From: Phaeosaccion multiseriatum
Lineage: Eukaryota; Protista; Ochrophyta, other classes
DNA: 64,000 nucleotides
Direction: 5' to 3'
Assembly (NCBI GenBank): GCA_965112735.1
Contig: OZ218953.1
Coordinates: forward strand, 2,542,001-2,606,000
Shown here: positions 1 through 64,000 of the stretch, one piece after another
Numbering within the stretch: position 1 is the stretch's first letter
Layout: every line of letters starts with the position of its first letter
Program-made: the position numbers and the translations under genes
The notes under the pieces: model-generated
Database searches by the model: none
Told to the model about the DNA's origin: nothing
The model's input: only the letters and a program-made list of their open reading frames with translations

Positions 1-1130
1 GCCTTTCGCACCCTTCTCTCCCGCAGGGCGTTCGTTGTTGCCTCACAGCCTTCTTCCTCTGCCCCCTCCTCTTTCGTCCGTCAGTCCATTCCCCTCACAC
101 GACTCTCTCACTAATCGCTCATCCCTCACGCGCCCACGCTCCTTCACCGCGATGAGGCAAGACACATCCCATCCATGTCCATCTCCAGCGGTACTCACCC
201 CGCACGCACTACTCGTCGCCACTCGTTGTCAATCAATCACACGAGTGTGTTTTCTCTTCCTCCTCCTTCCGCGGCCCTGCCTCTGGCATCGCAGCAGCCC
301 GCAGTCCCCGTCTCGCTCTCTTCCTCCGCTCCTTGCCTCGTCTATTCCCAAGGGGTCTTGTTTTTCATTGTTTCGGCTTCTCGTCGCTCTGCTCTGCCCA
401 TCGGCCGGGGGGGGGGGCTGGCTGTGCTTGCTCCTTTCAGCTCCCCCCGCCCTCCACCTTCTTTCTCAATTCCTCCTCCGTCAGTCATCTTCTCCCTTCC
501 CTTCCCTTCCATCCATCCATCCCCAGCCACTGACGTATCCGCCCGTCGCCTCTTCTGCTGCTCCTTCCGCCAAGGTGCAGCGATTCCCTGTCATATCCAA
601 TCCATCCCCCCCCCAAGAGGAGAGGGGAATTATAACCCCCTCCCATGCCCCCCCCCCCCCGCCCGATCAGATGACGTGCATTGGCCACCCTTCTCCCCCC
701 CAGGGGAGCGTGTGCCATCAATCGCAGTACACTGGTATCGCTGTCCCCCCTTCACTGCTCGCCGTAGATATAACTTTATAAAGTCTCAAAACAATACCCA
801 ACTCCATGTCAGGTGTTCTCATGTTGTATCCGAGAAGACAAAAAAAAATCGGGATGAGCTCTGTAGGTCTTCGGCAGCACAAGTGTAGGCGCCGCTCGCT
901 GCTGTTCCCCTCTCCTCCCTTCCTCCTCCTCTTCCCATTCCTTCTCCCACCCCCCCCCCCCCCCAATCCGTTGCCACCTTCCTCGCACATCGTATCTCTC
1001 TCCCTCTCGACATTGACCCGGTCGGTCTCAAGAAGCGGTGCACTCTCCCCTCCGCCCTGCCTGCCACCTCACAATATGACTCTAAATATATAAAATATAC
1101 CGCACCTCTCATTCGCATGCGTTTGTCCCA

Positions 1131-4128
1131 TTATGAAGCCTCCACTTTATTCCGCTGCTGCTGCCCCTTGTAGCCTCCTCCTCCTCCTCCTCCTCCTCCC
1201 CCTCCTCCCTTGCCCCCCTCCGCTCCGTCCCGGTGGTCCCCTCCGCCCCTGCCCCCCTCTCCTCGGTCTCGTCGTCGCATGTTGTCCCTTCGGTCGTCTC
1301 CATGCCCCCCTCGGTCTCCTCCTCCCCCTCCTCCGCGGTTCCTGCGCTCTCCCCTGCCGGCACCCTCTCCGTCTCCCCTGTCCCGTCCGCCTCGCCCCCC
1401 TCTGTCAGCTCCTCGCCGTGAGCCGCGGTCACCACGCCCTCCTTCCCTGCGGTCGCCGCCGTCACGTCCTGTATGAGGTATCGACGCACAGAGACATGAG
1501 AGATACATAAGAGGCGGGCGGGCGGCAGGTGAGTGGACCGACAATGCCCGAGTAAGCTTCTGCATTCAAACAAATTCTCCTGACTCGCAGCCTCGCATGC
1601 CCTCCTGACTCGCAGACTTTCCATTCACAACAACGGTCGACATACACCAAAATTTCCTTCTCAACGTCTTGTACGCACACACATACATATATACATACAT
1701 ACATACATGCGGTCGCACAAAATTCAATTCAGGGAGCGGTAACTCACCCCCCTACCCCTCCGCGCGCACACGCCCATACACACACCCACCCACACACCAA
1801 CACTTCACACACCCACACACCCGATCGTCCTCCGCTGTGCCTGGGCTCGATAGTGAGCATCTTGTCCGCGAGGGCCATGGAGCGCTTGCCCTGCAGGGCG
1901 CGAGTCACGGCCTCGGTGCTGCTGAAGTCAACGAAGGCGAAGCCCCTGTCGCCCTTGACGCTGATGCCTGTGACGGTTCCGAAGTCCTTGAAGAGCTCCT
2001 GTTGGGTGTTGATTGGCGTTGTTGGGTGTTGATGGAGTGGGGTGTGGGGGTCGCAAGAAGGAGGGCGAGAGGGAAAAATGGAGAAGGGCGAAGGACAAGG
2101 ACAAGGCCAAAGGGCAAGGGCGGAGGGGTGCAGAACAACCAAGGAGAGAGGAGGCAGGGAAGGAAGGAAGGCAGAGGAACGAGGAACACGTATACACGTA
2201 TCTGATTATGGGGTGGGCGTATGGGAGTGAATGCTAAGAGCAGCACAGCAAGGTGCTTGAACAACGCCCAACAACTCTCCCTCTCTCTCTCTCTCTCCTA
2301 CAACTTCCTTCCCTCCCTCCCTCCCTCTCAATCCTTACCAGCAGCATGGTGTCAGTGACGGAGGCGTCGACGTTCTTGACGTACAGGCTCTGCGTGAATT
2401 TTCCGTCGCTGTTGGGGGTGTTGCCGGCAGGTGCAATGCCCGATGCCGAACTCGAGCCTCCGCCCCCCCCCCCTCCTGCTGCTACTCCACCGGCGGAGGC
2501 AGCAGAGGAGGACCCACCTGCCGAGGAGGAAGAAGCAGCGGCAGAAGAAGCAACAGCGACAGGTCCGTCTCCCCAGCCGGAGGAAGCGCCCGCTCCAGAG
2601 GCGGAGGAGGAGCCGGTGGCGGAAGACGAAGACGCATCGACAGCCCCCCCAGCGGCGCCGTTGGTGCCCGGTGCCTGCTGCTCCTGCTGCTGCGAAGTCT
2701 GCGCTCCTCCTCCCCCCCCGGCGGAGGAGATGGGGGCTGCGGACGCCGACGCGGCCTTGGCCTTGGCAGAGGCGCCCCTCTGCGCCATCTGGGCCCAAGT
2801 CTTGGGCACGTTGGAGTATTGCTGCGGGAAAGGCGACGTTTCCCTGGCCTGCTGCTGCTGCTGCTGCTGCGGCTGGCGCTGGCCTGTCGGGGAGCGGCTG
2901 CGGCTGCGGCCACCGCTCGCGCGCTGCTGTTGCTGCCCTCCTCCCTGTTCCTGTCCTGGCGTTACGCCGTTGGGCACCGGAGAATCATCCGCCGCTGCAG
3001 AGGAGGCCTTGGGAGAGGGGGGCTTGGTGGCGCCACCCTTGCTGCCCCCGTCCGTCTGGGCCGCAGCTGCTGCAGCCCCCTTGGGCTCATTCTCAGCGGT
3101 GCTCGTGTCCAGCGCCCCATTGGCGGCAGGCGTGGCATCTACCGCCGCTGCGGGGGTGGCAGAAGAAGAAGCCGCAGCCGGTGCCGCAGCCGGTGCCGGA
3201 GCCTGGGCCTGAGGAGCGCTTGGGGTCTTGGCGGTGGAAATGGCCATGACGGCAGCAGGAGAGCTGACGGGAGGAGCAGGGGAGGGCGTTACGGCTGTCG
3301 CGCCAGAGCCTGAGGAGCCAGAGGCCACTTTAGACGAGCCAGAGCCAGAGCCAGAGCCGGAGGAGGATGGCGTGCTCGGAGACACCACGTTGGTGGCAGA
3401 GGCAGCGGCGGAGGTAGAGGTGCCGTTGATGGTGTTGCTGTTGGAGGCCTCGCCGATGGGCACGAAGGAGGTGGAGGTATCCGACTCGTTGGAGGAGGAG
3501 GAAGCGGCGGAGTCGTCGAGGAACCGGAACACGTCGTTGAGCACATAGTAGTTGTTGCTCTTGCTGCCGTCCGAGGCCAGCGCTAGCACGAAGGTCTGTA
3601 GGAAGCAGCGCCGAGGCATCTTGGGTGATTTCATCATGCCCGTCACCACGAGCAGCAGGCGGGCGTCTGGGGGGCCGGGCAGACGGGGGTGAGGGTGGGA
3701 TGGGATGGGAGAGACGGAGAAGGTCAAGTGAGAGAAAGAGAGGGGGAAGAGGGGCAAGAAATAAAAACGTGAAGTAAAGCACACTCTTTATATTCTCCTT
3801 TTTCTTTCCTTTCCAAACATTGGGGGCGCTGAGTGTCACCGCGTGTCACAGCAGAGGACCAAGGAGGAGCTGCTGAATATGAATACGAACATGATGCCCC
3901 CCCCCCCCTCCCCGCCCTGCCCAACTCACCTCCGTCCACTGCCTGTACGTCAATGGATTTGATCTCTGTGCACGCGCCCGCGAGGTCAAGCGCCATGTCA
4001 AGCTCGGAGATCTGTGCCTTGATCGCCTCCAGCCCTGCCCACAAGAACGAGCAGGAAGGTGGGGAAGGAGGAGGAGCACGTCATGGACCATAACAACATT
4101 CACGAACGGACGAGAGGGGAGAGCAGAC

Positions 4129-4166
<38 letters not shown>

Positions 4167-4919
4167 GAGGAGGAGGAGGAGGAGTAGTAGCAGCAGGGGC
4201 CGGGGGAAACAATTGAGCAAGTGAAAGATCGCTGAAAGTGAGGCCCGCAGGACTGCATGAATCTATCTGCCTGCAGTGCTACTCCTCCTCCTCCTCCTCC
4301 TCCTCCTCCTCCTCCTCCTCCTCCTCCTCCCTGCTGCTCACTCACCGGTCACGTTCGAAACCTCCTGCTCCCCCTCGCTTTGGGCGCGGGAAGACTCCTC
4401 CTGCAAAAGGAAGAGCGCAAGAGAGAGAGAGAGAGAGATGAGAGACAGAGGTAGAGAGAGAGCAAGTGAGTGAGTGCGTGAGTGCGTGCGATACAGGAAT
4501 TATGATGAGCAGCGGGTACAATGCACACGAGCGCCGTCGCCGAGCGATCGGAAGAGCTTCAAGCCTTGGGTGCGTGGTGAGGCAAGTCTCTTTCCTCCCC
4601 CGACCCACTGACTTAGGGGGGTCACCTCTCGGACTCTCGTCTGGCCCCAATTGCTGCTTTTAAGCATGCCACCTCAATCAACATGAGTGGGAGAATGAAC
4701 AAGTCCGCTCCGCCCCGACTCCGTGGTGTTTTCTCTCTCACTTCTTTTCAATTCTTGTTCTCTGTTGTGCCCCTCACTCACCTTGTAGAATCGGACGAGC
4801 TGGTTAGGGGTCTTGCACAGCACCTTTCCATAGTACCACGTCATGAAGTTAGCAGCCACCTTCCTGGCGTGCGCAGAAGAGTTGGCGGCGCCATCGGCGG
4901 GGGTGGGAGAAGGGGACAT
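1131..4919 (-). CDS. G3BP/Rasputin-like stress-granule protein (NTF2 domain + disordered linker + RRM + RGG tail); ~6 exons
   Basis: Exons ~4919-4782 (RKVAANFMTWYYGKVLCKTPNQLVRFYK), 4400-4346, ~4034-3930 (EIKSIDVQ), ~3667-2338 (LLVVTGMM..FLQTFVLA..YYVLNDVFRFL; PKTWAQMA; SLYVKNV = RNP2), ~1998-1821 (RGFAFVDF = RNP1), ~1469-1131 (RG-rich, stop). GT-AG junctions in phase where checked. Confidence 0.9.
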
Positions 4920-6109
4920 TTGTCTGTCCTACTTGCTGCCGGGTGCGTGTGTGTGTGTGTGTGTGTATGTGTCGGGACCGGCCGAAAAGACGGTTTGAAG
5001 TGAAAAAAATTCCAAGCTTGTCAAGTAGCAGCACGGTGAGCGCTGCAGAGGGCCGAGGAAGGAGACTCAAGCGCAAGCCTCTACTGGGTGCGTGGGGACG
5101 GGGGCGGCAGACAGGAGGGTAGGGCGGGGCCAGGAGCGGCGGGAGCAGCGCGGGCAGCAGAAGGAGGGAGGAGAGAGGAGGGGCGTGAGGGTTGGGGGCA
5201 TCGGCGACGGGGGACTACAAGGGTCGAAAAAAAATACAAGTGGTACCTTTCCCTCCGCGGCAGGTTACAGAGCCTCGACCAGCAGAGCAACAAACACGCA
5301 CATCACACACAATTGGGAGCAGGGCAGATACCAGGCATCCGCATTTAAAGCAAATAGAGGGGGCAGAGTACCACCACCACGAGCAGCAGCAGCAGCAGCA
5401 GCAGCAACAACACACCACTTTTCAGGGAGCGCTAACAGAGGCATTACAGGCTGTGCTACAAAGCTCCGGTCAATGCCCCCATAGTAGTTGGCGAATGGCG
5501 GCGAGAGGGAGAAGCCAAAAGAGAATAAGTGCTGGACGTGTCCCGTACACGCTCCATTCCCTGCGCTCATTCCCCACCGCTTTTTTATTTGCTCCCCTCC
5601 ACTTTCCACCCCCACACTCTCTTCTCTCTAAACAAAAATCGACGCTCACGTCCACCCCTCCCCTCCTTCTCCCCTCCCTCCCCCCTCCCCCTCCCGCCTC
5701 TTCCCCTCTATTCCCTGTGCCTGCTCCGCTCGCTCTCAGTCTCTTTGTCCCCATCTACCCTCCCCCCCCCCTGCCTTCGTTGTCCGTCCCTTCATCACCC
5801 ACCTGCTGAAGACATGGTTACAAAGAGCTCACGAAGTAGAGCAAGAACAAGGGCTAACTGTGTGGGCACTCCTGACCCCTCTGTCCAGCTCTGCTCCTTA
5901 TCTCTCTCTCTTAGCGAAGCGTCTCTCTCCCCTTTGCGGTGCCCGGCTCAGTTAGCACGTCCACCCCGGGATATGTTATCGGCACCCCAGATGGCACTCT
6001 ATGCAGAAAAAATTCCTTCGAGCGCCCCCTTCTTGCATTTTAGGAGGCCTTGTGTGTTTACAATACGATAGGACCCCTGCCTTGACAGGCGAACGAGCCA
6101 ATTGAAAAC

Positions 6110-8288
6110 ATGAACGCAACCATGCATTTCGTGCTTGTCGCGCTGTTGATCGCGGTCGTCAGTGAGCGAGGGTCTGCTTTCCAAGGCACTTCTGTTGGCG
6201 TCGTCAGCGGCAGCTTCGGGAGGAGCAGGAGCAGCATCGGTGGCGGGAGAGACTGTGGATGGACTGGAGGCCTATCAATAGGGTGGGCTGCAAGGGGGAG
6301 CATCAGGTGAGGCTAAAGGAAAAGGCGGAAGGAGAAATGGGATCAATGGACCTTCCGAAAGGATACTTGGCCCAGCACTATGTCGCCTCGCTCAAGTAGA
6401 AGCTGTCTTGAGCTGTGGGCTAATTACGAGAGAGAACAAGGGAGAGATAGAGGTATTGGCCGCTTCTTTCTTATTCGTTTCTCTTCTCCAACCTTCCTCT
6501 TCATGCGCGCTGTTGGTGATATTTCTCGCTCTGGAACTCGCCGCCCCCGTCAATCCGTCCCTCTTTGTCGCCACTCAGCTCGGAAGCAGCTGAGGCACGC
6601 GGGGGGGGTGGATATGGCAGTAGCCAGAGAAGAAGCCACGTCTCCATGGCGGCAGACAGCGACGGCGAGAGTAAATTCATCAAGCAGAGCTCTCTTCCGG
6701 AGCGAGAAGCCTTCCTGCTCGAGCAGGCCAAGAACCTCATCTTCTCTGATATGGGCGTGGAGAAGCCCTATCTGCTGGCAGAGGACTTTATGCTGGTGCG
6801 CAAGTTCCAGGAGCCTCTCAACAAAGCCGAGTATATAAAGGTGAGGGGCGAGAGAATGGCGCTTGTGATGTGTCATGATCGGTGCTTCACCTATTGCCTC
6901 TTTCCCCCTTTCTTCTTGACACCTCTCTACCGCACCAACGCCCCCCCCCCTCTCCCTCTCTCCCCGTCCTGCTGTATGCCATACCACGTATATGCGTGAT
7001 GAAATGACGAAATGAACAACGCGATGCAGACTTTCGGCGAGCTGGGGCTAAGAGAGGCCATACCTGACCTCTATTGGAATGCACACGATTTCCGCCTCGA
7101 TGTTTATAATGCCAATCGCATGGAGTGCATAATCAGGCCCTCCGGACAGCACAAGGGCATCCTTAAGTACAAGGGCAAGGTGCGACATACACCATCCTAT
7201 CCTCTAGTTTGTCTCTGTCTGTCTCTCAATCCATCTTCTCTCTGCCTATCTACCTTTCTGTCTGAGCTTGCTCGAACGACATCACACCATCCCATCTATC
7301 TGTCTCTGGCTTGCTCGGCTCTTCCTTACTCATTTACTCATTAACTCACTCATCTCACTCACTGACTTATTCACTCACTCACGCGCTCACTCACTCATTC
7401 ATTCACTCACCCACTCACTCCCCCACACTTACTCACTCCCCCACTCTCACTCAACCACACCCCCACTCACTCACCCACACCCCCACTCACTCATTCTCAC
7501 CCTCTCCCTCACCCACCCACCCACCCACCCACCCACCCACCCATTGACTTACTACCCACCCACTCAGGAGCTACTCCCCACCTACAAGCGTGTAGACGGC
7601 GCACCTGAGGCTGTAAGTTTCAGTTTCAACGCCGCGGGGGAGTGTATCCGCATGACGACGGGCTTTTGCCTGGACAGGAGTGTGGGCAACACGGGGGCCG
7701 TAGGGGGGCTGTGGGGCATTCTGGAGGTCCGTGGTCTTGGGTGTGCTGGGCGTGTATGGGCGTGGGGGAGGGGGAGGGGGAGGGGAGGGAAAGGGAGCGG
7801 TGATGCAGGAGGAGGAGGATGCTGCAGGTGGAGTGGGGAGGGGGTTTAGGGGAGGGAGGGAGGGAGGGAGGGAGGGAGGGAGGGACGGAGGAGGGGAGGG
7901 AGGGAGGGGGGGAGGGAGGGACCCCTCTTTTCATCTCACCTGGAAAAGCTGCTGCTGTGGCTCTTGACGCAACGTGTCACTTTTCTCTCCCTTACCTCCT
8001 CTCCCTCCCCATCCCTTCAACTTGCTCTCCAACCACAACCGCACCACAACCGCACCACTACCGCACCACTACCGCACCACAACCGCACCACAACCGCAGG
8101 CAATCGGGTATGGGGTATCAGCGTGGGATTACAAAACCCCTGGAGATGTGAGTTGAGTCCTTTCCTTTCCATGAACAGGAAGGGAGGGGGAAAGGGCCGG
8201 ATCTCTCGTTCTGTCTCTCCGCGCTCTCCGTCTCTCTCCGCTCTCTGTCTCCCTCCTCTCCCTCTCTCTCTCTCTCTGTCATTCTCCC

Positions 8289-8325
<37 letters not shown>

Positions 8326-10737
8326 GTCTGTCTCTCTCCCTCTCTTTCTTGGCCTGTACATGCATCTATCGCGCCTCTGACTTCACTCCCTCCCTCCCGG
8401 CTCCGGCTCCCTCGCTCCCTCACTCCCTCACTTTCCCCTTCCCTCGCCGCCGGCTTACTAAACTACTGCACACACACACACACACAATATTAGGTGTTCG
8501 GCGATGTGTTTCGAAGGTCGCTGAGGAAAGATGGGAAGAAACCCCTCCCTCGCCCCCCTCTACCCGAGGGACTCATGATGGGCATAGCGAAGCAGGTCCG
8601 TCCGTCCGTCCGTCCGTCCGTCCTTCACCATTTCAAGTCTGAACTCAGTCCGCTTTAGTCCGTTCAAGTCCGTTTTCTTTGTCAGTGTGCATGTGTCGGT
8701 CTTACTCGACTTGTTGGTAGTCCGCCTTGGAGCGTAGTCCTTCTTTGTTCGTTCGCTTCCATGTGCCCGCCCGTCAACCTGCAAACGACCCAAGGGGCTG
8801 TGTCTAAGCTGACCCCTCCTCCTGCTCTCTCCTCCCTCCTCCTGCTCGCTCCTCCCTCCTCCTGCTGCATTCTTGCTGCTACTACCGCGTACCATATCAC
8901 CGTCTGGTACTGTATCACCAACTACTGTACCAGTTTATGGGCAGCTACTTCGACAAGCCTGCCATGTGTGCTGACCTGCTCGCACCCAAGTGTTCCCTCG
9001 TGGGCAGCACGGGGGGTGCACTCAAGAAGGACCAGCTGCTCGAATTCGCGGCAAACTATCAGGTGCGTGCAGTGCGTGCGTGCGTGCGTGCGTGCGTGTG
9101 TGCGTGCTCACCTTGCTCAAAAGCTTGTAATTTGTGTTCTTTTCCATCCTGTCTAAAGACCTTCCTCCCTTCTTTTCGCCGTCCTTCGCAGTTCTCTACC
9201 GTCGCTCCGGACGTGGAGGTGGTTACCTACGGGTACCGCCTTGACGCCTTCGACAAGGCTCGAGTGTGGATCCAAATGCGCGCAAAGGGCACCAACACGG
9301 TGCCTCTGACGCCCGAGGGGGCCGAGAAGGAGGTGAGTCTGACGTCTCATGTGCTCATCTACTCATCTGCTTTCGTCTTGGAATGCACGCCTCTTTGCTC
9401 TCTCTCTCTCTTGATTGTTTGACCAGGACGGAAGCCTCCCTGTTGACGAGTCAGTTTACCCCCCCCTCCCCCTCCCCCCTTCTTCTACCCGCACCCCCTC
9501 CTTCCCTTCCCCTCTCCTCCCCTCTGAACCCCGCCCCTCTCGACCGATTCAGGTACCGGCCACGGGCATAGAGTTTGAGACCGCGCCGGAATACTTTTCT
9601 CTGACCTTTGACAGGAGCGGATTCATTACAAAAGTCACCAGCGGCTATGTGATGGACACTTCTCAGGGTAATACCGCGGGTCTGCCCGGCCTGACGGGGG
9701 TGTATGAAGCCCTGGGGTACGCTCCGTCGCTCCTGTCCTCCCGGCCTCTGCAGGAAGGGATTCGGCTGTCTGTGAAGCAAGCGCTTGGAGGGTCGTTGCC
9801 TTCGTTGCCCTCGTTGCCTACGCTGCCCGAGCTGCCCAATCTTGTCGGCTCTTCTTCAGAGCCTGCCGTAAACAGGGTGCTCCCGCCCGGTGCGGCAGAA
9901 CAGCAGCAGGCACAGCAGCAGGCACAGCAGCAGGCACAGCAGCAGGCACAGCCGCAGGCACAGCCGCAGGTACGGCAGCAGGCACCAGCCGCTGCCGCTA
10001 AGGTCTCTCCGGCTTTGTCAACGCCCAAGGCCTCGTCCCTCGCACCCAAGGCAGCACCAAAGGCTGCACCAGCACCAGCAACAGCCAAGGCAGCACCAAA
10101 GGCGGCAGGACAAGCGAAGGCGTCGTCATCACTCTTTGGGGGCCTGTTCGGGACACCCGACAAGCGGGGGCAGAACAAGCAAGCAGCGGCAGCTCCCAAA
10201 GCAGCGGCACCTAAGCCATCACCCAAACCAGCACCCAAACTAGCACCCGCACCGGCACCCAAGGCCGCACCTAAGGCAGCAGCAGCAAAGCCAAAGCCGA
10301 AGCCGAAGCCGAAGCCGAAGCCAGCTGCAACGCCAGCATCCAAGCCTGCCTTTAGTCTCTTTGGAGGAGGGGGTAGCGCAACCCCGAACACGGCGGCTTC
10401 AAAGGGTTCAAAGGTTTCCAAGCTCACGCCTAAGCCCACGCCTAAGCCCACGCCCAAGCCTGTCGAAAAGAAGGTCGCGATGAAGGTGGAGAAGAAGGAG
10501 GGGAAGGAGGCACTGGCCGAAGTGCCTGCTCCAAGGCCAACAGCCGCGGCAGCAAAAGCAACACCAGCAACAGCAGCAGCAGCCAAGCAGAAGGCTTCAG
10601 CGCCTCCCAAGGCCCCTGCTGAGCCGAAGAAGAAGGAGGGAGGTGGAGGGGGGCTGTTCGGCAACATGTTTGGTGAACCAGTTCGCCTCGACCAGCCGGG
10701 CGTTCCGGAGCAAGTAGCACCCCTCAATAAGAAATAG
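6110..10737 (+). CDS. Plastid-targeted protein with two tandem NTF2/SnoaL-like domains and a long Pro/Ala/Lys-rich C-terminal tail; ~9 exons
   Basis: Signal peptide ending GSA-F (exon 6110-6306); exons ~6579-6840, 7030-7179, 7568-7726, 8100-8147, 8494-8595, 8934-9062, 9192-9331, 9553-10737. Two homologous units: FRLDVYNANR..APEAVSFSFNAAG..TTGFCLDRSVGNTGAVGGLWGILEAIGY and YRLDAFDKAR..APEYFSLTFDRSG..TSGYVMDTSQGNTAGLPGLTGVYEALGY. The fold assignment is from motif recognition only. Confidence 0.8.
8032..8099 (+). repeat. 11-bp tandem repeat (ACCACWACCGC)x6 ending in a 3' splice acceptor
   Basis: accacaaccgc accacaaccgc accactaccgc accactaccgc accacaaccgc accacaaccgc ag|GCAATC. Confidence 0.9.
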
Positions 10738-11383
10738 GTGGGGTCCGTCCGAACAGGGGAGAGATAAGATAGATAGATGGATAGATAGATGGATAAGGGG
10801 AGGTGGCGGGGGCGGGGTGGGTGGAGGGTGGATAGAGGGCAAGCAGCCAGGCCCGGGGGGAGGGAGGGGGCGGACAAAGGCTGTCCTTCTCACCCTCACC
10901 CCGGAGAGCCAAGGGCGGCATGGGTAGCAAGCAGGCGAGGGGGAGGCACTCAGTCGCTACATGTGGTTGGAATGGAGGGGAAGGGAAGGGAGCTCCTCCT
11001 TCCGGACCACCGTACCTTGCCGCTGGGTGAGTGAGTGAGTGGGTGTGAGTGGGTGTTAGTGGGTGTGAGCGGGTGCTGCCCTGCCGCCCTCAATGCTAGT
11101 GTGGGGTCCCAGAGAGCCGCACGAGGGGACAGGACGAGAGACCAGAGGACGGGGGCAGGTCATCTCAACCATACACTCTCTACTATGGACTATGGATGAT
11201 GCAAGGTGTGGCACCCACCCCTTGGTTCAGTCACTGTACTTTGTATGTACTGTACACTATGGTGTGTGCCCTCGCCACCCCTCCATCTTGGCACCAGAGG
11301 CGGCGGGGAGGTAACCAAACTGCGATTTGAGAGATTGATTGCAGAGGGGTGGGGGGGGGGAGTGAGAGGGAGAGAACGAGAAG

Positions 11384-11414
<31 letters not shown>

Positions 11415-11774
11415 CATTACTATTTGGAAAATACGTTTCGTATTCATGGATCTCAAGGTCTTTTATATTTCAAATCTTTACACAGTTAAATTAATTAAAG
11501 GGAAAAATCGCCCGTTTTTTGGGGGTCAGGCGGCAAGGGGGAGTGCTCTTGCAATAAAGCTGACAAGTAGGGAAGGGAAAAAGCGATGAAAGCCGAAAGA
11601 CTATGGATGGATGAATAGGCATCTCAAAAAGCTACACGAAGAGCTATAGCGCTTCTCCCAGCGTCATTTTGCTACTACAAGTGTCCAAAAACTATTTTCT
11701 TTAAAGCGATTTGGCGATTCTTATTTACGCAAATCGAGTGTTAAAAAAACAATATCGACATAGAGAGCAGAGAG

Positions 11775-12054
11775 CTATGTGAACAATGTTGACGATGACG
11801 ACGGAGGAGGAGGAGGGAAGAGCTCCGCTGCTGCTCGAGGTGCGAACAGGTCTGCCGGGGGAGGAGGAGGCACAGCACACGCAGAATCTGGTGCACTTCC
11901 CCCAGCAGTTGGTGATCCAGCGGCAGCAGTGAGGGAGAGCAGCAGCGCCATCTCCTCCTCACGCTGACAACGCTCCTCCCGCTGCTGGACGAGCTTGGCC
12001 TTGGTTTCCGCAATCATAGCACGCACGTGAGCGGCGTACTCTTTCTTGTCAAAC

Positions 12055-12098
<44 letters not shown>

Positions 12099-15023
12099 GT
12101 CATGCCCATTCTCCCCATTTCCGTGTCCCACCCCCGCCCTGACTCCTCCATCGATGCTCAGAGGAGGAGCAATAGGTGGGGGAGGCGGAGGAGGTGTAGC
12201 AACGGGGTGGTTCGGCGCAGCGTCCGACCCCACCGACCCGTGCCCCTCCCCCTCTCGTGTTGCCGTGTCTCTCGTCTTCTTCTTATCGTCCACTTCCCGC
12301 TTCAGTGCCATGGCCAGGTATCTCCCCGTCGCTGCTCGGTACGCGAGCTCTCGCTCCAGCCTCGCCCTCTCCTCCATCAACTTCTCCACGCTGAGATTCT
12401 CCTTCGTTCTGACAGGGGCCTCAGTCGCAGCAGCAGCCGCTGCGCTCGCCGCGCCTCCTCCCCTCGTCGAGATGGACGGCACACCTTTCCCCGTCCCTCC
12501 TGCGACGGAGGCGGCAGCCGTGTCCACAGCATTGCTACTCCGGGTATGGGGATGGGGCCCGTTGAGCGTACTCCTCCTGACCATGCTGCCTCTGGCCAAG
12601 CTGACTGGGGTAGAGGTCTGTGTCTCCCGTCGTTGCCCGTGACCAGCAGCAATAGGCACAGCCAGTGGGGTTCTTACGGCTGCCACCTCCGCCTTTATCC
12701 TTTGCATGCGGCTCTTACTCGCGCGGCGGGCCAGTCGCTTCCTCTCCCGCACATCGCCTGTCGCTATCCCGGCTGCTGCTGTATCACCAACTGTCCCTCC
12801 TCCTCCTCCTCCTCCTCCTTGATCCCTCGCCGCCTGTCTCTGCCTCACCTCCTCCTCCTTGCGTTGTTGGTGGCTCGCCGCCGAGAGCTCCCTGTTCTTG
12901 ACGCTCAGCTCGTGCCGCTCTCGCAAGAGCTCTGCCATCTTCTCCCTCACGCCCGTCAGACACACGTCCTTGGCGTTGCTCTCCACCATGCAGCGGTCCA
13001 GCGTGCGCACCACTCGGCCGGCAAGATGGATGACCTCTTCCTCCTCCTCCCCCTGCTCCTTCTCCTCTCGTTTCGTTCCCGAGTAGAGCCGCGCAGCAGC
13101 CGCTCCCCTCGAGGAAGGTCGCAGGCTCTTCTTCCTTCCCCTTTGTACCACCAACTGCTGTTGCTGCTGCTGCTCCAATGCGGAGGACAGAATTACTGCC
13201 ACAGCGGCCATGTTAGCGGCCGAGCTGGCGTACGCCTCTCCAAGCTTCTTGGTCTGCTCCTCTGCCACCCTAGCTCGGCGACGAAGAAGCCCTTCCTCCT
13301 CCTCCTCCCTTCTTTCTCCCCGCTTCGTTACCGCCCGGCTGTCCCACGCCGCCGCCGCCGCCGCCGCCGCCGCCGCGGCCGCGTTGGTCGTGACCACTCC
13401 CTTCTCTTTCTCTTTCTCCTGCGTCGTCATCAGTGCTTGTTGCAGCGCCAACAGCCTCTGCTGCCCCTCCCTCACCTCCCTACTTCTCTGTTCCACCGCC
13501 TCCTTGAGCATCTCTACAAGGCCCGCAAGCCTTGCCCTCTCGGATGCCTCTGCCCCCGCCGCCCTCCTCGCCTCTACCTCTGCTGCTCGCGCCACGTCCC
13601 GCTCGCCCGTAACTCTGGTGACGGTTTCCGTGGCGGTGCTCAGATGCCGTTCTTGGGTCCTCATCGCCTAACCGTACAAAAACCAAAAAGAAGACACATG
13701 AATAAATCGAGAGAAAGAGAGAGAGAGAGAGAGAGAGTACAGAGCCGTAAGAACCCAGGCCTGGCATGACCTGCTCCCACCACTCACCCACGCCACGCAC
13801 GCACCCACCTCTCTGTGCTCCTCCTTGGCTCTGTGCAGCGTCTCATGCGCCTCTCTCAGAGCGAGTCTCTTGTCCTCCAGGTTCTCGCGCAGCACCTCCA
13901 CCTCACCCTTCCTCACGGCAAGCTCACTCCTCAGGCCCATTAGCTGCTGCTGTATCACCAACTGCTGCTGCTCGTCCTCCTTGTCCTTGCCTTTGCCAAG
14001 CTCCACCTCGGTACGTAGCCCCTGCACTTCGCTGAGAAGGGCCATCACCTGAGACACCAAGGGGGTGTCATTCCTCCCTCCTCCTCCTCCTCCTCCTCCT
14101 CGGGCTGCTGCTGATCCCAGAATGGCCAGGATGGCGCCCTTCTCCCCCTGGAACGAGGCACTCGCCTCCTCCGCCTCCTCCTCCTCCAGCCGCAGCCCCC
14201 CGCCCCCCCCGCTACCACCCCTCGTCCTCCTCCTCGTCCTCCTCCGCAACGAATGGCGGTCATCTTCATCTTCAACATGCTCATGTACAAGCGCTCTCCT
14301 CCTTCTCAGCCTGTCCAGCTCGGCCGTGGCTTCTCTAAGCCGCTCGCCGCCTAAAGCCCCTTCCACTTCAAGGCGCCTCACCTCCGCCTCCAGCATCCTC
14401 ACTTCCCCAGCCCTCCTCTCGAGGTCCTGTCGGGCGTCACCAAGATGGTGCTCTGTCTGTCGGCAGCGACGCCCAAGCTCCTCCTTCTCCTCGCGCGCCT
14501 CCCTCAGCTCTCCCTTCACCTCCGCAAGCCGTCGCTTGCTTTGCCGCGCTTCCCATCGCCTTTCCTCCTCGGCTTCCTCCACCTGCAGTCGGCCGTAGTG
14601 CGCTGCTGGAGGCATCACTTGCTGCTGCTCGCCTCCCCCACCCGACACAGCTGGCGCTGCGGCCAAGGCTCTCTGCTCCGACTCTCTACATCGCTCCCGA
14701 AGAAGGGTGGACTCTTCTCGCTCCCTCTGTTGCTCGGCTCGAAGGTCGCGAAGTTGGGCCCTCAGCTCGTCGAGCAGCCCATCCCTCTCGCGTGCTTGCT
14801 CCACAAGGTGTGTCATGTGCTCTTCCTCCACTACCACCTCCTCCTCCTCCTCCTCCTCCTTCTCCTCCTCCTCCTCCTCCTCCTCCTCCTTCTCCTCCTC
14901 CTCCTCCTCCTCCTCCTCCTCCTCCTCTCCGAGTGCCTCACACTCTTCTGAGGCCCCCTTTGCCACCTCTTCTGCTGCTTCTGCGACTACTTTTTCTTCG
15001 TCTGTGACTGCAGCCGCTGCTGT

Positions 15024-15063
<40 letters not shown>

Positions 15064-18000
15064 CCAGCTGCTGCTACTGCTGCTACTGCCACTGCTTCAG
15101 ACTCCGCCGCAGAAGCGCGTGCCTTGAGCAGGGCCTCCTCCATCTCCCTCATTGCGGCCTCCCTGTCCACCCTCTCCCGGCCCAAGTCCTCCACTTGGCT
15201 CTCCAATTGCCGAATCGCCTGCAGAGCCTCCACCTCTACGCCCCTCATGCTCTGCCTCTCCTCGGCCCATACCATCTTCTCACGCAATAGAGTCTGGGCC
15301 ATTTCGATGGCAGCCTCCATCTGTGTGGCTTCCAAGGTGCTGCTACTGCTGCTCTCTCCCTTCGTGTCTGTACCTGCACCGGCGGTGGTGGCATGAGCAG
15401 CACCAGCACTAGCCCTCTCCTCCTCGAGCTCCGTGCCCTCCTCAACGCCTTGGGCGGGCTCCTCATCACCACCAGCACCAGCACCAGCAGTTGGTGATAC
15501 AGCAGGCGCAGCGACCATGGCGGTCCACAGTGCCTTCTCCATCTGCAACGCGTCGACCGTCTTCCGCTCTTGCTTGAGCTCACTCGCGAGCCCGTTTGCC
15601 TGTGCCTGCAGCAGGCCCACCTGTTCCTCCTGGAGCGCCACCACCGCTTCAAGTTGCAGACGCTTGTCGATCTCCTCCTTCAGCCTCCGGGCCAGCTCGG
15701 TCGTGATGACCGGCTCGGCGTTGCTTCTGCCCTGGCCTCCTGTCCTGTTGCTGTTGCGGGGTGGCTGAGGTGCCCCTTCCTTGTCGTTGCCAAGCTCAAC
15801 AGAGTCTTCTTCCTCTTCATCTGCCTGCCCCCCGGCGTGTGGGGTAGTTGGTACGTCCTGCTGGTGATTTACAGTTACAATCCTCCTTGGTGCTCCCCTC
15901 TCCTCTTGTCCACTCTCTTGTTCCCGTTGTTCCTCTACTGACCCCCGTCGCTGCCGCCCTTGGACACCCCCAATGTCCCCAACATCAACATCGGTCGCTT
16001 CAAGTTCAAGCCTAGCGCGAAGCTCCTCCTCGAGCCCAATACTGCCATGAGCAGTACCCTCTTCGTCAGCCCCTCCTTCCTTCAACTCCACGTGCCCCTC
16101 CCCCTCCTCCCCCTCGAAGTGGTGGTGACCTCTGCTTAGGGAACTGTTGTGGGAACTGGTGTAGGAGCTCGCAGTGCTACACGTCTCCAAGGCCATACCC
16201 CGTAAGTACTTTTGATGACGTGCCTCCTCCGATGGTACCTGCCCCCCCCCCCCCCTCCCCTCCTCCTCCTCCTCCTCCTCGGCTTCCTGCTGCTCCTGCC
16301 ACTGTCCTTCTTCCTCGACGGTCACCTCGCTCGGAAGGAGGTGGCTCGCGTCGATGTCGGTCGCCAAGCCTTCCCCTTGCACTTGCAGGGGTGTGCTTTG
16401 TGTACTACTGCTGCTAGCACTACTAGAAGTGCTCGTGGCTGCAGAAGCTTCACCGTTGTTGCTGCTGCCATCTGTTGGCCCGTGCTCAAAGAAGCCTGGG
16501 CGACGAGACTTGCGGTCCTCCTCTTCTCTAGCCATTTGTTCTTGTTCTTGTTCTTCTTGTTCTTCTCTATTCTCCTCTACCCGCGTCCACCGCTGAAAAG
16601 GCGTGGGAAAGAACCGGAGGGCTCTCACGACAGATGGCGCAGAGCCACCCCCCCCCCCCTGCCCTCCGCCCTCGCTGCCACCCACCACATCATCGAGCTC
16701 GTCTCCGAGACCCCCCACTTCTTCGTACGGGGCCGCAGTCGGAGAGGTGAGCCCGTGGCCTTTAGCAGAAACGTTTTCGTCGTTGTTGTCGTCATTGTTG
16801 TCCATACCCCACTCTCGCAGGGCTTGGACAACAGAAGGTGGGTGGGGGCGATGCCCAGCCGTAGAAGGGGTTGACCCAGGCTCAGTCTCCTCGCGCTGGT
16901 GCTGGTGCTGTGCCTGCCCTGCTTCCACTCCTTCACCTCCTCTAGCCCTCATGAGAGACTCTTGCCCGAGGGCGGAGTGGGAGGCGTTGACAGCACCATC
17001 ACCAGCCCAATGCACGTGCACGGGCGAAGCAAGGCGCAGACTGTCCCTCTTGCCTGTCTCCGCGCCCACCAAGCGGTCTGCAGAAGACAAGGCTGCTACT
17101 GACTCGTGCATCCGCACCACCGCTTGTTGCTCTTGTACGCTCCTCGACATGCGGTTGTTATCGCCTCCTTCCCTTACTCCTGGTCCTTCTCCCTCTTGTC
17201 CCTCCTCACCAAGGTCTCTGAGGAGAGGTGATGGTGAAGTCAGCCGCAGCTTTTTGCGCGGCATGTTGTTGCTATCGTCGTCGCCTTGAGGAGTATCAGA
17301 GTGGAGCGGTGCATACTCCCCGTGCTCCTCCATACCCCAGAAGGTTAGCGCCTTGGTCACAGATACCGGTCGACTGGCAGACGACCGGTGGGACTTACGC
17401 CCGCCTCTGTCCTCCACCCCCCCTCTGCTGCCTTGAGGGCGCATTTGGGGCAGTAGAGGCATTGTCGCCGTCGAAGATTCAGCAACAGGCGAGGGATGGC
17501 GTAGGGACTCCACCTTCGCTGGAGACAACGGCTCCTCCTCCCTCCTCTCATGTCCATCGCTTCCTCCCTGCACCTGCTCTTCGCCTTGCTCATCACCTCG
17601 CTCTTTCTCGCCTTCCTTTCCGTCTACCGCTTCTTCTCCGACGCGTCCGCCCCTTTGATGTACCACGGAAACTCGAGGAGGTGGCGCAGGAGACGAAGAG
17701 AGTGTAGGGCGCGGGTTCCGGAGGGTCACGACACTATGCCCCCCATCATCATCACTGCTGTGTCTCCGTTGTATGAGAAGCGTCATAATAGAATCGAAGG
17801 ACATGTCTCGGGTGTCCACGTCGCCAACCTTTTCAATTACCGCGCCTATCTGCACCAACCCGCTCGCCTCGGCTGATCCGAGCTGCAGCAGGCTAACACG
17901 TCCCTCTTTCTTCTCCTCCTCCTCCTCCTCCTCCTCCTCCTCCTCCTCTCCATCCTGCTCATGACCTTCACCGCCCTCACCGACAAGGGAAGCAGCTCTA

Positions 18001-18600
18001 GAAGAGGCCTCAGAACTCATGGTGTTATCTTCACTGCCCCCATCACCCGTTCTGAAGGCAGCGAACGGAGCGCCATCGTTTCCGCCGTCACCATCGCTGA
18101 GGTAGTCATCGTACACTCCATCGCTGAACATCCGCGGTGGGGAGAAGCCCACGACAACACAGCCCGTTGCGTACCTCCCTTGGCGTTGGGCGGGGCCTGG
18201 GAAAGAGAAAGAAGCAACGAGAGAGGAGAGGGGGACATGCTTGCGTCAAAAGGACTTTTTGGCAGCATCAAGAAGTACCTGGGCCTATTTTGCGGCATCC
18301 AGCAGCACCTATTACCGATCGGCTATTGCAGGTCTCTGCTTCTCCCCCCGCCCCTCACTTACCGAGCTCCAATCCTAAGCTCCTCCTTCCCACGTAGCGC
18401 AGAGCACTGCCATCTTCATGTACGGGACCATCAAGCCCCCCTGTTGCCCTGGATGTCTCTTCCACCACCTCCCACCGCTCCTTCTGCTGGTGGTCATCCT
18501 GCTGCTGCTGCTGCTGCTGCTGCTGAGCCTTGGCCGCTACATTTACCCCTCTCCTCCTCGGGGAAAGTGCCCAACTGCCGCTTTCTCCATTAGAAACCAT
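11775..18600 (-). CDS. Very large (~2200 aa) protein: N-terminal PDZ-like domain, acidic disordered region, long coiled coils; 4 exons
   Basis: Exons 18600-~18363 (..RSLGLEL), ~18336-18279, ~18197-13809 (GCVVVGFS..AEASGLVQIGAVIEKVGDVDTRDMSFDSIMTLL..VVTLR; heptad-rich E/R/Q/L segments), ~13667-11775. Splice phases join into the 1494-aa and 629-aa ORFs. Confidence 0.75.
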
Positions 18601-18839
18601 TGCTACTGTAGAAATAGGCCTTCTTGCCCATCAATCACAGCTTCACACTCTCCACAAAGAGCCAACCCTCCTTAGACATTACTCTCCCTCCTCCACGGCT
18701 CCGGGGAAGAGCCAGAGGGCTCGGAAAACACAGACTGAGATTGGGACTCATCGAGGAGGGTTGGCCTACGCTTACGCAAGGATTACGTAATCCCGTTACA
18801 GAAGGGAAGAAAAGGGGAAGGGGAAAAAGCAGCAGCAGC

Positions 18840-19367
18840 ATGGCAAGGGGCCACGGCCATGGGAGCTTCAGTAATAAGAGACGCTCTAGCAACTACACCA
18901 GCGCTCATCGTAAGCCAAGCGCGACCCATGAGCATGCCAGAGCCGTGGCGGTGGCGGAGAAGGAGAGGCGCCGGAGCAGCCTCGCTCTCGCGGCGGCCGC
19001 TGGTGGCTTGGACTCAGATGCGGAGCCGAACGTGGTATACACGGCCTACGATGGAGGGCTGGGAGGGGAAAGACGAGCAAGCCAAGCAGGCGCAAGACGA
19101 GCAAGCCAGGCCGGCGAGAGACGAGTAAGCCAGGCAGGCGAAAGACGAGTAAGCTTGCAGGTGTTGGAGGCAGGGGGGGCTTCGCCAACGCGAGCAAAGG
19201 AGGCAGAAGATGCATTGTTCGTGGTGGCGACGGCAGGCCACCGGGAACGCATGACGGATGCGTCGTACCGCTTGTGGCTGGGATTTCCAGCGCTGTGTCT
19301 CGTGCTACTCGTCTTCGTCGTGGTCGTGGTGTTGACCTCTCTCTTTTATGCATTCACCAAGCCGTGA
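18840..19367 (+). CDS. Small intronless tail-anchored membrane protein with RRxS repeats
   Basis: MARGHGHG...; four 8-aa repeats (E/A)RR(A/V)SQAG; single C-terminal hydrophobic helix LWLGFPALCLVLLVFVVVVVLTSLFYAF followed by TKP-stop. Confidence 0.7.
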   Translation: MARGHGHGSFSNKRRSSNYTSAHRKPSATHEHARAVAVAEKERRRSSLALAAAAGGLDSDAEPNVVYTAYDGGLGGERRASQAGARRASQAGERRVSQAGERRVSLQVLEAGGASPTRAKEAEDALFVVATAGHRERMTDASYRLWLGFPALCLVLLVFVVVVVLTSLFYAFTKP

Positions 19368-20504
19368 TGGGCAGAGCGATGAGCCAGAGCGAGCAAGTGA
19401 TCGCAGTGGGACGGACAGTTTTAGCAGCAGGGCAGTGCAGGACAGGACAGAAATTTCTCGTTCCAACCAACAAAGTTACGGAGTTGAGTCGGGACGGTGT
19501 TACTGGGGAAGGTCAGGTACTCCATCGTCGGGCTTTACCGGAGAGAGAGGGATTTCTTCGTCCTCAAAATGGGTGGCAGGAATATCAATGCTTGGTGAGC
19601 GCACTCACTCTCCTTCGATGTGGCTGGGGGGAGGGAGATATCGCCATGACGTCACAGAAGAGGAGAGCCGGGGTGAAGCTAAAGCGCACGCTCTCTCGCT
19701 CTTTCCCTGACTGCACGCGATACATGAGCTCCTATCCATGATTCGTATGGCAAGCCAGGTGATCCAACACGTGTGTTGGAAGACTCTTCGCAAGCTTCTG
19801 TCTTGGCGTCCAGGGTAAGCCCGCACCACCATCAACAGGAGACAGAGAGAGAGAGGAGTTGGTTCCGATGACGCGAGGACGACGGGCCGGCCACGTCAGC
19901 CCGAACGCAGTCACGAAGTAGGGAGAGGAGCGCTTCAGCGAGCGAGTATTCCGCGCAGCGCAAAGACCAAAGGGGGCCCGCAAGGAACACCAGAGAGGGT
20001 GAGAGCGTGGATGGTACACCTCCAGTGCTGCTCTGCTGTTTCAAACCTGAGGGCCCCTTGGTCATGTGGCCAGCGTCTGCCGTAGCTCTTGCGGTCACGG
20101 CGCTGCAGCTGGAGGAGCAGAGCAGGGGCCAAGGAAGGGACGCGGCGCACCGTCCGTCCGGCACCCGAACCACTAGCAACTGCAGCAGTAGCAGTAGTAG
20201 CAGTAGTGGTGGTAGTAGTAGTAGCAGCAGCAGCAACAGCAGCAGCCCGTGTGCATGAAGCGTATGTATACTCTTTGATGGTCTTTGGGAAGGCCCAATG
20301 TTCACTATGATCATTTGGAGGTGGAATGCTATGATCAACATATAATTCAATTACAACTAGTTGCTTACGAAGTAGTTCTGAGTTTGCCGAAAAGAATTGG
20401 GTGGTGGCTGGCTCGCTGGCTGGTAGATTGAATGATTTGTCTCTCTGACTGACTGACTGACTGATTGACTGACTGACGGACCGACGGACTGACTGACTTT
20501 CATA

Positions 20505-20741
20505 TTACCAATCAATCTCTCGCGAGCTCGCGCCCCTGCTCATTCCATCAGAGTCCACAACTTCGCTGCTCTGTAGAGGCCCGTCGAGCTGCAAGTCCCT
20601 TAGCCTCCGCTCCTGCGCGAGTCAAGGAGCAAGAAAGGAAGGACAATGGAGTGAGGGGGGGCGCTGCACCAGGGCATGCATGCTCTCGCCATGGCTCTTG
20701 CGCAGGCATGCAAGTAGAAACACCAGCAAGCCGAAGGTGGA

Positions 20742-20779
<38 letters not shown>

Positions 20780-23295
20780 ACATATCCACACACAGGACCT
20801 AACGCAAGCCTCGGACACAAGACGCAGGCAAGACAAGGGACGAGGGAAGACAAACAAACGCAACACGCTACACCGTGCAGTGGACTGCATGTCCTCCTCA
20901 CTCACTTGGTAGTACTCCTTCCTGTCGAGGGCCTGATTGTCCTGCCTGCACCAAGCCATGACGTGCTCCAGAGCCATACTCTCTGCGGTGCGGATCCTGG
21001 TGAGCAGGGCAAGACGGTCGGGATCCATACTTGCAGGGGGCTCTGCCTCGTCTGCCGTCAGCTTCATGCGCGTGAGCTCTGCATCGCACCGCTCGAGCAG
21101 CAGCCCGTTGACCGCAGCCTCGTTGCTTGCCGAAATGGGCTCTGTGCAGAACTCCCAAACTTCGTCGATGAAGACGGCCTCGAGCATGAACGAGTCCGCC
21201 ACTGCAAGCTCCCGCAATCGCAGGAACTGGATCATCTGTCGGAGGTAAGAGGAGTGGAGGGGTGGAGCGGGGTGGGGTAGAGAAGCATTCGGGGTTGGGG
21301 TGTGGAGTGGAAGGTGGTAGGCAGTGTCGGGTTGGGTTGTCTTGCGGGGTGTTTTTGTGCAAGACATTGCGAGAAGAAGGCGGGGAGGTTAAAAGAGAAC
21401 AAACAAAATCAGGAGAGCAAAGAGGCAAGAAAGAGAGGGAGAGAGGCAGGCCTCCATGCTCGAGAGATGCTTGTACGTGCGTGCACATGTCCCCCTCTCC
21501 CCTGCCCTCCCCTCCCCTGCCTCTCTCCCTCACTCCTTCCTCCCCTCCCTCCCCTCGACAATTCCTCGCTCACCTCTGGGTCGGGCTCCCCCGTGCTACT
21601 CAAATCGAAGCGTGTCTCTGACTCGAGGCCCAGGTCCTCCAGCACTCGAATCTTGTCATTGATGAAGCGATCCCCCTCCTTAAGACCAAACTCCATTTCA
21701 CACGTAATCTCCTTGTAGCCGGGCGGCAAGACGTTGCCCCTGCTAACGTCCTCCACGCCCCCGTTCTCCTCCAAGTAGGCCTGCGCGTTTTGGGACACTT
21801 TGTTCATGGCGTCGGAGAACATTCCCCTCATACCACCCTGGGCTTCCGCTTCGTCCTCGCCGGCACCCGCACCCACAGCAGCATCAGCAGCAGAGCCGCT
21901 TTCCCCTCCTCCTTCTCCTCCTCCTCCTCCTCCTCCTGCCCCCTCCTCCTGTTCCCCTTCGCCCTCCTCTGATACCGCCACGAAACCGCTTTCCTCGAGG
22001 TAGGCCGCCGCCCCCTTGGGTCCGTAGCTGATAAACAACTCCTCCCCCGGTTGCAAGGCCTCCGACGACTGCAGACGCACCCCCCGCCCCCCAAAGATGC
22101 CCAACCCCGTGCTGGAGGGCTCTCGCGTACTCGAGGGGCTGTGGTTGGCAAAGTCCACGAGGGGAGTGAGGCGCAGCTGCCCGTCCACAAAGAACGCCCG
22201 AGACATGGCCACTCCGACGGCCCACTTGAAATTCTCCAGACTCAGCGCGTCCTCCAGCTGAATGCCGGCCTTCTCTATGGCCTTGGCCGCCAGTCTGCCC
22301 TTGCCGTCGTCAGCACCGCTGGCCACCACCTCCAGCACGTTCCTGCGGATCCAGTCGTGGTCTTCAGAGACGTCCTCCCGCAGGGCCATGAAACCGCGTG
22401 TGGTGCAGCCCTCGGCATAGGACACTTCGTCCGCTGACCAAAAGAGGGGGAGGTGGTCGAGTTCACCCGCTTGGGGCAGGACCTCGAGCCAGGGGTGCAG
22501 GGGGGAAGCGGCGCCCTGGCTCTTCTCCCAAAGCAGATGCAGGGCTATCAGCCCGGTGTCTCCTGTCCACCCTTCCCAATCCTGGAAGGAAGCAGAATGA
22601 GAGTCAGAGAGGAAGAGGATACGAAGAGACATGGGTTAGGGAGGTGGTGGCGGGGTGGCTGATCGGGAAGTAAAATTATTGCCTCGCTACTTCACTGCTC
22701 ACTCACTCAGCCAGCTCAAGGAGACCTAGGATTGCCTCACTTGCTTATTGCTCACTGCTCACACACTCACCATCAGATACGGCCCGAGAGGACCCTTCAG
22801 CACGTTTTCTGCAGTGATGCAGGCATTCAGCGGCACCAGGACGCACTGCTCCCCCTTCTCAATTGCACGCGTGGCGATCAAGCCCAGGCCCAGGCTTTCG
22901 CCAGAGGGAGAGAGCCCGACTTTGACATGCGTCGAGTCCTTCACATTATTGCTCGCCAACCATTTGGCAAAGGCGTCCAGCTTCGCCTGGTCGGCCCGCC
23001 CTGTTCCCCCCAAGCTGCTGCTACCGCTGCTACTGTGCCTTCTACTGCTGCGCCTGCTGCCGCTCCGATTGCGCGTCCCTAAGGCACAAAAATTTCGACG
23101 CCCACTGTGGCTGCTGTGGCTCCAGCTGCCGCCGCTCAACCTTCTGTAATCATCATGAGTGCCTCTACTACTCCTACTGCTACTACAGCTGCGGCATCCG
23201 TTCCCGGCACTAATCGAGGGTGCGACCCACGCATCTCCACCAGGAAGTAACAGCACTACCGCGGTGGCAACCAGGACTGCCGCTGGGAGGCTCAT
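20505..23295 (-). CDS. Plastid SET-domain lysine methyltransferase, Rubisco LSMT/aldolase methyltransferase family; 4 exons
   Basis: Presequence MSLPAAVLVATAVVLLLPGGDA-W; GLGLIATRAIEKGE..VP; PWLEVLP..PLFWS; FKWAVGVAMSRAF; LTPLVDFANH; GEELFISYG; MIQFLRL; PISASNE; C-terminal EYYQ|ERRLRDL typical of LSMT. Exons 23295-~22774, ~22581-21572, ~21236-20907, ~20612-20505. Confidence 0.9.
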
Positions 23296-23626
23296 TTTAT
23301 AGAACAACGTGCCGCTTGATTGGGAGGAGGAGGAGAAGAAGAAATACGCAGGGGCCGAACCGAAACTGAAACTGGCGTTACGTGGAATCTCCCTTCCCAA
23401 CCCGGACAAGTGATGTATGCCTAGCTAGAGCTTTAGAGCTGTGGATGGGGAAGGTGAGGAGGGAAGTCGGCAGATGAGGGAGCCTAGAGGAAGTGGTATC
23501 CTCAAAAGCGGGCAAACGCCCAGATGTGACCGCCACCAAATGAGAATGGTTGGCCCGATTTGAGGGACCGAGGAGGCTTGTCCCTTCCTCATCCCCTGGA
23601 GCCCTGAAGGGGTAAGCCCACGACCG

Positions 23627-25511
23627 ATGAGCTCGTCAGCTCAGCCTGAGACCGGGGTGAAACTGGAAGACTGTTGTGTGACGAAAAGCAGCAGCGCCGG
23701 CAGCGGCAGCACCACGGCAAGGAGGGGGTGCGGCTATGATTTAGAGCCGCCCCCTCTCCCGCCCGCTATCTTCATTGCGGCTCCTTCGACAGCGCCGTCG
23801 CAGAGCAGAGGGACATCCCATGTTCCGAACAAGAGAGGCCGGCCGGGTAGTAGTAGCGGCATGTCGATACCTGGAGGGCATTCAGCGGTGGGGGCTGGGG
23901 CTGGGGCGTCTGGACTGGGTGTGGCCATCACTGTGGCACTCTGCGCGGGCGTGATCTGCCGCCCGGTGAAACTCCGCCTCCCTATGCCTCCGCCGCCTCC
24001 TTTGGTCGCCGTTCCTGGAAGGGAAGGGGATTCTGCTTCCACGGGAAGCAGCAGTGGTGGTCGTGCTACTGAAGGCGACCACGATAAGGCTCCTGAGGGA
24101 GCCGGTACGTCCCCCATTGCCCCCCCCTCGTACGGACCATCAGAAGAAGCGTCGAATAGTGCTAGTGCTATAGCCACTGGCCGTGGCGATGGTGATGGCG
24201 GCAATGGCGAGCGCGAGGGCGATGCTGATAGTTTCCTTGGCGAAGAGGGGCACGTACTAGGAGATGATGCTGGCAACGGTTCAGGTACAGTGATTGGGTC
24301 CCCTCCTCCCATCCTGTCAGACTCGAGGAGGACCATCTTGATGCACAGGGTCGAAACCGTGCGCAGCGTCATGGTGGTGAGCTTCGGCAGAGGCCGGAGG
24401 GGCAAAGCGGCGGAAGAGCTGCGGGATTTTGCCAAGCAAGCAATGCGAGACGAGTTTCCAAGGGTGCGTCGAGCGGCCTTCAAACACCTCCTCCACGACG
24501 CCGAACAGGCCCAGGCGCTGACAGAGCTGTGCCGTCGGGGCCAACAGGCGCTGCTGGAGCACACGTGTTCCCTCAGCCTCATGCAGGAAGCGGAGCGCAG
24601 CGTGGCCGCCTTTGAGCTCAGCCTCATCGCCCACCGCGCAAGGAAGCACATTATTCAGACTGAACTTTGTCGCATAGCTCAGCGGGCCATGGGGACCCAA
24701 GACGCGCACTATCATCGTCATGATCATGATCATCATCATCATCATCATCATCAGCCTCCTCCCCCTGCGGTGACCGCTTCTTCTCCCGCTCTGGACGTGT
24801 CTCTCTCTGTCGAGGAGAGGGTTCGACACGATGGCGGGGACTCCTGTGGAAGGGGGCGGGCGCGAGAAGCAGGGGGGCGAGAGAGGGTGGGAAGGGGTGG
24901 CAGTGGGGATGGAGGTGGACAAGGCGAGAGCACGGACACGGGAGGCTCTGAAAGTAGAGAAGAACAAGAACAAGCACAAGAACAAGAACAAGATGAAGAC
25001 TCTCCTAGGAGGCCAGGCCGACAGGAAGGAGAGGAGAAGCGTCTACAGCCCGAAGAAAGGCACGCAGGCTCGGGCATCATGATCCACGCTGCAGGTAGTG
25101 TGCGAGGAGAGGAGACCCTGCCCACGAAGCAGCAGCAGCAGCGTCATCACGGGAACGACCACGGCCGCCACAGAGAACAAGGCCCTTCTAAGCAGCAGTT
25201 GGTGGTACAGCAGCATGATGATGATGACGACGATGACGTTCGCCAACGACCGAATGGCTCTCTCCACAAGAGTCCCGTCGCTTCCCCGCACACGCAGCGC
25301 CCAAGAGGAGAAGGAGAAGGAGAAGGAGAAGGAGAAGGAGAGATTGGTGTCCACAGGAGCGGCGGAGAGGGCGGAGAGAGCGCCACCGGTGGGCATGAGG
25401 AGGGCGGGCCTCCAAGTGGCGGTGCGGGTAGCAGCAGTGGTGAGAACACCCCCCCCTGCCCACAGAAAAGGAAGGGCCTCACGTCCAACGCTCCTCACCG
25501 TCGACGCTCCC

Positions 25512-25551
<40 letters not shown>

Positions 25552-25589
25552 TGAGGGGATGGCGCGACGGAGGAAGCCGACTCAGGACA

Positions 25590-25622
<33 letters not shown>

Positions 25623-26404
25623 CCTGCGGATCTCGGGAGATTCGTATCAACGGTTCTGATTGGAGCGACCTCTTCACATTGCCCCCCATTTCTCGAGAGA
25701 TGCTCAACGAATTGACGTCCTCCCTCGGCGGTGCCGCTGCCGCTTCGGGGTCTAGTAGCCCTCCACTGCGTTGTCTCCTAGCACAGCCCTGCGGAGATAG
25801 AGGAGGGGGTGTAGGAGGTAGGGGGGGAGGAGGACGAGGAGGGGGGGCACAAGTGAGTAAACGAGGCCGAGGAGGAGGAGGAGGAGGAGGAGGAGGAGGC
25901 CGGGAGTACGAAGGCCCCTTTGCGAAGCCCCAGGACCGTTCCGCGAGTGATCGTGACGCCCTGGACTCCACGGCAGGCAGCTATGGCAGCGTGGGCAGCG
26001 TGGAGAGCGTGGGGAGCATCAGTCAGGGAGACTTGGACATGCTGTCAGAGACCTTCAGTCGCGGCTTTGGTCGCTCTGCATCGTGGGATGATGGTGAGGA
26101 GGAGGAGGAGGAGGAGGAGGAGGAGGAGGAGGAGGAGGAGGAGGAGGAGGAGGAGGAGGAGGAGGAGGAGGAGGAGGAGGAGGAGGAGGAGAATGACCAT
26201 TGGCAAGGTGGTGGTCCTGTGCACAGTGGTCAACTCGGGCAGCAAGGAGGGGGGGATGAAGGACATGGATGCCCCCTGGGGTCGACTGGCACTGGAACGG
26301 GCACTGGCTGCGGATGCGGCTGCGGATGCGGCTGCTCCTCCCCAAGAGTGTTGAACAACAACGACAAGAGCAGCAGCAACAACAACAGCAACAACAACAG
26401 CAAT

Positions 26405-26465
<61 letters not shown>

Positions 26466-27191
26466 TACCCTCTCTCGGGGAGATGAGGAGCCGGGCTTTA
26501 CACGAGGTGCGGAGTAAGGGCTGCTCGTCGCACCCTCTCGTGCGTGACTTCATGTTGCAGTGGAGTGGTCGCATGAGGGACTGTAGGGACGGGTTGGGCA
26601 GCGACACCGCTCTACGCAAGACGCTCCGGGAGGTGTGTGCGTGTGTATGCATGTGTGTGTATGTGTGTGTACGTGTGTGTGTGTACGTGTGTGCGTTTGT
26701 ACGTGTGTACGTGTGTACGTGTGTGTGTGTACGTGCACGGTGCGTGTCCCCACCTCCCCTCAAACGTGTTCCTCTCTTCCTTCACCGATGAGCAGCTGCA
26801 CCATCCTATAGCGCTGGAACTACCCTCCCCTCCCCTCTCCTCTGACCCCCGCCCATCCCCCTTCCTCTCCCCTGCCTCTGCACAGGTGAAGCGCTCCGGC
26901 CCCTTGAACACTGACAAAGACGCATTCATCGCGCTGTCTCTCTCGGGCAGTGCAGTGATGGAGACGCGGGCCTTGCTTAGCGAGCCTAAGTTTCAGGAGC
27001 AGGTGCGGTGGGGTTGCAGTAGGGTGGGATGGGGGGAGGAGGGAAGCGTAGCTTAGCAGCCAGCTTAGCAGCCAGCCTGGCATAGCAAACGGTAGAGCAC
27101 GGGATACTGGATCATACACGAAGCAAGCAGAGACACTCACTGGCTTACTTTCGGGTCAGTAGACCTCAGCACAACACCGCATTCAGCTCTC

Positions 27192-27252
<61 letters not shown>

Positions 27253-28849
27253 CTTCTTCTCTCGACGCTCACTCTTGCTGCCTCCCTCCGTCTGGCAGGT
27301 GGCTCTGATGTCGAGATTGACCGACGAGGGGCGATACAGATCGATTCTAGAGCAAGAGCAGCCTCGCAGGGGGCAGCAGGAGCACCACCACCATCAGAAC
27401 CAGCAGCAGAACCGCCAGCCGCAGGTGGTGGTAAAGCAGGCGAAGCAGCGGCGCTATCACCCGCAGCAGCCGCAGCAGCCGCGGAAGGAGTCAGCAATGT
27501 CCGTGGTGAAGAAGGGATGTGTGCTGCAAGCTCTGATATCTCCTCGGGGTGGTCAAGAAGAAGGAGAGAGTGCGATGGGCCTTCTGCAGGGTATTGATGC
27601 CTCCTCTCTCCTGCAGTGCCAGCGGCCGAAGGAGGGAGTGGAATCGGTGAAAGGGCTCCCAGAAGGAGGAGGAGAAGGGGGGAGAGGAAGCGACGGCGAA
27701 ACGAGCGGAGGCGAAGGAAGAAGGGACGGGCGAGCCGAGGAGCGAGAAGCGATACAAGGCGTCGTTACAGAAGGGCGAGGCAAGTGTGCAGAGGGGGCAG
27801 ACAGGTCCGGCGGCGGCAGCAGCAGCCGTAGGCGGGACTGCGGCAACGATCATGGAGGGGGAGGGGGAGGGGGAGGGGAAGGAGGGGGAGGAGGAGGAGG
27901 AGGAGGAGGAGGAGGAGGAGGAGGAGGAGGAGGAGGAGGAGGAGGAGGAGGAGGAGGAGGAGGAGGAGGAGGAGGAGGAGGAGGAGGAGAAGGCGGAGGA
28001 GGAGGAGGAGGAGGGTGTGGTGGTGCTGTAGCGCATCGCCAGCAGCCGCAAGAGCCTCAGACTCTGACTACTTGTACTGAGAGCAGTCCGCCGCAGCAGC
28101 CTTACCACTGCTCCTGCTCGCCCAAACGAAGGCCCGTGGGGCAAGAACAAGCACCGCAGGAAGAAGAGCAGCACAAGCAGTTGGTAAAACAGCAGCAGCA
28201 TGTGACGAAGGGCCCACTTCCCCTCAAGTTGGGCCGTGGTGGAAGACGCCTCGACGGTGGGGGGCATCGAGAAGCGTTCTCGTTTGGGAGGCGCCGCAAC
28301 AAGCCCAACAAGCAGCTGAGGAGTACTCGACCTGGGGGGCACGGCGAGCGAGAGGGCCTTCGCGATGTCGTGGGGCAGAAGCAGGGTAGGCAGGAGAGGG
28401 ACAGCCTCATGCCGCGGATTCACACGGCCAAGGGATGGGTACGAAGCCTGCTGCTGGTTACTAAAGATGGAGGAGGTGGTGGTGGTGGTGGTGGAGGAGG
28501 AGGAGGAGGAGGAGGGAGTAGGGAAGATCCGGAGCTTGAGGATGGGGGGGGGGGCGGGAATCGAGAGAGGGGTAGCCGGCGGCAGAGCGAGGAAGGAGCA
28601 ACAGTAGCAGCTGTTGGCACAGCAGCAGTCGTACAGCTGTGCCCCAGCCGAGTAGCGGGGCCTGCGGAGCAGCTGCGGGGAAGGTTGCGAGGGTGCGGGC
28701 CGATGGGAGTCACGCTCACGGCCAAAGACATGCTTGCAAGCAGTCATGTGGGCAGCAACAGTAGTATAGGTAGCGGCCGACACATGGGCACAAGCGGCAA
28801 TATACAGAGGGCCCACAACGCCACGCTCGTCTCTCTCAAGGGGGTCTAA
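23627..28849 (+). CDS. Large, mostly disordered hypothetical protein (poly-E, poly-G, poly-Q, poly-D, poly-H tracts); ~3 exons
   Basis: 1054-aa ORF to a donor at ~26631, exon ~26886-27002 (VKRSGPLNTDKDAFIALS..FQEQ), exon ~27299-28849. Helical segment RTILMHRVETV..IAQRAM but no recognised domain. Confidence 0.6.
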
Positions 28850-29203
28850 CTTTAAAATAGAAGTACCTTTCAGTATTTTAGACAAATTTTCTATTGTCTC
28901 TCTCTACGAAGACCGCTCCGACTGGCCTCAGAGCTGCAGATTGAGTGCGTGGGTTGGGGGGGGGGGTCGGTTTGGGTACAGCTTAATTAGGAAGAGTGGA
29001 TGGGGAACAACAATCTTACTTGTATGAGACGACAAATGACATCTCATCACAGGGAGGGGGGGGGGGGGGGGGGGGTCCCGCCCTGACCCGACGGTGGGAG
29101 CGGTGACGCCACACCGGCACGAGCGAGCGGCGAGCTGTTGACACCCCCACCCCACCCCAGCCCACCCCAGACCCGAGCTACTCCAGCTGTCCTAGCTACT
29201 CAC

Positions 29204-29930
29204 CTACTGCCGCCGTTGGGCCTCCTCTCTGGCAACCTTCTCCCCCCACAGCCGCTCCTTCCTCTCCTTCCTCTCCTTCTCCTTCTGCGCCCTCTCCTTC
29301 TTCAGCTCTGTCGAGTTGAACACCCCGGAAGCCCCTTTGCCAAACACAGCCTTCCTGCCCGACACAGGGCGATGAACTTGGAGGTACACATTGAGCCACG
29401 CTGTGCCGAGTATGAGAGCGCCCTCGGCGAGAAACTCGTCGTCTTTGGTGGCGGGTCTGTGGACGAAGCCGTGCTTCTCCTCCTCGTAGGTTCTGGGGGT
29501 TGGGTGGGGGGGGGGGGGGTAGGGGAAACACAAGACAAGAGGAAATGGGAGGGATACAAGGGTGAGAAGTTGAGGGAGGGAGGGAGGGAGGGAGGGAGGG
29601 AGGGAGGGAGGGAGGGAGGGAGGGGCACCCACCCCTACCTACCTGACAATGTAGTCCTCCACGGTTTTGCTTTCAATGAGGGCCTTTTGCAGCTGCTTGG
29701 CGTCTTCGAAGGTGGCTCCAGGGATGACGTCTTGGCCTGCAAACACGGCGTACACCGGACAGGCGACATTGGCGCCCACGTGAGCCACGTCATATCTGAG
29801 CGAGCGAGCGAGCGAGCGAGGGAGGGAGGGACGACGTTGAGAGAGAAGCACCTGCCCGCGCCAACCCAGCAAGCAACCAATACAGATTCAAATTAGAAGG
29901 GTTGGTCCACATACATATGCACCCATACAG

Positions 29931-29964
<34 letters not shown>

Positions 29965-30226
29965 CTCGTGGGACAGAAAACCGCTACAACATCGGGCTGG
30001 ATCACTCCGGCGGCAGCTTCCTCCAACGCGCGGCCTCCTCCGTAGCAGAAGCCCACTACGGCGAGGCTGACGGGCTGGTACGCTTGTCGGGCCCACGCTA
30101 CTACGCGCCGAATGTCCGCGGAAACGTTCTCTGGGCTATGCTGGACGCGCCACTCCTCGTACGTTTGCTGTAGTGAGAGGAGGAAAGAGAGAAAAGAAGG
30201 GGGGGAGGGGGGGGTAAGTGGTAGTG

Positions 30227-30323
<97 letters not shown>

Positions 30324-32359
30324 CAGCAGCAGTAGTGGTAATAGTTGTGGGCAAGCACTCAGTGGTGTACAGAGGAGAAGTGGCGCCAAAGCCGCGCCGA
30401 GGACCACAGGCACGTCGGCACTTACTTACTCCTACATACCTTCTCCTTGTCTCCTCTCCAGGGGCGGCCTCTGAACAAGTCTGGCACGAGAATAACACTC
30501 TCCACGCCCAACGCCATGTCGTCCGCCACCTACAAGGCGGGGGAGGGGGGAGCAACAGGTCATGAAGAATCGGTGTCGAAATATGGAGTCGCGGGTAGGT
30601 ATATGTCGACAATCCGACAAGTGAGATGAGTGACACCAACGAGACAGACCAGCGAGAAGAACGAGACGAGAGCCCTGCCCACTCAGCCAGCCAGCCAGCC
30701 AGCCAGCCAGCCTGCCTGCCAGCCATCTTGCCCGTCCATTGACCATTGACGTAATACGACTCTACCTGAGCCAGGACTCGCTGCCCACCAAGGGCCAGTA
30801 GTCCCTATTTACCCATGAGCAGGGAAGCCCTTCCCTCCCACCCACCTTGCGCGTGACGGGGTCCTCCCAGCCCATGACATCGCTGAGCAGGATGGTGAGG
30901 TGAATCTCCGTGTCAGGGCTGATCTCTCCGGTGGTGCCCCAGTGGCGGAGCTGCTCCCTCTCACTTACCATGTACGCCGGTACCTCCAGACCCTAAAGAC
31001 AAGGCAGGCAGGAGGTGTCAGGGCAGAGGTTTCAAGGTATGGGGCTGAAGGCAAAGGCCAAGGCACACACACACGCACGGACGCACGCACACACGCACGC
31101 ACACACGCACACACACACACGCCATGAGACAAGAGATACACCCGCCAGCACTGCCATCACATCATCAGCGTGCCCCTCTTGTTTTTAGGGTGGAGGATGC
31201 TTTCTTCCCTCTCTCTCTCCCTCCCTCCCTCTGCCTCTCTCTCTCTCTCTCCCTCCCTCCCTCTCTCCCTATCTCTACCTCTCTACCAACCTCTGCACGC
31301 AGCCGCCTGCTCCTCAGCGAGGGGCTCTCTGACTTGATCTCCGGCGGAAACTCTTCGCTCCGCAGTCCCGTAGCGAACACGTGCTCACGCGTGAGCGTAT
31401 CCACCACCGTCCGCTCCTTCAGGGTCTCTGTCAACGCAGCGAGCGAGCGAGCGAGGTGTGCGGACAACCGGACACGGTGTGAGCCTCAACATCTATGTGT
31501 ACGCGTGTGTTTGTGTGTGCGTGCACAGGCAGGGGTGCCTGAGGGCCGGAAGGACTCGGGGGTGAACATCGCTCATCCCCCCTTCCTCCCTTCGGGGGTT
31601 CGTCCCATTGGTTGGAAAGAGTGGAGCAGTGCTCCGCATGCCCTGGAGCTACTCCCTCTTACTACAGCGCCGCCCACTTGCCCCTACCCCGCTGCTCCTA
31701 ACCTATGTCTGGGGGTAGTGCCTTCATATCAAGCCTCTTCCTCTTCTTTTTGCGCTTCGCATCCTCTCTCGAATCGGGCGTTACTCCATCGGATGAGGAG
31801 ATAAAATCTGGCAGATCCGGCTCGTTAATGTCAAACTCGTCCGGGTTGGTGCTGTGGAGAGAGGATGTGGAGGTGGAGGTCGAGGGGGAGAAGGAGGAAG
31901 AGAAGGCTGGCGGGGGGCACCGTCCTTCTACCCCTCCTGCTGCACATGCTCTCCTTCTCCCTCTCCGCCTGCTGCTACCGCCGCAGACAGCCTCGAGGGA
32001 GTCCAGGGAGGCGCTAGCCAAAATGAGATTAAAGTGGTCGGCGTATCTTTGTCCGTTTCTCGGCTGCTGCTGCTGATGTTGCTTGGCCAGGCTTGGCTGG
32101 TCCTGGCCACTGTTCAAGCTATTGCGACGAGCTGCTGCTGGAGTACAGCCAGGTGCGTTGTGCACAAGCGTGAACGACTCTGGGGGGGTGGGGGTCAGAG
32201 AGGTGGACGCGGGGAGAGAGGTTGGGATGACTACGTTTGAAGAAGCAGCAGCACTTCACACATTTATTCAATCAGTCTTCGAGTTGCCACCCCTTGCCTA
32301 CCTGCAGAGTGAACCACAAGCTGCAGTAGCAATGCAGCCTTGGCGAGGGACCTATCCAT
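29204..32359 (-). CDS. Plastid-targeted dienelactone hydrolase-family alpha/beta hydrolase; 8 exons
   Basis: Presequence MDRSLAKAALLLQLVVHSA|ES-F; ILLSDVMGW; VADDMA..VILVPDLFRGRPW; nucleophile elbow GFCYGG; FAGQD (Asp); KHGFVHR (His). Exons 32359-32302, ~32180-31703, 31427-31291, 30992-30846, ~30529-30439, ~30167-29965, ~29796-29643, ~29492-29204. Confidence 0.9.
30223..30323. repeat. (GTA)n microsatellite in a dienelactone hydrolase intron
   Basis: ~100 bp near-perfect GTA run. Confidence 0.95.
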
Positions 32360-32475
32360 AGCACCACTAAGAGCTGCAGCAGAGCAGCTTGAGCTTGAGA
32401 GGAGGAGAAAGGGTGAAGGTGGAGCGAGCCATCTGTGAGTATCGTTGGATGTACAATTGCTTATCTTACTCTGCT

Positions 32476-35169
32476 TCAAGCTGAGCAGCTTCTGCTACTG
32501 CTGCTACTGCTGCTACTTGTACTGGTGCTGATGCTGCTGCGCAGGCTGTCCAGCACCAGCTCCACGCTCCTCGGCTGCGTCAGAGCCCGAGCGACGTCAG
32601 TCGCGGTGACGATCCTTCTCCCACCTCCTCCTCCTCCGCCTCCGTTGCCCTCCTCCTGCTGCCCCCGCCGCCTGTGCCCCTGCCCCTCCTCCTCCTCTCC
32701 GCCCCCATCGCTCACGCTGTCTCGTTTCGAAGGGCAAAACGACTGCTGCAGCCCCGTATGGGTGGGCTCCTCCTCCTCGCAGCCGTCGAGGCTGACGGCC
32801 GCTCGCAGAAGGTCCATGGTGGCGTCTAGATCGAACAGCTCTTCAGTGGGGTTTAGCCACGACAGACCCTTCTCCTTCTTATCCATCTCCTCCTCCTCCT
32901 CCTCCTGCTCGCCGTTCTCATCACATACTTCTCTCCGCCTTGCACCTCGCTCCCTGGCTTCCTCGTCCCCCCCCCCCTCCTCCTCCTCCTCCTCCTCCTC
33001 CTCCTTTCTCTCCTTCTCCCCATCCAACAGAGGCCTGAGAACCGTCATGGTAAGCCGCACGATGGCCTCCCTCGCTCGGTCCTCTTGGTCCGACGCCACC
33101 TCCACCCACGTGTTGAGACTGAGCGAAGTGTCCTCCCCCGCTCCTTCCACAAAATGCCACCAGTGCTTGGGCACGAACAGCGCGTCCCCGGGGTGGAGCG
33201 TCACTTCGGATCGCTGGGCGAGAGCGCGGGGGAGCAGCGGAAAGCGAGCCGCGTAGTCTCCTCCTCCCTCAGCCGCCACTCTGCGCAGATCGACTCGGCT
33301 GTAGACGCTGGACTCTTCGTAGCTGGGGGGCGGGGGGGCAGCAGCACCAGCAGCAACAACAAAAAACAACAACAGCAGCAACAACAACAACAGCAAGAAC
33401 AAGAACAAGAACAACAACAACAGCAACAACAACAAGAACAAGAACAACAACAACACCACAATGAGAAGACCGAAACTGCGGCCAGTTCAAGCATCACCAC
33501 CAGGCCAAGACTTTGGGGGTCGTTGGGCTCTTTTTGTGTTGTCGCTACATGCTATCTATGGGGAAAAGTCAGAGATGCTCACCATCACCGTTATGCCTTG
33601 CTATATACCCACGATACCCACGGAACGCGTGACGGATACTCACGGAATGCGTGACGGATAGAGTGCGTCCGAGGCCTCCGGCGGAAAGAGGGTCCATCGC
33701 TTGGCTCCGCTCAGCTGAGCGACCTTGGGAAAGAATGGAATGGACAGGGACGAGGACGCAAGGACGGGCAGCGATGGGGGGCGTCCAGAGGAAGGGAGAA
33801 GTCAACTCTCTTGCTGCGCTGCTTACTCACAGTCCCCTCTTTCGTCTTCACATACGTGCACCCACGTATGTACTACCCCACCCCTCTGTTTTGCAATCAA
33901 AAAGACAAGAGCAAAGGAGTGGGAAGAGAGGGAGAGAGAGTGTGTGTGTATGGGTAAAAACTACTGACTGACCAAGTTGACGCCATAGCAGTCGTAGTGC
34001 AGAGGTGTGTGCACCCCCGCCGAGCCCATCCACAGAGTCGACTCCTCCACCCCGTGACTGCACCCCAGCAGGCTCCAGTCGACGGCCTCCTCGAGTGCTC
34101 GTCTGCACACCTCGCCTGCTTGTGCTGCGGCGCTCTGCGACCTCCCCCTCTTGCGTGTCCTCTGCGCCTGCTTTGGCCTCTCCGCCGCCTCTAGTGCTTC
34201 TCCTCGTCCCCCTTCTCCCCCTTCTCCTCCTCCTCCTCCTCCTCCTCCTCCTCCTCCTCCTCCTCCTCCTCCTCCTCCTCCTCCTCCTCCTCCTCCTCCT
34301 CCTCCTCCTCCTCCTCCTCCTCCTCCTCCTCCTCCTCCTCCTCCTCCTCCTCCTCCTCCTCCTCCTCCTCCCCAACCTTCTCCTTCTTCCTGCCCCTGCT
34401 CCTCGTCACCATGGGCATGGCCTCCTCCCCCCTCCCCTTCACCCGCTTCCTCAGGAAACAGCTCCTATGAAACAGGGAGGTGGTGAGGGAGAGATTGCAA
34501 GAACGTAAGAAGCAGCCGTGAACAAGGCAAGGGGGAGGAGGAGATGGAAGGAAAGGCCATCTTTCCGGGAAAAAGCGAGGCTGGGGAAGGCGGGTATTCC
34601 TCTGTGTACCTACGCACCGCGACGTGTTTGTAGTCGGCGTAGGCCCAATAATCCTTTCTGTCGAAGCCGGCGAAGCCCCCCTCTCTTGTCCCCCCTATCC
34701 ACAGGGCAAAGTCCCGAAAGCTGGCTCGCACCGACTGGCACTCCCCCTCCCACACACAGCGGTGAGGTGTGCGGCGGTGCACGCGCCATGTAGTGACAGC
34801 GTCCATGGCCCTGGACCCGCCAAGGAGCTGCGCCGGGAGTGTGGGTGGGAGGAACTTTTTTTAACCAAAGAAGACGAGACTGGGATGGGAGGAAATGTGC
34901 AGTCAACTTACGTCGAACGCCGCAACCTGGGATTGGCATTGCTGCCCTAGACTCTCCATTTCTTCCTTGAAGTCCTCTCCCTGCTGCTCTTCTTCCTCTT
35001 CATTCTTCTCCTCTTTATTTTTTCCCACTCCCTCCCGGAAAATACCTTTCAAGAGCACAGGCTGCGGGCTGGCGAGATTCAAAACGTCGGAAAAGAAGCT
35101 GACCATCACATCTGTGGCTTCCACCACGCGTATGCCCGCTGTGCTAGCTGCTATTGCTATCGGCTTCAT
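32476..35169 (-). CDS. HSPBAP1: JmjC-domain 2-oxoglutarate/Fe(II) dioxygenase, HSPBAP1-like; ~5 exons
   Basis: PQPVLLKG; VWEGEC..SFRDF..W; WAYADYKH; VDWS..ESTLWMGSAGVHTPLHYDCYGVNL|VAQLSGAKRWTLFPP..LYPSRIP|YEESSVYSRVD; VTLHPGDALFVPKHWWHFVE; SLSLNTWVE. HxD...H iron triad is intact. Start codon uncertain. Confidence 0.85.
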
Positions 35170-35310
35170 ATTACATGATTCATCCCCCCCCACCGAGATC
35201 CCACCGATCCCCACCTCGCGACCAGGTGAACGGGATTAGATTGCTAAAAGTAGTGTTCCTTCAAATTCTTCATACACGCGTCGTTGCCGTGGGGTAATAC
35301 GTCCAGGCTT

Positions 35311-36375
35311 ATGAAGCTCCCCGTCCTAACAGCACTGGCATTGGGCATAGCGCAGGCGTCGTGCTTCGTCGTCCCGTCGACACTCATTATCCCAGAAGTG
35401 CGAGTCACGGCCGTACAGGGAGGACAAGGAGGAGGAGGGAGGGCAGGGAGGGCAGGGAGGGCAGGGCGAGCAGGAGAACAAGGCCTGAGCATGGGACCAA
35501 GGAATGAGAGGATAGGACTTTCGCGACGACAGCTGCCGGCCCTGAGGAGCCAAGCAGACGAAGCGGAGGAGGAGGAGGGGGAGGAGGTGAGTGGGGTTAA
35601 TGGGAAGGCTCTCTCTTCCCTCTCTAACTGCCCTTCTTCTTCCTCGTATCCCCTCCTCATGCAAACAGGAAGATGAAGAGTCGCCAGAGAAGTCCAAGGC
35701 CGATGCTGTGGCCGATGCGGTGAGAGAGGCGGAAAGCCTCATGGCGCAGCTCGGCGGCGAGGCGAGCTTCTCCTCTAAGCTCGCCCCAGAAAAGCAGATA
35801 CGGAGGAAGGATATGCCAAAACGCAAGCCCAGGCCCACTTATCGAGCAGATGGGACCGAGGCGGATGCGATTGATAGAGTAGATGAGGTGCGTGTGCACA
35901 GGAGGAGGCGAAAGGAGGGGGTGAAAGAAAGAGGGGGGAGTGAAGGGGTGTTGATGAGGCAGCATAGGGGCATAATAGGCCCAGGATTTGTACGAGTGAG
36001 GGGTGTCTGTGCGGGTCAAGAAGTTCCCCGAGGTTCAGTCTTCGTCACTCGCTCACTTCCTCACCTTTATCACTTCTTCCATCTTCACCTTCACACTCCA
36101 TCTCGCCTGTGCGGTACGCGCCCATCGACACACACTCACTCACTCAATTGCCTCAGACCTCATGGCTGGTATCTCAGATTCGCAAGTTTTCTCGCTGGTA
36201 CGTTCCGTTGAAAGCTCGGACGGGCCAAGCAGACAGACCTCTGACTACCCCTGACTGCTCTTTCGTCGAGTGTGGGAGTGTTGAAGTGGTGGTATTTGTA
36301 GTGTTTGTCGGGTCTCGCCGTCGGTGGCATAGTGGCGTAGGGTTGTGGGCACTCGAAACTCCGCTTCGCCTCCCT

Positions 36376-36410
<35 letters not shown>

Positions 36411-36551
36411 CTGCGCCACTTACGCGCCACCCCCACCCCACCCACGCGCACGCAGATCAAGGAGATAATGAGAATGAAGCAAATGCTAAAGAAGGAGGAC
36501 TTCGAAAGGATCTTCGGGAACGGAAAGAATTTCTTCATCGGTGAATTCTGA
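35311..36551 (+). CDS. Small plastid-targeted hypothetical protein; 3 exons
   Basis: Presequence MKLPVLTALALGIAQASC-F; exons 35311-~35586, ~35669-35887, ~36455-36551 ending IKEIMRMKQMLKKEDFERIFGNGKNFFIGEF*. Confidence 0.7.
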
Positions 36552-37366
36552 GATAAGAGAGAGAGAGATTGCACTGAGTGGGCCTTCGCAGTGGCCTTCA
36601 CAGTGGGAGGGAGCCGAGCGAGGATGGACCCCCAACCCCCCGCCTCGGCCTGAGGCCTGGAGAATGGCAGCATGCCCCCCGCCCCCCACGCAGCTCTACT
36701 GAGTGCTGAGTGCTGAGAGAGCGGAGTTTGAGCCGCGGTATTGGGAGGAGGAGGTCGGCTGTCTTTTAGAGTAGACTTTTTATCATGGAGGAAGAGGGAG
36801 GGTGGAAGGAGGATGGAAGCGCCACCATGGGTAGATAGAGCACTGATATATATATATATATATATTATATATATACAGAGAGTGAGAGAGAGAGAGAGAG
36901 TGTGTCAAGCAAGCCCGACAGTCAGTCGAGCGGACACGCAGATGAGAGTACACGTCGACGCTATGGCTTCTCCAATATAGAGCGGCACGGCTGATTCTCA
37001 GTTTTAGAGTTATGACAGGTCCTGCCCTGACCGACACCCCCCCCGAAGTGGGAGCGCCGCTCAGTAGAGCGAGAGAAAACCCAAACCCATCATCTCTCTC
37101 TTCGACTCAAAGACAGCCAGCCAAGAAAAATATATTTAACCTTAGAAACTGAAAGTGTGTGTGTGGGTGTGTGGGTGAGACGAGAGTGTCATGGTGAGGA
37201 GGAGGGGGGTCGCGTGCACGATTGGAGAACCAAAAGTATACATCGAATGGGGGAGAAGGAAAAGAGGGAAGTGGGCATGTTGGTTCTCCATGCGGGACTC
37301 ACAGAAACCGTTAACCTTTTTTCTCCAAAAAAAAAAAGTACAGGCCGGAGTCACGCGGAGGAGAGC

Positions 37367-39636
37367 ATGGCCTCCCACGTACTGCCTCCGCAACAGTGTA
37401 GAGCGGCGGCAGAGCTTCTTGACGGAGAGCATGGTGCAGATCGGAAGGGGACAATGTGCCCGTCCCCAATGTCTCGCCACGAGCAAGAGTACAGAGCCAA
37501 GTGGTCCTCGTACGTGGACAACAAGTTGCGCCTTTCGTGTGAGAATGGTGCTGACGCTGCATGCCCAGGGTCTGGTGGTGACGAAGCTCAGTGCCATCGC
37601 CGCGGTGATCAGGGGAAGAGGGGAGGGGTCATTACAAACCTCGGTCACTCCATCACAGTGGAAGACCTCATCATTCTGGAGACAGTCATGCGGAAGTTAG
37701 GACTTCGTGATGGTGGTGGAGGAAGTCAAGCAGTGGCGCGAGAGAGGGAGGCATTACGACTCGCAGCAGAAGAAGAAAGAGGGCAGTTCAGCAACCAGGA
37801 ACCGCGGCGGGTGGACGTCTCGCAGGCACTTTCAAACATTGGACCGGAGGACGATGGAGCAGGGGTGGGAGAGGAAACTTTCATATTGAAAGAAGGAGAG
37901 AGCTTGGCGGCTCTCTGTTTCGGACCAGCTGAGGTGGACCCGGATCATTGCGGCCTTTCTGGTGCCGGTCCTTCGGATGGGCGGAGGCAACATTCGCGTG
38001 ATGGTTGTGATGGCCTCGGCGAAGGACCAGAGGAGGAAGAAGCGGCCTGGTTCGAGCTAGAGGAGGGAGGTGGAGGAAGGGGGGGCGAGACTCCCAGTCG
38101 GTCCGAGAGGGCCTCTGCTGCTGCTGATGATGATGATGGCTCTGCCTCACGATTCGCCGATAACGACAACAGTGCCGCTGCTTTCTTCTGTCTCCAAGAG
38201 GACTACGACCTAGATGTCTCTGCAGTTGTTCCAGAGGAGGAGGTCACTGCGTTGCTTGAACAGAGCGAAGTTTCCTTTCCGGAGACGAGAAACGCGGAGG
38301 CGGGAGCAGGAAGGTGTGTTGCAGATTGCTCGGAGGATGGGGGAGAGAACAATGGCCTTGAGGAGGGCGACATTAGCGGCGAGATAACTGTGATGTCAGA
38401 GAGGGAGGTATACGGGGAGCAAGCCGTGCGGGGCCAAGTTGGGGCGGCAGCGGAGCGTCCTCAAGTCGTTTGTTGCGAGTCGTCAAACTGGGTGGAAGGC
38501 TCGCAGGTCGTCAGTCATCTGGATAGAGGTCGGACTCCTCTTGTGACTCTCTCAAAGATCGGGGGGCAAGGCGGCACATGCGCTGTTGGGGAGGACTCGG
38601 CTGACGAGGAGGGATCCGTTTTGAGTGAAAGGATTGGTGAGAATGAGGACGTGAGTGCGTTGATTCCCGACTCGTGTTCGGGTGAGGAGGTTCAGCATGA
38701 AGTGCAGGGAGACGGGTGCGGCCGTACCTCCCAACAGATCATCGTACGCTACGAGAATGGTTTTGAGGAAGAAGCTGAGAAGGACCACGCTCCACTGGAC
38801 AGCAGTAGTATACTCGAGACTAGTAACCACAGCCTGACTGACTTCGGCGTTGAGGGTGATGATGGCGTGTTCGAATCCGACGACTGTGGCGACGATGCTC
38901 GTGCGACGTGCGGGCATGTCACTGCGACTCGGGTCTCTCCCCGGCAGCATAAGCATGAGAGAGAGAGAGTGAGGGAGGCAAGGACGGGCAGGAAGAGGCC
39001 CGGTGGAGATGAACGCGGAGCAGGGAGCGAGGCAGATGCGTCAAGTGGTGCTTCGTCAGCACCATCGGCAAGTGTAGCGCGACCCCAGAGGCAGAAGGTG
39101 GACGACATGGAGGAGAAACGCGACTCTCACACAGGCGACGACAGTTTGTCTGAGTTTTCAGACTCTGACGAGGGCGAAGAAGCACGGAATTCTCATGGCA
39201 GGAGGCGGCGGCGACACCAGCAGCAGCAGCTGAGAAAGAGCGGTGCTGAGCAAAGCAGAGCCCCAGACCGAGCATCGAAGTCGAGGTCTACTTTACTAGG
39301 TGTAGGCTTGCCGCCCAACCGCCGCTACAAGACTCTCGAGCTGAAGGGCCCCTCGTCCTCATCCAGGACTCGCTCGACAGGTGAGAGCACGTGGAGCCTA
39401 GAGTGCCGCGCGAAGGGCAAGGCAAAGAGGCTGGAGCGCGTTCTGGCCTGGGCCGTGCGCCGAGAGGAAGGACCGAGCGGCGCGCTATTCCGAGGGGGGG
39501 GCGGTGTGGTATCATCTTCTGTGGCGCCGTTCGAGGAGGAGGAGGAGGAGGAGGAGGAGGAGGAGGAGGAGGAGGAGGAAGGGGACAGCAGCAGCGGCAG
39601 CGACCGCAACAGTGCCTCTTCAGGGGAGGAGGGAGT

Positions 39637-39668
<32 letters not shown>

Positions 39669-40643
39669 CAGGGAGGGTCAAGAGGAGAGGACAACGGAGG
39701 CCCCGGGAGGAGGGGGAGGGGGAGGGGGAGGGGGTGGGTTTGCCTACGGTCAGGGGGGGACTCTTGAGCGACGGGCCTCGCGCTGACGGGCAGGCCGTTA
39801 TGCTGGCGCTGCTGCAGCGGTCCAAGGAGCACGAAGAGCTTCTGCAGCAGCACGGGGGGCAAGGGGAAGGAGAGGGGGGCACCTTGATTGTGGCCAGCAA
39901 GGTAAGGAGCACGAGGCGCTGGTGGGGAGGGTAATACTAGACATGGGTGCTTACTGTGTAACTGCCTTGCCTTGCCTTTGCCTTGCTGGGTGCCTGAAAA
40001 GGCGGAAAGGCGAAGTGCCTGAGGCCGGCCATGGGGGCACACAAGCACACACACACACACACCACCCCCTTTCCTCAGAGCAACTCACTCACTCACTTTT
40101 GTGCCATTGTATGTGTGTGCTTGTGTGGGGCCCATGACCAAAGTCTGATCCCCTAAACGGTACCCCCCCCCCCTGCCCCTCCCCCTTTACATGCACATGT
40201 ACGTGTACACAAAGGCGACACTGGCCTTGTGGACGTCCTCGCTTTCGTCCACACCATTCTCTGTGCTGTCGTACACAGGGCCCATGGCCCAAAGAAAACG
40301 CATGTCCATCGGCCATCTGAGACGCTTCGACGTTGTGCTCACCACTTTCGACACCCTGCGCGCCTGTGAGGTGGTCAACTGCTCGTACTCCGCCGCCCCC
40401 GAGAAGAAGAAGAAGAGCACAGCACCGACCAGGTGGGGCGGTGGCGGGTTGAGGCGTGAGCAGTCGATGGCTTCTTCTTGTTCATCGTCGTCGTTGTCGT
40501 TGTCGTCTGTGTCGTCGTCTGAGGAGGAGGAGGAGGAGGAGAAGGAGAAGGAGGAGCATCGAAAGATGGTGTCTCAGCTGCACAGAGTAGGCGCGTGGCA
40601 AAGAGTCATTGTGGTGAGTGGGTTACGGAGGCGAATCATTGCG

Positions 40644-40682
<39 letters not shown>

Positions 40683-41159
40683 TGCTGCGGCCGGTTGCAA
40701 CAAGTGTGTCATTGGAAGAAGAGGAGAGGAGGAGTGTCACCGATTACCGCAAGACAGACGGCGTGTGAGACGGACGATGGAAAGGAGGTGCCTCCTTATC
40801 GTTACCCCAGGTGGAAGTTCCCAAGGGGGGGGGGGGCTTCTTGCTCACTGCTCTCTGTTCCTGAGCAACGTCTCCCTTCCTCCCTCCTCTCCATCCGTCC
40901 CCCCATCCCTCCCTCCCCACCGCTCCCTCAGGACGATGCCCACATGCTGGCCAACAGTAAGACGTCCCGTGCCGCTGCCGTGTGTGAGCTGAGCGCGGTG
41001 TGCCGCTGGTGCCTCCTGGACCGTGCCGACTTGCCTCGCGTGCAGAACACTTCGGACCGCATGCGCAGTCTCTTCACCTTCCTCGGTGTGCCTCGGCGTG
41101 TGTCACTGGCTACGGCTGCCGAGAGCATCATGTACAGTAGACCCTCTATCGTCACGTGA
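37367..41159 (+). CDS. Acidic disordered protein ending in a degenerate Rad5/Rad16-type SNF2 N-lobe; 3 exons
   Basis: Exons ~37367-39901 (..GGTLIVASK), 40215-40613 (ATLALW..VLSYTG..FDVVLTTFDTL..SQLHRVGAWQRVIV), 40932-41159 (DDAHMLANSKTSRAAAVCELSAVCRWCL..SLFTFLG..stop). Start could be 37247. Confidence 0.75.
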
Positions 41160-41382
41160 TGTGAAGTTTATCTTTTGATGTGATGTGAAGTGACGCCATC
41201 TTTTGTTCATTCGGTTGGGCAGTGGGGCGGCGGCGGCGGCGGTGGTGGTGGTGGTGTGACCGAGAGAGAGAGAGAGAGGGCTTAGATGGACGAAGGCACA
41301 AATTTTGATTTAAAAAAAAAAAAAACTAATTCTAAATACTCCTATGTACAGTTCTTTCCATGCCGACATCGTCGCGATTTGA

Positions 41383-42641
41383 CTACGCTGTTGTAGCTTC
41401 CGCTGTTTCTGCTGCTCCTGCTGCTGTTGCTGCTGTTGCTGCTTCTGCTGTATCACCAACTGCTGCTCCTGCGGCTCCTCCCCGCTCGTGCGCCTTGAGA
41501 TGGTCACAGCCAATGAGCTTGGGCAGCTTGGTCTCCCTCTCCCACCACTGCACGGGAGAGGTCTCGATCTTGCCTGAGAAGGGAGGCAGGGGGGGGGGGT
41601 TACAGAATGGCAACAGCACACAAAAGAGAACGATACACACAAAACAAACAACAAAGTGGAGCTGAGAACCACGCGCTGCCTGGCCTGGATGGTGATGGCG
41701 AGAGGCGCACCGAAGAAGTCAGTAAAACCAAGCCAAGCTCAAGCTTAACCCACACACCCCTCCACCCAGCGTCACCGGAGGAAAGCACACCTGTTAACGC
41801 CTCGAGGCCCGTGGGGGTGACGAGGAAGGTGTGTTCGAACTGCGCGCTCCGACCTCCGTCTTTCGTAACGGCCGTCCACTGGTCGTCCCACATGTTGTGC
41901 TTCGCTGTGCCTTCACAGATCATGGGCTCAATGGTAAATGTTTGGCCCACCTGTTGGTTGAGAGGAGGGGGGGGGAGGGGTAGAGGCAGGGAAGGAAGGA
42001 AGGAAGGAAGGAAGGAAAAAAAGGTCCAGCACGGGGAGAGGTAGGGAGAGAGCAAGGGCCAGAGCATGAGAAAGCGAAGTAACGACAAGTCCGACGGCCC
42101 TTCCGGACTGACTCAATAACCCGAGTCGCGTTGCAGAGTACATCGGACTACGGAGCATGCTCTCCGGGCCTGTTTTGTCTTTCAAGCGCTGCTGTGCTGT
42201 GAGTGAGTGGCCTTGCGTCACCTTCATGATGCCGTTGGGCTCCTTGTTCCTGGCGTGCAGCACGGTGGGGGAGGTGTGGAAGGTCTTGCCAATGCCGTGC
42301 CCGCAGAAGTTGATGCTCGTGCTGAAGCCCTCCTTCTCGATAATCTCCTCTATTATACCACCGATGTCCTGAGGACGACAAGGAAGGGGTGGTGCCAGGG
42401 AAGGAGGTATAGAGAGACAGGCAATGCGAACACGCTGAGTTGGATTCCAATGTGCAAGAAGAGGAGGATGCTGAAGGAAACCGCGCGTGCCGGTCACATA
42501 GCACAGCCACAGTCATGAGTCAATAGTCGGTCAAGTACCTGAAAGGCCTTCCCTGGCTTGCAAAACGCCGCGGACGTTTGCCAAGAGTCGAAGGTGGTTT
42601 GAATGAGCTTCTTGGCTTCATCGTCCACCTGCAGCAGCAGA

Positions 42642-42675
<34 letters not shown>

Positions 42676-44079
42676 GCGGCGGCGGCGGTGGTGGCGGCAG
42701 CAACACCCACAAGAGACAGATGGAAGGGGCGGAGTCAGGTATAAGAGACAGAGAGAGCCCAGGATCCTTCGAATCCGTGGCAGCGAGGGGGCAGGGACGC
42801 ATGCATGTCCGCCCATGGCTTCCTAAGCGGGGAGAGAAGCGGCGCACGTATGTGCTGCACAGTACAGAGGAGCGAAGGCAGCACCACTTCGCGGGTGTGG
42901 CCAATGGCCTGAGTTTCCTTTTCCGCAGCCATCGCTCGAGGCCCTGCCTGTACAGTACACCTGACAGCATGCCTGCCCCGCCTCACAGAGCTCACACACG
43001 CCCGCACCCGGCAACTGTCTCACGTACCACCCCCTCATTTGTTTCTCTCTCATGCACACACATACACATACACACACTCTCTCTCTGCGTTCGTGTGTGT
43101 GTGTCTCTCTGTCAGTCACTCACTCACTCACTCACGCACCTCTCCGACGCAGAACATCTCGCTGCAGTCCCCGTGGTAGCCTCCCACGAAGCACGTCACA
43201 TCAACATTGATCACGTCCCCCTCCTTGAGCACAGATGAGTCGGGAATGCCGTGACAAATGACCTCGTTCACGGATGTGCAGCATGACTTGGGAAAGCCGC
43301 AGTAGTTCAGAGGGGAGGGGTAGCCCCCCCTCTTCAGAGTCTCCTCGTGCACGATTCGGTCGATTTCGTCCGTCGTCACCCCCGGCGCTACCGCTCGGCC
43401 GGCAATGTCCAGCACCTCTCGAGCCACACGGCCTGCTATCCGCATGGCGGCGATATCCTGGGCATTGGGGAGGGGGTGGGGGTGAGGGGGTGTTGAGGGT
43501 ACGAGGGACGAGGAAAGCCAAGGAGAGATGAGAGCATGGAAGAGAAGAGCAGAGCCAGCCATGGTGAGAACAGGACATGAGAGGAAAGAGGAATTGGAAC
43601 TGAGAGGACACATGAAAAACCCGGCCCTCCTCCTCCTCCCTCACTACTCTTTCCTTCACTCCTTCCCTTACCTCCGCGTTCTTCTCCTCAATCATCCAGG
43701 GAAAGCGCTGACGGTTGGGTCCGGGCTTTCCAGTGACCGCGTAGTCTGGCTTCATGATTTCGTCCGGCACTACACGCCTCGGGGAGAGCTTTCCAGGCAC
43801 CACCTTGCCCGAGTAGCTGAAAGTCTTTGCGCTCTTCACAGTCTTCTTCTTCTTCTTCTTTCCAGCCGAGGTACCGAAACCCCCGCCCATCATCTTCATC
43901 TTCTCCCCTACGCTCCCCACGCCCCTCCCCCTCCCATTCGTTGCTGCTCCTGCCGCGGGTGGCGGTGATGGGTGTGATGACCTTCCATTCCCCACTACGG
44001 TCGAGCTAGGAACTACGAAGGCAGCTACTGTGTGAGAAAGCAACAGCACCGTTGCTGTCACTCCTGCTGCTGTCCTCAT
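41383..44079 (-). CDS. MAP1: Plastid methionine aminopeptidase type 1; 6 exons
   Basis: Presequence ..HTVAA-F; PDYAVTG; [13 protein letters not shown]; [28 protein letters not shown]; [11 protein letters not shown]; FCGHGIG..FHTSP; FTIEPMI; [11 protein letters not shown]. Exons 44079-43672, ~43457-43139, ~42628-42538, ~42368-42222, ~41950-41792, ~41573-41383. Confidence 0.95.
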
Positions 44080-44226
44080 CCTTGCCTTCTCCCACGTTCG
44101 CACACTGTCTCCTCTTGTCAAGCCGTGCAAACAAGAATGAAAATGTCCACCCCGGGAAAGTGCAGCAGTTGGTGCATCGAGCAGTTGGGCGAAGGATCAC
44201 AAAGAAAACAAACAAACACCTCCATC

Positions 44227-46442
44227 ATGCCTTCGGCTGCCAGCTCTGCAGCGGAGGGAGGAAAGCTACATGAGCTGATATCCAACCTGGTCGACACCCG
44301 CCTGAAGCAGTGCGAACCGCGGCAGCTGAGGGTCGACACGAGGAGGCCGGCAACTGCATCGGGTGTAGGACGAGTGCCAGCAGCAGCGACGAGAGGGATG
44401 ACTGGTAGCAGTAGCGCTACGACGCTTCGTTCTGGGCAGCAGCGAAAAGACCTGAGCAAGTCAGGCCGGCAGCGTTCTTACCAGCAAATGCAGCAAGAAC
44501 ATGGGGCCAAGCGCAGACAGCAGGGAGCTAGGACTACTGCGGCCGAGGGCCCAGTGTCCAGCGGTGCTGAGGACGCGTTTCCGCTCAGGACGGAGGAAGA
44601 GGCGGACTGGCCTGGTGCTCACTGTCCTCCTTTCCCCTCGAACGTGGAACAACTAGGCCTGCAAGGCCAAGTTCTGTATCTAAAGGTCAAGGCGGACTCG
44701 TGTCTTCACACCGCGGAGATGGCACGGATGGGTATCAACGTAGGAGCAGGGCGATCTGCTTGGAATCGGAGTATAGAGGATGTACATGAGGAGGAGGGTG
44801 GGGCGGTAGGGGCAAGAAGAGATGGAGGCGCGAATCAAGGGCGGCGCTTCATAAGAAAAGGCTGGGAAGAGCAAGTAGGAAAGGGCGAGGGCAAAGGTAC
44901 TTCGAGAGAGCTGCACAGCCCGGGAGCACGTGGAATCACGTTTGAGGGATTAAGTGGAGGAGGAAGGGTAAGAGGAGGAGGAGGAGGAGGAGGAGGAGGA
45001 GGAGGAGGAGGAGGAGGAGGAAAGGTGGATGCCCACTTGGCGTCTCCAAGCTCCTCGCATCCTCCATCAGCAGCACCCCCCTCGCCAGCCGCGCCCGTGA
45101 AGGAGGAGTCCTGCTTTGAGCAGTACTTGAGTCTTGTCGAAAGCGCACTCCTGACATATGACCAGGCTTGGGGTATGGCAGCGGACCCCAATCAGGGCCT
45201 GCCCACTCACCACTCCCTCCGCTTGGAGCTGGGCCTCAGCGTGACTCGCGTGCTGCTCGAGCATGCGCGAAGCCCCGTAGATGCGTGGAATGCGGGCTAT
45301 GGCGTGTACACGCAGGCGGCTGCGCACGTGGACCAGTTGGATGAGCTAGGTATGTTGGTGCTCCAGCGGTTAAGGGATTTACTTGGCAGTGTCGAAGAGT
45401 ACGTGAGGCGTGAGGCGGCGAGCGAAGGACAAGAGCCGAGTGAGTCCCATGGGTATGCTCGTAAAGGAGGAACAGCGTCAGCAGTTGGTGATACAGCACC
45501 TCCGAAGGGTGAGCAAGGTGTTCCGACAGGGAGTTGCGGGGCTTCAACGGGAGCTCCCGCAAAGGGGGGTGCGCTGTTACCCTTGGATGGTACATTGAGG
45601 CGTGGAGAGGAAGAGAAGAAGAACAAAAAGCAGCAGGAGGAGGTGGAGGAGGAGGAGGAGCAAAGGAGGCTTCGCTTCAGTGTTGTGATGAGCAAGATGA
45701 AGGCGACTTTCTCGAGCTCCTCTCTCGGCCTCAAACGGGCAGTGGGCCAAGAGCATGGGCAGGCGCAGGTGAGCGGATCGATCCATTCTGCGAGGTCGGA
45801 GGGAGGGACTGGTGGTGCAATTGACTGTTGAACAGAAGTGCTCTGCAGTCATGCAAAGACTTCCGGACTTGTCATGGAAAAGCCGCCGCAATTAATGTAG
45901 TGTTGCGAGAACGGAGGAGGGCAGATGATGGATGACGAAGAGAGAGAGAGAGAGAGAGAAGAGAGAGCTGACCGAGAGAGAAAGAGACAGGGGGTGGACT
46001 AGAACTGACTGACAGGGAGGTCTGACCGAGGGAGACAGATAGAAAGAGGGCTCACCGTGTAGCACTGCCATGTGTGGGCTGTACTGTTGTATTCTCCCCC
46101 CCCCCCCCCTCCCTCTTGCAGAGGCCGGCTCGCTCCTCGTCCAACACGCCTGTCGTGAGTGGGGCGGCGGCGGAGACGCAGCGCGTGAGGCAGCTCTTCA
46201 GGGTGCCGGTAAGTATGTATGTTATTCGGAAGTGCGTGGCCCTCCTCCTCCTCCTCCTCCTCCTCCTCCTCCTCCTCCTCCTCCTCCTCCTCCTCCTCCT
46301 CCTCCTCCTCCTCCTCCTCCTCCTCCTCCTCCTCCTCCTCCTCCTCCTCCTCCTCCTCCTCCTCCTCCTCCTCCTCCTCCTCCTCCTCCTCCTCCTCCTC
46401 CTCTTCCTTCTCCTCCTCCTCCTCCTTCTCCTCCTCCTCCTT

Positions 46443-46473
<31 letters not shown>

Positions 46474-46688
46474 TCCTCCTCCTCCTCCTTCCCCCTCCTC
46501 CTCGTCCTCCTCCTCCTCCTCCTCCTCCTCCTCCTCCTCCTCCTCCTCCTCCTCCTCCTCCTCCTCCTCCTCCTCCTCCCCCTTTGAAGCCACTTCTATG
46601 GACCGATGTCGCAAGTCCCCCCTCTGCGCCCCGCTTGCGGACCCACTTCACTCCACCCGCCCCCCCCTACGGCCCCGATACTGTATCC

Positions 46689-46743
<55 letters not shown>

Positions 46744-47319
46744 TGCCTCCCCCGGCCTCGGTCACCCTCGCTCCCCCCCCACCTTCGTCCTCCCCTCCTC
46801 CAGCCGGTGCCCTTGTCAGAGGTGTCTCCCTCCCACACGGAGGTCCTTGCCGCTCTGAGAGACATGTTCGCCTCCTACTCCGTGGGCAATGTCGTTGTCC
46901 TCGCACAGACGGACGGCACGCACGCTAAGATGCAGGTGCGTGCGTGAGTGCGTGGGTGAGCGAGCCCCATCTCCCTGGCTCACATGGCCACAAGTAGGAG
47001 TCCATCCAGGGCGGGTGTCCTCACTCGTGTATACTCATTCAACGAATCTCTTCGTCTGTACGCACTGTGCCCGCGCTCTCTCTCTCTGTCTCTCGGTCTC
47101 TCTCTCTCTCTTACTCTCTCGCTCCCTCTGTACTTTCTTTCTCTCCGTTTCTCTCCCTCTCTCTCTTTGTGCGTGTATGTGTGTGTGCGCAGGGCAAGTC
47201 CGTCGCGCTGAGCGAGGTGCTGCTGCAAGGCCCGTTCATGAGCTGGAGAGGGTTCGAGGCCATGGCAGGCGACTTCAACCTGGCACCAGTCGTGCCGCCA
47301 TCGGTGGGGGGGGGCTCAC

Positions 47320-47352
<33 letters not shown>

Positions 47353-48221
47353 TGGTGATGCAGCAGCAGAGCCAAGGAGACTTCCTCCTGAGCGCGCTGC
47401 AGCTCCGCGTTGTGTTTCTCGCGTCTGCTATGCACGAGTCCCGGGTACGTGTGTGTGTGTGATGGGGGGTGTGACTGAAGGGGGGGGTGGGGAGGGGAGA
47501 TGACGAGTGGAGAGGTTTGGAGGAGGCATGTTCGTAGGATGGGATGATAAGCCCGTCCCTCCATGACGCTCACAACGGGACGCTAGCCATTGGCGTCTGA
47601 AGCAGTTCAGTAGCTCGCTTCCATTGGATTAGCCGGCCTCTCCACCCCTCTGCCCCTCCCTCCGTTGATCTAATCTTGGCGCATCTGCTCCGTTCGCTTG
47701 TGATGAAATTGGGCCTCTGCACGATAAACAGGTGGTGTCCATGTACGAGAGCGATGGAGGCACCGCCACAGGTTCGGGGAAGGGAGAGGAAGAAGAAGGG
47801 GCAGCAGGAGTAGCAGCAGCAGCAGCAGCAGCAGCAGGAGGAGGAGGAGGAGGAGAAAGCGGGGGAGTGTCTGCGGGAAAGGGGATAGTTGAACCCGTTG
47901 TGACGCGACAGCAGACCATGAACCCGTGGGAGGACGCCACGCAGCGCTTCGGCCGCGAAGAAGATGACTTTTGGAGCACGGTGGCGGATCAAGTGGGAGG
48001 GGGCGCAGCACCAGGAGGAGAAGGAGCCTCGAAGGGGTGGGGAGGAGAAGCAGCAGGAGGGGCTGTGAAGCAAGCCCCCCGCCGGAACAGTAGGGACAAG
48101 CAGCAGCAGCAGCAGCAGCAGGGGTGGCCGCCGTCTTCGGTGGGCTTGAACTTCGCTCAGGTGGGGCTTCCGGACGTGGGGGGGGGGGCTGAGTGAGTAG
48201 GGAGTATTGAGTATTGAGTCT

Positions 48222-48262
<41 letters not shown>

Positions 48263-48613
48263 CCTCCTCGACTTCCTCTCTGCTTCGTAACTCCCTCCTG
48301 ACCATGTTCCTCTTGTTCTCTCCTCCCCCCTCCCCCCTTTGTTGTGCAGTTCGTGGACGCCATTGGTCGCTGCGGCTTAGTCGGCTTTGGCGCAGGGCAC
48401 GTGCAAGCGGTCTTCAACACCCCCCTTGAGCGGGTGCAAGCGGCGTTCCTGACGCAGATGGGCCTGCTGAATGAACGCACTTGGAGGGCGAGGGTGAGGA
48501 GCCACATCCATGCAGCCGAGTCCGTCCAAGCCCAGCAGGAGAAGCAGCAGCACTTGATGATACAGCACCAGCAGAACACGACAAGGCGGAGATCGTCTAC
48601 GGGTGGAGCGTGA
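44227..48613 (+). CDS. Divergent 14-3-3-like domain fused to a C-terminal EF-hand-like helical region; ~6 exons
   Basis: GQVLYLKVKADSCLHTAE (cf. KVFYLKMKGDYYRYLAE); TYDQAWGMA..LPTHHSLRLELGLSVTRVLLEHARSPVDAWNAG..AAAHVDQLD..GMLVLQRLRDLL (cf. 14-3-3 helices 6-9). Exons 44227-~45768, ~46121-46208, 46804-46935, 47193-~47444, ~47732-48160, 48350-48613. Confidence 0.75.
46241..46578. repeat. ~340-bp interrupted (CCT)n tract in an intron, followed by (GCCT)n at ~46692-46750
   Basis: Direct reading of sequence. Confidence 0.95.
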
Positions 48614-49066
48614 GCGTGAGGAGCCGAATATCCGAGCAAGCCCGAATAGAAGGTTGTTATTATATTTATTACACCCTTAAGTGCCATCTATGGTTGTCTA
48701 AAAGTAACGCTTTGTCTCCCACCGCCCCGGGGAACTTAGCCCCCGATCGACCCCGAGGTCGTAATCCCTCCGGGGAAAAGCTGATACCAGCCAGGACCCT
48801 GTGTCGAATCGATCGCTCGTGTCGGGCCCGCTGGAGCGCCACGGCCAATCGCTTCCGAATGACGCAAACAGCTCTCGCATAAGCCCTTATGTCCAGATGT
48901 TCGTGCCCCCCAGCCATGTGGGAGAGAGTCGAAAAGGTGCCAAGTGTGAAATATGTCAAATGACAAATGGACGAATTTCCAACGTGTGTACGATGTTTCC
49001 CTCCTCCACATCTCCACGTCTTCTATCCGACACATATTTAAAAGGAATAGAGAAGACTTATAATCC

Positions 49067-50306
49067 ATGCTTTCACCTACTGTTGTGGTCGTCCTCCTCC
49101 TCCCTGCTGCTCAAGGCTGGATCGCACATCAGAAGCCTGCTCTCAAAACATGGAACACCTTTGCCATGGACAGACGGGGAAGCACTCCATCAGTGACGGC
49201 GCTCGGAATCAAGCCATCTAGAGTGGAGAATGCATTGGGAAGGAGAGGAACGCACGGGTTGGGGGCGGAACGGATGGTGCGGAGGAGGCAGCGTACGGAG
49301 TTGCGGGTATACCCTGAGGATAGAAATGACGACTTCAGCTCAGAATTGGAGGACATTAGGGCAGAAGTGGAGCGCGGGTGAGTGCAGACGAGGCCTTTTT
49401 GTTCTCTCCATTGAGGCATGCGATGCGCCCTCCTAAAGAATCTTGTTGCAGCGCCATCTCTCCCCGACCAGTGGCTGCAGACCCTTCGCGGTTGTCTCCC
49501 TCACTATTGGCGCGAGTACCGTCGTGGCCCTCCACTGAGAAATCTGTCCCCTGGCTTGCTCCTCCCTCCCCCCCCCCCCCACCACCACCACCACCACGGC
49601 AGACTGGAGTCCATGAGGCGCAACCCCTACGTTCTGGTCGGTCTCGCTGTGGCAGCAGGGCTGGCTGCCGCGAACTTGACCCTGCTGGCCGTGCCCATTC
49701 TGTCCTTCGCCCTCCTCTCCCTCACGATGGTACTCTCCCAGACGCTCTTCTTCCTCCTGGCGGCGGTCGTGGTGTCCGGCTTCGCGCTCTTGGCAGTGGC
49801 AGGGGTGGCAGGCCTGGCCCTTCCGCTGGTGCTGCCTGGCGCGCTGCTCGCAGTAGGGCTGGGGGCCTTGGCGCAGCGACAGTGGAAGGCAAGCCTCGCT
49901 CAAGGTGCGACTCACTCTCTCTCTCTCTTTGTGTGTGTGTATGTGTGTGTGTGTATGTATGCTTGTGTGTGCTTGTGTGTATGGCCATCAGAACAGCAGA
50001 CGAGCAGCAGGAGCAGCAGAGGTCGAGAGGGGGGGCGGGACAGTGACAATGGAGCCCACGCAGTCTAGCCCGCTTCCAAATACTGAGGTCACCGCCCTCC
50101 CCTTCCTGCGTCCCTCCCTCCCTCCCCTCTCCCCGACAGACGTAGAGGGCAGTGCTTCAGGCGCGGCTGAAGTTATTGACGTTGACGTGATTGAGCGGGA
50201 GGCCACCGTCAAGGAAACAGAACCCATTCGGGGGTTCGACGACTTGGAGAACTTCGACGAGCGCCTCAAGGAACAAATCAGGGCAGAGGAGGAGAAGGAG
50301 AGGTGA
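49067..50306 (+). CDS. Plastid-targeted membrane protein of unknown function; 3 exons
   Basis: Presequence MLSPTVVVVLLLPAAQG-W; exons 49067-49377, 49603-49903 (long hydrophobic stretch, 2-3 TM), 50140-50306 (EVIDVDV..LENFDERL); phases consistent. Confidence 0.75.
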
Positions 50307-50733
50307 GTCCAGGGAGAGAGGGACGGGTGGGTCCGAATGCATCCATGTGAGCGGAAGGGAGACTCAAGTCCGAAAGAGCGAGGGGAGGAAGGCGAACTCT
50401 GCGTTGATGCAAATGGGAAGAGGGAGGGGGAGGAGCAGGAAGAAGCCTCGACCCGTGCTCCCCGGCAGTAGCGGACGCGCCTTCCTCGAGATGGGATGCC
50501 AACGAAGCTCTTTCATCCTTTGTTCTACGATAGGGCACTATTTATCGGCCAGAAGAAGCAAGACCTCTTGTCCATGCTCCCTCTATGCCCCCCTCACGCC
50601 CTCCTCCGCAGCTCCCGTGACCAACCCCTGTTCCGTCCTCTCCCTCCCCCTAAGTATGCACCTTTTTGGCACGTCCGTCTCCATCTCTTGTACTTTAATT
50701 TTGATTTTAAAAATTGTATCTCGTCCGGATGTC

Positions 50734-51012
50734 ATGTCAAACAGACGAGTAGCGGCGCGGAGTCAACCCAGTGTCAGCCCCACTTCCCTACTGCTGGCCC
50801 CGACCACCCTTGCGACCCCGCGGCAGCTAGCGTCCGCGCTGGAGAGCGCCGGCTTCGGCGATTACTCTGCTACTTTCTTGAAGAACAACATCGATGGCAA
50901 AGTGGGCAAGGCCCTGACGGAGGTGGAGCTGAGGGTGGAGCTGGGCGTGTCGAGTGTAGGGGACAGGAAGCGCCTCATGACCTGGCTCCAAAGCATGGAG
51001 GACGAAAATTAA
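50734..51012 (+). CDS. Small stand-alone SAM (sterile alpha motif) domain protein, 92 aa
   Basis: LASALESAGFGDYSATFLKNNIDGKVGKALTEVELRVELGVSSVGDRKRLMTWL matches the SAM consensus. Confidence 0.8.
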   Translation: MSNRRVAARSQPSVSPTSLLLAPTTLATPRQLASALESAGFGDYSATFLKNNIDGKVGKALTEVELRVELGVSSVGDRKRLMTWLQSMEDEN

Positions 51013-51666
51013 CGAAATGGCGACTCTGTTCCTCTCTGGCTTGCTCGGGAGGGAGGGAGGGTAGGGTCACCTGGATCAATGACCGCGCGCCACCTCAGCT
51101 CGAAGGAAAACTAGATACTTCATATGCCAGTATATGCCCTGAGAAGACACAAGACGGAGGGGGGAGAGATCCCAGTGGGGGGAGATGAAGACGAAGGGGT
51201 GGAGGAGAGGAGAGGAAGGAGAGTACAGCAGGGACATCGGAGAACAATGAGCAGCGAGGCCGCTTGACTTTAGGAGCCGCAGCCGCAGCGGCCGGAGCTG
51301 CGGAGGGTGTTGCAGGTGCGGAGGAAAGCAGCAGCAGCAGCAGCGATAGAAATGAGGGGGGTCGAAGGAGTAGGAGGGCAAAGGTGAGGAGGAGAAGTCC
51401 GAGGGCATGGTCCAGGTCCGGCGACAAACTATGTGCACCCTCTTCGCCCCTTTCGCAAGGGCCTGCCTTTGCGCAGGTTGCTGTTTTGTTGGGGCTAGAC
51501 TACTAGTACTTTCTCGAGGGTGTTTGTGAGTGTGCTCAGCTACTGTTACCAGAACAAAACAAAAATCAGCGAGAAGCCCCCCCCCCGGTGTTTATATTGA
51601 TGTACACCCTCTTGTAGACCTCTACTTGCTGCCGTGTGGCTGGCTGACGACATATGCAACGCTCAG

Positions 51667-52496
51667 ATGCCGGGACGGGAGAGCAGCAAAGTGTATGAAG
51701 ATCTCTGATGAGGACAAGTCGCTTCGACAAAGACTCTCTCCGTCTCCTCAATTGGGAACGGTTCTTTGGGACGCTGCGCGAACTCGAGGTACTTGATTGA
51801 GGACTTTGAGTGGGGCCTTGGGGGGATGGAGAGATGGATCAACTCAACTCTTGTCCCCTTTATGGCTACTCACCTGCTGTTCTGGCCTTGAGCGACGATA
51901 TGGCAAGACTTTTTCAAAGCCAACAACGAAGGAACGACCCGGACAAAGGCGCCTCTTCTCATCGACAGTCCGCCCATTGCTTCGAGCCTCCTCGCCCTCA
52001 CAAACCAACCACACTCCCCCGCCGTAGGAAGAAGCAGCGGCTCAAGCAAATGCGGAAGGAGGACAGGCGGTGGGTGGAGAGGGTCAAGTAGATGCGGAAG
52101 TAGGGCAGAGAGAGGAAGCTCAAGAGGACGACGCCCCGCAACAACAAGAGAGCGCCGCAGCTGACCAACAGCAGGTGGGCAGATGGGCATATGGGAGAAG
52201 GGGCAGTGGGGAGCAAAGGGGCCAAGGGAGAAGAGAGGGGGGAAGGATGCGTTCTTCTACGAGGAAAGTCAATCATCATATGATTGAGTGGTGCTACTCG
52301 CTCCGCCTACCTTCCTATTTCTTACTTTTCGTACCCGTTCCTGACACTCCTCTCTCCGTCTCTCTCTGTATGTGTGTGTGTGTGTATAGTCGGGCAGATC
52401 TCAAGCGGTGAACGCTCGGCAGGAGGAGAAGGCGGGGGGGAAGACACAAACGCGGATCCTGAGAGGAAGCAAGAGGCGATGGAGAGCGCGACGTAG
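51667..52496 (+). pseudogene. Hypothetical multi-exon gene, apparently frameshifted (pseudogene or assembly indel)
   Basis: Phase-0 exons 51893-51967, 52028-52174 and 52398-52496 join in frame. Exon 51667-51788 is 122 nt, one short of reading MPGRESSKVYEDLxMRTSRFDKDSLRLLNWERFFGTLRELE. Confidence 0.4.
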
Positions 52497-52627
52497 CGGC
52501 GGACTGTCAGCGGAGATGACTTCGCCCAAGCGAGAGAAGGGGGCAACACACGGGAGGAAAGGAGGTGCAACCAGTGTCCGGAGCTGTTTTCGTAGGGCGG
52601 GGGGAGTAGCAGCATCAGTAGCATCAT

Positions 52628-52658
<31 letters not shown>

Positions 52659-53069
52659 AGCAAGCACTTCGTTTCGAGAGCAGATGATTTGATGGCAGTT
52701 GTTGTCCGACCTGTGGGCGGGGGCTCAAGACTCGGGGGAATCGGGGGAGGGGGTGGGGTAAGAGATGATGGGGACTTGGAGGAAAGCAAGGGGCCGGACA
52801 TGAGACCACAGCAGCTGATGAGGTGATCATACGGGGGCAAGGAGTGCCTCACCTGCCGGCCCTACGGGCACGGGCCCTAGCTAGCACGAGAGCTGTGCCC
52901 AAGAGACCTGGCCAGGGGCGAGTGCCCCAAGTGCAGGGCCGCGGCTTAGTGCGTTTGTGTAGCTTTTCCGTATGTGCGTAAAGCCAGAGGGGAGGTCTCA
53001 AAAGTGAATGTCACATTCATACATATAAGAACCCTTTTTCCCTCAAGCTCTTTCCACCATCCCCCGCTC

Positions 53070-56051
53070 ATGTACCTCTGGATCGTGGTTGTCGGAGCCA
53101 TTGGTGCTGTCTTCGCTGCATACGGCATCGGCGCGAACGATGTTGCCAATGCATTCGCTACTTCTGTGGGCTCCAAGTCGCTGACCATCAAGCAGGCCGT
53201 GGTGCTCGCTGGCATCTTCGAGTTCAGCGGAGCCCTCCTCTTGGGCTCCCACGTGGTGAAGACCATTAGCCAAGGTATTGCGGATGTGGATTGCTTCAGA
53301 CCGAACCCCGGCGCTCTAATGTACGGCATGAGTTGCGTAATCTACTCCACCGGTTTCTGGCTCGTCCTCGCCTCCTATCTGGAGCTTCCCGTGTCCACCA
53401 CGCATTCCACAGTGGGCGGTATTGTGGGAATGGCCATGGCTTTCGAGGGGCCTGGGTGTGTCAACTGGTACGAGAGGAGAACCTCCTTTCCCTTCATCGG
53501 TGGCGTCTCCGGCATCGTCCTCTCCTGGATCATTTCGCCAGTGTTTGCTGCCATTGTGGCCTCGCTGCTCTTTACGGTGGTGCGGGCCTTCGTGCTGCGA
53601 CAGGAGGACAGCTACCGTCGCGCATTCTTCTTCTTCCCTGTTCTCGTGGCTGTGACACTCGTGGTGAACATCTTCTTCATCATGTACAAGGTCGGTCGAA
53701 AGTTGATGGCTGCTATGCTGTGCTGTGCTGTGGTGTGTAGCTTCGATAAGCTGCTATTTCGCATGAGCTGGCTGTTCGAGGAGCTGTGTGTGTGTGCGTG
53801 TGCATGGGGCTATGCGTGTGGGTGGGGCTAGTCTAGCTATGCGCCTTACTGCTGAGCACCCTGCCTTTTGGGGCTTGACTCTCCAGCGAATCGCCCATAT
53901 TCTCCGGCCGTCGCTCCTCCATTGCTCGCCCTCTCTCCCTCCCTCCCTCCCTCGCCAGGGCGCCAAGGGGGTCGGGCTTGACGATACGAACATCAACACC
54001 GCATGTAAGAGGAAGCATCTGGCTGGACTCTGAACTCTATAGTACAAGGGAAGCAATAAGTGAACGGAACAACACGCCGCGCCATGAGCAAGTTAAGCAC
54101 CAATATTTTTGCGGACTGACACTTCCCGGTGGTGGTGGTGGTGGTGGTGGTGGTGGTGCCTCTTTGCCGCCCGCCCTTCTCTCTCGCTCCGCCCCACAGT
54201 CGTCTTCTCCTTCGGCATCGGCTGCGGCGTGGCGCTGCTCATGACCCCCACCCTCCTCCCCTACCTTGCGAGGAAGATCGATGCCCAGGTAAGAAGGCAG
54301 CCAGGAGGTAGGAGCTGCGCTGGGCTGCCCTCTTCTCCCAACAATGTGCTAGCTACACACACAGTAGTACGTGGCCCTCTGCCCGCCGTGGTCGGGAAGA
54401 AGCATGGGGCGGGGTGCTTCTGATCAGGGCGGGCAGACTAGCTACTCGCTCTCTCGATGATTTCACGGCCCGGCCGCTCCCAAGTAAAGGATCAGACTTG
54501 CACAACCTCCCAGCCCTTGATTCATTCATTTCTCCATTCCATTCATTCCTTCCTTCATTCATTCCGCTCGATTAGTTCCGTGACCGCCCCGACGGAAGCC
54601 CGGCCGTGAACAAGTACGACACTTCCAGAGAAGGCCTTCGTGTGCTGGCCATGCAGCAGGAGGAGAGGCAGGAGGAGGCGGACGCAGAGTCCCTGGCAGG
54701 CCTGCGCGTGCTTGCAATGGACATGAAGCGGCAGGGAAGGGAGCATCAGGAGGAGGAGGAGGAGGAGGAGGAGGAGAAGGAGGAGATGATGGAGGAGCAG
54801 AACGGGGTGGAGGAGGAAAAGGCCAGCCGTGACCTTCGGCAGTACTCCCCGAGCAGCACCCGGGCTGTCGTTGAGGGGGGGGAGGAGCAGCCCACTGCTC
54901 CTCCTAGCGGTGGCAGCTCCTCCTCCCCCTCCTTCTCCTCCTCCAGGTGGGGCGGCTACCTGTCTAACCAGCTCGGCAAGGACCCGCACGCCGTCATCGG
55001 GCAGAGCGAGTACGTGTCCAACATTCACGACAACGCGGAGAAGTTCGCCCCCAAGGCCGAGGAATTGTTCAAGTACGTGCAAGTCTTCACCGCCATTTGC
55101 GACTCCTTCTCGCACGGCGCCAACGACGTCGCCAACGCCATGGGCCCGTTCACTGCCATCTACGTCACCTTCAAGACCGGCATGGTACGTCTGTGTCACT
55201 GGCTTTGGGCGGGGGGGGGGGGGGGGTTGAGGCCGCAAGTTCGAGGTAGCTAGACCGATTCGTCGTGATGATGATCAGTAGGGAAGCCCCCACCTTGACT
55301 AATGGTGGCATCGACGGCTCTCTCCCTCGGCCTTGCGCTCCTGGTGTCGCTGTCGTGCGACGGTCGAGACTCCTCAATGACCGCGGGGACGCGACGTTAA
55401 CTACTGCCGCCCTCTGCCTTCCTCCTCCTCTTCGTCGTCGTTGTGGTCGTTGCTGCCGTCGTTGCTCCTTGTGAGAGCAAGAGAAGCCACGCCTACTTGC
55501 CACCTACGCCCCGCGAAGCCTTGACACAAGCAAGCCCGATTCGACTCGACTACCGCGCTTGCCTTTGCTGTCCACTCACCACCCTTGCTTGTTCCCCTGG
55601 CGTCCCACCTCCTTCACGTTCTGTCCTCCGACCGACCGATTCCGTTCAGGTGGATGGCGAAAGCGCAGCCTCGACGGACAGCTACTGGATCCTCGCCCTC
55701 GGAGGAGCCGGCATCGTGCTGGGCCTCTCCACTTACGGTTACAAGATCATGTCAGCCATCGGGGTCAAGATCGCCAAGATCACGCCCTCCCGAGGCTTCG
55801 CCATTGAGCTTGCCTCCGCCATTGTCATCGTCATCGGCTCGCGCTTGGAGATACCTCTATCCACCACGCATTGCCAGGTGGGAGCTACCATGGGTGTGGC
55901 ACTACTCGAGGGAAGAGGCGGTCTAAACTGGGTGGTGCTGCTGCGGGCTGTGCTGGGCTGGCTCTTTACCCTCGTCGTCTGTGGGCTCAGTGCGGCCATA
56001 CTCTTTGCGCAGGGCTTCTACGCCCCTTCCCCTGACTGGCAACAACTTTAG
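53070..56051 (+). CDS. Inorganic phosphate transporter, PiT/PHO4 (SLC20) family; 5 exons
   Basis: GIGANDVANAFATSVGS; LPVSTTHSTVGG; SFSHGANDVANAMGP; ITPSRGFAIEL; IPLSTTHCQVG. Exons 53070-53690, ~53958-54004, 54200-54288, ~54576-55184, 55650-56051. Confidence 0.95.
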
Positions 56052-56340
56052 GCGGGCGACAAGATAGCAGCAGGTCCTCAGGTCCACGAGGGAGGGACAG
56101 TAGAGAGTCAGAGAGGGGTCAACTGCGGGCCGACCCCGCTCTCTCGGGGTCCGCTCTCGCTCTCGGCAGGCGGTAGCTAGAGTCGCTGTCTAGGGAAGCC
56201 AGTCACTGTGCCCCCGGCGAGGGTGAGGAGGTGCGGGGGGTCGGCGCGGGTTGACACACGGGTGCGAGGTGTGAATTAATAGGTTTCCCCTTTGTGTGTG
56301 GGTAATCACCTGGGACCACGGGATCGGCACCGTGCACGCC

Positions 56341-56750
56341 TAGCGGCCTAGGCCTATTTTGGAAAATTGCCCGGCCTAGCGAGGGCCGTAGGCCCTCGGC
56401 CTATTTATAGGCCGCCTAGGCGGCGGCCTAGGCGGGGGCCGGAGGCCCGCGGCCTAGGGCAGACGCCAACTAGGCGCATGCTCATATGCCCCTGGGCTGG
56501 CCCGGAACCCGCCCAAGTGTCGTCAGTTTTAAGCAAATGTATTGCATGGGATAAGTGAGGAGTAGATTGGTTCTGTTGTCTCTTTCCGCCTCGCTGGCTG
56601 GCCCTACGAGGAGTGCAGGCCTACAGGTGTGCTGCTACCCACTGGCTGGGCGGCACCACGCACGCGCCCACGGTCACTGGGAGGCTGCCTAGAGGCGGGC
56701 TATAGGCCGCCTAGGGCTGAAAAGTGAGCGGCCTAGAGCCTAGGCCGCTA
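56341..56750. mobile_element. Non-autonomous MITE-like element, 410 bp
   Basis: Perfect 13-bp inverted termini TAGCGGCCTAGGC (56341-56353) / GCCTAGGCCGCTA (56738-56750); many subterminal GCCTAG motifs; direct repeat TATAGGCCGCCTAGG at ~56407 and 56701; no coding capacity. Confidence 0.7.
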
Positions 56751-56871
56751 CTTGTAGCGTGGGGCGAAGGGAGACGATTGTTGACTTCCCGGGCCTTGGC
56801 CTAAGCAATGTTAGAGCGCCGGCTCCTTTACAAGAAAGTGAAAGAACCGGAGAGAAAAGAATCAACCTCCG

Positions 56872-58264
56872 ATGATTGACACCAGCAGCACCACAATCCA
56901 GGAGGTGAGAAGGCCTTGTTGCCCGTGTTGGCTCCCAACCTACTGTTTTTTTGTTTCTTTTTCTCTCTTTCTTCCTTCATGCTGGCTCTCGGGGGCGGGG
57001 GGGGGGGGGGGGGGTGAAGTGCCACCCCCATCGCGTATTGTGTATGCGTATCCTGCCTTCACTTCACACCCCAAGCGTGTGCCCCAACCCCGCCTTATCT
57101 CACGCGCACGACCCTTCCTTCCTTCCCCGCTCTGAGCTCACCGCGCTTGCCATAATCTGTCCCCCCACCCCTCCTCCTTGCTCCCTCAAGGCCAAGCGCG
57201 TGCTGGATGTGATTCAAAAAGGGGAACAGCGGCCGGCCATCGAACTAGCCATCAATGCGCTCATCGCCAAGGAAGGCCCCGACGCCTTGAACCGCAGGTG
57301 GGGTCATGATTGTGAGCACACCACCCTCATGACCTGGGCGGCTGCGTGGGACAGAGCAGAGGCCGTGGATGTCCTGACTGAGAAAGGCGCCAACCTAAAC
57401 GTCGGAGGGGGTGCGTTTTTTGACACTCCCCTCATCACGGCCTGCTTGGTGGGCGGCAAGATCACCAAGCAGCTGCTGGGCAAGAAGGCCAGCGTGGACC
57501 AGACCAACAATAAAAAGTGGACTGCCCTCCACACTGCCGCAGCCGTGGGGGACAACGAATCGGTGCAGCTGCTGCTCTCTGCGGGCGCTCAGCCGGACCT
57601 TGCCACAGCAAGCGGCTCCACAGGTTAGGGAGGAAGGACGAAAGAAGCCTCCCTATATTGTGTATTTCTGCATGTTTCAAGGACAATCCTTGTCATCTTC
57701 CCCACTCTCTCTTACACCCCCCTCCCTCTCCCCTCTTCCCTGTCCGCAGCACTTCAACTGGCGGCTCAGGGTGGCCACGATGCTTGTGTAAAGAGTCTGC
57801 TTCTTAGCTCCCCCGCCGCCGCCAAAGCCGCCGCCAAGGCAGGGGTAGGTGTAGCTGGTTTCGCAGGATCCGCAGCAGGAGTGGCACCGATGGCGATGGA
57901 AGGAGGAGGGGAGGGGGGCACAACCCTTGAACGCGCTTTGCTCGCTGCCGCACACAAGAGCCGCTCCAATGTGATGCGCACTCTCATCTCGGCGGGTGCC
58001 GATGTGCAGGCGGTGACCGACACCGCCAGCGACCATGGCAATCACGAGGTGGTGGAGCGGCTTCGGTCCGTGTCCGACGAGATGGAGTACGAGAGGAGGA
58101 ACAGCACGTCGAGCTTAACGGGGGGGGAGGGCGGGGAGGGCGGTGAGCCATGCGCGCACCGCGTCAACAGGTCGCATTCTACACAGTCCAACACTCCCTC
58201 TGTGCCGGAAGGGGACGAGGGGGGCGAGGAAGGGGAAGGAGAGGGAGATGGCATGGCGGTCTGA
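56872..58264 (+). CDS. Ankyrin-repeat protein; 3 exons
   Basis: Exons 56872-56904, 57191-57622 (TLMTWAAAWDRAEAVDVLTEKGANLN; DTPLITAC; WTALHTAAAVGDNESVQLLLSAGA), ~57750-58264 (ALQLAAQGGHDACVKSLL; LISAGADVQA). Confidence 0.85.
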
Positions 58265-58277
58265 GCTTGTAGCCTTG

Positions 58278-58338
58278 ACCTTGATCTTCTTGGGCCGACT
58301 ATTGGGACCTTGATCTTCTTCGGCCGACTATTGGGACG
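58278..58338. repeat. 29-bp tandem duplication just downstream of the ankyrin stop codon
   Basis: accttgatcttcttgggccgactattggg / accttgatcttcttcggccgactattggg. Confidence 0.9.
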
Positions 58339-59021
58339 ATTGATGCCAAATGCAATGCCAATCAAATCCGATCCAATCCGTGCGACGCAAGGGTGGGTAC
58401 AAGGGGGGCGCAGCAGCAGCAGCAGCAGCAATAATGATGAGAAGAGAAGACGTGTGTACATAGATAGATAGGCCTGCGAGGGGTGGGGATGGGGGAGGGG
58501 GGCTGCATAGCACAGCTGCCGTTTCTTCCCTGTTGACCTCGAAGCGAGGGGTCGCCGTTGGATGTGGCGTTACGGTGGCATCGATGTATCGATGTCTCGA
58601 TACACATGTAGGAAATAGAACAATAGAGGCAGGCCGAAGCAGGTGCCTGCCATTGGAGTAGGAAACACTTTAGACGCGTGTGGGTGCCAAAGTTTTTATT
58701 AGGGCCCTTGAGGCCAGCGCACACAAGCGTCAGCAGGCAGGGAAGGGAAGGGAAGGGAAGGGAGCCAAGCAAAGTCTCGGCTCTCGGGAGCCCTAGCAGC
58801 CTGTGGGGCAAGAAGAGAGAGAAACTGAGACTGAAACAGAGATGGATGTAGCCATTCAATACTCGAGTAAACAAAAATGGAAAGGAGAGAACATATGTTT
58901 TTGATCACAAGTCACAAGTATTGTGTTGGTTTCCTTTGTGAACCCACTGCAAAGGAAGGAACTTCCCCCCCCTCCCTCCCTCCTTCCCAATCTGCCTCCC
59001 ATGACAAGCGCTACTGCTACT

Positions 59022-59142
59022 GCTCTCTGATACGACAGGCTCTCTGATGCGGCAGGCTCTCTGATCCGGCAGGCTCGCTGATGCGGCAGGCTCTCTGATA
59101 CGGCAGGCTCTCTGATACGGCAGGCTCTCTGATGCGGCAGGC
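59022..59142. repeat. 17-bp minisatellite x7, consensus GCTCTCTGATRCGGCAG
   Basis: Seven consecutive units read directly. Confidence 0.95.
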
Positions 59143-59782
59143 CAATGCGTCGGTTGTGCCGTCGGCTGCAGAGCGCGCTGCAAGACGGACGGCCAATACC
59201 AATACCACCACCAGCAGCAGCAGCACCACCACCAGCAGCAGCACCAGCAGCGGCGGTGGCGGCGGCAGTAGCATGTCCACCGAGGGGCAGCAATTGCGCA
59301 GCGCCACGCATCCCCTTGAGTCCTGCCCTGTCTTGCCTGGGCTTGGCTTGGCTTGGCTTGGGGCCACAGACAGAAGATATGCTTGCTTCCGCCGATTGAA
59401 GATTGACGGCAGCAAACCAGAGCGACAGAGGGCTTCCACTCGGTCACTTTCCTCATCCGCCCTCCCTCCCTCTCTCCTTCCTTCCTTTGCCGAGAGAAGG
59501 AGTGAGGGCTTTGCCTTACCTCACCTCCGTAACCTCAGCGAGGGCCTGGAAACACACTGGAAACAGACTGGAAACAGACTAACAGCCCCGTAGTAGTACG
59601 AATCTAGGTAGGGCCCCGCCGTGTGGTGTGATGTGGTGTGCTGTGGTGTGTGGTGTGGCATGCCAAGGGGGAAAGTCTCCAAAGCGTCGACCGCTAGATT
59701 GAGGAACAGGCTCCAACCCTAGCCCGCGGCAGCACGCCTAAACTTCTTGACCCACCTACCGACCGCCTTACTCAGTCACTTC

Positions 59783-61844
59783 ACCGACAAGCTGACCGAC
59801 AAGCTGACCGACAGGCTGACCGACAGGCTGACCGACAAGCTGACCGACAGGCTGACCGACAGGCTGACCGACAGGCTGACCGACAAGCTGACCGACAGGC
59901 TGACCGACAGGCTGACCGACAGGCTGACCGACAGGCTGACCGACAAGCTGACCGACAGGCTGACTGACAGGCTGACCGACAGGCTGACCGACAGGCTGAC
60001 CGACAAGCTGACCGACAGGCTGACCGACAGGCTGACCGACAAGCTGACCGACAGGCTGACCGACAGGCTGACCGACAAGCTGACCGACAGGCTGACCGAC
60101 AGGCTGACCGACACGCTGACCGACAGGCTGACCGACAAGCTGACCGACACGCTGACCGACAGGCTGACCGACAGACTGACCGACAGACTGACCGACAGGC
60201 TGACCGACAGGCTGACCGACAGGCTGACCGACAGGCTGACCGACAGGCTGACCGACAAGCTGACCGACAGGCTGACCGACAGGCTGACCGACAGGCTGAC
60301 CGACAGGCTGACCGACAGGCTGACCGACAGGCTGACCGACAGGCTGACCGACAAGCTGACCGACAGGCTGACCGACAGGCTGACCGACAGGCTGACCGAC
60401 AGGCTGACCGACAAGCTGACCGACAGGCTGACCGACAGGCTGACCGACAAGCTGACCGACAGGCTGACCGACAGGCTGACCGACAAGCTGACCGACAGGC
60501 TGACCGACAGGCTGACCGACAAGCTGACCGACAGACTGACCGACAAGCTGACCGACAAGGCTGACCGACAGGCTGACCGACAGACTGACCGACAGACTGA
60601 CCGACAGGCTGACCGACAGGCTGACCGACAAGCTGACCGACAGGCTGACCGACAAGCTGACCGACAGGCTGACCGACAGGCTAACCGACAGGCTGACCGA
60701 CAGGCTGACCGACAGGCTGACCGACAAGCTGACCGACAGGCTGACCGACAAGCTGACCGACAGGCTGACCGACAAGCTGACCGACAGGCTGACCGACAGG
60801 CTGACCGACAAGCTGACCGACAGGCTGACCGACAGGCTGACCGACAGGCTGACCGACAGGCTGACCGACAGGCTGACCGACAGGCTGACCGACAGGCTGA
60901 CCGACAAGCTGACCGACAGGCTGACCGACAGGCTGACCGACAGACTGACCGACAGGCTGACCGACAGGCTGACCGACAAGCTGACCGACAGGCTGACCGA
61001 CAAGCTGACCGACAGGCTGACCGACAAGCTGACCGACACGCTGACCGACAGGCTGACCGACAAGCTGACCGACAGGCTGACCGACAGGCTGACCGACAGG
61101 CTGACCGACAGGCTGACCGACAAGCTGACCGACGGGCTAACCGACAGGCTGACCGACAGGCTGACCGACAGGCTGACCGACAAGCTGACCGACAGGCTGA
61201 CCGACACGCTGACCGACAGGCTGACCGACAAGCTGACCGACAAGCTGACCGACAAGCTGACCGACAGGCTGACCGACAAGCTGACCGACAAGCTGACCGA
61301 CAAGCTGACCGACAGGCTGACCGACAGGCTAACCGACAAGCTGACCGACAGGCTGACCGACAGGCTGACCGACAGGCTGACCGACAGGCTGACCGACAGG
61401 CTGACCGACAAGCTGACTGACAGGCTGACCGACAAGCTGACCGACAGGCTGACCGACAGGCTGACCGACAGGCTGACCGACAGGCTGACCGACAAGCTGA
61501 CCGACAGGCTGACCGGCAAGCTGACCGACAGGCTGACCGACAGGCTGACTGACAGGCTGACCGACAAGCTGACCGACAGGCTGACCGACAGGCTGACCGA
61601 CAGGCTGACCGACAGGCTGACCGACAGGCTGAGCGACAGGCTGACCGACAGGCTGACCGACAAGCTGAGCGACAGGCTGACCGACAGGCTGAGCGACAGG
61701 CTGAGCGACAGGCTGACCGACAGGCTGACCGACAAGCTGACCGACAGGCTGACCGACAGGCTGACCGACAGGCTGACCGACAGGCTGACCGACAGGCTGA
61801 CCGACAGGCTGACCGACAGGCTGACCGACAAGCTGACCGACAGG
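59783..61844. repeat. 12-bp minisatellite array, ~172 units, consensus ACCGACA(G/A)GCTG
   Basis: 2062 bp continuous array; one 1-nt insertion near 60559 (..acaagg..); rare variants clustered by position. Confidence 0.98.
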
Positions 61845-62111
61845 TTCGAGGCACTCCCTCGCTCGGCGGGGGTGGTGCGGTGCTGCGAGAGGCAGAATGA
61901 ACTGATGTGCCTTGACTTGACTCGCCCGTTTCGAGTAGCGAAGAGGACAGCACAAGGGAAGCGCCGTCCGAGAGGGGGGAGGGGGGGGGGGGGGTTGGGG
62001 TCTAATGTCTTCCTCATCGCCACACCCTCCCGCCACCCCTTGTGCCGCCGCCCTCTTCCGGCATGAGAAAGCTCACTCGATACGAGACCGCAAGGCCAAA
62101 TCAAGCTTTAT

Positions 62112-63455
62112 TCAGCTCTTTGCTGTTCCTGCTCCTCCTCCTGATCCTCCTGCTGCTGCTGCTGCTCCTCCTCCTCCTCCTGCTGCTGCTCCTCCTCCTG
62201 CTGCTGCTGTTCCTACCGATGCCCCCGCCTTGCTATTTACGGTACCCTGTGGCGCTTTCTTGGCCGCTGCGGCCCGTGACTGCTCCAAGAAGGCCTGAAT
62301 GCCCATGGCCATAGATGAAGGTCTCCGCTTATTACCCACCGTACCCACACCACTCCCACTGCTCCTCCCACTGGCGTTGCCACTACCACCGCCCGCCCCC
62401 CTGGCCCCTCCTCGCGCAGCTCTGTCCTCTCCTTTTCCGGGGGTGGTGGTGGCTGCTGATGCTGCTGCCGCATGTGGTGCTTCGCTCTGTGGTATTGCGG
62501 TGCCCATGCGGGACACATGAAGAGACTCCTCGTACTTGAGACGAGCCTTGCGTTGTACTCTACGGGGGGGGGTGGGGGTGGGAAGGGAGACGAGGGGAGG
62601 GGAGGACAGAGGAGAGGATAGAGGAAGAGGAGAGGAGAGGTTGGAAAGCGCTCTCGGAGCTCACACCAAGTCGATCACGGATCACGCACCTCCTCACCCG
62701 CCCCACTCCCTCCCCCTCCCTTACGACGATAACGATGCTTCTTTCCTGAAGTGACCCTCCGCCCCCCCCCCCCCCCCCCCCCTCCCCTCACTTGCTCCTT
62801 CTCTCCCTGGATCCGCTACAGCAACCCCACAATTCCTCCCATTCGCTGTCCTCTCTTCCCAGCACAAGAAAGATTGACTCACCTTGCCAATATCTCGAGC
62901 TCGTCAGTGGGCATGTAGTCATCATCATCATCATCATCATCATGACTGTCATCAAGCGTCCTTCGGTGGTGCTTGGTGTCTCTGTCCTTTCCCTCCTCCA
63001 CCTTGAGGCTCGCAAAGTGGTCCTCCGCGCGCTTCTCTTGCTCCAACTGACACATTTGCACCACCTGCATACACAAGAGCGGAGGGAGTGGGGGTGGACG
63101 GAGGCGAGTTGAGGGAAAGGGAAAAGGAGGGGGAGGGCAGAGGAGGGGGAGGGGAGAGAAACGGAACGGCGGTAGCAGGCAGAGAAGAGAAGAGAAGAGA
63201 AGAGAAGAGAAGAGAAGAGAAGAGAAGAGAAGAGAAGAGAAGAGAAGAGAAGAGAAGAGAACTGTCTTGCCTTACAGCAAGGCCTTCTCTTGTCACACCT
63301 GCTGCAGCAGCTCCTGTAGCCTATCCACCAACTGCGGCTCCATGGAGGCGAAGAGAAAGTCGAAGCGCTCCCCCGCGTGGTCGACAATAGATATCGAGTC
63401 CACCAGTCTCGAGCTCTCCTTTGATACTCGCGCCACACACGCCAGGGGAAGAACT
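62112..63455 (-). CDS. 3' part of a gene, probably GRAM/PH-like domain followed by a low-complexity tail (5' exons upstream, not resolved)
   Basis: Exons 63455-63299 (VLPLACVARVSKESSRLVDSISIVDHAGERFDFLF), ~63064-62883, ~62745-62724, ~62559-62112 join in frame to ..GAGTAKS*. Confidence 0.6.
63181..63259. repeat. (AGAAG)n pentanucleotide microsatellite, intronic
   Basis: ~16 units read directly. Confidence 0.95.
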
Positions 63456-64000
63456 CTGAGGAGGAGCAGGAGGAGCAGGAGCAGGAGGAGGGAGCAGGAG
63501 GAGGAGGAGGAGGAGGAGGAGGAGGAGGAGGGAGAAGGAGGAGGAGGAGGAGGAGGAGGAGGAGGAGGAGGAGGAGGAGGAGGAGGGAGGAGGATGCGGA
63601 AGAGAAGGTGGGGTGAGACGAGTGAGTGAGTAGTAAGTGAGCAGGAGAGGGCATTCAAGTGTGCGTACGTGATTAGAGTCATCTGTTCCTCACGTAGCTC
63701 ACATACTAACTAGTATGACAAACTCACTTAACTCGTTCCACTTCTTCAAACCCCTCCTATAACTCTCGTTACTCACATACAAACTCGCTTCACCTCATGT
63801 GCCTGACTCACTTAACTCGATTCACTTGTTCAGCATTGCATTTCGCTGCGTCCGCAAGGGCCCAAGGCCACTTTGCGTGGCTTGGAATGCTAGCTCTCTC
63901 CCTTCTCTCCATTCTGTCACTACTTGGTTGTAATGCTCGCTCGTTCTCTCTCACTCCATCCTTCTCTCCCCTTTTCTTTCCTTTTCCCTCTCTCACTGTC

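Follow-up and report, generated by a model that had tools for sequence, protein, structure and literature searches.

Positions 44227 to 48613 of the window, which is the whole 64,000-nucleotide stretch of Phaeosaccion multiseriatum DNA that was analysed, probably hold one six-exon gene on the forward strand (Table 1). The gene model is sequence-derived, and all protein searches were run exon by exon. The model starts at an ATG at 44227 and ends with a stop codon at 48611–48613, the summed exon length is about 901 codons and the protein has about 900 residues. All five introns are GT-AG introns in phase 0 and the six-exon frame is intact. Exon 1 carries a region related to 14-3-3 proteins, and the downstream exons encode a conserved C-terminal tail. 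The peptides quoted in the initial annotation of this DNA are all present, in frame and in place. An in-frame stop lies at 45829–45831, 63 bases beyond the proposed exon 1 donor, and a (CCT)n repeat occupies 46241–46403. The reads found over 46660–49300 are DNA contigs and spurious low-complexity 31-mers from two metatranscriptomes.

An exhaustive protein search (1.84 billion representatives) found 14 relatives, with E-values from 5e-8 to 5e-4. The members of this small family come from brown algae (Ectocarpus, Scytosiphon, Nemacystus and further assemblies), from P. multiseriatum and from one metagenomic alga. Both halves are found in one protein in Ectocarpus sp. 6 (P0014, CAM9663336.1, 714 aa), Scytosiphon promiscuus (P0012, CAM9984921.1) and Nemacystus decipiens (P0002, g4270.t1), and on a fourth contig (L010) the two halves are adjacent on one strand. 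The initial annotation had treated the two halves as one gene; we retain this because the three brown-algal proteins carry both. Like the Phaeosaccion protein, these three comprise an N-terminal helix, a core of 14-3-3 helices 5–9, a helical linker and a two-unit tail, with 37–44% identity in the core and 22–28% overall. The long insert of the brown-algal proteins lies between helices 6 and 7, whereas the inserts of the Phaeosaccion protein are in other loops. The metagenomic member (P0001) is a stand-alone form of 153 aa, and no tail lies within 8 kb of it; neither the core alignment nor P0001 gave a match when used to scan metagenomes.

The sequence of the relatives is continuous over four of the five exon junctions, and the junction of exons 1 and 2 is matched loosely. 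Exon 2 is weakly supported and appears to be the least certain exon of the model; the linker of the relatives is loosely similar to it, and skipping it would preserve the frame. By eye, exon 3 resembles a segment of the Nemacystus and Scytosiphon proteins that ends ...ALKQ.F..Y; MAFFT places this exon differently. The Ectocarpus and Scytosiphon tails match 47190–47306 (tblastn, E 5e-5 and 1e-3) and also 47385–47441. Family-profile matches to exon 4 in the alga's own genome arise by construction, exon 4 being a row of the alignment. The start and end of exon 5 match the sequence that flanks the relatives' own inserts. Exon 6 is matched by the Nemacystus protein at E 2e-8 and the Ectocarpus protein at 2e-7 (tblastn), and its region of the tail alignment (A5) contains 16 invariant columns. 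Profile searches of the genome found no paralogue of core or tail, and the gene is single copy; a 19.9-bit match at C14 looks unrelated.

Table 1. Features of the predicted gene (positions in the window; aa, residues of the predicted protein; a slash marks the splice site).
Feature	Position	Strand	Description
Exon 1	44227–45768	+	514 aa; open frame from ATG; donor CAG/GTGAGC at 45769; alignable with 14 relatives (A1); contains the entire 14-3-3-derived part, two long inserts and the charged helical linker
N-terminal amphipathic helix	44263–44310	+	aa 13–28; family-conserved block ending in an R-L pair (A1)
Insert 1	44311–44646	+	aa 29–140 (112 aa); low-complexity, mostly disordered in the model
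Helix 5 motif	44662–44727	+	aa 146–167; K120, D124 and E131 equivalents kept
Insert 2	44728–45105	+	aa 168–293 (126 aa); Gly/Arg/Glu-rich, Gly18 run; lineage-specific
Helices 6–9	45106–45426	+	aa 294–400; best-conserved region of the 14-3-3 part; pLDDT 78–93
Linker	45427–45768	+	aa 401–514; disordered stretch, then long charged helix
Exon 2	46122–46208	+	29 aa; acceptor TTGCAG/, donor /GTAAGT, phase 0 on both sides
Exon 3	46804–46935	+	44 aa; last part of linker, then first C-terminal-domain helix; placed by splice sites
Exon 4	47193–47444	+	84 aa; first of the two helix-loop-helix-like tail units; contains a poly-Gln insert
Exon 5	47732–48160	+	143 aa; mainly Ala/Gly-rich insert, then first residues of the second unit; placed by splice sites
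Exon 6	48350–48613	+	87 aa plus stop; second helix-loop-helix-like unit, best-conserved part of the tail

The 14-3-3 proteins are a textbook case of extreme conservation, known as phosphoserine readers of about 250 residues that form stand-alone dimers. On profile evidence the N-terminal half of the Phaeosaccion protein descends from 14-3-3 and the homology is real, as the initial annotation had proposed. In a search of the PDB with the family profile, all 60 listed rows were 14-3-3 (E 3e-10 to 1e-6, in two stretches), and hhalign of the same profile with the genome's canonical 14-3-3 gave 94.5% with E 7.5e-8. Helices 5–9 align with significant profile scores to both human zeta and this canonical copy (G000:C7:3105966-3107011). 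A protein-language-model search found 14-3-3 clusters in 28 of its 30 matches. The core alignment (A1) covers 15 intact proteins of several organisms and has 13 columns that are invariant and 19 that nearly are.

Two checks named in the initial annotation, PF00244 and Foldseek, point the same way at lower scores. PF00244 matches aa 302–373 (HMM positions 134–202) with E 0.0034, and at 17.4 bits this is below the Pfam gathering cut-off of 33.2 bits, so that by score the protein is not a Pfam 14-3-3 member. P0001 is above the cut-off (34.2 bits), P0013 reaches 28 bits and most other relatives are weak 14-3-3 matches. The best 50 Foldseek rows are all 14-3-3, though with E about 0.01, and the VIA Z of about 10 is within the range reached by helical proteins through arrangement alone; the AlphaFold model has a mean pLDDT of 57 and, for a protein that is helical throughout, its structural scores are modest. 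Word-based protein searches with exon 1, with residues 288–400 and with A1 gave no matches and were uninformative, two of them being swamped by low-complexity words. PDB matches of the whole of exon 1 to scFv chains were set aside as Gly-linker artefacts. There are weak 14-3-3 matches in the alga's own genome at G000:C5:1453392 and C5:1401674; the C5 open frame was rejected as a member of the family (hhalign with A1, 0.45% probability over 18 columns).

The initial annotation described three islands of 14-3-3 similarity separated by low-complexity inserts of more than 100 aa. Each island was compared with the genome's own canonical 14-3-3 by Smith-Waterman alignment with 2000 shuffles. The score of helices 6–9 (z = 10.2) was reached by none of the shuffles and that of helix 5 (z = 4.2) by four, and these two islands stand. 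The first island (aa 18–26), proposed as helix 3, is not significant (z = 0.8, 438 shuffles reaching its score), and the alignment proposed for it differs from the best local alignment. AlphaFold predicts a helix at aa 4–28, and in VIA alignments model residues from 22 onwards fall on 14-3-3 residues from 46 onwards. The N-terminal helix may be placed at the position of helix 3 on positional and structural grounds, without sequence-level support.

Both inserts have the length that had been claimed for them. Insert 1 has pLDDT below 50 over aa 29–73 and 102–134 and includes one confident polar helix in the AlphaFold model (aa 75–101, pLDDT 73–87); the relatives have 12–60 variable residues at this site. 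Insert 2 is missing from all 14 relatives, in which helix 5 leads directly into helix 6, and its pLDDT is mostly below 50. Retained introns were considered as the source of the inserts and rejected, since exon 1 offers no GT..AG pair in frame whose acceptor is pyrimidine-rich and the inserts are purine-rich, like the other exons. In the linker, AlphaFold predicts a helix at aa 456–507 (pLDDT about 90), which can be loosely aligned with the relatives' own conserved helical linker.

Canonical 14-3-3 proteins bind phosphate through K49, R56, R127 and Y128 (zeta numbering) and clamp the peptide backbone through N173 and N224, and in the dimer helices 1–2 pack against helices 3–4 of the partner. 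The initial annotation assigned Ser, Leu, Leu and His to the four phosphate-binding positions. A firm motif alignment gives Leu at R127 and His at Y128, and across the family all 15 members have L or V at the former position, and at the latter 14 have H and one has G. The other half of the assignment is not supported: the N-terminal helix can be aligned in more than one register at K49 and R56, none of which gives Lys plus Arg there in the Phaeosaccion protein, and since the helix-3 register is unsupported, so are Ser at K49 and Leu at R56. The clamp positions are Ser (N173) and Leu (N224) in the Phaeosaccion protein, whereas the brown-algal members have Arg, Lys or His at the first and His or Gln at the second; W228 is also replaced. 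What is held in common with canonical 14-3-3 is the K120/D124/E131 motif of helix 5, H164 and R167 at the start of helix 7 and the R222-D223 pair of helix 9. The equivalents of K120, D124, H164 and R222 are kept in all 15 members, and those of E131 and D223 in all except P0001.

Helices 1–2, which the initial annotation had found missing, are absent from the Phaeosaccion protein and from those nine relatives in which the alignment includes the helix-3-like N-terminus. The sequence of the Phaeosaccion protein shows no recognisable helix 4. In place of the complete nine-helix cup there are helices 5–9, which alone align by sequence, and one N-terminal helix at the helix-3 place. The canonical 14-3-3 dimer is probably not formed. 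Compared with the short stand-alone canonical proteins, this one has about 900 residues, with both loop inserts of more than 100 residues and an extra conserved domain.

This extra domain, the tail, is a conserved helical domain of two similar helix-loop-helix-like units that fits no described family. The initial annotation likened the downstream exons to EF-hand or p25-like repeats; the exons are real and conserved, and the proposed identity is a mere pattern. With E up to 10 allowed, neither the window exons nor the Scytosiphon, Ectocarpus and Nemacystus tails match any Pfam family, EF-hand families and PF05517 included, and neither a PROSITE-type calcium loop nor DxDxDG occurs in any exon or in the three relatives. 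The Rossmann-like motif GxGxGxxGR is absent from all window exons and from the Scytosiphon and Nemacystus proteins, and its sole match in the Ectocarpus protein is inside a Gly-rich insert. In common with the short or truncated p25alpha domains of TPPP-like proteins in stramenopiles (Orosz 2012, PMC3498115), the tail has a helical unit of similar hydrophobic pattern, set in a larger multidomain protein of a flagellated stramenopile; in contrast to these, it has no PF05517 match at the thresholds tried and no Rossmann-like motif. The short and truncated TPPP types are themselves described as lacking that motif, so its absence alone is not exclusionary, and among the multidomain partners tabulated there for TPPP-like proteins none is 14-3-3 (PMC3498115). 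A literature search for a combination of 14-3-3 with p25alpha found nothing relevant. The AlphaFold model of the tail has a mean pLDDT of 40.5, too low for a fold search. Against the PDB, tail profiles A3 and A5 gave single non-significant matches, to RuBisCO small chain (E 0.63) and to FAP216 (E 0.59).

The reading that we consider likely is that one gene encodes a remnant of 14-3-3 helices 5–9, a helical linker and a conserved tail, with docking that would be independent of phosphate. The remnant cup may provide a groove for a peptide or protein, and with a second interaction module attached to it the protein would serve as an adaptor or scaffold. A point against this reading is that the equivalents of K120 and R222, together with the Arg or His of brown-algal members at the N173 and N224 positions, might still hold an acidic ligand. 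'Monomeric' and 'phospho-independent scaffold', the terms of the initial annotation, are reasonable inferences for this protein.

Several other explanations were weighed against this reading. It is unlikely that the tail is a degenerate tubulin-binding module of p25alpha or EF-hand type that links a client to the flagellar microtubules of motile cells. Inspected by eye, the helices of the tail follow a pattern like that in the first half of p25alpha, hhalign sets the conserved exon 6 motif on the second helix of the genome's own p25alpha protein, five of the 30 language-model matches are clusters with PF05517 in 17% of their members, and FAP216 belongs to the Chlamydomonas central apparatus. 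p25alpha domains are reported to track with flagella, and short p25alpha domains to occur in stramenopile multidomain proteins (PMC3498115, PMC10057920). However, no score is significant (hhalign of the tail with the genome's own p25alpha gives a probability of 0.35–0.65%, and the FAP216 match is as weak as stated), PF05517 finds four other exons of this genome, at the C9 and C15 loci, and not the tail gene, and the Pfam, motif and model-confidence results given above for the tail also count against it. A continued role as a phosphoprotein reader, in which phosphate is held by the conserved Lys and Arg together with His at the Tyr128 and Asn224 positions and pairing uses a different interface, is given little credence. 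The invariant K120 and R222 equivalents, the near-universal His at Y128 and the brown-algal residues at N173 and N224 would suit it, but the R127 position is hydrophobic in every member and the Phaeosaccion helix offers no Lys and Arg for K49 and R56. With Ser at N173 and Leu at N224 in this alga, moreover, the additional basic residues are not a family-wide feature.

The remaining explanations question the gene itself. A 14-3-3-like gene that ends at the 45829–45831 stop, followed by an unrelated tail gene, is improbable. The exon 1 frame does continue to this stop, the halves are not joined by RNA reads in a model that is sequence-derived, and P0001 stands alone without a tail; against this, three annotated brown-algal proteins contain both halves and the fourth contig has them side by side, the conserved linker between the halves spans exons 1–3 with every junction in phase, and a stand-alone tail gene would have no evident start codon with a homologous N-terminus. 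That the open frame is of low complexity and resembles 14-3-3 by chance, or that it is a 14-3-3 pseudogene in decay, is hardly credible: half of exon 1 is low-complexity and the first two word-based searches found no matches, yet the profile E of 3e-10, the intact frame over six exons and the invariant and nearly invariant columns of the 15 intact proteins all speak against it.

On the favoured reading of a tethered 14-3-3 remnant, the rear half of the cup has persisted in the family through a long span of evolution, and the dimer interface has gone, as has part of the phosphate pocket. The family would let one study, in a natural case, both groove binding without phosphate and the function of a monomeric 14-3-3, and shows other uses of the fold. 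It also gives a first structural anchor to three brown-algal 'unnamed protein products', and its practical weight is limited until a ligand, location or phenotype is known. In a bolder version, which we think has only a slim chance of being right, an old offshoot of 14-3-3, present throughout brown algae and their relatives, would be a single-chain reader, its groove re-lined with Leu, His, and Arg or Ser for a non-phosphorylated ligand and permanently tethered to a tubulin-binding p25alpha-like module; if true, this would be a natural 14-3-3-derived adaptor at flagellar or cytoplasmic microtubules.

The gene encodes a 14-3-3-derived half-cup joined to a second conserved domain, an arrangement conserved between Phaeosaccion multiseriatum and brown algae. 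The window is eukaryotic, from a genome of 67 Mb in 22 pieces in which the gene is single-copy. A six-exon model was built by reading the DNA for splice sites and translating candidate exons. A 534-codon open frame begins at the ATG at 44227, each of the five introns is of the GT-AG type and in phase 0, and the summed exon lengths give 901 residues. Every peptide string quoted in the initial annotation was found in the sequence. Searches and folds were run exon by exon, on separate exons of the gene.

Coordinates of the gene and of other features (window-relative unless a genome piece, G000, or a locus, L, is named)
Feature	Position	Strand	Size
Exon 1	44227-45768	+	514 residues
Exon 2	46122-46208	+	29 residues
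Exon 3	46804-46935	+	44 residues
Exon 4	47193-47444	+	84 residues
Exon 5	47732-48160	+	143 residues
Exon 6	48350-48613	+	87 residues plus stop
Methionine aminopeptidase-like exons	43128-44130	-	
(CCT)n microsatellite and (CTGC)n tract, intron 2	46237-46575 and 46683-46743		(CCT)n about 330 bp
Dispersed repeat	48660-48922		about 265 bp
Canonical 14-3-3, own genome	G000:C7:3105966-3107011		
PF00244 weak match L007	G000:C5:1453392-1453553	+	
PF00244 weak match L008	G000:C5:1401674-1401835	-	
Short-type p25alpha	L012:3167-3460 = G000:C9:3596666-3596959	-	97 residues
P0001 locus	L009:7992-8462		153 residues

The Pfam 14-3-3 model (PF00244) matches exon-1 residues 302–373 at model positions 134–202 (E 0.0034), and the score of 17.4 bits falls short of the 33.2-bit cut-off. 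For residues 288–400, 28 of 30 language-model matches are 14-3-3 clusters (score 0.92). The most telling test compared the same residues exhaustively with 1.84 billion representatives and found 14 proteins (E 5e-8 to 5e-4). Most of these relatives match 14-3-3 weakly themselves, jointly spanning model positions 68–202, and P0001, a metagenomic relative, is the sole family member above the Pfam cut-off. A profile of all 15 members was compared with all PDB sequences, and among the matches listed 60 of 60 were 14-3-3, in two stretches (E 3e-10 to 1e-6). With hhalign this profile aligned to the second exon of the genome's own canonical 14-3-3 over 70 columns (94.5% probability, E 7.5e-8); in the first exon the helix-5 motif alone was aligned (12.8%).

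Three islands of 14-3-3 similarity had been proposed, and each was scored against the canonical protein with 2000 shuffles. The island for helices 6–9 (z 10.2) and that for helix 5 (z 4.2) stood, and the helix-3 island as proposed was below significance (z 0.8). The AlphaFold model of exon 1 has a mean pLDDT of 57, with 78–93 across residues 330–400. Its best 50 Foldseek matches are 14-3-3 throughout, though at E about 0.01, and VIA-align gives Z about 10 against 14-3-3, a value insufficient alone for helical proteins. On the combined evidence, we regard descent of helices 5–9 from 14-3-3 as established. A family-conserved N-terminal helix (residues 13–28) lies at the place expected for helix 3, and it may be that helix, judging from position and a few structural alignments.

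Two weak PF00244 matches elsewhere in the genome (L007 and L008) score alike, at 15.7 bits over model positions 144–197, one on each strand with about 50 kb between them. They probably represent a duplicated second divergent 14-3-3-like gene, distant from the family studied here (hhalign 0.45%).

The 14-3-3 part was correctly described as split by long inserts, of 112 residues before helix 5 and 126 residues. The first is a variable linker that joins the N-terminal helix to helix 5, with 12–60 residues in relatives versus 112 here. Helix 4 was not recognisable by sequence there in the family alignment, and AlphaFold places one confident polar helix (residues 75–101) in the interval. The 126-residue insert, with a run of 18 glycines, is restricted within the family to the P. 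multiseriatum protein; the brown-algal members, unlike it, carry their own insert between helices 6 and 7. The inserts are purine-rich, as are other exons, and a search for in-frame intron candidates in exon 1 found none.

In the family alignment K120, D124, H164 and R222 (14-3-3 zeta numbering) are retained in all 15 members, and E131 and D223 in every member except P0001. R127 is L or V throughout, and Y128 is H in 14 members and G in P0001; the L and H reported earlier for the window protein were confirmed. N173 is S in the window protein and R, K or H in relatives, N224 is L here and H or Q in relatives, and W228 is V or I in the family. These replacements indicate that the phosphate pocket is gone and that the peptide groove has lost both its asparagine clamps. 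The S and L assigned earlier to K49 and R56 rest on a register without support, as extrapolation of the HMM alignment moves it by three residues; under neither register does the window protein have Lys plus Arg at these positions.

Helices 1–2 are truly absent, as had been suspected, because relatives have short N-termini and an upstream neighbour lies about 100 bases off. The nine relatives with an aligned helix-3-like N-terminus start 4 to 15 residues upstream of that helix. The neighbour's exons resemble type-1 methionine aminopeptidase (translation, by eye). It is head to head with the 14-3-3-like gene, and since about 100 bases separate the open frames, the two genes probably share a bidirectional promoter.

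The 14-3-3-like part occurs together with the tail in P0014 (CAM9663336.1, Ectocarpus sp. 6, 714 aa), P0012 (CAM9984921.1, Scytosiphon promiscuus, partial) and P0002 (Nemacystus decipiens g4270.t1), and in a fourth brown-algal contig (L010) they adjoin on the same strand. Brown-algal tails match exons 4 and 6 of the window by tblastn (E 5e-5 and 2e-8), and relatives' sequence is continuous across the exon 2/3, 3/4, 4/5 and 5/6 junctions. The comparative evidence that the halves form one gene, as first annotated, is thus good. The exon 1/2 junction matches relatives only loosely; exon 2 is the least certain exon, and skipping it would leave the reading frame intact. Across 46660–49300 both metatranscriptomes match by low-complexity 31-mers only, and runs X3 and X4 are DNA. 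P0001 is compact, without inserts, and has no tail inside 8 kb, so that either a stand-alone form exists or its lineage dropped the tail. Its eukaryotic algal contig (Ga0617939_0001049, JGI metagenome 3300068088) also has MinE, ERO1 and kinesin genes. In intron 2 the repeat tracts give rise to long spurious poly-Pro, poly-Leu and poly-Ser frames on both strands.

The tail is a conserved region made of a pair of similar units, the last of which has 16 invariant columns. In each unit a hydrophobic helix ends in a turn that is acidic or contains Cys, and a second helix comes after a variable insert. No Pfam family matched the window tail exons or three relatives at E up to 10, and neither an EF-hand loop nor a Rossmann-like motif was found. 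The AlphaFold model is unusable (pLDDT 40.5). The EF-hand/p25-like identity proposed for the C-terminus lacks a Pfam, motif or significant profile match, and by sequence the tail corresponds to no described family.

A flagellar or microtubule role is possible but not likely. Five of 30 language-model matches are clusters with p25alpha in 17% of members, hhalign placed the exon-6 motif on the second helix of the genome's own p25alpha protein (below 1% probability), and the best match of the tail profiles among PDB sequences is the central-apparatus protein FAP216 of Chlamydomonas (E 0.59). Two papers link p25alpha domains with flagella and place them in stramenopile multidomain proteins (PMC3498115, PMC10057920). 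These weak leads and the literature provide no evidence of p25alpha membership, and a PF05517 scan of the genome finds other genes and misses this one. The p25alpha protein itself is canonical and TPPP-like, in one open frame; more p25alpha-like exons lie near by on C9, and another within a 770-codon frame on C15.

14-3-3 is the nearest known kind and shares common descent with the window protein, which differs in having no Pfam cut-off score, nine-helix cup, dimer interface, phosphate pocket or stand-alone architecture. In our view "14-3-3-derived" describes it better than "14-3-3 protein". The canonical dimer probably does not form, the remaining groove probably docks an unphosphorylated peptide or protein, and the tail would give a second contact, making the whole protein an adaptor. 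We consider the fusion a real finding; none was found described in the literature, and brown-algal members are annotated as unnamed products only.

Directly 3′ of the stop codon lies a dispersed repeat with at least 265 candidate genome copies (40 scored, mostly 82–87% identical). Its DNA-contig depth reaches several hundred times that of its flanks, and the repeat resembles a SINE or MITE.
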